From Xylographa opegraphella (Eukaryota), in the NCBI GenBank assembly GCA_022813865.1, contig JALDZX010000039.1, forward strand, positions 1 through 64,000: DNA of 64,000 bases. The letters are read 5' to 3'. Below, in pieces: positions 1 through 64,000 of this stretch. The notes under the pieces were generated by a model. That model ran no database searches. It had not been told where the DNA came from and worked only from the letters and a program-made list of their open reading frames with translations. Positions within the stretch are counted from its first letter, which is position 1; each line of letters starts with the position of its first letter. The translations under genes and the position numbers were made by a program.

Positions 1-59
1 GGCCTATACCGAACTTCACCGAATATACGATTACTGTTGCCCCCGCCCTGATCCAAATA

Positions 60-250
60 CACGTTGCCTTTTAATAAAATTCAACAATAATTAATATAAT
101 TAAAGTACGATCGTATGCGAAAATAAATATATTTTATTTTACTATAATATATATACTGCGTTTTATATATTTACGTCTAAAATTTTTATAACGCGCTTCG
201 CAGCGGCTCGTATTTATAATAAAATTTAGTAGGAATATAAGCCGAGCCGG
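60..250. other. AT-rich, TpA-rich segment at the window edge, possibly a RIP-degraded repeat remnant
   Basis: Runs such as aataattaatataattaaa and tttttactataatatatatactg. CpA/TpG appear depleted by eye, and composition contrasts sharply with the GC-rich gene at 550. Confidence 0.45.
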
Positions 251-549
251 GGTTTGTATAACATTACGCGAGAAAAAAATTGTGACCCGAACCACCGACA
301 AGTATCTGTGGAATATGGTTACTGTACACGCTACTATTCCAGCCTCATGAAGCCGGACTCGATAGTGCACGATCCAGACCCAGCTGAAAGTACCTTACTT
401 ATACTACCGCGAGACGGCTCAAGATCACTCAGTAGCTATCGACAATCGCATAGGTAGCTAATGGGTGAAAGGCCAATCTATAAAGCCCGGACTCGACTGC
501 TTTCCCCTTCCGTCACCATGCTGTTTCCCCATTCACCAGTCCCGTCGAA

Positions 550-1694
550 ATGCTCGCTGTCGTCCCCCTCCTGTCAACGGCAAAGCACGCCGCGATCGCG
601 GTCCTTCTCTCGTGCTGCGTCCTTGCAGCCAATGCCCTCGACGCGGTGACTTACGGGGCCTTCACCGTCACCGCCACCTACAGCGTGGCCAACCAGCTCG
701 GCTTCTTCACGCACAACAACCTGAACGTGTCGTACGTGCAGATCCCGAACTCGACGTACGGGTACGCGCAGCTCCTAAGCAGGAAGTACGACCTGCTGAC
801 CGGCACCATCGACAACGCGGTCAACCTGCGCTTCACGCAACACCAGAACGTCACCGTCCTCGGCCAGCTGGACGGCGGCTGCGGGCTGGTGGTCGCGTCC
901 GCGCCGGGTATCACCGCTGTGACGGACCTGAAGGGCAAGGCCTTGATAGTCGACTCGCCGACCAGTGGGTATGCGTATGTGCTGCGAAAAGTCCTCGGCC
1001 TCTTCGGCCTGCAATTCGGCACCGACTACTTTTTCCAAGTAAGTCTTCGCCCTGACACCGTCGCCTTGGTTACAGCCAGGCACTGACTCGTGCAACCCAG
1101 ACCGCAGGCTCGACTCCGATCCGCTACAACGATCTTCTCGCCGGCTCGCTCCCCAACGGCTCAGCCGTCTACGCCACCATCCTCACGTTCCCCTATACCG
1201 CCCAGTTGGCGTTCGTCGCCGCGCCTCAAACGCCGAATATCCTCGCCACCGTCGCCGACTACATCCAGCCCTTCACCTCCAGCGCTTTCCAAGTCAACCA
1301 GGCCGCTCTCGGCAACACGACCGCGAAGGCCCTCCTCACGCGCATCCTCGCCTCCTTCTCCGCCGCCAACGCCTTCCTGGCCGAGCCGAAGAACGCGAAG
1401 TGCGCGGTGGCGGCCATCGCGGCGCAGCTGAACGTCAGCACCGCGGTCGCGCAGGCGGAGTACGCGGAAGCGACCGACCCGCTGACGGGCGAGACGAGCC
1501 AGCGGATGTTCGAGGTCAACCGGCAGGGCTTGCTGAACGTGATCGACGTGCGTGGCCAGTTTGGGGGGTTTGCGAATCTGACGGCGTTCGACTTCGCCGC
1601 GGCGATTGTGCCTGGGCCGGGACAGTTGATCGATTACTCCGTCAGGGACGCGGTGGTTAATGTGACGAGTAAGTATAAGCCGAAATGCTCGTAG
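550..1694 (+). CDS. Secreted protein with a probable type-2 periplasmic-binding fold (NMT1/THI5/SsuA-like); 2 exons (550-1038, 1101-1694)
   Basis: Hydrophobic N-terminal signal-like segment. Motifs GFFTHNNLNV and ITAVTDLKGKALIVDSPTSGYAYVL resemble SsuA/THI5-type binding proteins. Intron 1039-1100 (GTAAGT...CTGAC...CAG) joins the two ORFs in frame. Confidence 0.7.
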
Positions 1695-3694
1695 GGGGGA
1701 AGGGGAATAGGGGTATGGTCGGTTCGTCTGTTCAATGCGGGTATTCATGTTGGTATAAACCACCCGTGAGAGTTCCTAATGACGGAGCAGCTCGACACAG
1801 TACAATCGAGATGTGAGAACTGCGATCTGACGTTGCGTATCAAGAAAACAAGAATTCGTCAGTTGTGGAGCCACATCTCGCCCATGTCCTAATACATAAA
1901 ACTTATAGCCTTCTCCTTATGCTTTACCTCTGATTTACTATACCAGAACAGAACCGTCGCTCCGGCCTTCCCACACCCGACCTGTGGCTGTTCCGCCCGA
2001 TTGACTTTACGCTCCCCTTTCGCTTCGTAGAGGGACTCGGAAGCCGGAGAGTGCGTAGGATATCTTCACTACCTTGTCAGCCATTACCGCCGCTGGTTGT
2101 TTGAGTGCTGCGAATCCAGCTTTGCGTGATGTCAGTGCGGAAGAGTGGAGCGGGCTTGACAGAGTAAGGCGAAGCGGTTGTTGGCTTTGTTCTTGGTCAC
2201 TTTGGCTAGAGGTTCTTTGGATGATGGAAAATCTTAAAATCGACTTCATGTCTCGTAAACACTTCGTCACGATATGGGTGAACCATAGAAAGTAGTTGAT
2301 TTAAGTTGTAGAATTCGTACACTTATCCTACGGCAGGATCAAATCGGTATATCCCGAGTACCTAGGCATTCGACTGGCTGCTGCGCTATATGCTTGCATG
2401 ATTGCCAATTGTGCCTGGCTCTTGGCGAAGCAGGATGTTTCTCTAACTGGAGAGAAGAGTGTAAAGCAAGCTTCTCCTGTGATGCTTTCTCCGGAATGCT
2501 TCACGCTTATAATTTCATGCTCACTGTTTGACTGACTCTTGGGGGAAGAGTTTGCGTGTGTAACCCGGCACCATAGGAGGCTTGGATGGTAGAAGAATAG
2601 AACCTGACACATACCCCGGTCTAAGCTTAAGTTGAGTTGAAGAACTCCTGCATCTCATCTGCGGCTGTTCAGTCTATGTTGATGCCATGTGAGATGGATG
2701 TTGGTGGCGATGCCGGTGAGGCTCGGCAACCAACAAGTCTAGTCTAGCCTAGGACTAGCCTATATCCTAATAGGCCCTAGCTGCAGCAGGCTTTCTTTTC
2801 ACCTTTCTTCCTTCCACTCCAAGTATCTCATCAATAACCTCCGCTCCTTCACCCTTTCGACTTATCAAGACCGTGGTGTCACTGTCCAGTCCCCACAGTG
2901 GCCCTTCGGTGTGCTGTGTGGTGCTGCGACACCGCTTTCAATTATGATTCTTTCCTTTCTGAATTCTGTTTCACTTGGCCGTCAACTTCAGGCGTGCCGA
3001 GAGGGCTGTGCAGTCTTTCAGGCGGTAATTTTAGGGGCCTTTCCCCCTGAACCCCTCCGGATGCCAAGTAGGATCCTCAGCGATCTGTTTCTGCTCGCCC
3101 CCACTCGTTCTGCATGTTGTTGGTCAGTGAGCAAATAACAGCTGTTTCGCGTGGCTTGAAGAATATGCTTATAGCTTACCGGAATCTGCCGCTGCCCCCT
3201 TCTCTAGCAGTTTGACTTGTTCTGTAAGCCATGCACGAACCAGTGGCTTGGATTGGCTGAGTCGTTGTCGCACGAAGGATGACGATGTTGGATTTGGTTG
3301 TCGCCGGCTGTTATTCCACGCGACTTCCAACATGTTCTGCAGCGGGTCTCGAACTTATTACTAATTTATTCTTGCTTTCACCAGCACTACGATATCCGTA
3401 GCTGACCACTTAGACAATGGATCTGCTAGGTCTGACCGAAAGGAGCTTCTCGAGCCAAGTCGACCACAACTTCCTGTGCCTTGAAGCTAAGCCACCGTAC
3501 CGCATATCTATTGCTTATAATGATTTCTTCTCGCAAATTATATCTTCACCTGACGCTGCACTTTGCTTGCATGTCTGTACTTATTATTGATTTTCCATGC
3601 TCCGCTCGTAACTCCTAAATCTGGAGTTTACGGTCTTGCTTGAATTTCCCTCATCCAGCTAGATCAATTGAGTATCTAGCATATTTCAGTAACA

Positions 3695-5605
3695 ATGGAT
3701 TACTTGCCGAAGTTGGGATCTCTTCCCCCCATGCATGATGTTATTGTTCCGGAGGAAGATCATCGTACCTTCGCGATCTCGCATCCAGACCATCTCAAGC
3801 TCTATGCCTCCCCATTAGCTACTCAGGAGGATATGCACCATGTTGGCCATATTCATGACAACGGTCATGGCGAACCCCACGAACACAATTCTCACCATAA
3901 CCATTCGATCTCTTCGTCAAGCACCGAACATGCCGTGCCAGACATGAAAGACCCCGATGTCCCGATCTTGAAGAGAGCCCATGAAGCTAGCACGATCCAG
4001 TTGTTCTTCGACCTATTCTTCGTGGCCAATCTAACCACCTTTACCTCCCTGCATGAAATCAATACCTGGACGGGTAAGTTCTCCGTACTTTATTCATCCT
4101 CTAGGCGTTTGCAGAACCCAGACTGACACACAATAGACCTCTCGTCATACGTTGGGTACTTCGCGGTAATCTGGTTTACCTGGCTGCAGAATACTTTGTT
4201 TGATGTCCGTTTCAGCAACGATTCAGCCTACGAGCGAATGTGCAAGCTTTTACAATTCGGGGTCATGACTGGCTTTGCAATAACTGGGCCTGGTTACAAC
4301 ACAGCTTGGGCGAATTCCCAGGACGCTGCGAACTCGATATTGGCGTTCAGGGCCTTATCACTGATCTTGATGTCAAGTCGACTCATTCTGACCTTCCAAT
4401 ATGGTGTAGCATTTTTCCTCTTACGGTCCTACAAAAAAGCGTTCGTCCCAATGGCCGCTCACATGGCTGTACTGTTCGCCTCAGCTATGTTGTTTTTAGG
4501 CATGTCTTTTGCCTTCACCCGGACATCGAGCGAAAAGGTACTGATTGGTTGGTATCTCATTGTGGCTGCCGAAGCTCTAGCCATATCTATGATCTCGGGT
4601 CAAGTCAATTTCTTGAGTTTCCGAGCAACAGTCATTGTGGAAAGACTAGGGCTTCTCACTCTCATCGTTCTAGGAGAGGGCATCATTGGTATGTGTGAGG
4701 CTATCAATAAAATCGGATCAGACAACGTCTATTCAGCAGACATAATCGGAACGGTCATCTGCTCAGTCGGCATACTATATTTCATGTGGATGCTGTATTT
4801 CGACCAAATTGCTCCGGACCGGATGGGAACAATTCGAGAGCACATCTGGGTTATACTACATTTCCCATTCCATGTCTGTGTGATCCTAGTTGTTGAAGGT
4901 CTCAGTCGGCTCTCGGTCTGGCGGAAATTGACGGACGTCACGAGTGACTTACAGACTACGTTCACAAATGTACCGCAAAATCTCAAGTCCGAAGACCTGG
5001 TGAATTATATCGACACCACTTTGAATCGGCAGCTCAACAACTTCACGAGCTTTCAAGGCTCTGACATTGGGGCTCCAGACTTCAGTCAATTCTACGATCA
5101 GATACTGCAAGCGGACGGAAACAAAACTGCTATTACGGAAGGTGTCAATGGCACCTTCATAAGCGCTGTTGGCTGGGTTTGCCGGAATCTGAAGGTCGAC
5201 GTTCCAGACAGCAGCTCCGGCAACGAGATCGATTTTGTGAATTCGATATACAGTTCCTTCACCACCGTCTTCATCTATTTCTTCACGTTCGCTGGCTTTG
5301 TCCTTATCCTGCTTGCTGTTCTCTTCCTCCTCGGCAAGCGCCGTAAACTCCGAGGCGAACTCCTCGCAGTGTGTGTTCGAGCCATCTTCGGCATTGCGAT
5401 TTCTCTGTTGGCACTCATGGCTGTTCCTGCTGTAGCCACCAAAGACAACTCGGCGTATAATGCCTACATGTTCAGCGCGTGGATGTTGCCGACCATTCTT
5501 ATCTGCTACCTCACCGTTATCGTTATTGACAACCTCCTTATTCGATATATCCACCAGGTCGTCAAGTGGCGCTCGCATCTGCATATTAAAGGTTATGACG
5601 CTTGA
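3695..5605 (+). CDS. Low temperature requirement A (LtrA)-family multi-pass membrane protein; 2 exons (3695-4073, 4137-5605)
   Basis: Motifs STIQLFFDLFFVANL, FDVRF and ERLGLLTLIVLGEGII, plus many TM segments. Intron 4074-4136 (GTAAGT...CTGAC...TAG) restores the frame. Confidence 0.8.
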
Positions 5606-6242
5606 GTATTTCGTTGTTCATTGGAACCTTTCATGTCTACCAAAGTCTGATAGAAACTTTTGAACTCGTTCGATCTATTACCACGCTGCGTTGCAGGAAA
5701 ACAACAGTTCCGCAACTTGCGGTTAGGCAACGTCTTCACGCTTACCCAGAACGAGCGACCTGTATGCAAACTATAGGACGGGGAATGGTTTAGATCATAT
5801 CTGCCGTTTCCGAAGTACTGCGAAACTCGGGGCACATCTACCCAGCTCTGGGTTAGATCAGACGACGAAGGTCATCCCAGGGCCAACTGCAGATGGAGCT
5901 GCAGCGCTGTTGCAATCTTCAACTCCGCGCGTGAAGAATAGTCTGGCAAATATTCATGCCATTTAGAGTCGATCGCAGCTATACAATGGCTATTGTAGCT
6001 GCAAGGTTAGGGGAGTTGAGGCTACCGTGTATACTTTTTAGCTACTCGCTTCACAATGGTGATAGCCCATGTCAGAACAAGGTCTCGCGCAATGTCTTCT
6101 CCAAAATACAAAGTGATCCAAGTATTGTTGCTATTACTTTGCTTCCATACTTCAAGAAATTCAATGCTTAAATACATGAGCAGGCCCCATGACTACCCCA
6201 GTACAAGTACAATATGTATCAAGTAATAGTACTCACAAGGAC

Positions 6243-7539
6243 TTAGCTCTCGTCGCTTGAACTCTTGCAATAGATAGCTACCATGTTCCCTTCTGAGTCT
6301 GGGCCTTGGTAGGAGAGTCTCTTCGCTCGCCCTGTACTCTCAAAATTAATCAACCGACACGCATTATCTACCGGGGACCAACATACTTGCTTCTTTGGCA
6401 GTCAACTTGGAGCTCCGCCTCCGTTCGGCCTTACAGATATCGATTGCAAGATCGCCACCATTCGCGATCAACCTGTCTGCAAGCTCGGCCGGAAAACTGG
6501 CACTACCACGGCAATGGTCAAGGGCTTTAACGAAGAAATCCTTGAACAACCTGTCGGACTTTGGGGTCTGAGGGTACACCTCTTCGCCGAGCTTGAGTAC
6601 CAAGGCAGGGCTGTCCTTTAGTATGGCCAAACTCTCAAGCTTCGAGATGACCTGCTGCTTCAAAGAATCCAATCCGAAAGCACTGGCTTCGATGTACAGA
6701 AGTGCTAGGTCGTTCGCTAGCCCTTCCTCGTTGTCCCATTGCTCGTAGTCAATGCCGTGAGTATAGAGATACTCGAGTACGAAGCGAAATGTTTTCGGGA
6801 GTATGCGAGCCATTCGAAGGGTCTTCAATGGTTGGCCGGGCGAAAGTGTTTGTCCGCAGTAACGGAGACTGTGCGAGAACGGAAGCATGAGCCCAGTATA
6901 GATGTCTTGAAGGCCCGACTTCCAGCTCTACCAACGAGCTGCTAAAGCGACTATCGATGGTGTCAGCCATCATTCTTCACAAGCAGTCCGGCACCTAATG
7001 GGGCAGCGTACATTCCCATCCTCAGGGGGAATTGTCTCGCCACCTTTGACTGGCTCAGGCGGCGAGGGTTCCACCACCAGAGCTGGTTGGCTCTATCCCA
7101 AGGTCAGATTATGAGACAACAATATCCATGTCACGGGTGGAAAGCACGTACCGGTTTTGTGGAAGGGCCAGCAGTTGGGTATGATTCCTGCCCGGCATTA
7201 CTAGCATTTCTCAAATAATGGTACATGCTCTGGTGGGTACTTACCGTCGTGTGAATTATCTTGGGTGGTTGGTAGATTTTCTGGGATTCATAAATCAGCC
7301 TCAAGAGTTCCGAGCTTTCAGTGGGGGGAAAGATAGATTTACAGCGCCAAAAAGTCCGATTTTCAGCACAGGTGGACTGCATAAGACCCGAGGTTGATCG
7401 GGACGCGGCTCTCTCTATCGGTAGAATGACTTAGTAACTGGTGTGCTGACCCAACAAATCGAATCATTACATTTACGTCTCTCCGCTCGAAGCTTGCAGG
7501 CCTTGCCTTCTTGTCGCCGGGCCTTGCGTTGTCCTTCAT
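6243..7539 (-). pseudogene. BTB/POZ-domain gene, copy 1 (7 inferred coding exons), with 1-nt frameshifts
   Basis: VELEVGPSRHLYWAHASVLAQSPLLR and PKTFRFVLEYLYT lie in different frames, with an extra base near 6848. There is also a phase mismatch at the end of exon 5 (~7012-7030). Exons align with copy 2. It could be an intact gene with assembly indels. Confidence 0.65.
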
Positions 7540-9147
7540 CCTGGCAGGGTGATGGTACTTGTGACTTAAGCAGAGATTTCAAGGAATCTATGGATTTGAC
7601 AAGTACGACACGAACGAGTACAGGATCGCCAGTTCAGGTTTGCTATGACAGAGGACAAGAGGAGGAAGCAAGAATGGATTCATATGTAGCCACCGTTGGG
7701 GACTAATCAGTAACACGATCCGATGTTGTGGACATTCACCACTGCTTCTTACCAGTGTGGCTGCTTCTTTTCACGAGTGTTGTTGTTCCCTTGGTAGGGT
7801 GTGAGGCAGGCACACTTTCCGCAAGCTGTAGCGTTACTCAAGCAACAAATGCCAGTGGCGGCCGTCACGGCAGCGTAGGCCACATGATCGTGCAATACCA
7901 TAGGCAGGTCAAACAAAGGCCGAAGGAAAGATTTCCGCAAAAGGAAAAAAGCCGACGGAGAAACAGAAAAGAACTGGCTCGCCATATACTTTGAGCTATC
8001 TATATCGGCTCAATATCACGGAGTCAAAGGCAAAGCCCCCCCGCCCGTTCATATAACGCTCCAAGACAAAGGACAGTAGCAATCAAGAAAACGTGCAGAA
8101 TACCAGAATGGGCCGATTACTTCAATATGGCATGGCTCAACCGAAGCAGTCATTTCACAACGATCCAAAACCCATCTCCGAAACAACCAATACGACGAGT
8201 GATCGATAAATTATTCCCACTTAAATCCACAGCCTCTGCGCCTGTCCTCTGAAACGACACGTATCAAGAGTTCCGACCACGCTCGTGCCCAAATCCCAAG
8301 CTCATCTACACAGATAGTTCGCTCCCGATAGGGGCCCTGTTCAGAAGAATGAGTAGGACTGTAGGGGCTATATTGGGACTTTTATCTATTGTAGTCTGGA
8401 GCTACATCCATTTCGTTCAAAGACGTCCTACTCTGCCTGAGCTAATTTACCGACAACAGGAGCGACGCCTCACCTGCGACTCATAAGCCGTCCTGTATAT
8501 CGCCACTTTTTCAACACAGATTGGCTCATCCGGTAGCCGGCGCGAAGCATACCAGCCGCAGCGAACATACGGAGTAGGTGGTCTTCGTAGTGTAGTGATG
8601 TCCCCTATTCCGCAATGTCGTAAAACCCTACGCAAAACGTGCAAACATGCCAAGATCCAGCTGGGATAGGATAAGGGACTGCAGACCCTGGCGGGCTGGA
8701 GCCCTAATCATTTTATGCAGCAGTGCTAGCGAGCGCTGTGGACGGTACTAAAATGGTGGTGGAATAGTACTGGACGTAGATGTCTCGTTAGAAGGGACGA
8801 AAGGGCTCGGACATATCAGCAACTGGGCCAGCCATGTCGGAGGTGTTTATAGGGGTCGAGACGCGGCAACGGAGAGGAAGGCGATTAAAAGGGGTGGAGG
8901 ACGGATGCAGGGCTTGCTTAGGTCAAGGACCTGGGTTCGAAGGCTATGTAAGAGGAGGAAGAGATAGTGCCGTGTTCAAGTGCATGATAGAACAAGGTCT
9001 CGCGCCGTGTCTTCCGTCTCTATATTGTAAAGTAATCCATACATTGCCACTACGACCTTCCTAAACCGCTACCATACTTGCAAAATAAACAGGCTCCATT
9101 ATATCGAGGCAGAGTACAACACGATAGCATCCTAAACACGCCACTAC

Positions 9148-10400
9148 TCAGTTTTCCTCGCTAGAGCTCATATCGTAAATGGCGATATGGTTACCCTGAG
9201 AGTCGGGCCAATCATACGAGAGTCTGCGCGCTCGTCCTAAAATACGATCAGCCACTGCGCACGTCATTTGTATTCGCAGCTCTTACTAGCTTCTTTGGCC
9301 ATGAGAATTGAGCTCCGCTTCCTCTCCGATTTATATATATCCGACGCTAGGGTCACCGCCCTTGGCAATCAGCGTATCGGCATAGCCTTCGGGGAAGCGG
9401 GCCGGGCCTTCTCGGCACTGCTCCAGAGCTTTGATAAAGAGGGCTTTGAAGAGTTTGTCTACTTTAGGGATATGAGGGTATACCTGCTCCGCGAGTTGCA
9501 ATACCAGTGTTGGATTATCCTTAAGAGCTGGCATGGTCTCGAACTTCGACACGATAAGTTGTTTCAATAAGTCAAGACCGAACGAGTAGGCCTCGATGTA
9601 TAGTAACGCCATATCCATGGGCAAGTTTTCACCACTGATCCAGTCATCGACGTCCAGTCTGTGGGTGTACAGATATTCGAGAATGAAGCCAAACATTCGG
9701 GTGTAATTCTCTTTATCTGCACAGCCCGCCAAGGAACACCGGGAGGGTATGCAGCTCTCAACCGTGGAGACTGGGTAAGTACAGCCACGTGAGCAGTGAA
9801 TACTTGGTTTTGTGGCCCTATTAAACAATCCACGACTGGTCCTGAAAACTGGCTAATCTTTCCTTAGCTATAGTACAGGGGGAGTCTGTATGAGAGTGAA
9901 ACGTACGTTCCGTTTGCTACAAGCCTCAACTCGCTGCCTTTGACTGGCTCGGCCGGAATATCTTGCTTTGCCGGAGTAGGCTCAGCCTGCTCAGAGTTAG
10001 AGATTGAATAGATATGAAGCCATATACAAGTACGAACAGGTGGCTTCGAGGGACCATGAGCAGGTAATGACTCCTTCATAGTAAGACTAGTCGTACTAGG
10101 TTGGATTACTGAGGATAGTACTCACTGGACGCCCAACGTTGGAACGCTCCACAGTAGGCCGTTCATAAGTCCTCTGGTAGAGAATTAGTCGCACGACTCA
10201 TTTCCGATGATGTTAAGTACACTTACCCGACCAAAAAAATCTACCTTTGGTACCGGTGGGCTGTACACCCTTGGGTACTCTTTGGGCTTTCCAGACTAGG
10301 ATATCGCATTAGCCTAAGTCGAACGATCGTTAAAACATTCAGATATACATACATCTTTTCGTTCAGGACATTTGCCCTTCGAATCTGCGTTGTCTTGCAT
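9148..10400 (-). pseudogene. BTB/POZ-domain gene, copy 2 (7 inferred coding exons), with 1-nt frameshifts
   Basis: VDCLIGPQNQVFTAHVAVLTQSPRLR and MFGFILEYLYT are split by a 1-nt deletion at ~9697-9701. A 1-nt insertion lies at ~9351. The last exon (RARRLSYDWPDSQGNHIAIY) is homologous to that of copy 1. Confidence 0.65.
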
Positions 10401-11551
10401 ATTGAGAGCTCTATGGCACACTTCATATTGTGAGAGAGTTAGTGGAAGTGTTTCACAAGAATCGAGATCAGACACAGCACGAGGAGAAATAGACTGGAGA
10501 TTCATTTGCTTCTTACCTTTGTACAATAACAAGAAGAGTTTGGTGTATAAGTAATGAGAGGAATTCTGATTTCAATGACGGTGCTGAGTTGTAGAAAAAG
10601 AAGCTGTTATGAGTGGTTGAAAAATGGAAGAGAAAGTTGAGATGGAGGGCATGAGATCTCATATATAATCTGCAGGACTAGTAATTGACACCGCATCGTG
10701 TCATAGACATCTTTGAGAGTTGACACTGGATAGTACAGTGTTGTTCACCTAGACGGCGTGTGAAGAAGTTAGAGACCGGGTGTATTTGGGTTGTTACACA
10801 TGCTGTGCAGGAACAGTGCTGACCTCTGAAGGCCTCCAAGGTCTTTGAACCCATGGACAGTATAATCAGCACTGATCATGATGAAGACACTTGTAGAAGC
10901 CCTGCTGAGCGATTCAGACACCAGCAAGACGGAACAGAGGCATCTATATCAAGCTGCCAAATAAATGAGATCAACTGAAAATGAAAACTCAGGCGGCAAA
11001 GCCTACCGTTTATATAGACCATAAACAAAGGAAATGATAAGTGAGCAAACAAGAGCCTTACAGAAAATCAGAACGGTCTCAATGAGTCTATGATACTACT
11101 TATAAAGAAAAGAGAGAATTTTGAAGTCGTGGACCTATGGAATCTTAACAGATGATTTACCAGGGATACTCTCCAAAGATTGCAGGTTTTCAGGTCCTGT
11201 ACCATCACTACTTCGCTCAAACAATCTACCTGAACTAATCAGCGCTTTTAGAAACCAAGTTTGATCGATTACTTACAAGCTGCTCCGCTATTGCCACTAT
11301 TTCGAGCGCAAAACTTTTCCATTCCGTGGCCCATCCACAGCACACCTGATAGGACAATCTACACACTAGGAGTATCTCACACATAGACTTTCAGTCCTGC
11401 GTTATGATATACCGAATTACCAACACTAAACTGCCCATGAACGGGGAGCTTGAGAATTGGCCGAGATAGCTATAACATTCCAGTTTCATGGTCCATCCAA
11501 AAAGAGTAATGTGTTTTGACCGCAAGCTGCAGATATAAATTCTGATATCAG

Positions 11552-11880
11552 ATGCTGTCCAACGCGACCCGGCTCACTGGCCTGAGCCGGATGAGTATCT
11601 GCCTGACCGCTGGCTCTCAGCTCCCGAGGGTGCGTTGTACCCTGTGAAAGGCGTGTGGCAGCCCTTCGAGCATGCGCCGAGATTATGTATCGGTCTTGAG
11701 TTGTCGATTGTTGAGATGAAGGTCGTGCTGATGTTGGTTGCGAGGTCCTAGACTGCAGCTGCGTATGAGGACCTTGACAGCCGGGACGGCAAGGGAGCCA
11801 TTAGCACTGTCGATGGAGCGAGAATGTAGCAGTGGGGTGCTGGACAGCCGTGCGAGAAGTTGCCTCGTAGGGTTAGGAAT
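11552..11880 (+). pseudogene. Cytochrome P450 C-terminal relic
   Basis: Manual translation gives AVQRDPAHWPEPDEYLPDRWL...LYPVKGVWQPFEHAPRLCIGLELSIVEMKVVL, containing PERW-like and heme-Cys motifs. In-frame TAG stops at 11749-11751 and 11827-11829. No recognisable N-terminal half. Confidence 0.85.
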
Positions 11881-12076
11881 CTTGCACTGAGGCGTTCTGA
11901 GTGCAAGAGGCGTTCTGAGAAAGTCACGCGATTGCTTGAGTCGTCTTCTGGATTTTATGAGAAGAAAGTAAGTCCTATGTGCAGAAGAAAGCATACTTGC
12001 TACAGTTCTGAAGGATTGAGGTCATACTCGACAACTTTCATCGTTTAAATCATTGAGCCAGGTCATCTCTACCACA

Positions 12077-12952
12077 TCAATCCCAGTAGAAAGTCCTCAT
12101 AGGCACGCGCATCATCTCATCGTTCCACCCCTTCACCACGCCATCTCCAGCAGCACCCGCACAAACTACCAGCGGGCTGAAATGCTCCGCAGCTCCTCTT
12201 GGATGGATCTGCGCCGAGCCTTCCCACTGCTTCCAAGCCAACAACCGCTCTTCCCGCTGATCCACTTGAGGCATTCCAATGGCTTGCTCGAGAGTCGCAC
12301 TCCATTGCTTCTGCATGCTTCGGAATGAAGGCGTGTTGACTTTGCCGTTGAAGTAACTGCTAACATGGTGGAAGGAGGCGGAGCCGGAGCCAATGATGGC
12401 AATGTTCTGCGAGCGTAAGGGAGCAAGCGCACGGCCCATGGCGTACAATTCTGCTGGGGATTGGGATCTCAAGACCGAGACTTGGACGATTGGTATGTCT
12501 GCTGCCGGGTTGATTAAGAGAAGAGGGATAAAGACCCCGTGATCCCAGCCTAGGCACACATTAACTGGTCGTCAATTGCCTTTGGTAGATTAAAGTTTAC
12601 CCCTCTCTGAGTCCATTACACTCCTCAGGCCAGCGGCCTTGAGCGCCTTAGCAACGGTGTCGGCAACCTCCGGACTGCCGGAGGCATTATACTTTAGCTT
12701 GTAAGCCTCCGCAGGGAAGCCGCCGTAGTCGTAGTAGAGATCATGCTTCGAGCCATTGCTGATTGTGATGACATCCATCTCCCAGTGCGCTGTGACGAGC
12801 ACGATGGCCTTAGGAGCTTCCGAAGTACCCAGCTTCAGGATCTTAGGGACTTTGGTGGAAAGACTGAGAGTAATGTCCTTCTGGCTTGGGTCCTTTAGTA
12901 TGGGCATCGGCCCACCACCATGGGTAACGCAGATTACAGGCGCCGGGGCCAT
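12077..12952 (-). CDS. Extradiol ring-cleavage dioxygenase, class III (LigB / DOPA-4,5-dioxygenase-like); 2 exons (12952-12601, 12549-12077)
   Basis: Motifs THGGGPMP, VTAHWE, YYDYGGFP, RGWDHGVFIPL, GSGSASFH and HPRGAAEHFSPL. Intron 12550-12600. Confidence 0.9.
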
Positions 12953-14030
12953 TGTCTTACAGTATTGCTCTGATAACTCGAGAATGGATTGTGATAGTGT
13001 ACAAACGGATAGTGTTTGAGGTGTAGCAGAAGGAACCCAAACAGTAACGGCAAGGAGAAAATGCAAAGCTTTTCCACTCAACATGGACAATATAATATCG
13101 TAGATGACAGGCAGGAAATACGGATTATACAAGCAAGCTGTGGCTGTGGTTGTAGGATGATCCTTGGGTGAACCAACAAGGCTTCAGACATTATTAATAC
13201 AATCAATCTGATTATCTGATCATTACGAAGTGGAGGCTGTTTTGCTTACAGAAACGCCAAGACATCGTCGTTTTGCGGAAGCTGCGGAGACCGAAGCCCG
13301 AATTTGATTTGAAGGAAGAGCGGTATAATGTTTCAAATCAAGGAGAAATATTGACTCATAACAGTTTCTTAGAATATGCTCAGTCCTTGTGCCAACGGTC
13401 TGCATGACACCTAGCAATAGTTTGTGAATTGTTATAGGTACTACAGTCGGCAATTCAGGAAGCCGAATTCATAGCTTCAGATTTCCGAGAATAGAAGCCA
13501 AGTACGACTCCGACACTCTAACAACATCTCCAGTTTTGTACAAAATACTCTTCCTATGAGCTTCCGCTTCCGATTCCTCATATTCTTCACTAACTTTCTC
13601 CCACTCGATTCTGCTGAGCTGCTAGAGTTTGTATGCTAAGCAGATATGTTGTGAGCTCAAATGGATCGCAACGACGGAAGTTTCGATCTTCCTTTGGTCA
13701 GTATCTTGGCAAGATTGCTCGAAACTCATACTTCTTATAGACTGCTGCAGCCTGACCAACAAGCCAGTCCTAGCGGCCTGACCGAATATGGAGACTATCG
13801 TACCTTGCTCTTGTTCAAGTGCTCGGAAATCTGGCAGTGAACAGGAACCTCATTATAGGCCGCCGCATCAAGCATCCCTCATGCAAAGCATAGCGAAGGA
13901 ACGTCGTTTCTTTCAGATTCTTTCAAAAGCTCAGTCTCGCATATCCAACTCGTTTTTATGTGTGCTGGTATGAATTTTCGACATCGCCGGCCTCCGAGCA
14001 CAGTCAAAGCTGTGCTGGCAAGTCTTAATA

Positions 14031-14888
14031 TCAATTCTTCTTTGATTTCGGGACCTTTGATGCCTTCTCGAACCCCCCTTCCACGAGTGCCTCTCTCGCC
14101 ACTGCGCTGATGATTCTGAAACGATCAGGTCCAAGCTTCACACCTCCATACCACCGGCTGACCATGACAAGCACATTCCATAAATCCATCACTTGCAACA
14201 GATGTAATAGTCTGCCACCCGCTGCTGTTTCGCCGTCATCATCACAGTCCTGATACACGAGTTCCTTGTCCAACGGACTTTTAGGCGAGAAGTGAATACG
14301 ATAAGCGGTGATATTATGTGTGGCTTTAGCAAGTTTCTTGTCAGTTGCTAGGAGTTGGGAAACATAGGCCGAAGCTTCAGCGGGAGATGCCACAGTACAG
14401 GCCCGAGCAATGAAGACCGATTTCTTCTCGATTTTTGGGGTGGAGACTACCCAGTTGGGACTCGGGTCGAATGTGGAAGCTGTCAGATTAGATGGACTTG
14501 GGGGTTCCACGTCTAAAACTCCCAAATACTGGTCTTGTATACCGTCATCTGTCCTGTCATGGCTTGACGATTGCGACTCTAGCAGGGATTCAAGCTCTTG
14601 AATCATATCATAGAGACAGACATCCCCAGCCTTCCATACATGGTTCATAGTCTCTCTTGCTACTTCCAAAACGTGAGAGCCATATCCCTTCGGAGCCGCA
14701 TCACCGGTCGACTCGACTCCATCGATCACAGGTCTTGAGTCTGGGTAGTCTGGGGGAAACCGGACTCGAAGGACGACAGGATGCGAAGGAACCGAAAGAA
14801 TGTAGACATATTCCTGGTCTGTTGATTGCAAAACATCGTCACTGTAGATAGCTTTGATAGCCAAGACTTCGCTATCGAGTTGTGACAT
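14031..14888 (-). CDS. YIH1: IMPACT/Yih1-family protein (RWD + UPF0029 domains)
   Basis: N-terminal EVLAIKAIY...FPPDYPDSRP (RWD). C-terminal KKSVFIA, ATHNITAYR, DDDGETAAGGRLLHLL and VSRWYGGVKLGPDRF. Confidence 0.9.
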   Translation of the reverse strand: MSQLDSEVLAIKAIYSDDVLQSTDQEYVYILSVPSHPVVLRVRFPPDYPDSRPVIDGVESTGDAAPKGYGSHVLEVARETMNHVWKAGDVCLYDMIQELESLLESQSSSHDRTDDGIQDQYLGVLDVEPPSPSNLTASTFDPSPNWVVSTPKIEKKSVFIARACTVASPAEASAYVSQLLATDKKLAKATHNITAYRIHFSPKSPLDKELVYQDCDDDGETAAGGRLLHLLQVMDLWNVLVMVSRWYGGVKLGPDRFRIISAVAREALVEGGFEKASKVPKSKKN

Positions 14889-15660
14889 CTGTCTGAGATA
14901 CGTTCGAAGGGAAGAAAAAGCGCTAGACTTTCTCGTTGGCTTCAACTCGTGCTCGTCTAACAATATGAAAAACGCCCTGAAAAACAACCTTTGGACACCA
15001 GGTTATGCAAATATCTTATTGATATAGGTAAAGCTCTGGGCAGCCCCTAATTTGAGCTAATCCTTATTTCTTTTATGTCGGCATAAGATAAGGATCTCGC
15101 CCTAAGCTTGCTGGAAACGACCACTAGGTAGACTGATATATTGATCTCATGAGCTTGCCTTTCTCAGAGACAGAGCCAGAGGCTTACAAAAGGGTTGACA
15201 CAAAATGGGCAACGAGATAGGTTGAGTCTGGAACCGTTATCCGAAGAGGCGAACTGCACTAGGGAGCAAACGAAGCACTAGCTTCTATTGATACCAGCGC
15301 AGTGGACCATGGCACGACCTACAATTTGGTCTTTGGGAATTTAGAGTAAGATAAATTTGTTGAGGACACCAAGAGCATTGTATGATATCATTGTGCAAGA
15401 ATATCGTTCTTGTCGAGGGCGGTCGACTCCGAATTTCCAGCTGAGGACCATCTGCTCTATCGACAGTCAAAACAAGCATTTTGTGACTGGTGATGAATAT
15501 TATCGTTGCCTATATGCCGAACACTGACGGAACTTTATATCGTGCTTCATGCTTGAATCTATGATACTTCTAGAAAGGGCTACGCTTCCCAGCCCCTTTT
15601 GCGAAACTCGTCTATCCTACCATTTGGTACACTATAAATACAAGTGGTCGCCACTACTAT

Positions 15661-16942
15661 TTATCCGGCGATTAAAACCCAGAGAAGGAAGAATATCTGT
15701 GATGGTATTAGCAAGCCTCCAGTGGAGCCGAGTTATGCATTGTACCATAAGAACACCGAACATCTTGGCAACAAGCCACCGGTTTCCCGAGACCCGTGAC
15801 CAGTATTTCATCAACTCCCGCTGAGCGCCTTGGACGTTGTCGACCACGTCCTCAGTGTTCGCATCAATTCGTTGTATCATTTCACTTACAGGTTAGCTTC
15901 ATTCGCATAGGCTCAAGGGAGGGCATACCTTTGTTCCGAAACCATACTTGCAAGTTGCCCAAAAATCCCACCCAGTTCATTTATCGTTTGCTCGATAGCT
16001 TCAATAGCTTGCCCTCTTGCTTGTATGTAAGTGTTTGTAGGTTGTGCTTCCTCCATCATAAGAAGCTGTTGATCGGTAGTGGCACCACTTCTGCCAAGTG
16101 TCATTGTCGACGAAGGATCCAGATTCAGTATGTCGGACTGAGTGTTTTGATAGCCTGGTGAAGGCGTTGGGGACTTAGTAGGAGTGTTATACAACGGCGA
16201 AGCGGATTTCAGGGGGTCGAGTTGTGATTGGGATTGGGCTGACACCGAAGATACAAAGTTCTCGGTCCGTGATCGAGAGGCCTGAATGTTCTTGGTACGG
16301 ACTTCCAGAACCTCTTTGAAATTGACCGACACATCTGCAAGTTTACCTTGAAGGAGAACAACAACCTGGACAATGTTAAAACTTGCGTCACTGGAAGGCA
16401 AAGTGCATAGTACATTCTTATTGTGCTCCCCTTCCTGATCCACATTACTGCTCCGTGCTACTTGAGCATGCTGCGTCTTCGATAGCGATTGCAATGACGA
16501 TATTTGGGAATTTAGGGATGAGAGATCCTGCTTAATGACATACGTCAATTCAGCGATTTCGACAGGCCGGTCATCGAACAGAGTTTTTCTCCTGGCCACT
16601 GCCAACGAATCAGTATAAGCAATACGGTGTCAGGCAGCCATCCAGACAGATCTCTTCACTTCAAAATCGAACAGACGTACATTGTGCCAGTCTTTCCAAT
16701 TTCTCCATCGTTCCAGAAATCCCGCGGCCAATTTCCGCCGCTCTTCGTGCGAACTCAGATCGCGTCCCTCTCCTGGGCCCTTTTGAGCCTCCATTTGCTG
16801 TGCCATTCGCCGCAGCCTTTTGTGCTTCGGTAAGAAGCGACTGTCGTTGACCCCCAGCTCTGTTAGAACTAAGCCGTTTTTGTGCCTGTGCAAGCACAGC
16901 ACGGAATTCGGGGGTTCGGTCCTGGATCGAGGTTGTGACCAT
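15661..16942 (-). CDS. SED5: cis-Golgi t-SNARE syntaxin 5; 5 exons (16942-16681, 16598-16414, 16365-15929, 15884-15746, 15696-15661)
   Basis: IQDRTPEF N-peptide, KLERLAQLARRKTLFDDRPVEI, SNARE motif AIEAIEQTINELGGIFGQLA...IQRIDAN and a C-terminal TM. All introns are GT-AG and preserve frame. Confidence 0.93.
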
Positions 16943-17871
16943 CGTCGAGAATGGAGACGTAGAAGTGAACACCGCTCAGAAGAACAAGAGGCTATTGCTC
17001 TGCTCTCATAGCTTGAGAAGTCGACCTCTACGTTAGACGTGTCCGGAAAGAAGATGGGCTGCACCCAGGCACCATGTAGTGATGTACACGTATACGTTTC
17101 CGGATGTTTGTGATAATTGGAAGCACAAAATCTGTTGCGCTGCACCTGATATGTCAAGATCTGAGTCAAGCAATGTAGCTGACAGCCTCAAAAGGTTATA
17201 TAGGCTGGTACAAGTCCCAAGAGCATGTGTATCGGTACCTTAATAAATGTTTGGCATAATCCGAACAATTGCCAAGGCTGTCGGCCAAATGGCCTCCGTG
17301 CCCCGATACCCGCAACGAGACTAGCTTCACGATGACCTGTTCGCTGAGCCACGTCCAGCGAAAGCAAGGAAGCTATTGATAGGCTCATAGAGAATTGGCC
17401 CCCAGTACTACTAGGGTCGTCTACACGAGAGCATTACAATCAATTACTACTGTTCACGAAAACCTGCGACCACTCTTCCACGCTTCGTCTTCGTCGTGAC
17501 CATACCAAGCCACTCTGAGCAGGCCAGATGTCTGGACTGCACTGTGCTGGCAACTTTGAAGATATCGCTATGATAGTGCGCGCAGTCCAAACCTGATTCC
17601 TGCTGATTTATCACCTGCGACCTCCTAAGCGGCCATTCCCCACCTCTTGTACTTATCTTCGCCCCCAGAGAGCGATATCTGTATCTAATATCCCATCTTC
17701 TGCGATCTGTGTTAGGAGGCTTTTCGTTGGACATGCTCGCCCTCTTCTGAGCGCATAGCACCCTTACAACCGTTCGGGTACGGGTGTAGCGAGTCTTCTA
17801 GGTGAGCAAGCCTAAAGCTATCTGTATAAATGGCTAAGCGCATAGTCTGTGTATAGTATTTGCCACTCAAC

Positions 17872-20800
17872 ATGAACACCAACGCGTCTACTGGACCAGG
17901 GGGGCCTCCAACATCATTCAAGACCAATGTCAATCGTGCGAAGACAAAACGATGGGTGGAAGCCAAATCTTATTCTTACGATGGCGATGATTGGGGAGAC
18001 GTTGATGACTATGACGAGTATGGGGGATATGATACTGGGCCTTCACAGAGGACAATGGGCCTGAGGCAACAAGGTCAATCAGCTGCTACTTCGGCAGGAG
18101 TCTTTCAAGGTCAAGGACAGATGGTGCAGTCGCCTGTGGAGACACCGGAACAAGCATATATCGCTCCAGGTGGGCAACCTTCACAGCTGCAACAGGAATA
18201 CGGAGGACAGAGCTCCATCAGTAGCCAGGCATACCATCAGTCTAGTCAGGGTAGGAAAGATTCATTCGCCTCCGGCGACGAACGGAGCATGTTCTCAGCT
18301 GGTGGTCCGCAGTACATGGGTCCGAATGTCGGGTCCGCCAGTCAGGTCTCAGCTCAGCAGGACCAAGGTCTGCCTTCAGGAAACCCGCAGATACGAATGC
18401 CAGCCCAAGGGCCACAAATGTTCCAGCATCCCGCCCAAACCCAAAGTAGACCGAGTATGGAAGGACAGCAGCGCATTTTAGGACAAGGCCCGCCTCCCGC
18501 AAGCTATCGCGGTTTCCCGTACTCGGATCGTTCGCGGCAACCGGGTGATGGTAGTCGAACGCAGTCTATGACAAGTTCAACGTCATCGCAGGAACTGCAT
18601 AATCGAAGAGACTTTTCACCGTCTGCAATGCCTCAGCCTCTCCACACTCAATCTCGTGAGCCTCCCCTTCGGAAGAGCAGCCTCAGCCAGTTCGACACTC
18701 CAAGAATTGCAAGTGAGTCTTCCCAGTCTGAAATGGGTGCTCAGGCAACCACAGCTGCGTATTCAGACATGGATAGAGTGTCACATCCGCCCGACTCTCG
18801 GGATCGAGCGGACAGCAGTGTCAAGCCTCTTCCGTTTGTCCGACCTGCAGATATCTACAAGCGAATGGCAGAAGAAAAGGAAAAAGAACGGCAGTCGCAA
18901 GAGTCATCGAGGCCGAGTATGGAGGTAGTCACTGGCGGTCAACCTCTTCTGCCTCGTGATGCTAGTCCCATTAGGTCCGCTGCTCCCTCCAGCACCGAGC
19001 ACTCGGGGGGAGAATCTGGGACTTACCATAGCTCCGGAGAAGGCGTTGACAACGAACCGTACTCTCGTAGCAGGTCTAATTTGGACCCTGTCATTGAGAG
19101 AAAAAGCGAGTATGGGATCGAAACTATGGATGAAGTTAATCGAGCGAGTAGTATTGGGCCCAGTCATGGAGTTAACGCAGCACAACCTCAGTCCGGCGTT
19201 TCAGCAGAACGTGGCTCTTCTTCTGGTAGTCCTAGGCTACCTGATGTACCTCGAATGTCGGGATTTGGAGAATCTTTCTTGGGATCCATGGGTAATACCT
19301 ATGGGAATTTACGGGATCCGAGTACAGATGAACAAATATTTGCAGAAACTGCACAGTATCCTACATACTTATCGGCGCCTGATGGACCTCCTTCTGCTCT
19401 GCAGCATCAACCGTCCCAAGGTTTCAGAACAGTAGTCAGCAAAGCTTTTGAAGATCAGGTACCTCCAACTCCAACATCTACCACAGGCTCAGCAATTGCA
19501 CGCAGCAATAGTGAAAGCACCAATGACATTAGCCCGATCGTCAGCAGAGCTCCAAGCGCAGTAACACCGGACACGAGAATGCGGCAAGCTGACGCAAGAC
19601 ACGATAATATTCCAATTATAGCCGAAGAGTCTACTGCAGGCACTTCTAGGCCTACTTCACAGGACACCGTTGCAGCATCAAAGCCTGTGGTGAGAAAGCC
19701 ATCGCCTTCTAGGGGATTGCGATTGGATTCATCCACTCCAGTGTCTCCCGTCATTCCTGGCCATCGACGGAATATAAGCACTCCCAGCCCGGACAACAGC
19801 CCAGCCCGTACACCAGCTGTCGAAACGATGCAGCAGCTTCGACAACCACAAGAAGCCGAACTTGCAGTCACGACCCCTACAAGTATGACGCATAACAGTA
19901 GCACTGGAAGTAATGTGATGCCACGGAGTGCGGGCAAGATATTGGAGGATAATACCGGTCCTCAGTCCGCAAACTACACAGATGTCAAAGCCGCTCCAGC
20001 TTCCGGTTCAACACTAAGTGGAGCAGATTCTCCAAGCAAAAGTCGCGTGCGTGATCTTGCAGATCAATTTGAAAGCCGGGACCTCAGCAGACAGGCCTCA
20101 AATTCGTCCTTACAGGCTAGCAGCGCCAGTCCGACACCTGGAAACGCGCAGAAAACTTTACCTTCGAGGCCACCTCCCGACCGGTTGGAAAGTTTCAGGC
20201 CACATCTACCTGGTGGTTGGGATTCTTACGCATCAGGTGCTCCTGCTTCTTCGGGGCCCGCGGGGTTTCATAGCAAGACTCGGGAATCTGCAAATAATGA
20301 GCAGGTAGAGAATTCCGCATTGGAGTCTTCTGCATCGCACCGACAGCATGACGAGACCACAGACCCAGATGATATTCATGCTAGCAAGTCAGAGCTAAAC
20401 CCAGTCAGCAGTGCATCAAACGAAAGCATGGATATCACTCCAACTACTGTTAAGCGCACTCTATCAAAACCATCTGAAAACATATCAATCAGCGACCCTT
20501 TTTCGGCAGTTGCTGCCGCTGGAGCTGCATTAGCAGGAGCTTTCACCTCTGCTGTAGGCTTGGACCAAGAGGGGTTTGTAGATGAAGAACCCTACACAAG
20601 CCAAGCACAAAGGTCAGATGACTTCGGAGCTGCTCGTGGCCGTAGCGCTTCTTTGCAGAATTCAGCATTTCATCCAGAAGCCTCCAAGCCGTGGGTGTCT
20701 CAAGACGATGATTCAACTTCAAGCGTAGCTCCGACACCGCTTGATACTATGACTGACCAAGGGCACCATTCCGATAACCTCAATTACTTCCCGCCTGTAG

Positions 20801-23800
20801 TTCCTCTGAAGCAAAGGCCGTATCCGATAGAGACCGTTAATGAAACAACACCATCACGACCGCAGATACTTCCAACCATGAGCACTGAGACTAGTCCCAA
20901 CGACTATGAAAGTGATCGACTTCGGAAACAACTTGTCAGAGAACTTAGTCCGCATGTTGAGCACTTCCCTGAGGATCAATTGATGATGCCTTCAGTGTCA
21001 CAATATGATGAATCAGGAAATTCACCAAGCCCAAGCGTAAGGCGTCAAGAACATGATAGCATGTTCCTTCCTCAAGAGTACGAAAGCTACTGGAATGGGT
21101 CTAATAACGGGGACAGTATCAGTCATCGAGCTAGCCATCAGGATACACCCATGCAAGGCTCAACCAGCAGAGACGTGGAAGAAAATCCTGCAATCGGATC
21201 AACATCCTCCATGAGTGTGGAATTCCCCAGTATATCTGCGGAGCAAGCTCCAACTCCTATACATAACGACAATGCATCACAATTTTTACAAGTGCGACCG
21301 AATCAATTAACTCACAGATTTTCTTGGGAGCCTGTACCCGAGGAAATAAATGCATCGCTGCAAGATAGCACTCCAGGCGATGTTGCTGGAAACAAAGCTG
21401 TCACCGATCACTCGCCCAGCGTTTCTACGCCGGTACAGAACGACTCTCAGACTACCTCATTCGGCCCTGCTGACGCCGACAATGAGGTTTTAAAGGAGCT
21501 ACCGAATGTGGACTTAAGTTTACCTCACATTATTGATCCGGTTCCGATTGAACAGACATCGCCCGAGGAAACTACCAGAAGCAGAACTCAGGCGGACGAG
21601 CGTGCGGGTTATACGCCGCTTCCACCATTACCGACTGATCCAGCTACAATCCCGTCTTTCCGTGCGATCATAGCCCTCAAGAATCCGACGGAGCGCATTC
21701 AGACATACAAAGCCACTCGAGAGCAGTTTGCCCATATGGACACTGGCTTGAGTCATTGGCTCACCACAACTATTAATGATCTGCCTGAACATTCAGATCT
21801 TCTCAGTAACGGCGGAGTGTTTGGCAACATGTCTGGCAACAAGTCATCACCATCTCGTAGCAAATTTCCAGGGCTTCGAATTGCAAGCGGACAAAGCTCA
21901 CAGCAACCGCAGAATCAACAGTCCTCAGGTAAAAATTCTCATATGATGTCCTCAAGTCCGAATTCCCCAGCCGGTATAAATTATGCAAATTCATCGGGCT
22001 ACACCCAGGGAAGTTCCAGCGGTAGAATCTCTGGCCAGCAAATGCAGGCAAAGGGAAAAGATCTCCTGCATAGTGCAGGTTTGTTTGGCGGTAAAGCTAA
22101 TAATGCTGCGAAAGGGTTGTTCTCAAAAGGCAGGAGCAAATTCAGGGGGAGTGGTAGCGCTGACAAGGTAGATTCTTGATTCTCCGACCCTTTTGTGAGA
22201 ACACTTCATACCTTCATGAATTCCCTTCACGTTGCCTTCGGTTCTGAAATGACGGCGTTGTTTCAGTGTGGTAGCGTGGCGCTCCTGTACTTGTACTTCA
22301 AATTGAGCATGAGATAATGTCAAGGCGCTGGCTTTTAACGCTTTTGGTACAATGGAATTTTAGTCAAAAAAGTGATTGAGGCGAGATGCAGTAATTGATT
22401 CTTCTGTGATTGCAGGCTACTCTCCAAGAATCGTTTGCCCCTATTCCTAGTCTGTCACAAGATATGCCAATATCCTATCAGCCGCACAGCGATAATATAG
22501 GCCAAGGTACATCTTTATTAGTCTCTCCCGACCGTGATTTCTTGAGCTTATAAGATATAGTTTCGAAGACTGCTTCCCATCAAGATAGTCAAAGCCGACC
22601 TGTGTCGTCTACTTTTGCTCGTGGTGTCGAATATCTGGGGTCCAGTGATAGGGTTTCACCGCTTCCCTGCGGCTATATAATAGATCAAGAAAGCATACCT
22701 CACGACGTACCCCGGCGCTCGTTCGATGCATCAAGAGGTTCAGTCCAGAATTCAAGTACACTTCGAACAACACCGTTTTCAGCAGATGATAGGTTACGCG
22801 ACAAAGATAATATGGTACAAAATCCTGCTCGAGGTGGATCATCCCCATCCGAAGGGACCAGTAACGGACTTGAAAAACCAGCTCCCACTATTGACACCCA
22901 CGAAAATATAAGAGATGGTGTAATGAGTCCAAAGTCGGCTTCTTCGAGCAATCGTACCCCCACACAAGCGGATTTTGCAAATGACGACCTCGGTCGAGAA
23001 ATGTATCCACTACCAAGTCCTTTGCCCGACCTGCCAAGTCCCGAGCTCGGTGATTCCCAGCTTTTTGATAAGCGAACCTTCTCAAAAATCCCGTCGTCTC
23101 ATCCCGTACATGATATTTCGCCAGTGGAGCTTGCAACTAACCGTGAACCACGAATTTCAGCTGATAAAGACAAATTTTCCTTACCGCTAAAGAACTCCAG
23201 TTGGTCATCCGGGATGGACACTCGAGAATTGGAAAATCCATCCACCGAGGCAAGATCGAATGTTGTCGTCCCCCTTCGTGCATCAGAAGACTCAGAGGGT
23301 ACCTACCATACAGCTGATTCTGGAGAAGAATTTCAAATGCGACCCGATTCAGTCACATTAGCCTTGCCCCGCACACAGACCGAAAAGATTCCACATAGTG
23401 CAGTAACTACTTCTTCTGAAGATTTCCAGACGCTGGCACTGCAGAATTCACCAGCAGAAAATTCGGCTATAAACCGTGAAGCATCGGAGCCCCCTTCAAG
23501 ACCCTTTTCCTTCAACTCATTCGGCCAGATACCCAACGGAGACCTGACTTTTCTAGGCTCTAATATAGATAGCAATCATGATAGAGTCCCTGAACAGCTA
23601 CCATTGAGACCTATTCAACCGCAGCAATCAGTTCCTAACCAAGAAAGTCAGAGTAATCATACTCACTACGATACAAACTATGATTTCATTCCCGCGAATA
23701 ATCAGAATTCTGGGGCACCACGGCCACGATCTTTCTCGCGTCCCTTTCAAGATCCGAATGTCCGTCAACATCTAGCATTTCGACAGAATGAGGCGGTGGA

Positions 23801-25551
23801 CGAAACAGCTGATCTTCCTGCGCAGTACTATCCACCACAAGTTCAGCGAGATGAGGCGTTGGACAGAGCAGCTGATCTTCCAGCACAGTACTATCCACCA
23901 CAAGTTCGCCGAGATGAGGCGATGATAGCACAAGGCACAGAGTACCAGCTTGAGGGAGTTGGACCTCCTTCAGCGGAGCCTAATGGCAAAGCAAGATCAC
24001 GCAGGAGTTCTCGCAGCTCAGCCTTCTTCAAAAACTTCATCCTGCCCTCAGAAAAAGAGGTTCCTCCGATACCCCACAGCAGCAACGACCCGCAAGCGAC
24101 CGACTCACCGTCTGCCTCTCCTATCAATCCTGCGAAAAAGAAGAAGCGAGCTAGCCTATTTCGTAGCCTCACTGGTCAGACTGGGAGTGATAAGGGTCGC
24201 AGCCGGAATAACTCTCAGGCGTCTCCAGCAACATCTCAACTGAACACACAGCCTCCGGCAAGCTCAAGCTCGCCCGTACGTGAACAGCATCGGTCTTTTA
24301 CAAGCCCAGCACCTAAGCCAAACACTAGCGGTACGCGGAACAAGCTGCAACGCGCTTCAGTATCAGGTGTGCCGGAGCAGGAGGAAGGAAGGAAGAAACG
24401 GTTTTCAGGTTTAGGCGTGAGCAATGTCGAGCGTACTTTTAAGAATTCATGTTAACTGGTTTCAGAATCTCTTTGGCCATTCCAGTCCCAAGCAGCAAAA
24501 GGCGGTAACCTCCAAAACACAGCCAGCTTTCCGCAGAAATTCTTCGCAACAGAATACACCCGTAAATCAGTGGTCTTCGGATATTCAGCACCAGCGTCAC
24601 GAGCCTATGCCACCTACAGGGTATGAATCTGCCTACAATACTAATTATCAAAGCTATCCGCAGCCAGTACCTCCTCCAGGTTATGATATACCGCCTCTCG
24701 AAGGATACTACAGCCCAGACCGAATCAGTGGCTCCTTCTCTCCGGAACTAATCAATGGCCTGCAATCAGCACCAACCATAACGCAAAATCTAGCGCAGTA
24801 TGGAGAGCCGCCGTTACGACATCTGACCGAAAACCACCAACCGCAATATCAGCCACAATCGCCCTGGATCAGAAACTTGATGTCACATAGTCCGACACCA
24901 GATCCGCGTACGTACCCGGGACAATACGTTAGTCGCGAAGCACCAGGTTATCACAACGACTACCGCAACTTCAACAATCATCCTACATCAAATGAGCCAC
25001 GGCTGAATCAACAATACGAAACATCTCACCTTCCAGTTCAATCGTATCGGAGCCAAAACGAAGCTGGTATCGCTACGGTTTCTCCACGCAGTGCTCGTCT
25101 AGTCACTGGGTCCCAAGGATATCACGAAGCTCCGCCTGTGAGATACGACTCGCCCCCTCCACCGCCCCCGCCTCCCAAAGATGATCATCTTCTGCCAGGA
25201 TCCAGATCCCATCATGGACGCTCACTATCACAAATACCGCCACCAACACAGAACTCTCCATCTACGCCGCGCCAAGGAGCGGACCAAAGTCGCCAAAGTC
25301 TTCCTCCGCTTCAAACCAATTTTGGCAAAACACAAGTCGCTAGCGCTAGCGCAAGCACTCCCATGACACCTGAAGATGTACGACGAGCGCGGCGGCAGCA
25401 GATTGAAAGTTCGGGTCGTTCGCCTCGAGCACAGGCACGGAATGATGGCCACGTGTCTCAGCGTGATCCCGATGAGGAAATTGTTATGTCGAGTAGCAGT
25501 TATCCCGGCCAGGAATGGCAACCTAGTTATGGCAACTGGCACGATGATTAA
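17872..25551 (+). CDS. Large Ser/Pro/Gln-rich, probably disordered protein of unknown function (~2,460 aa if spliced: 17872-22167, 22416-24416, 24466-25551)
   Basis: Three long ORFs are joined in phase 0 by introns 22168-22415 (GTAGAT...TGCAG) and 24417-24465 (GTGAGC...TTAAC...CAG). Conserved-looking islands include FKTNVNRAKTKRWVEAKSYSYDGDDWG and MSSSSYPGQEWQP. The first junction is less certain, so this may be two genes. Confidence 0.65.
23790..23921 (+). repeat. Intragenic 63-bp tandem duplication (~2.1 copies; EAVDETADLPAQYYPPQVQRD / EALDRAADLPAQYYPPQVRRD)
   Basis: GAGGCG starts recur at 23790, 23853 and 23916, and the core CAGTACTATCCACCACAAGTTC is repeated. Confidence 0.9.
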
Positions 25552-27658
25552 TTACATCTTGATGACGTCTATATTGGATTTACTGGAGATATTAACGGGG
25601 AATCTAATTGCGATATTTATTGAGCATTTGTATAGAATTTTGTTGATGTATCATCCATTTCATTATCTACGCCTTCCAACGGAATTTTCCTGCCTTATAT
25701 GTACATGGGATTCCGTACCGCAATGTCGAGAATATACCTCACTTACTCGATCACGAGATGTACATATATGAAAGCTTCGTATAATCGTACCTGGGTCGGA
25801 TCACGATACGTTTCGTTGATTGCTTCATTCATGTGAGCATATGTACATATAGATATATATGAGCTTGGTCAATGTACTCAAATCCGTGGTCTCTATCATC
25901 TGATGCAAGTGCGGTCGCAAACAGAACCAGACGACCATGGCTTCACCATCGAACCTTGGCGAAAAGCAGCAGTGCACAATTCGTATCTCCTAAAGAATCT
26001 TCCAACTCTGCTACCATCAGCAGAAAGGATAGCAAAAATTCGACTCCGAGAGCAGTGGCTTGATCACTGCCTTGAGCAGCGCAGAGCTGCAGTGTTTACG
26101 ACGGAAAAATTACTAATTGCGAGGCAAAGGGGGAAAAAATCCCCCCTAAACATCAATGAATCAGAACGGACGCCATGGCGGTACCAAGAATTGGCAATTC
26201 GAGTGTAAAAAATCTCACACACTGAGGCGTCTGGCGCGCGTGGCAGAGAGAATTCCAGAACGATGTAATGTGATTGGTGGTCCATGTGGCTGTGAAAAAG
26301 GCTCAGGTCGAAACAGACAAGCCGTGGGTCATTTAAAGAAAATACCTGGCGCCGGTCAGTCAACGACTGATTCGCTCACGAAGAAAAACGCCAACGCGAT
26401 ACTTCAATTGCCACCCCCGGATGCTGCGGAGCTGCAGTTGTATGAAGTAACTTTTCGATCAGCTGCTGGGCTCAGCCATGGGGCAACAGAAGCGTGATGT
26501 AGAAATGCCCGAAATGACAGAACAGACAAAACAACAGAATTGTCGGCGCTATAATCTATCACAAACAAGCAGCTGTAGCTAAACCAATACAGGAAACGGA
26601 AGATGAGAAGGAAGAAACAGATCGCCATGATGACGACGATGCGAGCGGAGGGAGGCGCCAGTAATGGGGTCAGACCGGATACTGAAGAAGCAGGTGCGGC
26701 TTGTTCATGTATGTTTCTTCTATTTGTACGAGGAAGCTGCCTCCAATGAGAACTTGGTGAAGGAAGCAGACAATCTGGCAGCGTTTGCTTAGCAGACGTT
26801 GGATACATTACTCATAACGATGTAATCGAAGATAGCCAAGCCGGAAGCGTCCTGGGTCCAGACTCGCAATACGCACTAATTTTCTTGCCTGGTTCCTTGC
26901 CCTAGGAATAGAGGCGCGGTATCCATTGCGGCCTCTGTCCGCCACGAACTGCCTCGAGATCTGCTTCTGTGATATCGTAGACCACTATAGCTGACTCCTA
27001 ATCCGATCATAAACCCGTTTGAAGTACGTATGCCGAAGCACGCTATGTTGATAGAGAATTAAGCCTGGAGGGACCTTTCAGTCCAAGAAGCTTTCGTAGA
27101 CTCCCATGGGGTATTCGGTCGACCTATTCAGTTGCTGTAGGCGGCCTTCACTTCCATCTCTTCTGAAGGCCCTGCAGGACGGTCCCTCGGTGTTCAAATT
27201 GCAGGTTATCGAGGGCCCCCTGGTAGACAATGGAGTAAAAATACAAGGAGGCGAGGATGAAAGTGTGCGCAACGTTAGCTGAGGAGAGGCAGTGAAACTC
27301 GGAAGTAATAATGCATACTGTTACACCATAATGCAGCACGTAATGAAAAGACGAAATAGCAGTCTTGCAAAGCAACATCGAGACTTCGTGGTTTAGATAT
27401 AGCACTTCAAGATTGCAGTGTAAAGGTAATCAAATCCGTCTATAATTCTACCTCTTACGACAAACTTGTCACGAATGAACACAGGAATGGGTTCAAAGCA
27501 AATCAAGTAAGATAACAGTCGGCGGTCTTGTTGTAATTATGGGAGTTGATTGATTCGGCAATTTAGTTTAGCGTTATTGAGCTGAGCAGCGACAATATAC
27601 TTTATTCTTGGTAATTAAAAGCTGTCAAATCAAATTATGGTCTTGTGGTCTAGTGGTA

Positions 27659-27708
27659 GTAAGTACTTGACGGCGCCCTCCAGCGGTGAATGTTCTAACA
27701 TATCACAG
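27659..27708 (+). other. Spliceosomal (U2-type)-like 50-nt intron inside the tRNA D-arm, position 21/22
   Basis: 5' GTAAGT, branch CTAAC at 27695-27699 and 3' CAG at 27706-27708. Size and signals match the mRNA introns in this window. Confidence 0.85.
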
Positions 27709-27724
27709 TGATTCTCGCTTAGGG

Positions 27725-27743
27725 CAACACTCTAAGTAACATT
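27725..27743 (+). other. Canonical 19-nt tRNA intron at position 37/38
   Basis: Begins one base 3' of the anticodon. Intron CTCTAAG can pair with CTTAGGG of the anticodon arm, as is usual for endonuclease-spliced introns. Confidence 0.9.
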
Positions 27744-27802
27744 TGCGAGAGGCCCCGGGTTCAAGTCCCGGCAAGACCCATATTGCCTCGCTGGCCTTCT
27801 AG

Positions 27803-27810
27803 TTTTTTTT
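27803..27810 (+). terminator. RNA polymerase III oligo-dT terminator
   Basis: T8 run starting 24 nt downstream of the tRNA discriminator base. Confidence 0.75.
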
Positions 27811-27989
27811 GTGTTTTGTTCCCCATTACTCAGGCTGGCTCGAAGGTACCTGAACTTTTTGCCCGAGTCGTATCGAGGAATGACTGGCCAGTAGGTAGCG
27901 CTAACCCGGAGCGGCTTAGTGCGCCTGCACCTGAAGATCTGCAAAACGGTTCTCGATAGCAGCTCAAACGACCAGCTCTGCAACAGAGC

Positions 27990-28571
27990 ATGGCCCTTCT
28001 CGTACAACCCCTCCGCACCATGGCAAACCCCGACTCGCCCTGTCCCGCGCCTCCCTCCTTCTCTTCATCACGCGCCCCCCCTCCATCGACACTCACCTCC
28101 CCCCGCTCCCTCCGTCAACTCTCCCTCTTCGGTATGGGCTCCGCCTTTTTCGCGCTCTCGATCCTCGTCACCCGCCGCTCGATCGCGCGCCGCCGCCTCG
28201 CCATCTTCCCAGCCTTCTACCACCCCTCGAACCAGCCGCCCAAGCTGACGATCAACGGCCCGCTGGAGGCGGTGGAGGCGCTCGGTCTAGCGACCGTCAA
28301 TGTGCTGAGTTTTGCGATCATGACGGTCGGGGGCACGTTGTGGGCGTTTGATATCGGGGGTATGGAGGAGTTGAGGCGGAAGGTGAGGGGCGGCTTTGGG
28401 AGTGATGGGAGGGGGGTGACGACGCGGGAGGGGGAGGTGGATGGGGAGTTGGAGAGGTTGTGGGCGGGGGTGGTGGATAGGCGGAGGGAAAGGAGGGACG
28501 GGAAGGCGGGTGGTGAAGGGAAGGGGGGTGAGAGAGAGGAGGTGCTTGATGAGAGGGGGAAGGGGCGATGA
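27990..28571 (+). CDS. AIM11: Aim11-like mitochondrial membrane protein
   Basis: RSLRQLSLF...SILVTRRSIARR...PAFYHPSN...LEAVEALGLATVNVLSFAIMTVGGTLWAFDI, with two TM segments. The start may be 27990 or 28020. Confidence 0.75.
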   Translation: MALLVQPLRTMANPDSPCPAPPSFSSSRAPPPSTLTSPRSLRQLSLFGMGSAFFALSILVTRRSIARRRLAIFPAFYHPSNQPPKLTINGPLEAVEALGLATVNVLSFAIMTVGGTLWAFDIGGMEELRRKVRGGFGSDGRGVTTREGEVDGELERLWAGVVDRRRERRDGKAGGEGKGGEREEVLDERGKGR

Positions 28572-28977
28572 GCTTGTGGGGACGATGGGATGGTGAACGA
28601 TAAGGATCCGGCTGTGGAGCTCAATGGGGAAAGTCCACCGCTCGTACTGTGGGCTGCTGTTGGTGGGTGTATGACAGGTGTACAATACTGGAGGGTGGAG
28701 GAGCGAGGAGTTCACGAGACATTCAACCTCGACAAGCATGGGGCAGATAGAGATAGGCGGTCGCGTTGGCATTGCATAGCGGTAGGTTAAGATATCCCCA
28801 TCAGCCATCTTCAAAAACATCTCAAATCTTGGCCGGGTTTCCAGAAGTTCCCGCTTTCCCGCAAAATGTTCCCCAGAATCAACTTACAACATAGGTGAGC
28901 TTCACGTATTTGTAAGCATCCAAGGATGATGACCACCGGTGCCACTGCAGAAGTGTCAACTATCACACCAAGAGTCA

Positions 28978-30024
28978 TCAACGATCCGCAGCATAGGAAG
29001 TGCTCACCAGTCTCGCCGGAACCTTGCAGGGCCAAGCCTCCATATACGGCCACACAGCCTGGAACTCCTCAAGCTCATGTGCCCATGCCATATTTCGCCA
29101 TTCACGGCGCGTCAGCTCGTCGAACTTCTCCCACGAATGTTTCCCCGTGCGGGCCTTCAGAGTAGCCTCCTGTTCTCGCCACACAACACCCAACAGTCCG
29201 GCACGTGTCTTGTACGGGCGATCCCGAGCCATCATTTCCAGCTCTCGATCACCGACAAGTGACGGGGGCAGCATGAAACGGAGATCTGCGGCGCTCAATT
29301 TACCGGCCAGAAGGTTCAGCACGTGCAAGAAGCTGCAGCCCTTGCGAGTGCGGTGGGCACCGGACTCGTAGTAATCCATCCTTACCGGGTCGGGTTCTCG
29401 GGTCCAAGTGGCTATATCGGTGTCGAGGAATGAAACCGTAAGGTGCTGGATCTTGTACCCTTTCAGTTCACGGCAGAGTCTCAGGGCATTTCGCATGATC
29501 TTGGGAAGATCACAGGGGCGATCGGGATGGGGAGCGTAGATCTGGATCCGGAGTTCGTCGAAGCCGACAATTGGACGCATTCGAAGTGAATGCAGGTGCA
29601 GCTTTGTGAGCTCATCGAAGTGCTTGTCTTGCCAGGAAAGTCTGATGATGGGGTGTACCTTCAGGTGCCGGTATTGGTCCAGCATTTCCTCCTGGATCGA
29701 TTTGCAGACAAGTGAGAGGGGGAGAAGGAGTGGTCGAGACCTTCTGGGAAGGATGGTTTCGTGGATCTGAGTAGGTGTAAGCGTGCAATGGTCGACAATG
29801 TAGTAGTTATAAACCATCCAACGAAGCTCGAGAGGGAGTTCCATGAATGGCAATGGCGGCCCTCGGGCAACCATGGGTGTCCTATATGATTTTAGTACAG
29901 TTTGGGATCGTTGAAGCAGAGTCATGTTGCCGCATGAACTGCTGTCTCTGTATGTCTCATGGAATGCCATTGATGACACCAGAGAATGGATCCGTCTGAC
30001 TGGCTGAATTAGTGACTTGGACAT
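28978..30024 (-). CDS. Hypothetical protein with an F-box-like motif
   Basis: 348-aa ORF. FMELPLELRWMVYNY and PLSLVCKSIQEE are typical of fungal F-box-like proteins. The start codon is uncertain. Confidence 0.6.
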   Translation of the reverse strand: MSKSLIQPVRRIHSLVSSMAFHETYRDSSSCGNMTLLQRSQTVLKSYRTPMVARGPPLPFMELPLELRWMVYNYYIVDHCTLTPTQIHETILPRRSRPLLLPLSLVCKSIQEEMLDQYRHLKVHPIIRLSWQDKHFDELTKLHLHSLRMRPIVGFDELRIQIYAPHPDRPCDLPKIMRNALRLCRELKGYKIQHLTVSFLDTDIATWTREPDPVRMDYYESGAHRTRKGCSFLHVLNLLAGKLSAADLRFMLPPSLVGDRELEMMARDRPYKTRAGLLGVVWREQEATLKARTGKHSWEKFDELTRREWRNMAWAHELEEFQAVWPYMEAWPCKVPARLVSTSYAADR

Positions 30025-31279
30025 TGGCTGTGGAGTACCCTATGGAGTTCCTTTGCAAATACTTGAATTCCGGCGAGACTGAACTGCCTCAAAGGCGACA
30101 TAAACCTGGATGGTTGAACAACCAAGTTTGAATCTGAATAAGTCTCGAAATATACGAGTGCAAGAGATGCCTGTAAAGAGATTCTACTTTTCCACGTAAC
30201 GAGATATCGCGGTATTCATGGTTGGATTCCATACCACCACACCTCTACAAGCCAGGAAGGAACATTGGGGTACAGTATCTTGTTTTTTCTGTCAGATCAG
30301 GCAGGCACCGCTAGTACAACATCTTATGATAACGAACTAAGGGAGTATATCACCCTGAAACCATGAACACTGAAAGCGGCGCTCTGCAACCTAGAGCTTG
30401 CATTTTTGTAACAAGTATTCAGTGCTTGCTATAGAATAGCAACATCAGAAGTGACGGAAGAACGCCAAATGTAGCAGAATATAGTGATAATCCAGTTCGG
30501 TGTCTTGCGATAATCATCCTTACCACAGTGGCCCAGAGGCCAAAATATCAAATACCGCAAACGACACTCCAATATTCGTGTCGGTGATTATATATGCTGG
30601 AAGCAATGTTTAGCCTCCAGTCTGTCTCTCTCCTTGATGTGTAGTTATATCAATTCCTTGTCTGTAGGCCCACCATTGACAAATATCGAGGGCCACAATA
30701 TACAACTTTCCACCATTGATTGGGAACAGAATTCTGATATATTTAGAAGGAGAGTTCTGGCGGTGCTTTGAGGTCAACTTGACAGGGTTCGCGTTGCTCG
30801 CTGTACGCTCGGCTGACAATTGAATCATCTGCTGCAAAACTGGATTTCTTAGATGAGGCGATGACTGGGCCAGTTAGAGATGTGCAGATGCCCTATGCGG
30901 TTCAGCTGGATGGGCAAGGCGCGTCATCAAGGTGAGTATGCACTGCCACGGGTGAGACCGAATTGACGTGACATGGGGTGATCTTTCCGCAAATGATCCA
31001 ACAGCAATAACAACTTTGTCCACTCATGATCGTAGAACGAGAACAGAGACAGATCTACTCGGGCACTTGATGTACATAGTGGAGACTCGGATAACGATGG
31101 CTATTAGGGAGGATTGGTAAATATGAGACAGGGCATTGCCAGCTATGTCAGAATGTGCATATAAGAGAAATATCTAGGCAGGCAGGAAGATTAAGTAGGC
31201 AGAAAGACAAGTCCCATGAGAGCATGGGAAGATTTCCCGATATGTCGTAACACTGATTCCATGCTCATCTTGTTGAGAT

Positions 31280-33947
31280 CTAGTTGACTTTCCCGATAGC
31301 AAGCTCCTCAATCAAAATCCCCCAGCAGGATTCCGAACCACTTCTATTGGCCTCTCGCAAGCCTACAAGTATGATTCCTAGTAACCTACCAAATGTCGAT
31401 GGCAGTTTTCTCAACTGGGCGAGCTGTTGACTGTGGTTAATCAAATCAAACGGCATTGCCAATGTATCGTGATCTTCTACATCGGAGGATGCTTCTGCAT
31501 TATCAATATGGTCTTGTCTGGTCCGAGCGGCTCTGATAAGCAGTTTTTGGTCCAGGGAGGTCCGCAGATCCGAAAACAAAGCCGCGAGGTCGAACATTGA
31601 GACAATCGCTTGGTGTGTCGATGTGAGCTTTCCGGACAGGAGACATTGGTTTTCAAGACGAACTACATGCGCATCGTGAGCAGCAATCATCTCATCGAGA
31701 TCTTCGGCCTCATTCATCTTCCTTCTAAACTCCAAGCACGCCGGTGATAGCGCCGTTGTAGTAAGGTAAGAGTGAAAAGTATGGAAAAACCAAAGAAGCC
31801 GATGCCGAAGAGACAATATGATGGCCGTCATATTCTCGTGGTCGTCCCTTACGGAAAGCGAAGCTCCCGCTTTTCGACTGAGGATTTCCTTGGCTCTCAG
31901 TACTTGTAGAAGAAGAACAAACACGCGCTGGTAAACATTTGTGGAGTCTGGCCTAATGATATTTGCTACAGCCCACGGGAGCTTGTAGCCGACTGCTAAG
32001 CATGCGAGATTACCCATACTCCTCTGTCTTTTAGGCAACTCGCTTCCCTTGTCTCCTTTCGAGCGAACAAAGACTTGAGCTGTGTTGACACAATTCAGTG
32101 CTCCATAGGCTTCTCTAAACAGTTCCGTGAGGACGAATTGGTCGTTCCAGTCTGTTTTGCCTTTGTCGAATCTTGAAGATATACCTGCTGCAACATGACT
32201 GGTAATCGCCCCATCGCGAGACAAATATATGTATTCTAGTGCGTCAAGTACTCGCCAGAGTCCACATCGACTAGCCATAACCTCGCGTAAACTGAGAGAG
32301 GAAGATTGATGCATGCTGTTTACCCAAATGTTCAGGGCAGTATCAAACCGCTGGGGGAAAGGCTGCGTTACATCTTGAGGGTTTAGCCTATCGTCAAACT
32401 TAAAGTCAATTGAAGCTGTAGGAAATGATCCTTGGTTTAACTCCGGAGTCTCCAGCCCTAAAGAACGCATAAAGCTGATGCTTTTACCACTGGTCAGGAT
32501 CTTCTTTACTTTCAGATGCAGAAAATGTGGGGCATAGAGGGCTCCGTCCGATCTGAAGCGTAGCATATACTGTTTCGACCACAAGGACTCCTTGCTAGGT
32601 TCTTCCTCGGTTTTCATAACGAAGAAGACTTCGTCGTCTACCGCAAGTCTACCAAACTCAATCCACTCAGAAACCAGCTTCAAGTAGGTTTGTAAACACG
32701 GAAAGAAAAGCTCCCCAAAGAACTTGTAGACATCCTCGTCCCCGGTGCTCTCTGCCAAACATATTCCATCATAGAGTGATTCAAGAAAGGCAAAAGGCGT
32801 TCTGGACGGTGTAGTCTGTTGCACGGATATGACACTATTGATTGATAGTATGGGTCGAGTGGCCGCCTGCACCTCAAACAATACGCTTAAAAGTGTCACC
32901 GGAGGTTTATATTCGGGATGAAGCAGTCGGGTCTCAATCTTTGTCAACAATGCAGTGACGCTTTGAAGTTTACTACGCAGCACGGCCTGAAGCGTTTGTA
33001 GCATATGCGTCACTTCAGTGCGACGGACCCATTCATAAACATCCGCCAGTTGTTGACCAATGGAGAGAAAGGAGCTGATAATATCGTCAAGAGCTTCTGT
33101 AGATACTCCCTGGATGCGATATGTAGCAACTACGCGAAGCTGACCATGATCAGACTTCTGAAATAGGGTCGTAGGTAATCCCATAAGCATGAAGAGGATT
33201 TCCCTGATAAGTTGTGTTTCTGTCAGACAGGGTGCCTCGGTAGGTATGACTGTTGATGCACTCTTGATTTTCCAAAAGTGCGCTCCTGTAATTTCTTGAA
33301 TGAGCTCATTTTCGATAGGAATGTTGAAATCTGTTGGGAATTCTGCTGGGGCCAAAGGACGTGCATGGGCAAAGGCCGGCTTTGAAGTGAACGTGACCGT
33401 ACGGTCTGGCGTGAGTGCCCCGTCTTCTTCTGAGCTATCTGCAGCGTAGTCAATTGTCCTCCAGATGTCATTTGAAGAGTCTAGAGGATCTTCCGCCAAA
33501 ATTTGACTCCATGTCAATGGTGCTAATGGTGGTGGTTGCTTCAGAAGCTCTAGATCTTCTATCTTTGTTCTTGTGGCAGGGTCCTCGGATAAGTCTAATA
33601 GTAAGGTCAGAAGTTCAGGTTGCAACTCCGTGTTCCATTTCGATAGCTTCTCCACTTTCTCGTGAAGTGCATCTGCCAATTCTTCGTTATTGAACACCCT
33701 GAACTTTTCCGCCAGTCCGGCGATCCGGTCTCTCACAATGAATTGATTGATGCGAGATGATTTCGAGTCCTTCAATACAGACAGCGATTCTCTAACTAGA
33801 TGTTCGATACCAGCACTATCTTTCTGTAAGCGACTATTAGCTGTGGGACATTATAGAAGCACGGTTTCAACGCACTGGTTGTGAAAAACCAGTAATAGAA
33901 GTGATTAAATGCTCTATATGAGGAATTGAAGACCGTTGATGAGACAT
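31280..33947 (-). CDS. GCP5: Gamma-tubulin complex component (Spc97/Spc98 family, GCP5-like); 2 exons (33947-33876, 33823-31280)
   Basis: Motifs GLAEKFRVFNNEELADAL, TETQLIREILFMLMGLP, YKLPWAVANII, YQRVFVLLLQ and AEDLDEMIAAH. The intron at 33824-33875 is in frame. Confidence 0.85.
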
Positions 33948-34242
33948 GAACGTTATGATCGGGACGCTACGCGTCCAGCAAAGCGACACACTACATTCTG
34001 AGCAGCAGAAGTGTCATAAAGGCAAGAGCCCATTGACAGTCAACACCTTGACAATCGCGTTGTTGTAAATTGCCAAGCATTCTGAGTTCGCAGGGCTGAG
34101 AATGTCTGGAGTTAAGCCGATACAAACAAGGAGTGTGTATCAACAGTAACGAGTTTCGTCCTCGCTACGCTGTTATGAATTTGGCATAACGATTTTGAGA
34201 AAGGCTCCAAATGAGGTCGTTACAGGGGAAGGAAACTTTGAC

Positions 34243-35592
34243 ATGACGTTCCCCAAACCTTTGCGCCTTCTAGCAGCTTTTTGTCTTGTTCTGTGTTTTT
34301 TCCTATTGTTCCAATCAATTAGGTCCCCGCCGCAGATTGGCGACAAGTTTGGAAATACACACAAAGCTGATACTAAGGACCTTAACTTTGAGTGTCAGCG
34401 CCCGATTCTTGCTTGTGGTTGTTCTACTGACTCGGCTTCCAGTAACTGGAGAACCAGACGGGGTGCTATGGCGCGCAGACGAATATGCTGCAGACAATCC
34501 GAACTCTCCCCGAATCAATGCGACATTACTTTCGTTAGTGCGCAATTCAGAACTGGATGGTATGATCCAGGCGATGCAAGATCTAGAACGGACATGGAAT
34601 CATAAATTCAACTACCCATGGACATTTTTCAACGATGTCCCCTTTACAGAACAGTTCAAGAAGAAAACGCAAGAGCAGACAAAGGCGAAATGCAATTACG
34701 GTATAGGGCCCTTTTTTGGCAGGTCTAGGACTGTGGCTAAACTATTGTTTTATAGAAGTTATACCTAAAGAGCACTGGGATGTCCCGTCTTGGATAAACG
34801 ACGCCCTCATGGGAGAATCTGCTCGCATGCTCACAGAGCAGGGTACACAATATGCCAACCTCATCTCTTATCACAAGATGTGCCGTTGGAATAGCGGCAT
34901 GTTTTACAAGCATCCCGCGCTTGCCAATACGCGGTACTACTGGCGGGTTGAGCCGAAAGTGCATTTCTTTTGTGATGTCGACTACGACATCTTCCGATAC
35001 ATGCAGGACCACAATAAGACATATGGCTTCACGATCAATCTCTACGATGACCCGGTGTCAATACCAACTCTTTGGCCCGAGACAGAGAAGTTCCTGGCTG
35101 CACATCCAGAGTATCTACACGAGAATAATGCTATGGATTGGGTAACGGATAGTGAGCGGAGACCTGCCCATAATAAGAAGGCGAATGGTTACTCGACGTG
35201 CCATTTCTGGAGTAATTTCGAGATTGCGGATATGGAGTTGTGGCGGAGCCGCGCTTACGAAGACTATTTCAACCATTTGGACCGAGCTGGAGGCTTTTTC
35301 TACGAGAGGTGGGGTGACGCCCCGGTGCACTCAATTGCGTTGGGACTGTTTGAGGATAAGAGCAAGATTCATTGGTCAGTTTGGGAGTACTATTTTGCGA
35401 CACTTACCTAGACTTGCTAACGTGAAGCTTGGTAGGTTCCGAGATATCGGCTACCAGCACATACCGTATTTCAACTGTCCGAATTCGCCAAAATGTAAGG
35501 GTTGTCAGACAGGGCTCTTTACAGATGGCGAGAAGTTTTTGTTTGAAGAAGATTGTCGGCCTAACTGGTTTAAATATGTAGGAATGGGATAA
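34243..35592 (+). CDS. Alpha-1,2-mannosyltransferase, GT15 (KRE2/MNT1/KTR family); 4 exons
   Basis: Type II TM anchor and motifs NATLLSLVRN, YWRVEP, CHFWSNFEI and GGFFYERWGDAPVHS. Introns 34394-34442, 34701-34755 and 35375-35435. Confidence 0.92.
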
Positions 35593-35925
35593 AGAAACTT
35601 CACGTATATCATGTCTTGCTGTGTAATTACTAGACGGTCCCGCTAGGACATCGGCATGAAGAATGGGTGGAGTTCGGATGGTGGTGTACATTACTGAAGG
35701 TCGCGCATGCTTAATATATGGGAATGATAGTACAAGTAGCACCGTTAGGAAGTTATCACCAAGGTGGATGTGAGATTCTATGGACTGTACAATAAATAGA
35801 AAAGCACAACCTGGTGGCGCTTCTGACTGAGAAGAACATGGTTCGTCGTGTACCTTTGGTAACTAGACAGTACACGGCCGCCTCCATGATTCTACCTCTA
35901 ATACCTGCAGATCAATTGGTCTTAG

Positions 35926-36748
35926 CTACGACGATTGTGCATCAACTGAGCCTGAGTATAGCGGATCAGGGTATAGATCCTCCTTTAAATTTACACCGAG
36001 TTCTTCCCGTATCGACTTCAGGTCGCGTAAGTACTCATCATACTGGCCTTTGTTCTCGACCTTGGCTTTGATTCCTAATTCGAGTTAAGCTTGTCAGCTT
36101 TGGCCGGATTGCATTCTTTTGTGTTTCCGCGCGGGCCAAATGTGCTTCCTCCAGCCTCGAACTCCTTGTGTGGTGACGTACCTTCAAATATCCGGACGGC
36201 AGTGGGGAAGTCGTTCACTCTTCGAGCCGCCTTTAAAGCAGCAATTATGACCGAGGGAGAGGGGACAAGATCGTAGGCGAAGGCATTGTTCAAGTTGCGC
36301 TGACCAAATGTTGTCAGCTAATGATCTAGCATCAAGGCTTATATAGTAATCCTAGTACTCACCTGTAGCTCGAAGACATCCTGCACGCTATCAAACTCCT
36401 TTTCGTATCTAACCCCCCCATTGAGTCAGCATTCGAAGCTTCACGCACCGTCCAAGTGTATGTGGTCTTTCTCGCAGAGAGCCCCGTCAACCTCAACAGT
36501 GCCTCCATCTTGAATTTGGGAGAACTCTACCTGGCAGTGAACTCCTCAAAGCTCTCTTCATGATGATCTGCTGCCTCCTGCCCATCTTTGTCTACGCTCC
36601 TCCTTGAGCTTGTGCTGAAACTACCACAAGTCGCTCTTCCGGAGGAAGCTCCGATCAGGGCGGGGAGCCGTCGCGAGGGAGGCACTAATCGGAGAATTGT
36701 GGAATATTGTGTTCGCCCTACCAGACGGAAAAGCTGAGTAGACGCCAT
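35926..36748 (-). CDS. COX6: Cytochrome c oxidase subunit VI (COX5A family); 4 exons
   Basis: EESFEEFTAR|YEKEFDSVQDVFELQ|RNLNNAFAYDLVPSPSVIIAALKAARRVNDFPTAVRIFEG|IKAKVENKGQY, preceded by a presequence-like N-terminus. Confidence 0.93.
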
Positions 36749-37202
36749 GGAGAGAAGAGATGGGTGGGGAGTGCGTACAGAGCTGTGAACAATAGCTCCT
36801 TTGTGGAAGGTGAGGTACCGTTTCGCAAACCAAGAGCGAGTCGGGCTTGGCGGTATTGCTGACTAAGCTTGCTTGATTGACCTTGACTCTCAGCCCTACA
36901 GACGGCTGGATCTCATTGGCCAATCTAAAGGCGGAGCCGAAATTGACGAAATTCGGGATTTCTTAACTTTCACGTGTCGTCGACCTCCTTTTCCTGGCTG
37001 ACACTGGCATCCTTTCGGAACAGTATATTCCCTATTCCAGCCATTTTTCTCGCAGTCGAGTCTGCATCCTTCGCCTCTCCTTCTTGTCGCTCCTTTGCAC
37101 ATTTTCGCCCCCGTCCTTTTCTCATAGTGGACTTCTAATCTAACATTCTCCGGGTCAAATTCAAACATCTGGTGCTTGAGCAGACTACAGCAGTGGCCTG
37201 CA

Positions 37203-38402
37203 ATGTCTGCCGACGCGTGGAAGTCTGTCCCTTTCCCGGTGCCCACACTCGATCGACCATTCGGTGTGGAGTTGTGGCCAATATTCGAGAAACTATGGAT
37301 GTCCTTCCGAACGTTTGCGCCGCAGGACTTCAGATTCGTATCCGGAACTACTCCCATGTCAACTCTGAAAGAGACGGCAGCAGTCCTGGTATCATACTAC
37401 ATAATCGTTTTTGGTGGAAGAGAGTTGATGAAGAACCGACCGGCATTCAAGTTCAATCCTCTATTCATGGCGCACAACCTGGGCTTAACCATCATCAGCG
37501 GTGGTCTTCTAGCTCTATTCATCGAGCAGTTGCTACCCACCCTGTGGAGGAATGGCGTCTTCTTTGCAATTTGTAACGCAAACGGGGGTTGGACTAATCA
37601 GCTCGTAACGCTATACTACGTAAGTACTCTTGCCTGTTTACTATTGTTCCTAGCTCACAATTCTAGCTCAATTATATTACAAAATACTTGGAGCTTTTTG
37701 ACACTGTTTACCTTGTTCTGAAGAAGAAACCACTGAGTAAGAGCCAGTGCTCCATGCCCCGATGCTGCTTGCTGACTGTCTATAGCTTTCCTCCACACAT
37801 ATCACCATGGAGCTACTGCACTACTGTGCTACACCCAACTTGTTGGACTTACCCCAATATCATGGGTTCCGATAACGCTAAATCTGCTTGTGCACGTGGT
37901 CATGTACTGGTACTATTTCCAGAGCGCACGGGGTGTCCGTATTTGGTGGAAGGAATGGATTACGCGTCTCCAAATCGCCCAATTTATAATCGACCTCGGT
38001 TAGTATTGAAGAAAACCTGCCTTCGCCCAAGTACTGATATTCTGGTGACAAGGCTTCGTCTACTTCGCCACATACACCTATTTTACCTCAACATACTTTC
38101 AATGGATGCCCAACGCTGGTAAATGCGCTGGTGAGGAGTTCGCTGCTATCGCAGGTTGTTGTATCCTCAGCTCTTACTTGGTCCTCTTCATCTCCTTCTA
38201 CATCGCCACATACAAGAAACCTCATCAGAAGGGGCGCAAGAGGCGCGATACTGCCACCCGAGCTGCGATTGACATGAGCAAATTCGAGGTTCCGACTGTT
38301 GATAGCATCAGCCACGGGAGTGATGGCATCCTGGGTAATGGAGATGCCAATGCATCTGGGAGAAGTACAAATGGATCTGTTACGAGAGCGCGAAAAGCAT
38401 GA
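37203..38402 (+). CDS. Very-long-chain fatty acid elongase (GNS1/SUR4 family, Elo2/Fen1-like); 4 exons
   Basis: Motifs [36 protein letters not shown] and [10 protein letters not shown], with a basic C-terminus. Introns 37620-37666, 37737-37785 and 37999-38052. Confidence 0.92.
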
Positions 38403-38902
38403 AAACCAAGCCACATTTGAACGAAGTCCATGCGTGGCCCAAAATCGGCTCCACAAGGGACACAAGGGAGGGTAATGTGAGTAACAGAGCTATGCATATA
38501 TTAGTAGCTTAATCTGGTTCTCGGGGGCCGCAGCGAAAATCAAGGATGTGCTATTTATGATACTTCTTTTGTACTTATACTGTAAGATAGTCCAGTACGA
38601 TATTTGATCATTAATGGGGAATTGCGCTTTACGCCTGTGTCTTATACTTGATTTGTTCAGTCCTGTTGCTCTAGCACGTACCAATTAAATAATTGCTGTC
38701 GCGCGTGTCCAGTGGTCTAGTAGGAGTGGGGAGTTCGACTTTGTGGACGATTCTCCAGGCCAATCAATCTTTGCACAAAGAAACGAGACTTGTCGAGGCG
38801 GCTGTTGTATATCAAAGTGGTGAAAGAGGGGTTGCAGGCCCCTTTTGTATTGCAAGTGCACGTCTATGAGGCGATCTCAATAATACATCCAACCACCCTT
38901 CA

Positions 38903-40917
38903 TCATTTTTTGATACCAACCACTACCAGATTCCGAGGACTTTGCTCGTACTCAAAGACGGTCTGCACCCAGCATTCACCAACTTCTTCTTGTTCCTTGA
39001 GCCACAGCCACCTGTCAACCACGATGACAGACTCCATGACGCCTGCACTGAATGCCATCAGACTCCAGATCAAACTGAGCTCGTGCTTCTTGTGCTTAAA
39101 CGCCTCATAGTAGTTGAGAAGATCAGCATCGCTCAGGCTTGCCATACGTTCCTTTATGAAGGCCCCATGCCCCGAACTCTCTCCGATCTTGTCAACAGCG
39201 CCACGAGCGTACATTGCAAAGGATGAGTAGCATGCTTTTCGCAGAGACCCGATGATGATGGGATGCCCACCTCCACTCCAACCGCGCGGACTGCCGCTTC
39301 CAACGTTCGGATCCAATGGACTTGGTTTCTCCACTACACCTATGTCCATAAAGACCTTCTGTAGCAATGCCCGGTAAAAATGTCTTGTGAAGAAGCCCTC
39401 GCATTCCGTTGGCGTCCAATTCTGCGGTGCCTGTACCGCCATCATACGAGCAGTGATGTTCATACGAATACCTTTGCCGTCGCGGTGCTTGTATGAGACC
39501 AGACGCTCCGACATTGGAAATCCATGAGGATCATACGTAGAGGAAGAACGGTCAAGGCGTGGATGAGCGGGACGCAAGGCCGGAAGCTTATAGGAAGGCG
39601 GTCCGAGACGCTCCGTAACGAGATTGTAGCAGCAGCCTACCATAGCCACAGCCTTCACAGACTCATTCAAGAGTAATGACCGCAGTCCATGATGTACGAG
39701 ATTACCGCACGAATGGAGCGATATGACCATGAGTTGAGGATCTAGTCTGGTTGAGTACGATCCATTAGATCCTAGGCTGAGGTCAGCACTCTACATGTGT
39801 AGACAAATTATATAAATCTTACAGCACAATCCTTGTCTTGAGATATTTAGACTAACAGACCAACAGACTTACCATTGAGTTTTGGATCAGACTGTGAGTC
39901 ATTTTCTTCAGCGGTAGCATTTATATCCAGCTGGGACACCACAGTTTCTAAGTCGCCATCCTTGATTACATGCTCAATGTATTGAATATTCTTAGATCCA
40001 TGCTTGTCAGAGGACGCTTCAGTGGCAGGGATTGTTTGACGAGTGCCAATCTGAAGCCCACAATCTTGATATATCATTTCAGCGACTGCCAGCGTTTTCT
40101 GTCCACTCATGGCCTCTCTATGGTCCGCTATTTGCATTTCATTTTGTTGCATACGAAAAGCTTTCTTGTTGCGCTTGATGACCGTTTTTTTCGCCAGTTT
40201 TGCACTCACATCCATACCTTTTGCTCCGGTGATGTTTGCCTCCTTACTCTCCACTGCAACAACCCGTCTGTCGTATACTGGGCTGGCCAGAACCCGGCCG
40301 AGATAATTTTGACCTGATCCAAAGTCAACAACGTGTGTGATTTTGTGAGTGTTAGTGGCACCAAGTTCAGATACTAAGCTATTAACAAAAGCAGCGAAGT
40401 TCTTTACCTCATGGGCCTTTTTGGGCTTCATTCCAATTGTGAGTTGCCTGGATAGACTATGAGCGTTGGGTATATCTGAGGCTTTGACTTTGGCTTTGGC
40501 TTTGAACGAGCGATCAAGTGAGAGTTCTCGAACCTTGAGAATGTAATGTAGTAGACTTTTGGGAGGTAAAGGACCACCTCGCCATTGGGCAAATGAGCCA
40601 TCATGCGACCCGTGAAGCTCATGTACATCACAAGATCGTGTTTCTCTATCATAAAACTCAAAAATCGTACCAAGATCTTCTCTCATCAAAAGATCCAGGA
40701 CATCAGGAATTTTAGATAATCGTAGCCAAACTCGCCACTCCACGAGGAGAATGGCCTCGAAAAGATCAGGATCCCTGGTGAGGAAATCGAGAATATGTAC
40801 ACCACCACATAACGTTTGCAGTATCTCGGATGTGGTCACAAAATCTAGTAGAGCATCGACGTAGTCCTCCTCGCATTTATGGATGGAAGGGTACGGAAGT
40901 GCCTTGTCAAACCGCAT
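38903..40917 (-). CDS. METTL25/RRNAD1-like SAM-dependent methyltransferase; 2 exons (40917-39873, 39771-38903)
   Basis: Motifs LCGGVHILDF, GMKPKKAHEV, VVDFGSGQNYLGR, SLHSCGNL, VGCCYN and SPRNLVVVGIK. Confidence 0.85.
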
Positions 40918-41195
40918 GTTCCCGGTATTTAGGCCTTCATAGCTTCTATAGCTGCTTCCGCGTTCAGTATATATAATCGCAGTCATACTCGTACAGTATA
41001 TGACCCGATGTATAAATACACATTGGCATTCAGGAGGTAATAAGGTACCTTCTTCGCGTCGTCCACCTTTCACGCTAAGCCCGAAAAGGGGGGCATCAAC
41101 TACTGGCCTGCCCTTTGCTACAGTATTAATATATACATTTTCCTGAATGAGATGAAAGGACTTCACCATTGCGCGGATTTGGAACAGCCAGTATA

Positions 41196-42020
41196 ATGTC
41201 TTTTGCCAACTACGATGATCCGTTTCTACAGGTACAGGCGTATGTATACCCTCTCCGGACCAGAGATCAATCGCTCATGAGCGCCCTAGGGATGTGCTTT
41301 CAAAACTGGACATAACGAGACCTCTGTTCACGTCCTATCTGCGGATCAGATCCTTGGCTTCCAACTCATCATCTCCTGAGCTTGCTCAAGCGCGAAGCGA
41401 ACTTGAAACGAACCTACAAGATCTCAGTACCGATCTACAGGATCTTGTAGAAAGCGTAAGAGCAGCCGAGAAGGATCCCTTTCGCTATGGACTGGATGTC
41501 GAGGAGGTTGGCCGGCGGCGGCGACTAGTTGAGGAAGTGGGTGGCGAGATCGAGGATATGAGGGAAGAGCTAGTGAAGGCAGTGGCTGGAGCGCATGTTC
41601 AACGGGGAGGGTTACCGTCACCTTCAGCATTCGATGCGGAATCTCCTCGTGGTGATGACTATGCCGCATTCGAGCAGCAAAGACAGGTCGAGATAATGCA
41701 TGAACAAGATAAGGCTTTAGATGGAGTGTTTAAGACTGTTGGCAATCTCAGAGAACAGGCCCATGTGATGGGCCGGGAGCTGGAAGAGCAGGGAGAGATG
41801 CTCGATGAGGTTGATACCATGACTGACAGGCTAGGAGGAAAGCTGCAGGGTGGCATGAAGAAGATTACAACAATAATCAGGAAGAACGAAGGTATATCCC
41901 AAGTTAGTTAAGTTTATCCACGTCCCAAGCTGATAAGGGATAGACACGATGTCAAGCTGCTGCATCGGAGTGCTCATTTTTGTGCTCATACTACTACTCA
42001 TCCTAGCCATCGCACTATGA
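41196..42020 (+). CDS. TLG1: t-SNARE Tlg1 / syntaxin-6-like; 3 exons
   Basis: N-terminus DDPFLQVQAD, SNARE motif EQDKALDGVFKTVGNLREQA and C-terminal SSCCIGVLIFVL TM. Introns 41240-41289 and 41892-41943. Confidence 0.9.
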
Positions 42021-43146
42021 TAAGCTTTATCTGGAAACCTGATCTATCGTCGCCATTCTATTCAGATACACCCTGTGGATGGTGCAGCAACAGTACGATC
42101 TCGTGATCGCTATCCGAGTCCCAAGCGCCTGTATACGTGTATACTACTATTGGCCACTGACGCTCTATGGAGTCAAATCGGCAAATTACATCTCTGGAAT
42201 CGACGTGAACATCCCTGTACTACAGGAAGATGTCTTGATCGTAAAAATACGCCCTTCGACAAGTCGGAACCTCTCTTCGTGAAATGTGCGCGAGAAGGGT
42301 TGTGTAGGAGCAAACGAGCAACTGGCTCAGAGTCGGCAGATCCTTGAGGAAAGCACGGCGAAGTTGACGGCCATACGAGGTCACCTTAGGCTGGCTATGA
42401 CTGAATTGTCTCCGAGCTCTCACGGCATTCCAAGGTGGCGGATATGCAAGCAAGTTTATCAAAAGGTCAGAGTATCAGGGACGAACGATGGTCGAATGCG
42501 TTTTCGCCAATCACGAACAGTTCGAGTATGGAAGGATTATCATGCACAGGTCGTTTTGTCGATGGTGGCTAGTGGGCAAGTGTATGCTTCAGAACAGCTC
42601 CTATTGACACATTTGATCAGGGTTCACTCCAGCTGAATGACGAATTTTGTGTAGTGCTCAGGATTTGTACATCGCCTGATCATGTATATAAAAACAGAAT
42701 CGTGATTGGTAGTTTATTCGTTATCTAGGGGGCAGGTCGGCATAATGAAGTCGTTGATAGACCCTACCCCAACATACAATTCGTGACCACAACCTCGTTC
42801 AAATGCTCTCCAAGGCACCATGAACATGCAATAAGCTTTGATATAACAATTATATGTATCAAATATCAATATTGTGACAGTCAAAAGTCAAATAATTGGA
42901 CATCATGGTCGACCAAACATTTCATATATTTCAAACTAAGAGCTCTGTCGAGGGGTACTGGATGATGATGTGATTCCCAAATCATCTCAACCCAGACCCA
43001 ACCTATAGTTCAGAGATATACCTGAACTATCTCAGCAATAGCATTGTCGGATCGTCCAAATTAGCCATCACATCAAGACCATTGGCACAAGGAGAAAAGA
43101 AGCTCTAAACATGACTGTTGATCAAAGGAGAGCATTACCAAATACA

Positions 43147-43667
43147 TCACCTTCCCTCCTCTGCTCCTACCGCCTCCCAAGCACGCAACGGATCAGCCCA
43201 AATCTCCCAATGTCCAATCTTACCTTCTTATCAAACTCACTCAATCGATATATAAAATCTTCCTCCCAACTCTTGCCCGTAACCACACTCGCAAACCACG
43301 CATGCGCCACTACACTCACCACCCCGTTCTCGCCAGCTGAGGCATCGACGATAAGGTCCGAACTTGGCGGAAAGGTGTGCTTGTCAGGATGGAAGGAAAG
43401 GGTAGAGGCCAGGAGGCTGAAGTAGTCATCACATGTACTAGAAGATGAGTCTGTAGAGGCATGACCGCCGTCCTTGCGGCCGCGAAAGGTGCGGCCAAGA
43501 AAGGGTAAGCGGGAGGTCGCCCACAATGGACCATGCTCGGTGATCTTGGGGCGAGAGGTGAAGTGTGTGTCTAAGATCTCAGAGGGCTGTTTGGATTCGA
43601 GGAAAGCCTGGCAGAAGGCGTAGCTGTTTAAGCGGAGGAGTGATGAGCGTGCTTGCAAGTCTGCCAT
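43147..43667 (-). CDS. Fungal hypothetical protein (possible NTF2/SnoaL-like fold) with a 1-nt frameshift near the 3' end
   Basis: PKITEHGPLWATSRLPFLGRTFRG...KSWEEDFIYRLSEFD, continuing in another frame as EGKIGHWEIWADPLRAWEAVG. Confidence 0.7.
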
Positions 43668-44016
43668 TATGGGCTGAGACTCCAAACGCCAGTCGCAGTT
43701 CGGATGGACCTATCGAAAGTCGATACAGCTTAGCTACATGTGCATTCACCGAGATTAGTGCTGGAGGTTAGTAAATGGTGGTAAATAATTGAGCGGAGTT
43801 CTGGAATAACGGGCCTCGGGCCAGAGTTTCCCGATCAATATAGCTCCAAATGCATGACTAAGTCCGTAAGGCTGAACATCACATCTAACCTTCTTCTACA
43901 CCTAACCAGCTGCCATAATAAATTCCTCTTCGTCTTGAAGTTCACACCAAAGGCCTCACTCTCGGTACCTCGTACCTCACCACTGAACTCTGCCGCTCCT
44001 GCAAACCTAGCCCATC

Positions 44017-44829
44017 ATGTCCGAACGCAAAGTCCTCCAGAAATACTATCCCCCCGACTTCGACCCCGCGGCCATCACTCGCACCCGCGGCCCCAAACCC
44101 GTGGGGCCCAAAGTGCAAACGGTGCGCCTCATGGCGCCCTTCAGCATGAAATGTACCTCGTGCGGGGAGTACATCTACAAGGGGCGCAAGTTCAACGCGC
44201 GCAAGGAGACCACGGACGAGAAATACTACTCCATCGCCATCTTCCGCTTCTACATCCGCTGCACGCGCTGCTCGGGCGAAATCACCTTCAAAACGGATCC
44301 CAAGAACATGGACTACGAGTGCGAGAAGGGCGCGAAGCGGAACTTCGAGCCGTGGCGGCTGGGGGGCGGGGTCAAGGAGGAGAGCGAGGAGGAGAGGCTG
44401 GACAGGCTGGAGGCGGAGGAGGCGGAGAAGGACGCGATGGGGGAGCTGGAGGGGAAGATGGTGGATGCGAAAAGGGAGATGCAGATCGCGGATGCGTTGG
44501 ACGAGATACGTACGCGGAATGCGAGGAATGAACGAGTGGGCAAGGATGGAGAGATTGAGGTGGGCGCGAAGGACGAGCGAGACCTGGAAAGGGAGGCGGC
44601 TGAGAAGGAAATCGAGGAGGCGGCTAGGAGGGCGTTCACGACCGAGACCGGGGAGAGGGTGAGAAGGATTGGTGACGAGGCCGAAGCGGGGTTGGGTATA
44701 AGTGGCAACTTGGAGGCAAATACAGCTGATGCAGAGTTGATGCCACCGCCCTCGTTTAAGCGAGGGATCAAGAGGAAGAAAGACTTTTCTGCTGCCCTGG
44801 GCATCAAGAAGAAAGTGGCCTTGGTTTGA
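44017..44829 (+). CDS. YJU2: Pre-mRNA splicing factor Yju2/Cwf16 (CCDC94)
   Basis: MSERKVLQKYYPPDFDP, VRLMAPFSMKCTSCGEYIYKGRKFNARKE and FKTDPKNMDY. Single exon. Confidence 0.95.
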   Translation: MSERKVLQKYYPPDFDPAAITRTRGPKPVGPKVQTVRLMAPFSMKCTSCGEYIYKGRKFNARKETTDEKYYSIAIFRFYIRCTRCSGEITFKTDPKNMDYECEKGAKRNFEPWRLGGGVKEESEEERLDRLEAEEAEKDAMGELEGKMVDAKREMQIADALDEIRTRNARNERVGKDGEIEVGAKDERDLEREAAEKEIEEAARRAFTTETGERVRRIGDEAEAGLGISGNLEANTADAELMPPPSFKRGIKRKKDFSAALGIKKKVALV

Positions 44830-45314
44830 TTTATGGAAGTATGTTTCGCGTACGGTAACATCTAGCATGGCGTAACTAACGGACTCGGATGAATCATCAT
44901 GGCAATTGAGTGCCTTCTCTGGTCGGTATCTTATGGTGGAAGGATATACATGGCTTATGACAACAACCAGAGCAGCTCTGAACAAGTCATGCATCAGAAG
45001 AGTTGTATCACAGGTTACAACTTTTGGCATTGGCTCACAATCCTCATATTTAGTCAATGCATGCCTAAAGAAGTTGAAATAGAGATCTATTGTGTCTGTT
45101 GTTCCGAAGTCCATCATATCTCGTCCATCCGACAAAGCATCTGACATCGTCCCAAGCACTAATACAAGATTGTCCTGTCTGGCAGCACCAGTACCTCCAG
45201 AATTTGCCCTGTCCTAGCGCCTCATGCTACACGGTCGATACCCTACCAATGATGCCGCTCAGTCACAGGAAAAGAAGGGAGAATTTTGAACTTTGAGCGA
45301 TAAGCGATCGGGAC

Positions 45315-48119
45315 TCAAGACAGACCATTGCTCATGTTCTGTGCCGAGTTGGTCCCCGATACGGATGCACTGCCTCCAGAATTGGCTCGTTCCTGGCGTG
45401 GTCGTGCCTCGCCACTTATCGTTCGTTGGAGTCTAGTATCGTCGGATGGCTGATGACGGCGGCCCTATTGTTAACGGACACGGTATAGTCAGATTATGTG
45501 CATCCAAAGTGTCCTTATATAATATGGCAAAGAGAATAAATTGGTCGTGAGAGCCCACGCACCAGAGGAAACAAAGAAACCCTAAAGGCCGGCTTGGAAG
45601 TATCGCTGATCTATATGCACCTAGGAGTAAAAGGACTCATACCGAGCTCTGAACTTCCTGATCCCTTGACCGTCGTGGCTGATTACCACCAGCATTCTCA
45701 TCCTGTAGCTTCAAGGCATCCAGCCGCTGCTGACTGTCTTGAGTCATCGGATCGACTTCATCTATCCTCGGAGGCGCAGAGACTTTTGGCCCTCTGATGC
45801 TCAGGGAGGGCTGTGGTGCAGATGCCTGTCCGGAAGACATGCGCTTCGCTTGCTCAGCAAGTTTGTCCCACTTACTCTGCCGTAGCTGTTGCCTCTGATC
45901 CGCAGTGCTTTGCAGCTCGGTATAGTCATGTGAGCAATCGTCGAATAGCTGGGGATTGATTTCCATGAAAAGCTTCATGGCATTATACACCATACCGTGT
46001 ATTGTTCTGCGCTGATCAGCTCCATCCTTTGAAATGCCGAGTAGCTGACCTACCTATTCCAATGCCCTTTCGAATTTTCATAAAGCGGTGCGAACATGAT
46101 AGGAAGAATAACCTCAACATTGTCGCTGATAAGGTTACAGAAATACTCGTTGTTCCAGAAGTATAGGGCTCGTTCTGCGACCTGTGGCAGGAAATTAGTG
46201 AAATTCGTTATGTATCGAGTTGCCCCTCACCTGGAAATGCGGGCTTGCAACAGACCTGGCCAATTGATTGAAGAGAGGCTCCTGAACCTTGGCAAACTCA
46301 TTCGGATCCATAACCTCAAAGATATCCTCCACCTCGTTAAGATACATGACTTCCTTAGTACTATTGACCTTTGGCCAATACCTGAGCAATCCGAGAACGA
46401 CCTAGTATTATACCGTAAGCCAAAGCCTTGTGATTATGAGCTACGAAGACTGACTTCTTCTGTGAGTGCAGCATCCTTCTCTAGAAACTGTACTATACAG
46501 TATGCCAACTGTGGATGGTACATGCTAAGACCTTTGACTTTATGCATCGGTAAAAGAACCCGAGTCAGGAACAACTTGTGCTCTTCTTTCAACGGAAGAG
46601 CAAAGCCATTAATAATCGAACCCAAAATCTCAAGTAGCTCCGCAATACCGTTAAACCTCTCTGTTTCATAGATGAATTGAAAAAACACGTTGTTGATGGA
46701 CCGGCGAATATAAGAACGAAGATTCAAAAATTTTCCGTATATACGATGGAGAGTGGTCTTGAGAAAATCTCGCTCACGCGGATCCTCGGAATCGAACAAC
46801 TCGAGCAGCTGGAATTTATTTCAGCTTGATTCACCAAGGAGTGTAGAGATTTACCTGCAGAACAAATCCATGATCGATATAAGCTTTCGCAACATTAGTG
46901 TTGAAGTCTTGACTTTCGATGAATCGCAGAAAGAATTCATAGACCACCTGGATATGTGGCCATGCAACTTCTAGAACAGGCTCATCTTCTTCCGGATCGA
47001 ATGCTTCTCCCTGAGGATTGACGGGTGGTGGGATTGGCCGGAATAGATTCTTGCTGAACATGTCGACGACTCTCGGATACATAGGTTCTGTAATCACCTG
47101 GCGATTGTTGGCAACGTAATCTAGCAACTCGTGAAGCGCTAATCTTTTTATTTCTTTTGGCTTCATATCGCCGGTGGCGTCATTGAAGTCAAATATAATG
47201 TTACATTGATCGAGTTTCTGCATAAAAAGCTCCTGGCGCCTATTTGGAGGTACCTCGTGGAACCCTGGAAGTTTCTCCAAGTCCCTTTGACGTTGATCTG
47301 ATATATCAAATCTGGATGAATGTTGCCGTTTTGGTGTCCTTATCCCCTCAGGCACATCCTTCGGAGTTGATGAGAGTCGATCAAATGCAAGGGATTTCGT
47401 TCCAGGCTTTGGAGGAGCAAGATCTCCAGGCATTGTTTCCGCGGCACCAGGTGGGGGAATATGCTATCACGTTAAAAGTCAATCATCTTGAGCGTGCAAT
47501 AAGCTCGGCAAAGCATAAATGCAGGAGAATAGGAATACTGACAGGCCGTTGTGAGGGTGCACTATGGGCATTGGGACTTGAACCTACCGGTGCGCTTGGG
47601 CTGATGATGACGCTTGGTGCTAGTAGTTGAGTCCCTCTTGTAGGTGTACTTGGACCTCCCGCTGTGCCCGGTGGCGCCAAACTCCCAAGCGAATGTTGTG
47701 AGGGGAGGAATGGCTGTCCTCCTGGTGAGAGCACGTTTTGTGTAGGTTGAGGGGATGTGTGGAGAGACATGCCATGTAGGTTACCAGAAGAGTTGTTCTC
47801 GTTGGGTGGAAGTGGCTTATTTCGTGGATCATTTAACGTTGTTGTGGACGAGGTGGGTGTTCCGTGGTTCGACGATATTGGCGACTGTGTGTGAACAGTA
47901 GGTATAGAGGTAGAACTTTGAGAAGGAGACGAAGTACCCGAAGTCGAGTCTTTCTTGTTCTTGGAAGAATTTTTGGAGTCTTTAGCTCGAGAGAGCTGCT
48001 CGTGCTGGGAGCGTTAGCCATTTCCGAGGCCAAGAAAACCTGATAGTTAAGGATATGATCAAGGAGATTAAGGGCTATTCAGCGGGAGCTCGTACTACCC
48101 TCTGCCTGAAGCCCTTCAT
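45315..48119 (-). CDS. RTS1: PP2A regulatory subunit B' (B56); multi-exon
   Basis: [17 protein letters not shown] start, plus [61 protein letters not shown] and SPHFQV. The last exon (45464-45315) is inferred; the unspliced form stops at 45637. Confidence 0.93.
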
Positions 48120-48960
48120 GGCTCGCGCACCGAATACCTTAAGTCGAGGTATTTATGTGCCAAGATATCACCCCACGTGTACTGCTTGTGCCAGAATCTA
48201 GCTGTCTACCGGAATAATAATAACTGGCTGGAAAATTGCGGATCGCTGAGGTATCGGTCTTAAGCGTCCAGGCTACCTAGGTCTTAGTTGTCAAAAGCGA
48301 TCATGCATTATCGCTAATTCTTGAAGGATCGCGGTTGCAACTCTGCTTGGTGTTTATATAGTTGAGTCGTGGAAAGCGGAAAGTCGAGCACAACAGAAGT
48401 GCACACGAGGGTCTCGATGCACGAGGGTAGACTTGTTTGTACAAGTCCAGAATGAGCTAGGTATTGTTTGAGCAGGAAAGAAGTATAGCAGGATAGCAGT
48501 CATGAACGTCGTCGTCGAGTGGTGGAGTGGTCCCAATGCCTGGAGACTAGGTGCGGGAGAACACAGGCTAAAATCAAGCGACTGCTATATACAGACCAGC
48601 GGGGCGTCGAACCAATGCCGGCCCCGTTGGTTTCGTGACAGCAATAGCACTGTTCAGCGTCCATTTCTGATTACTTCCGCGTGGATCTCACGTCGCAGAT
48701 CCATGAAGTGCTCGACCATACAGTGAAGTAACGCTTTCTCGCCAGATAAATATCTCTGAAGATTGTGTGTAAGGCAGACCGTTTGTGCTTTGCTTGCCAG
48801 TACTTAAAGCCTACCTGGCAACACGTAAAATGTGTGTGAATCGGGCGTCTACCCCAGAGCAAACGCCTTCTGCTCGGGAGGTCTTTTCTCCAAATCGATC
48901 AGAAACTCTGCTACACAGCTACATGAAGCCTACATAGGCGGAAGCCCGACTTCGAACATA

Positions 48961-51059
48961 ATGCCATCCGCACCATGGTTCTCGGTACCCAAATCAGCCC
49001 TCGCAAGTGTGGAACATCCGTTCATCATTCATAATGTAGCTAAGGCTGTAGATTCGCTCGGAGGTCCTGTGAAGTTAGCGAAGGTTTACTGTCCGAAATC
49101 CAAGAACTATGTAGACTGTGGAAGACTAATGAAGTGCTAGTTAGTTGATGGGTCGACTGCTGATCAGAAGGCATTCTTGTCTTTGCATCCTTGCGATCGT
49201 ATGTCGGCGCCCCTGTCTTCAGGAAATGTACACACCAACAGTATCCTTCTGTGTATCACTGTCCCAAAAAGAACGGGACGCAAAAGAAAGCGCGGATCTG
49301 CAGAAGGCTTCGATGATATGAGCGTATGTGTGAGCGAGCTGGTTCCTGAAGGTTTCGCGGGTGAAGTGTATCAAAGTAGACCCACGTCCCCTGCCAGTAA
49401 TGCGAGCCGTCTATTTCGAAGCCTTACAGATAACACTCAAAATTATGTTGTTGGGACAGTCGGAGTGATTGAGCAGACTCATAGATTTCGTGGTAAGTCT
49501 GCAATGCTGTGGAATTGAGAGGAGATTCTGAACCTTGCACCCAATGTGTACATGCTTGACTTCTCTGTGACTCCTAGGTATGCCGGATTTTGTCTACTCC
49601 ACTGCGAACAACTCCTTCGTACAGAAGACTAGGAATTACATTCTTCCCTTTGATTGTGAGTTTATTCTTAAAAAGCAGGACGCCTTAAAGTTTGACCGTC
49701 ATGATAGATGAAGCATCTAAGAACTTCGCATTGAATATGGACAAAGGCCCGAAAACAAACGAGGAGTTGATCCCGCCGCCTTTCTTTTCCCATCTATCCT
49801 TGCCATTCAACTATACGTAGGATCAGTAATTCCTGACTAAACTGCACTGCTGACTTGCGATACCAGATACCGGCAAAATCCCACTGTCAAACAGACAGTC
49901 GATACTACTGGGAAGCTCAATACAGTAAATACAGCGATCAATCGGAGAGTGGTAGCAGAGCGCGTGCCATTTGACATTGCAACCGTGCCAATTGCACATA
50001 GTCAGACTCTCCCACCTGTTGAGACGCTTGAAACAGATGCCCTCAATCTCCTACGGGAGCTTGAAGGATATATGAATGAGCGGCCCATCTGGACTCGTAG
50101 GGCCCTTACAAACAGAAACAATACACACCTATGGCGGTCCATGATAAGGACTGTCATTCCATATGTGGGATACATGTTCAGATCAGGCCCATGGCGTGAA
50201 GCGATTGTAAAGTATGGTGTCGATCCACGCAACGACCCTCAGTATCGGGTCTTTCAGACAATGACATTTCAATTCGATATCAGAGGCAAGCAGCATAATG
50301 TAAAAGCTGTCGGATCAAAAGAACCGCGTGCCAAAAAGAGCAAAACTGATGGAAATAGCCACATTTTTAACGGCGTCGAAATGCCCACTGATGGCAAGGT
50401 ATGGCAAGTTTGTGACATCAAGGATCCACTGGTACAGAAAATACTGGCGACGACTCATTTGCGCAAAAGATGTCATGTGAGTGCTTCACCCCATACTGTA
50501 GTTGTTCAGTCAGAGTCTCAATTGTTTTCAGATCAGGGCAGATGGATGGTTTCACAATGGGACATGGGCCAAAGCGAGAACCATTATCAAATCAAAGATG
50601 GCCCAGATTCATGCTGGTAAAAGGCCGCCAAACGATGAGGCATTTGCAAAGATGGTCGCTCTTCCAAACATCTTAAGTGAGGATACCAAATCCCTTTTCA
50701 TACTTTCCAAGGATCAAGCGACAAGCCAAGAAATAGAATGGATCGGGCATGTCCGAGCCTCAGCAAGCACGCCGGAGCCTGGGACCGGGGCTCGTATCCA
50801 ACACGTTGACGTTGAAGAACCTGAAGTTCTTGAAGGAGAGAATCTGGCAACCCAAGGGCGCAACTTGTTCGATCCAAGAGTCGAGGCTGCGCTACAGGGT
50901 TTTCAGCAATCGGGGCTGGGAGACATAGACTATGCAGCAGATGCTCTTGTTCGTGGTGATTCCGATGGAGACAATTCGGGTAGTTCTAATGACGAGGACG
51001 ATGATGGCGAAGACCAAGAAGATAATCTAGACGACGATGATCAAGAAGATGGAACTTGA
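48961..51059 (+). CDS. TFC1: RNA polymerase III transcription factor TFIIIC subunit Tfc1/Sfc1 (tau95); 6 exons
   Basis: SVEHPFII...SLGG, HRFRGMPDF, ERPIWTRRAL, YMFRSGPWR...GVDPR and an acidic C-tail. Introns 49084-49140, 49493-49577, 49656-49707, 49817-49866 and 50477-50531. Confidence 0.88.
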
Positions 51060-51855
51060 CACATCCACACTTCCGGCAATCCCTATTTGGCAGTACTCCA
51101 GTAATTCTATCATAACAAACATTAAACCACAAGCATTACATATTTTCCAAGACCGGGCCATTTTGCCACGCAGTCCGGATGGCATTCCATGAATGAAAAA
51201 TCTTCTACTGCATCTCACCACTAGTAATGACTCTGTGCGGTAGGAAGAGATCGAGCGTGTATCTCCAAAGACTTATGTAAATGTATAATGCCCATGACTC
51301 ACAACTTTACTTGTCTTGACGATATCTGATAGTCCGTGTGCGGAATGATGATGTGTCTGCAAACATCCCCTATCGGCACGGAGTAGACTGTCATGTCGTT
51401 TGGTAAGGCGAGTACTTAGTAGCCAATCCGCCTTGGCTGTGGCCCGTGCAGACAAGGGCATGGCTGCCAGGACCTAGTCACTAGCGCCCGCTTCTAGCGG
51501 TGGTGCTTTGGGGATACCCGCGCCCTCGTCTTTCTCGAATTATTCAGGTCGTCTCTCCCCGCGTTCTGTGGAGGATACTTGCCAGTGCAACGATCGCTTC
51601 ACGGCCGCTTCATTCACTACACCTAGTGTGTTGTCCCGTGAATCAAGCGTTGACCTACTGTTTCTAAGATCATGTACTATGCAGTTCTAGTAGCTCTTTG
51701 CCAGTACTATGTACTCAAGTTCAGAGGAATACTCGCATGTCTGCCCAGAACTTCTTGATGAAGCTCCTCTGCGCCGCCATCTACGCACGACTTGGGTATC
51801 CAAACAATCTCTTGTCATAGCAGCTACTTAGCTGTTAAGTGCCTTGTCGAGCATC

Positions 51856-54800
51856 ATGGCCGAACGAAGTATCGATGCCTTTGCAGCGAGGCTGGGCGAT
51901 ATTAATGCCGGTGAGTACGTGGTGATTTCAGAAGCCATCTTCTGGTAGATAGTTGTTTAGAAGAGAAACGAGAGCTGATCTAGTCTCATCGTCTAGATCC
52001 TAAGACGAAGCTCACACCAGCTATGGAGCTACGCGACAACGTAGAGTTCTTGTGCAGTGGATCTTTGTATCCAATATTTCTCAAGAAACTCTTGCCAATA
52101 TTCGTAAAACTTTTGGAGGGACCACCTGTCTTTATAAGTACCTCATGGGTTCAGGTATGTGCGGCCTTTTCAGCTCAAATTAGGTTGCCTAAGAGGCTGA
52201 TCACATCCTAGCGGCTCCGGAACTGTATATTGGAGATCATTCACCGGTTGCCAATGACTCCTTCCGAAGTCCTCAAACCTTACGCAGGCGGCCTGGTAGA
52301 CCTCCTTATGGGCTTGGTGAAGACAGAGAACGAGGATAATGCCGTCCTGTGCATGAAAATTGTTATGGATCTCGAGCGATCTAATACAGACGCAACCGCA
52401 AATAAAGTCCAGCCATTCTTGGATTTGATTCAAGAAATGTTTGATACCATGGAGCAAGTGGTAATCGACACTTTTGACACGCCGATACAGAATAATACCT
52501 CCGGTTCTACGCCGAACAACTCTCAAAACTTCCAGTCCCCTAGACCAGGATCTCCTTTGGCATCCACAGCTCTGGATCTGAGTATAGATCAGCAAACGGC
52601 AAGACATCTCATCAAAGGGATGCAGTCTTTCAAAGTGCTTGCCGAATGCCCTATAATTGTGGTGTCTCTTTTCCAAGCCCACCGGAACTCTGTCCACAGC
52701 AACGTTAGGACCTTTGTGCCACGCATCAAGGGGGTGCTTTTGCTCCAGGTCAAAGCTCAACAACGAGCGCACGAAGAAGCACAGAAGAGAGGTGACATAT
52801 TCACTGGTGTATCCAAAGACGTGAAGAACCGAGCTGCGTTTGGAGACTTCATAACTGCACAAGTGAAAACAATGAGTTTTTTAGCTTATTTGCTTCGTGT
52901 CTATTCAAAGCAGCTTGAAGATTTTCTGCCTTTTCTTCCGGAGATATGTATCCGTATGCTGAGAGACTGCCCAAGCGAAAAGTCAGCAACCAGAAAGGAG
53001 CTACTTGTCGCGATTCGGCATATCGTGAACTTCAATTATCGAGCGATCTTCAGCACCAGGGTTGATGACTTATTAGACGAGCGAACGTTGATCGGAGACG
53101 GGCTCACAGTGTATGAAACTATGAGACCTCTTGCATATAGCATGCTTGCGGATCTGATCCATCACGTGCGGGGAGATCTGACAGCTGCTCAGATCCAGCG
53201 TACCATTGACTTGTTCTCAAAAAACATGCTGGATGACTTTCCAGGCACGAGTTTCCAGACGATGAGCGCTAAGCTCTTGCTGAATATGGCAGAAAGTATT
53301 GCTAATCTACCGAACAAAGAAGACGGGCGACATTTCCTCATAATGATCCTCAATGCTATAGCTGCCAAGTTCGCATCCATGAACAAGGAGTATCCCAACG
53401 CAGTGAAGCTTTCGAAGCTGTACGCTAACCAGAGTACCGGTCTTGTACCTGAAGACCACCTTGCGGATCCAGAGCATCCGCCTGATTGGGACGAGACTGA
53501 CATTTTTACTGCAACACCTATCAAGACATCAATTCCAAGAGACCCTATGGCTAATCCTGTGGACGACAACAAGTTTTTGTTCCAGAATCTTGTGAAAGGG
53601 TTAAAGAACATGTTCTATCGACTTAAGCTGTGTAATCCAGAGGGCCCAAAGTTAGATCCTGCGAATGCTCCATCGAACTGGGAAGATATGTCCCATGGCT
53701 ATAAGGCAGAGGAGGTTGAAGTCATCACGAAGCTTTTCAGAGAGGGTGCCATGGTCTTCAGATATTACAGCATCGAACAGGACCCGGTGGACGGTCACTA
53801 TAACTCACCAGTCGAGTATCTTGCGAACTTATACATGGGCCAGAGCGGGAAAGAAGAGAAGGATCTCCTAGAAACTTTTGCCACCACGTTTCATGCCATC
53901 GATCCCGCCACTTTTCATGAAGTTTTTCACTCACAAATCCCATTGCTATACGATATGATGTTCGAGCATACCGCCTTGCTTCATATCCCACAATTCTTCC
54001 TCGCCAGTGAAGCAACATCACCAAGCTTCGCGGGATTGCTTTTGCAATTTCTGATGGACAGAATCGAAGATGTTGGTACTTCTGACGTTAAAAGGTCATC
54101 TATCCTGCTCCGCATGTTCAAGCTATCGTTCATGGCAGTAACTTTGTTCTCCTCGGCAAATGAGCAGATCCTTCTGCCGCACGTCACAAAGCTAGTGACC
54201 AAATCGATACAGTTGTCGACAACCGCCGAGGAGCCAATGAACTATTTCTATCTACTGCGGTCGTTGTTTCGGAGTATTGGCGGAGGTCGTTTCGAGCTTC
54301 TATACAAGGAGATACTACCACTACTTGAAATGCTTCTAGAGGTCTTAAATAATCTCCTACTCGCTGCAAGAAAACCCCAAGAACGACATCTTTACGTAGA
54401 ACTTTGTCTTACTGTCCCAGCACGGCTAAGTAATCTTCTTCCTCATTTGAGCTATCTTATGCGTCCACTGGTAGTTGCTCTTCGTGCAGATTCAGACTTG
54501 GTTGGGCAAGGTTTACGAACCTTGGAATTGTGCGTGGATAATCTCACTGCAGACTATCTGGACCCAATCATGGCGCCTGTCATTGATGACCTGATGAGCG
54601 CTTTATGGGATCATCTTCGCCCTAGTCCTTACAATCATTTCCATTCTCACTCTACAATGCGTATCTTGGGCAAGCTTGGCGGCCGCAATCGCAAATTTCT
54701 CAATGGGCCTCCAAACTTAAACTTCCGACAGTTTTCCGATGACGAATGCAGCATTGACTTGAAATTGATTGGGTCCAACAAGGAGAGAGCTTTTCCGTCC

Positions 54801-57800
54801 AACATCGGTATAGATCTTGCCATTGCGAAGATCAAAGAAACTCCCAAGGGTGCCGCTGCAAAGAAAGCCGACGCATTCTACAAGCAGCAATCTATGCGTC
54901 TCATCAGTGCCCAGCTCAGACTTCATATTGGGAGTGATACCTTGCCGGAAGATTTTGCGCAGCTTGTTCGGATCCATGCGAATGATCTGGTCGATGGAAA
55001 GTACGATCTTGGGTCAGAACTTCTGGAGAGATCGGATCGTGAGAGATCCATACCCAAGAAAGAATCACAAGAAGTCACTGTCAAGAAGCTGTTGAAGGTT
55101 TGTATGTATGCTACCACAGTGCCTGATCTCAAGTCTGCTGCTTCCAGTCTACTCATGGAAGTCTGTCGCCATTTTACGATCTTGGAACTTGGACGTGCCC
55201 TAGCACAGGCTGCACACGTGCGCAAACCGTTCGACGTCAAGTCGGGTGAAGGTCCACTGTGCATCGACAGCCGCATACTGGCGGATGCTATTGTGGAGAC
55301 CCTCTCGTCCGACAATGCGGTACTACGTGATGCTGCAGAGCTGGTCCTACGAAATGTCTACGATTCCGCTGCTGTAATATTTGGATCGTCGGAGAAGGCG
55401 GATAGATTGCCTTTTTTTGTGCATCTAGCGAAAGTGTTCTGTCACAACTGCTACGAGGAAGAGTGGTTTACTAAGTCCGGTGGATCTCTTGGAATTCATA
55501 TCTTGACCTCGAAGATCGAGTTCTCCGATGCGTGGATTATAGAGAGACAAGTGGAATTTGTGCGTGCTTTGGTGTACATTATCAAGGATATGCCACAGGA
55601 TCTGCCTGCTCACACCCGGATCAGAGCACAGCACACCCTGGAACTGCTATTACGTCGGTGTAATCGTAACACCCCCAAATCTGACATGGAAATACATCAG
55701 AGCCGACTTTACAATCTTTGTGGGTTCCTTATCTTTGAGTTGTGTCACATGAACAAGCATGTTCGTGAGGCAGCACAAAAGTCATTCTCAATTATTGCCG
55801 AAGTCTTAGGGGCCCAAGTACACGAATTATTGGAACCTTTGAAAGACCGTTTGCTGCAACCAATATATAATAAGCCACTACGAGCCCTGCCATTTGCGGT
55901 CCAGATTGGTTATATCGAAGCCATATCATTCTGCCTGCGACTACAACATGGAATTGTCGAATTCTCAGAACCTTTGAATCGGTTACTACTAGAGTCTTTG
56001 GCCTTAGCTGATGCAGACGACGAGTTATTGGCTTCTAAGCCGAACGAATATCGCACAGCTGAGGCTATCATCGAACTCCGGGTGTCTTGTATTAAGTTGC
56101 TCTCGACGGCCTTATCCTTTCCAGAATTTGCAGGACAGCCACAGAATCAGAGCCGTGGCCGCATCATATCTGTCTTCTTTAAATCTCTCTACTTCAAATC
56201 TCCAGAAGTCATCGATGCAGCAAACGCTGGTCTGAAAGGTGTTCTCTCACAAACCAATAAACTACCTAAAGATCTATTGCAGAACGGCCTCCGACCTATA
56301 TTGATGAATCTGCAAGACCCACGAAAACTTAATGTAGGCGGCCTTGACGGATTGGCAAGACTACTAAAGCTTCTCACGAATTATTTCAGAGTCGAGATTG
56401 GTGATAAATTGATTTCGCACATGGAGACGATATCTGATGGTAATGTTCTTCAAAAAACGTCCTTCTCTATGATCGAACAGAATCCGCAAATGAAGATCGT
56501 TACTGCGACACTGAACATATTTCATCTCTTACCAGCTAGCGCAATTACTATGATGCCAAAATTGATTGTAAGGGTGCTCGACCTAGAGGAAAAGCTTAGA
56601 AGAACGCAATATAGCCCATTTCGAGAACCTTTACTCAAATACCTGACTCGATATCCGAAGGAAACTTGGGAAGCATTCGCTCCGAAGCTTGTTGACATCA
56701 AGTACGGGAAGTTCTTTGCCCAGTTGTTGACAAACCCAGCCAGTGGACCAATACGTGATGTCATTGTCGATGATATTGACGGCTTACTCAGGTCTTCCTT
56801 ACTTCTGGAAGAGAAGAAGAGAGATATCGCTATCATCAACGGCATACATGTTATGCACTCACTCTGCCACTACAAAAGCCACTGGCTTAACGAGAAGGAG
56901 AGCACCCGCCAAATCCTACTGGACGCAGGAAAAGGTCTTTATACACGTCAGAAGAACGGCACTCTCATGCCTGACCTACGCTTGGCAGCACATCAGGCTG
57001 GTGAGCAGCTGATGGAGATCTTCACTATTTACTTAGGACAATCGCATGAGGATCTAGATTTTTTCTTCCAGCTGATCGAGTGCACAACTGCTGATGAGTT
57101 GAAGACGCAACCGATCTTCAAGACGTTCCTTTATTCTGGAGTGATCTCGAGTGAGTCGATTGACTACTGGCGCAGCATCGTGATGAGATGTCTTGACCTC
57201 TACTCCACTCGTGGTTCGAGTCAAAAGACTAAGACATTTGCGTTTCGTAATCTCGTTAATCCTATCTTAGCCATGGACATTATGAGAGGCTACCAGCAGA
57301 CTGTCACCGACACAATACCTCGATTAATGGATAAGAGTCTTCTGGATGCAATTCACAATAAGCTCTGGAAGCCGCAGCTCGGCGATTCAAGCGAAGATAG
57401 TGGGCAGCCTGGTGTCGAACATTCCCGTCTAGAACTGCTCCAAATGTCAGCTCTTCTACTAAAATACCACCAGACACTAGTATCAGAGGCTCGTAAAGAT
57501 ATCATCAAATTTGGCTGGAGCTATATACGATTTGAGGACACCATCAACAAGCACGCGGCATATGTTCTCATCGCATTCTTCATAGCGCAATTTGAGTCGC
57601 CTGCAAAAATTGTGAACCAGATTTATGTGGCGTTGCTGCGAGCTCATCAGAACGAGGGGCGTGCTTTGGTTATCCAAGCCCTGGATCTTATAGCACCCGT
57701 TTTGCCAAAACGTTTGAATGGTCCGGGGGATGCTAAATTTCCAATGTGGGCGAAATGGCCCAAGAGAATACTTTCAGAGGAAAGTTCAAATCTTCAACAA

Positions 57801-60800
57801 CTCATAAGTATCTTACATTTCATGATTCGTCACCCTGATCTTTTCTACGAGTCTCGAGAACACTTCATATCACTAATGATACCATCCCTGGTAAAGATTG
57901 CCCAGCCACCTAATCCTTCGAATGATAACAAGAAGCTGGTCCTTTGCGTGATTGATTTGATCTGGAAGTGGGAAGAACGAAGGGTCGACGGGAGAAGTCT
58001 TTCCCCTTCACGATTGTCCGAGTCGCCTCAAACTAGTAAAAGACGACTCGACGGTTCTCATCCAGGATCCAATGGCAGCGTATCACTAATTACAGGCTTT
58101 AAGGCTGTTCCAGCTAACGATTATTGTATTCCAGCTCCTTTGAGGACACAGCTTATCAAGTACCTAGCACAGCTTATGAGTACATTTGTCGAGCGATACC
58201 CCGTTCCCGCGGCAAAGCTGAAGGTTTTACTACCCAATGCTTCTCAGGTCACATCGCCTCCAAACGCTATCTGCCGACAAGCTTTCTGTCTCTTCCATGA
58301 CCTTCTTTCAGCGCGTTATTGGACCGACCTCGAAGTGGATCTCTTTCCGAGGATGACCGAGGCGATTTTGGCATCAGAGAGGACAGATAAGACTGATGAG
58401 AAAACAACAACAGCCACTGTCAATACTCTGCAAATAGTGCGGGTAATAGTGGATTCTAAGTCTGACAGTTGGGTCGCGGGACAAATCGCACTGATCCAAA
58501 AGTTACTCGAAAAACCATTACGAATGGAGAATGCCGAAATCCAAGATTGTCTGCACACAAGTGACAGGGATCTGGATAGTGACCGCTTGATCAGGCCGTT
58601 GTTCAAGCGAGTTCTTGACGCGATCCCGCTGACCAGCGGAGGTGGTGATGAAGATGATATGGAAGTTGAAACACCGTCATCCGAGTTTCTGACCTTTCTA
58701 TCCACAGCTGCATCAGAAACAATGTCGGCCGGCAACCATCTCTGCAGCATCAACATACTATGGACGCTGTCGCAAGCAAGGCCCGCAATGGTTGATCAGC
58801 ATATCCCACATCTCATGCGGGTACTCCAGACAAAACTCGCAAAGGAGCACCTCCAGGCGCAAGGAAATATCCCTGGCCAACCCCCAGTACCTCCAATTGC
58901 CCGGCCTGGAGAGCCAACTCCTAAAACACCTGATGCATATGAACTCGAAATTCAAGCCCAATTAATCTTCAAATCCATTGACATCCTGACTTTGCGGATG
59001 GGTATTTTAGGAGAACAACGTCGTCCTTTCCTTAGTATCTTAGCTTCATTGGTGGAACGATCGCAAAACACCACCTTGTGCGATAAAATTCTCAACATGG
59101 TGGAGGTATGGGTGTTCGAGTCGAACGACCTTTTTCCGACTCTGAAAGAAAAGACTGCGGTACTACACAAAATGCTTGCATTCGAGGCTCGCCAAGATAC
59201 GACGCTACTACATAAATTTTTAGACCTTGTCATCCGAATATACGAGGATCCGAAAATTACAAAGACTGAGCTGACTGTCCGCCTTGAACATGCATTCCTT
59301 GTCGGGACAAGGGCTCACGATGTGGAAGTACGGAATCGCTTTATGACCATCTTCGACCGTAGTCTGACACGAAGTGCCACTTCTAGACTTATTTATGTAC
59401 TAACTTCTCAGAATTGGGACACCCTAGCGGAGAGCTTCTGGCTTAGTCAAGCAATTCAACTGGTGATTGGTTCTGTAGAGATGGCTGTACCAGCGCAACT
59501 ACACGCAGAAGATTTCAAAATGATGCAGCCATCTCAACTATTTAGGAATGCTTCAAACGTTCGAAAAGAGTCTCTGATGCTTGACGACAAGTTTGAGGAC
59601 TTTATGGCAAGCCACAAACGCTTCTATCTATCGTTGGGAGATATCAGAACTCGGGATATACTCGAACCGCTATGTCAACTACAGCATACAGATCCAGAGA
59701 TTGCGCAGCAATTGTGGACGGCCTTATTTCCTATCTGCTGGTCTTCTTTGTCACGTGAGGACCGTATGGAACTGGAAAAAGGAATGGTCACTCTACTTAC
59801 AAAGGACTACCATCAGAGGCAAATTGACCGAAGACCTAATGTGATACAAGCACTTCTCGAAGGCGTGGTACGAGCAAAGCCACGCTTCAAATTACCCGCA
59901 CACGTCATGAAGTTTTTGAGCAAAACCTACGATGCCTGGTATACGGCCACAGTATCCTTGGAGCAATCGGCAATCACTCCGATCATTGACACTCCATCTG
60001 TTCGTGAGAGCAACCTCGATGCACTGGTCGAGATTTATGCCGGTCTACAAGAGGATGATCTCTACTATGGTACTTGGCGGCGCCGTTGCAAATTTGTGGA
60101 GACCAATGCCGCTCTTTCATATGAGCAGAACGGTATGTGGGACAAGGCACAACAGCTCTACGAAGCAGCTCAAATCAAGGCAAGAACTGGGGTAGTCCCT
60201 TTCTCGCAAGGCGAATACATGTTGTGGGAAGATCATTGGGTCATCTGCGCACAAAAGCTTCAACAATGGGATATACTAACCGACCTTGCGAAGCACGAGA
60301 ACTTCAACGACTTACTACTGGAGTCGTCATATAGGAGCTATGAGCTGTGGTCTGGTCCTGAAAATCTCGAGGGCATCAACTCTATCATAAAAGCCGTTTC
60401 GGATGCGCCTACACCCCGGCGGACATTCTTCCAGGCGTTCATGTCCTTACTTAAGCTGCATGAACAGCTAGAGACGCCACAGGACTTCCACCGTGTTCAT
60501 GAAGAAGCTATGCAACTTTCTATTCGCAAGTGGCACCAACTTCCCAAGCGTATCACAAATGCACACATACCCATTTTGCAGGGTTTCCAGCAGCTTGTCG
60601 AGCTCCACGATGCTCAAATGATATGTCAAAGCCTGGCATCGACCACGGCGATCAATCTTGACCAAAAGTCTCAGGAGCTGAAATTGCTTCTTGGAACATG
60701 GCGGGACAGATTACCGAATGTGTGGGATGATATCAATGCATGGCAGGACCTGGTGACGTGGAGGCAGCACATTTTCCAACTCATAAATCGTAAATATCTT

Positions 60801-63542
60801 GCCCTTCTTCCGCCACAGGCCGGCAATGCTACCGGCAATTCCTTTGCCTATCGCGGTTACCATGAGACAGCATGGATAATTAATCGGTTTGCCCATGTTG
60901 CACGAAAGCATCAATTACCGGAAGTTTGCATTTCTCAACTTAGCAAGATATATACCTTGCCGAACATTGAAATTCAAGAAGCGTTCTTGAAGTTGAGAGA
61001 ACAGGCGAAGTGTCACTATCAAAATCCAACCGAGCTCAATAGTGGCCTAGACGTCATCAACAATACCAATCTTAACTATTTTGGTCAACAACAAAAGGCT
61101 GAGTTCTTCACATTGAAAGGCATGTTCTTGGCCAAGCTAAATCACAAGGATGAAGCAAACGATGCTTTTGGGACCGCCCTCTATTACGATATTCGCCTCC
61201 CAAAAGCATGGGCAGAGTGGGGATATTACAACGATACTATGTTCAAAGCTGAACCTGACAACATAGAACGAGCAGCAGCAGCGGTAAGCTGCTACTTAGA
61301 GGCCGCAAGTCTCTTCAAGAACGCGAAATCCAGGAAATTGTTGAGCAGAATCTTGTGGCTACTCAGCGTGGATGGACCCGACAATAGGATATCTCAGGCC
61401 TTCGAAGAGTTTAAGGGAGAATCTCCTGTATGGTATTGGATCACCTTTATACCTCAGCTTTTGACATCCCTTTCTCACCGCGAGGCACGTTTGTCCCGGG
61501 CCGTACTTGTCAAGATTGCCAAAATCTATCCACAGGCACTGTATTTCCTTCTTAGAACAAATCGGGAAGATATGTTGGCGATCAAAAAGCAGAATGATCA
61601 GAAGCAGGAGAGACTAGCGAGACAGCAGAAGCAAGCCTCGCCTGCCATTAAGCAAGATAACTTGGAGAATCTTGTCCCAGGCTACAGCCGTAATGGCAGT
61701 ACCTCGAGGCCTGGGACTGCTAATGGCGACACCCCGATGCAGAATGGAGGCGGTACCAGTGGTACAGGCGGCTCTCCCAAACGTGAATCCGATGGTCAAT
61801 CTCAACCGGTGCCAGACGGGGAGGTAGAAAAGCAGCCTTTAGTACCAAAGAAACCTTGGGAATACTCCGAAGAGATCATGTCAGTGCTCAAGACTGCATT
61901 CCCCTTACTTGCTCTTTCCATGGAAACCATGGTGGACCAGATACAGAAGCATTTTAAGTGTCCGCCGGATGAGGACGCGTATAGACTAATTGTTGCACTC
62001 TTGAATGATGGTTTGTCGGTATGTACTGGCTTTCTTATCAGATAATATGTGGTGGCTAACAAAAAGTAGTACATTGGACGTATGCCAGCTGCTTATGCGC
62101 AAGACTTCAAGCTACCTCCCGCAACAGAGGCAAACATTCGAAAATTCGCTGAGACTATACTACCACCACATATACGCAGCTCGTTCGAGGAGGACTTTGT
62201 CGCCAAGAAGCCAACCATGTACGAGTATATTCACAAGCTTCGGAAGTGGAGAGACAAATTCGAAGAAAAGCTTGATCGACGTACACAGCATCACAGTCTT
62301 GAAACTTACAGCCCGCACCTGAGCGAATTCCGGTTCCAAAAGTTTGATGAAGTTGAAGTGCCTGGCCAGTATTTACAACATCGCGACAAAAATCAAGACT
62401 TCGTCAGAATCGAACGCTTTCTACCAGATGTTGATCTTGTCCGGAGTATTGGGTTTTCCCACCGCCGTCTCCGGATTCGTGGTCATGATGGAAGTGTTCA
62501 TCCCTTCGCTATTCAGCACCCAGCTGCACGGCATTGTAGAAGAGAAGAGCGAACCTTGCAGCTGTTCCGCATATTCAACGGAGTGCTTGCCAAGAGGAAA
62601 GAGAGTAGGCGACGAAACCTGAGCTTCTTCTTACCCCTTATGGTCCCATTGGCACCATCTATTCGTTTAGTCCAAGAAGATGCCGAATACATCTCCTTGC
62701 AAGGAGTCTACGAGGATCACTGTAGAAGGCACGGACTCAACAAGGACGAGCCGGTGCTATTCACAATGGAGAAGCTGAGAGCAATGGCAGAGATGAGGAA
62801 TAACGTGGGTCATTCAGCCTCTTACTATGGCAACTCTGTTACTGACTACCACTCGCAGAAGTATCCTGATCAAGCTCATAATTTGCGTATGGAAGCATTC
62901 ACAGCAATACAGGAGAAATGGGTTCCGAGTATCATTGCTCTCGAATACTTCCAGCAGATCTATCCATCATTTGCGGACTTCTGGCTCTTCCGCCGTCAGT
63001 TCTCATATCAATACGCTGCTTTGACGTTCATGACATTCATCATGCACATGAACAACAGGTTCCCTCACAAGATGTCTATCGCCAAAGGTACGGGAAATAT
63101 CTGGGGATCGGAGCTTATACCTGCCATCAACCAAAACAAGCCAATCTTCAGCAACCCGGAGCCTGTACCCTTCCGATTGACGCCCAACATCCAGACCCTG
63201 ATGGGTCCCATCGCTACCGAGGGAATCTATACCTGCGCTATCATGGCGATCGCGAGATGCCTCACCGAGCCAGAGTTCGAGCTTGAGCAGCAGCTAAGCA
63301 TCTTCGTCCGAGACGAGATGATGTTCTGGTTCACGCAGCAGCATCGGAGTGTGCAGGAAGGGCAATTGAGGGAGACGGTGCAACACAACAGTGACCTGAT
63401 TGTACGGCGGGCTACCAGCCTGGCAGAGCCTCCTTCAGCAGGCAATCTACCAGCCAACCAGACCGTCATCGACTTCATCGCCAAAGCGGTGAATCCTATG
63501 TTTCTGGCCCAGAGCGATGCGTTGTGGATGCCATACTTGTAG
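51856..63542 (+). CDS. TRA1: Tra1/TRRAP PIKK-family pseudokinase (SAGA/NuA4 subunit); 5 exons
   Basis: [17 protein letters not shown] and FAT regions, PI3K-like [13 protein letters not shown] and FATC end [12 protein letters not shown]. Introns 51911-51996, 52155-52211, 62019-62069 and 62805-62858. Confidence 0.97.
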
Positions 63543-64000
63543 GATTGGGCTTTTGGCCCACTGCATTGGGTTCGGGTGGTCGTCGAGGTGTCATTTGTGA
63601 CGGGCGTTGGGACATGTTGGCTTCAGCGAGGCGTCCGGCGACGGAGCGCTTTATTGCATGGGGGTTTGCGACTATGGATGAACGGTTACGGAGGATGACT
63701 TTCTTCACGGCAAAAAGTTGTAGAACAGGGAAATGATTCTCGGTACTTTTGTAATGTGGTACAGGCAATTCAACAGTGGATAGACTTTGGTCGGTGATGT
63801 GACAAGATCTGCCAAGATGAATGCGTAGAACTCCAGATAGTGGAAGGGTGCTCTTCGTGTCAGTGATGCTCCCTATGAACGAATGATGAATTTGGTTTGA
63901 TCGTGTATCGGTATGAATTCTCCGTGTCACACTCCCTAGAAAGCGGTCATCAAAGCCCCTGAAAGTCTCTACTCTGAGTGCCTTACGGGCCCCTAATTGG

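What the first reader, a model, noticed from the sequence alone, without database searches (positions are those of the whole stretch)
27639..27779. tRNA-Pro(AGG) gene with an apparent spliceosomal intron in its D-arm plus a canonical tRNA intron
Seen in sequence: a 50-nt insert (GTAAGTacttgacggcgccctccagcggtgaatgttCTAACatatcaCAG, 27659-27708) sits exactly between A21 and U22. It has the same donor, branch and acceptor signals and the same size as the mRNA introns nearby. Excision at GT...AG, with no base gained or lost, gives GGTCTAGTGGTA|TGATTCTCGCTTAGGG, the conserved eukaryotic tRNA-Pro D-arm/anticodon sequence. A 19-nt intron at 37/38 is also present, and the acceptor, anticodon and T stems pair perfectly, which argues against a decayed pseudogene. 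Established: nuclear tRNA introns are removed by tRNA splicing endonuclease, while spliceosomal introns are known in some fungal non-mRNA genes (U6 snRNA, rRNA). I do not know of a described case in a tRNA, but could not check the literature. Inference: this pre-tRNA would need both the spliceosome and the tRNA endonuclease, and standard tRNA finders may miss or mis-call such genes.
Basis: partly seen in the sequence, partly recalled or inferred. Interest (0 to 1): 0.95.

Follow-up and report, generated by a model that had tools for sequence, protein, structure and literature searches.

The report
Spliceosome-type intron inside fungal tRNA-Pro gene
A proline tRNA gene of a lichen-forming fungus is split in its D-loop by a 50-base insert that has all the marks of an mRNA-type (spliceosomal) intron, relatives in other fungi keep those marks while the rest of the insert has changed freely, and no such intron in a tRNA gene turned up in the literature I could search.

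Summary
Observation confirmed. Window 27639-27779 (+) is a tRNA-Pro(AGG) gene. It has a 50-nt insert (27659-27708: GTAAGT...CTAAC...CAG) between tRNA nt 21/22 and a 19-nt canonical 37/38 intron. Removing both in silico gives a 72-nt cloverleaf. ARAGORN and Rfam miss or miscall the native gene.

The key evidence is comparative. A metagenome scan demanded only the two exon edges and any 35-65-nt insert. It returned 8 loci, 6 distinct sequences. All 6, and the window, have one GT...AG register, a length of 50-55 nt and a YTRAY branch motif 10-12 nt before the 3' end. Their interiors cannot be aligned. The exons keep a perfect cloverleaf through compensatory changes. No bulge-helix-bulge motif is conserved. 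mRNA introns in the window are 49-63 nt with the same signals.

The window matches Xylographa opegraphella, a lichen-forming fungus.

Best reading: a real spliceosomal intron in a working tRNA gene, so the pre-tRNA needs both the spliceosome and the tRNA endonuclease. No RNA data were available, so splicing is inferred. Ten literature searches found no described case.

The parts
27639..27658 (+). tRNA-Pro(AGG) exon 1: acceptor 5' strand, nt 8-9, D-stem 5' strand and D-loop up to nt 21
   Evidence: ARAGORN cloverleaf after in-silico removal of the inserts
27646..27656 (+). A-box-like internal Pol III promoter element (TGGTCTAGTGG), intact and directly upstream of the insert
   Evidence: Read. 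The A-box consensus is recalled, not computed.
27659..27708 (+). 50-nt spliceosomal-type intron between tRNA nt 21 and 22
   Evidence: It is single-copy in the window. Its counterparts in L001, L003, L004, L005, L006 and L007 keep GT, the branch motif and AG.
27659..27664 (+). 5' splice site GTAAGT
   Evidence: Across the 7 distinct genes, GT is present in 7 of 7, A at +3 in 7 of 7 and G at +5 in 6 of 7.
27695..27699 (+). Branch-site motif CTAAC (branch A at 27698, 10 nt before the 3' splice site)
   Evidence: a YTRAY motif with its A 10-12 nt from the 3' end in 7 of 7 distinct genes
27706..27708 (+). 3' splice site CAG
   Evidence: CAG in 6 of 7, TAG in 1 of 7
27709..27724 (+). Exon 2: D-stem 3' strand, nt 26, anticodon stem 5' strand and the anticodon loop up to nt 37 (anticodon AGG)
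27725..27743 (+). 19-nt canonical tRNA intron at 37/38 (the tRNA-endonuclease type)
   Evidence: ARAGORN i(38,19). Homologous canonical introns of 14-27 nt occur in the related loci.
27744..27779 (+). Exon 3: nt 38, anticodon stem 3' strand, variable loop, T-arm, acceptor 3' strand and discriminator C
27758..27768 (+). B-box-like internal Pol III promoter element (GGTTCAAGTCC)
   Evidence: Read. The consensus is recalled.
27803..27810 (+). Run of 8 T, a Pol III terminator-like site 23 nt after the gene
   Evidence: A run of 5 or more T follows the gene in 6 of 6 complete related genes. No run longer than 4 T lies inside any of the 7 introns.

Best explanation
This is a working nuclear tRNA-Pro(AGG) gene of a lichen-forming ascomycete, and its D-loop carries a genuine U2-type spliceosomal intron. 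The proposed pathway has four steps, all inferred. (1) RNA polymerase III transcribes the gene from its intact A and B boxes to the T8 run, giving a pre-tRNA of about 165-175 nt. (2) In the nucleus the spliceosome recognises GTAAGT, the CTAAC branch site and CAG. It removes the 50-nt intron as a lariat and joins nt 21 to nt 22, which lets the D-arm and the L-shaped body form. (3) Only then can the fungal four-subunit tRNA splicing endonuclease act. It measures from the folded body and contacts the D-arm, so it can now cut out the 19-nt 37/38 intron, and tRNA ligase joins the halves. (4) End trimming, CCA addition and base modification proceed as usual. The intron is not private to this genome. 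Homologous or convergent introns sit at nt 21/22 or 18/19 of tRNA-Pro(AGG) and tRNA-Pro(UGG) genes in at least six other fungal sequences. What is shown is the sequence anatomy, the conservation of signals, the covariation of the exons and the absence of a conserved BHB motif. Transcription, excision, the enzyme involved and the order of steps are inferred.
For: (a) Precise in-silico excision at the only GT...AG register restores a 72-nt tRNA-Pro cloverleaf. (b) An unbiased metagenome scan (12 nt of exon, any 35-65 nt, 12 nt of exon) gave 8 loci, which are 6 distinct sequences because L001, L002 and L008 are the same. With the window that makes 7 distinct genes. All 7 have exactly one register that begins GT and ends AG. 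All 7 introns are 50-55 nt. All 7 have YTRAY with its A 10-12 nt before the 3' end. A is at +3 in 7 of 7 and G at +5 in 6 of 7. The background rate for GT, AG and that branch placement together is 64 of 767,370 windows. (c) The intron interiors cannot be aligned: only GTA.G at the 5' end and CAG at the 3' end reach 5 of 7 in anchored columns. The flanks share no similarity with the window. So the signals are held by selection rather than by recent common descent. (d) After removal of both introns, the 6 complete genes pair in 120 of 126 stem cells. The 6 exceptions are all the same U13-U22 position. Of 21 stem pairs, 8 vary, and all 8 vary by compensatory double changes. These are maintained tRNAs, not decaying copies. 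(e) mRNA introns in the same window have the same size and signals: 49, 55 and 61 nt in the Ktr-like gene framed by homologues, and 49, 51 and 63 nt ORF-joining candidates. (f) No hBHBh' motif fits: the outer exon-exon helix is absent in 30 of 30 register/offset tests. The MFE fold keeps the acceptor and T arms and shows no BHB. (g) By the literature, the four-subunit eukaryotic endonuclease removes only 37/38 introns and contacts the D-arm (PMC10485636, passages read). (h) There is a precedent for spliceosomal removal from a Pol III transcript: the sole S. pombe U6 gene (PMC5855946, passages read). (i) The host belongs to Lecanoromycetes. I recall this class as the main source of the rDNA spliceosomal introns of Bhattacharya et al. 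2000. That paper was seen only as a citation.
Against: There are no RNA data of any kind, so neither the spliced junction nor a lariat has been observed. The copy number of tRNA-Pro(AGG) in this genome is unknown because no genome is held. Intron-free paralogues could therefore make this copy dispensable. Two of the 7 introns (L001, L007) contain a run of 4 T, which might cause some Pol III termination. Some donors are weak (GTAATT in L006, GTAGGC in L001). L003 has a second AG only 4-5 nt after the branch A. A 4-bp helix of the kind found at the centre of a BHB can be drawn in 3 of 30 tests (window, L003, L005). From recall, not checked here: Pol III transcripts carrying mRNA introns are not spliced in mammalian cells, so competence of Pol III pre-tRNA for splicing in these fungi is an assumption beyond the U6 case. 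Only 8 loci were found in a very large metagenome collection, and how common uninterrupted fungal tRNA-Pro genes are there was not measured.
Confidence: 0.66

Rival explanations
1. The spliceosome removes the insert, but from a Pol II transcript. The tRNA lies inside a longer capped RNA, for example an upstream transcript or the 5' UTR of the gene that starts near 27960. It is spliced co-transcriptionally and then released by RNase P and RNase Z.
For: Spliceosome recruitment is normally coupled to Pol II. The gene lies about 200 nt upstream of a + strand ORF (27960-28571). The trailer before the T run is fairly long at 23 nt.
Against: The A and B boxes are intact. A run of 5 or more T follows directly in 6 of 6 complete related genes, and none of the 7 introns has more than 4 T in a row. 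The related loci have unrelated flanks, so no shared host transcript exists. S. pombe U6 shows that Pol III transcripts can be spliced.
Confidence: 0.12
2. The insert is a non-canonical tRNA intron cut out by the tRNA splicing endonuclease or another protein endonuclease through a local bulge-helix-bulge-like structure, as in Cyanidioschyzon merolae, nucleomorphs and archaea.
For: Such introns do occur in D-arms and alongside a canonical intron (PMC4090602 and PMC3728597; passages and abstract seen). A central 4-bp helix can be drawn for the window (offset 2) and for L003 and L005 (offset 1).
Against: The outer helix is absent in 30 of 30 tests, and the helix offset is inconsistent between sequences. 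This model does not explain why GT, a branch motif at a fixed 10-12 nt and YAG are conserved in 7 of 7 genes while everything else drifts. The four-subunit endonuclease is reported to remove only 37/38 introns. That fungi have this form of the enzyme is recalled, not computed.
Confidence: 0.06
3. The gene is disabled. The insert is never removed, the locus is a neutral or decaying tRNA pseudogene, and intron-free paralogues supply tRNA-Pro.
For: A 2014 review notes that insertions in D or T arms of eukaryotic tRNA genes are usually taken to be pseudogenes (PMC4090602, passage read). The paralogue content of this genome is unknown. Another organism has an uninterrupted gene (run X3).
Against: Seven distinct genes from unrelated flanks keep perfect stems through compensatory changes, keep terminators and keep the three splice signals. 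A chance insert would meet the signal criteria about 8 times in 100,000.
Confidence: 0.07

Closest known systems
mRNA-type intron of the Schizosaccharomyces pombe U6 snRNA gene (Tani and Ohshima 1989, as described in PMC5855946; passages read)
   Same: A short GT-AG intron lies inside a small non-coding RNA gene that Pol III transcribes from internal A/B-type promoter elements. The review states that the spliceosome removes it.
   Different: The host here is a tRNA. A tRNA is not part of the spliceosome's active site, so the reverse-splicing-by-proximity argument does not apply directly. It coexists with an endonuclease-type intron in the same transcript. Its excision has not been shown experimentally.
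Spliceosomal introns in rDNA of ascomycetes (Bhattacharya et al. 2000; seen only as a citation in PMC5855946 and PMC6652019) and in U1, U2 and U5 snRNA genes of Rhodotorula hasegawae (cited)
   Same: These are spliceosomal-type introns in genes for structural RNAs. From recall, many of the rDNA cases come from lichen-forming fungi, the class the window belongs to.
   Different: Those hosts are Pol I or Pol II transcripts. The 2018 review's list of non-coding RNAs with spliceosomal introns (U6, U2, U5, U1, rRNA) does not include tRNA.
Non-canonical (ectopic, multiple) tRNA introns of Cyanidioschyzon merolae and of cryptophyte and chlorarachniophyte nucleomorphs (PMC3728597 abstract; PMC4090602 passages)
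   Same: These are eukaryotic nuclear-type tRNA genes with an intron in the D-arm in addition to the canonical one.
   Different: Those introns are short (3-24 nt in Guillardia) or defined by a BHB motif, and are attributed to the tRNA endonuclease. Here no BHB fits, and the conserved features are GT, branch motif and AG.
Canonical eukaryotic 37/38 tRNA intron
   Same: The 19-nt intron at 27725-27743 is an ordinary member of this class.
   Different: The 50-nt insert is at 21/22 and does not have this architecture.
Artificial yeast tRNA gene carrying an mRNA intron, reported spliced by the pre-mRNA pathway (Koehrer, Vogel and Domdey, EMBO J 1990). Recalled only: search found nothing and the id tried is not held.
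   Same: If my recollection is right, it shows that a Pol III pre-tRNA can be a spliceosome substrate in a fungus.
   Different: That was an engineered construct. This would be a natural, evolutionarily maintained case.
   Same: The same idea, in a green alga.
   Different: It is a different kingdom, tRNA and genome. It is an unchecked AI note that I did not test.

Membership tests
U2-type (GT-AG) spliceosomal intron | 5' splice site GT with the extended fungal consensus GTRNGT | tested here: met
   The window has GTAAGT. Across the 7 distinct genes, GT is present in 7 of 7, A at +3 in 7 of 7 and G at +5 in 6 of 7. The consensus itself is recalled.
U2-type (GT-AG) spliceosomal intron | Branch-site motif (CTRAY-like) a short, fixed distance upstream of the 3' splice site | tested here: met
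   YTRAY with its A 10-12 nt from the 3' end in 7 of 7. mRNA introns of the window show CTAAC, CTGAC or TTAAC in their 3' parts (intron sequences printed).
U2-type (GT-AG) spliceosomal intron | 3' splice site YAG | tested here: met
   CAG in 6 of 7 and TAG in 1 of 7
U2-type (GT-AG) spliceosomal intron | Length within the host genome's mRNA intron range | tested here: met
   50 nt, against 49, 55 and 61 nt (homology-framed) and 49, 51 and 63 nt (ORF-joining)
U2-type (GT-AG) spliceosomal intron | Signals conserved while the interior is free to vary | tested here: met
U2-type (GT-AG) spliceosomal intron | Excision by the spliceosome through a 2'-5' lariat | not testable with these tools
   No RNA run holds the locus.
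Canonical eukaryotic tRNA intron (four-subunit endonuclease substrate) | Position between nt 37 and 38 | tested here: not met
   The 50-nt insert is at 21/22. The separate 19-nt intron does meet this feature.
BHB-type non-canonical tRNA intron (archaea, C. merolae, nucleomorphs) | Two 3-nt bulges holding the splice sites, separated by a 4-bp helix and flanked by outer helices | tested here: not met
   The outer exon-exon helix is absent in 30 of 30 register/offset tests. The central helix is fully paired in only 3 of 30, at inconsistent offsets. The cut position within the bulge was taken from recall, and both plausible offsets were tried.
Functional nuclear tRNA gene (Pol III type 2) | Cloverleaf with covarying stems | tested here: met
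   After in-silico removal of both introns, 120 of 126 stem cells pair and 8 of 8 variable pairs are compensatory. L004 was left out because it is incomplete. L002 and L008 were left out as duplicates of L001.
Functional nuclear tRNA gene (Pol III type 2) | Intact A and B boxes and a downstream T-run terminator | tested here: met
   Read. Runs of 5 or more T follow 6 of 6 complete genes. The box consensus sequences are recalled.
Functional nuclear tRNA gene (Pol III type 2) | Expression and aminoacylation | not testable with these tools
   No RNA data
Introner-like or mobile intron element | Many near-identical copies in one genome | tested here: inconclusive
   There is one copy in the 64-kb window. 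The rest of the genome is not held.
Group I or group II self-splicing intron | Ribozyme core | tested here: not met
   No Rfam family matched. Fifty nt is far too short for a ribozyme core (established knowledge).

The most novel reading that the evidence does not exclude
Nuclear tRNA-Pro genes across several lineages of filamentous ascomycetes carry a selectively maintained family of spliceosomal introns in the D-loop, at nt 21/22 and 18/19. There are hints of further positions in the T-arm (L004) and near nt 25/26 (run X2). These would be the first natural tRNAs whose maturation needs both the spliceosome and the tRNA endonuclease, in that order. They would be natural Pol III substrates of the spliceosome beyond U6. 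They would also be invisible to standard tRNA annotation, so fungal tRNA gene sets would be systematically incomplete.
Probability: 0.6. Interest if true: 0.9.

Novelty: new variant of a known kind. Interest (0 to 1): 0.85.

Why it matters
[quoted passage not shown] A natural, conserved spliceosomal intron in a tRNA gene would be an exception to that rule.

It would give a second class of Pol III transcript, after fission-yeast U6, that the spliceosome must handle. It would make one small RNA depend on two unrelated splicing systems in a fixed order.

It would also offer a clean case for how spliceosomal introns enter abundant structured RNAs, whether by reverse splicing or by intron sliding. 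The 18/19 and 21/22 positions differ by exactly the triplet GTA that begins every one of these introns.

In practice, tRNA finders miss or mislabel these genes. tRNA repertoires, codon-adaptation analyses and reports of missing tRNAs in fungal and lichen genomes may therefore be wrong.

Tried and rejected
RNA evidence: the look-up of sequencing runs listed 3 runs. Only X1 holds the stretch; it is DNA and possibly the source assembly. No RNA holder was listed. Read laying laid 0 contigs of X1, 2 of X2 and 1 of X3, so it gives nothing on expression.

Whole genome: none is held. Paralogue counts and a genome-wide search for other split tRNAs were therefore impossible.

The contigs behind the metagenome loci could not be searched further.

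The same pattern found 0 loci in the prokaryote genome collection and 0 in viral contigs.

Synteny: tblastx and blastn of window 24000-31000 against the loci found only the tRNA gene itself plus one weak 21-residue hit.

Pfam on 7 flank ORFs of the loci gave nothing useful.

A first pair-count script used a structure string of the wrong length and gave meaningless numbers. It was corrected.

My ORF-joining intron finder is noisy: 39 candidates, many overlapping. I used only a few clear ones, plus the homology-framed Ktr-like introns. One search also lists alternative boundaries for those introns.

Taxonomic placement of L007 rests on one FastTree of 34 chosen sequences without support values and is weak.

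Literature: ten searches found no paper describing a spliceosomal intron in a tRNA gene. Subscription journals are mostly not covered. Canzler et al. 2016 (PMC4829304) is not held. The recalled 1990 EMBO J paper could not be found.

Considered and rejected:
- Group I or II intron: too short, and no Rfam hit.
- Introner: only one copy seen, so inconclusive.
- A 5'-UTR intron of the downstream gene: the related loci have unrelated flanks.
Full report
WHAT IS THERE

- It begins with twenty nucleotides of tRNA 5' sequence: acceptor strand, nt 8-9, D-stem strand and D-loop, ending ...GTGGTA.
- These are followed by 50 nt (27659-27708) that begin GTAAGT, contain CTAAC at 27695-27699 and end CAG.
- Then come 16 nt that finish the D-stem and run through the anticodon AGG to nt 37.
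- Then comes a 19-nt intron (27725-27743).
- Last are 36 nt that complete the anticodon stem, variable loop, T-arm, acceptor strand and discriminator.
- A run of eight T lies at 27803-27810.

In a script, ARAGORN calls the locus tRNA-Pro(agg) with a 19-nt intron at 37/38 once the 50 nt are cut out. It calls a clean 72-nt tRNA-Pro(agg) once both inserts are cut out. The native sequence is forced into a false tRNA-Leu(tag) with a 45-nt intron.

The packaged ARAGORN run finds no tRNA in the whole window. Rfam finds nothing at gathering thresholds in the whole window. Even at E up to 10 on 27400-28000, Rfam returns only a 17-nt T-arm-like hit to an unrelated family and no tRNA hit.

The 50-nt piece occurs once in the window. 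No shifted 50-nt deletion gives the same product, so the GT...AG register is the only one that restores the D-loop.

IS IT MORE THAN CHANCE?

Of 767,370 windows of 50-55 nt taken from both strands of the 64-kb window, 0.38% start GT and end AG. Only 0.008% (64) also have a YTRAY motif with its A 10-12 nt from the end.

THE DECISIVE COMPARISON

I scanned the metagenome contig collection with a pattern that asks only for the 12 exon bases on each side of the insert, with any 35-65 bases between them. The pattern therefore carries no bias towards splice signals.
- It returned 8 loci.
- L001, L002 and L008 are the same sequence, which leaves 6 distinct genes.
- Five are tRNA-Pro(AGG) and one (L006) is tRNA-Pro(UGG).

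Together with the window that makes 7 distinct genes.
- Each of the 7 has exactly one register in which the insert starts GT and ends AG.
- In five (window, L001, L003, L005, L007) the intron lies at nt 21/22.
- In two (L004, L006) it lies three bases upstream, at 18/19.
- The introns are 50-55 nt long.
- A is at +3 in 7 of 7 and G at +5 in 6 of 7.
- A YTRAY motif has its A 10-12 nt before the 3' end in 7 of 7.
- The introns end CAG (6) or TAG (1).

The interiors cannot be aligned. In end-anchored columns only GTA.G and CAG reach 5 of 7. The flanks of the loci show no similarity to the window's flanks.

So the three things a spliceosome reads are held constant while everything else has drifted to saturation.

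The same pattern found nothing in the prokaryotic genome collection or in viral contigs.

ARE THESE LIVE GENES?

After in-silico removal of the D-loop intron, ARAGORN calls tRNA-Pro with a canonical 14-27-nt intron in 6 of 7 genes. The exception is L004, whose 3' part is interrupted and cut by the contig end.

For the 6 complete genes with both introns removed, 120 of 126 stem cells are standard pairs. The six exceptions are all the same U-U position in the D-stem.

Eight of the 21 stem pairs vary, and all eight vary by double, compensatory changes. L002 and L008 were left out as duplicates, and most of the changes come from L001 and L006.

A run of five or more T follows 6 of 6 complete genes. 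No intron has more than four T in a row. This pattern fits maintained Pol III genes and does not fit pseudogenes.

DOES IT LOOK LIKE THE GENOME'S OWN mRNA INTRONS?

Homologues of the Ktr-like mannosyltransferase gene frame three introns in the window. Their best boundaries are 34394-34442 (49 nt), 34701-34755 (55 nt) and 35375-35435 (61 nt). One search also lists alternative boundaries.

ORF-joining candidates include 24417-24465 (49 nt), 62019-62069 (51 nt) and 4074-4136 (63 nt), with CTAAC, CTGAC or TTAAC motifs. The 50-nt insert is a typical intron for this genome.

COULD THE tRNA ENDONUCLEASE DO IT?

I tested every equivalent register of all seven genes, at two cut offsets within the bulge, for the bulge-helix-bulge geometry.
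- The outer exon-exon helix is absent in 30 of 30 tests.
- The central 4-bp helix is complete in only 3 of 30 (window, L003, L005), and at different offsets.
- The MFE fold of the native 141 nt keeps the acceptor and T arms and shows no such motif.

A 2023 review states that the four-subunit eukaryotic enzyme recognises the whole tRNA body, contacts the D-arm, and removes only introns between nt 37 and 38. It also states that eukaryotic tRNAscan settings consider only canonical introns (PMC10485636, passages read). That fungi have the four-subunit form is recalled.

WHO IS THE HOST?

The window encodes ordinary fungal genes, among them GCP5, a Ktr-type mannosyltransferase, a TFIIIC subunit and a large PI3K-related kinase. 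Its GCP5 ORF is 100% identical to a protein that NCBI names as Xylographa opegraphella. Other Xylographa species follow at 63-74%. That genus is a lichen-forming member of Lecanoromycetes (recalled).

A flank ORF of L007 is only about 50% identical to Xylographa pallens. In a single-gene tree it groups with unnamed metagenome proteins outside the Lecanoromycetes cluster (weak).

The intron therefore seems to occur in more than one lineage of filamentous ascomycetes. Another organism in the same study as the probable source run carries an uninterrupted D-arm in its tRNA-Pro gene (run X3).

MECHANISM PROPOSED (ALL STEPS INFERRED)

1. Pol III transcribes from the intact A and B boxes to the T run. 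The intron sits just after the A box and does not disturb it. In the 18/19 variants the intron's first G even completes the box.
2. The spliceosome removes the 50-nt intron in the nucleus.
3. Only then can the D-arm and L-shape form. This is what the endonuclease needs to measure and cut the 37/38 intron, and ligation follows.
4. Usual end processing and modification complete the tRNA.

The precedent for step 2 is the sole U6 gene of S. pombe, a Pol III gene whose intron is removed by the spliceosome (PMC5855946, passages). I also recall, but could not retrieve, a 1990 experiment in which an mRNA intron placed in a yeast tRNA gene was spliced by the mRNA pathway.

WHAT IS KNOWN

- The 2018 U6 review lists non-coding RNAs with spliceosomal introns as U6, U2, U5, U1 and rRNA. 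tRNA is not among them.
- A 2014 review of tRNA introns does not contain the word stem 'spliceosom' at all. It says D- or T-arm insertions in eukaryotic tRNA genes are generally taken for pseudogenes.
- A 2026 review of non-canonical splicing files tRNA splicing as spliceosome-independent.
- Ten full-text searches found no report of a spliceosomal intron in a tRNA gene. Subscription journals are largely outside that library.
I did not test it.

WEAKNESSES

- There are no RNA data.
- The number of tRNA-Pro(AGG) paralogues in this genome is unknown.
- Two introns carry a T4 run.
- Some donors are weak.
- The polymerase is inferred.
- The taxonomic spread rests on a handful of environmental contigs.

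VERDICT

I read it as a new host class for a known kind of element: a spliceosomal intron in a non-coding RNA gene. It is conserved in fungal tRNA-Pro genes and needs RNA-level confirmation.

Noticed in passing
L004 (minus strand; the gene runs to the start of the contig, about positions 1-45): After the D-loop intron, the T-arm 3' strand of this tRNA-Pro(AGG) gene is broken after ...TTCGAATCG by a sequence that starts GTTAGT and runs 37 nt to the contig end. This may be a second spliceosomal-type intron at about nt 62/63. The acceptor side cannot be seen.
   Followed up: partly
Run X2, record 1, laid on window 27713-27762: A 247-nt contig of another organism matches exon 2 from nt 26 onward, the canonical intron and the T-arm. 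The 30 letters before it are not a tRNA 5' half and end in ...TGAC........TAG-like sequence. This hints at an intron at yet another position (about nt 25/26). Only 30 letters were shown and the depth is 4.4.
   Followed up: no
L004 and L006 compared with the window, L001, L003, L005 and L007: The two intron positions (18/19 and 21/22) differ by exactly the exon triplet GTA, which is also the first three bases of every one of these introns. That is what intron sliding, or insertion with a short duplication, would leave.
   Followed up: partly
Window 60445-61656 (-): ARAGORN in intron mode reports a tRNA-Ser(cga) with a 1120-nt 'intron'. It lies inside the long kinase ORF 52212-62045/62070-63542 and is almost certainly spurious.
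   Followed up: no
L001, L002, L003, L005, L007, L008: In intron mode ARAGORN labels the native split tRNA-Pro genes as Phe, Val, Pro or Ser with a fake anticodon-loop intron. Without intron mode it finds none of the 8. Automatic annotations of such loci will be wrong.
   Followed up: yes
Window 49841-50620 (+): This ORF has a TFIIIC tau95-type domain. A Pol III factor gene lying 22 kb from the odd tRNA gene is presumably a coincidence.
   Followed up: no
Window 27650-27658 with 27701-27706: The last exon-1 bases GTGG can pair with TCAC near the intron's 3' end (4 of 4 pairs). This would bring the two splice sites together. The pairing is not conserved in the other genes at the same offset.
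   Followed up: partly
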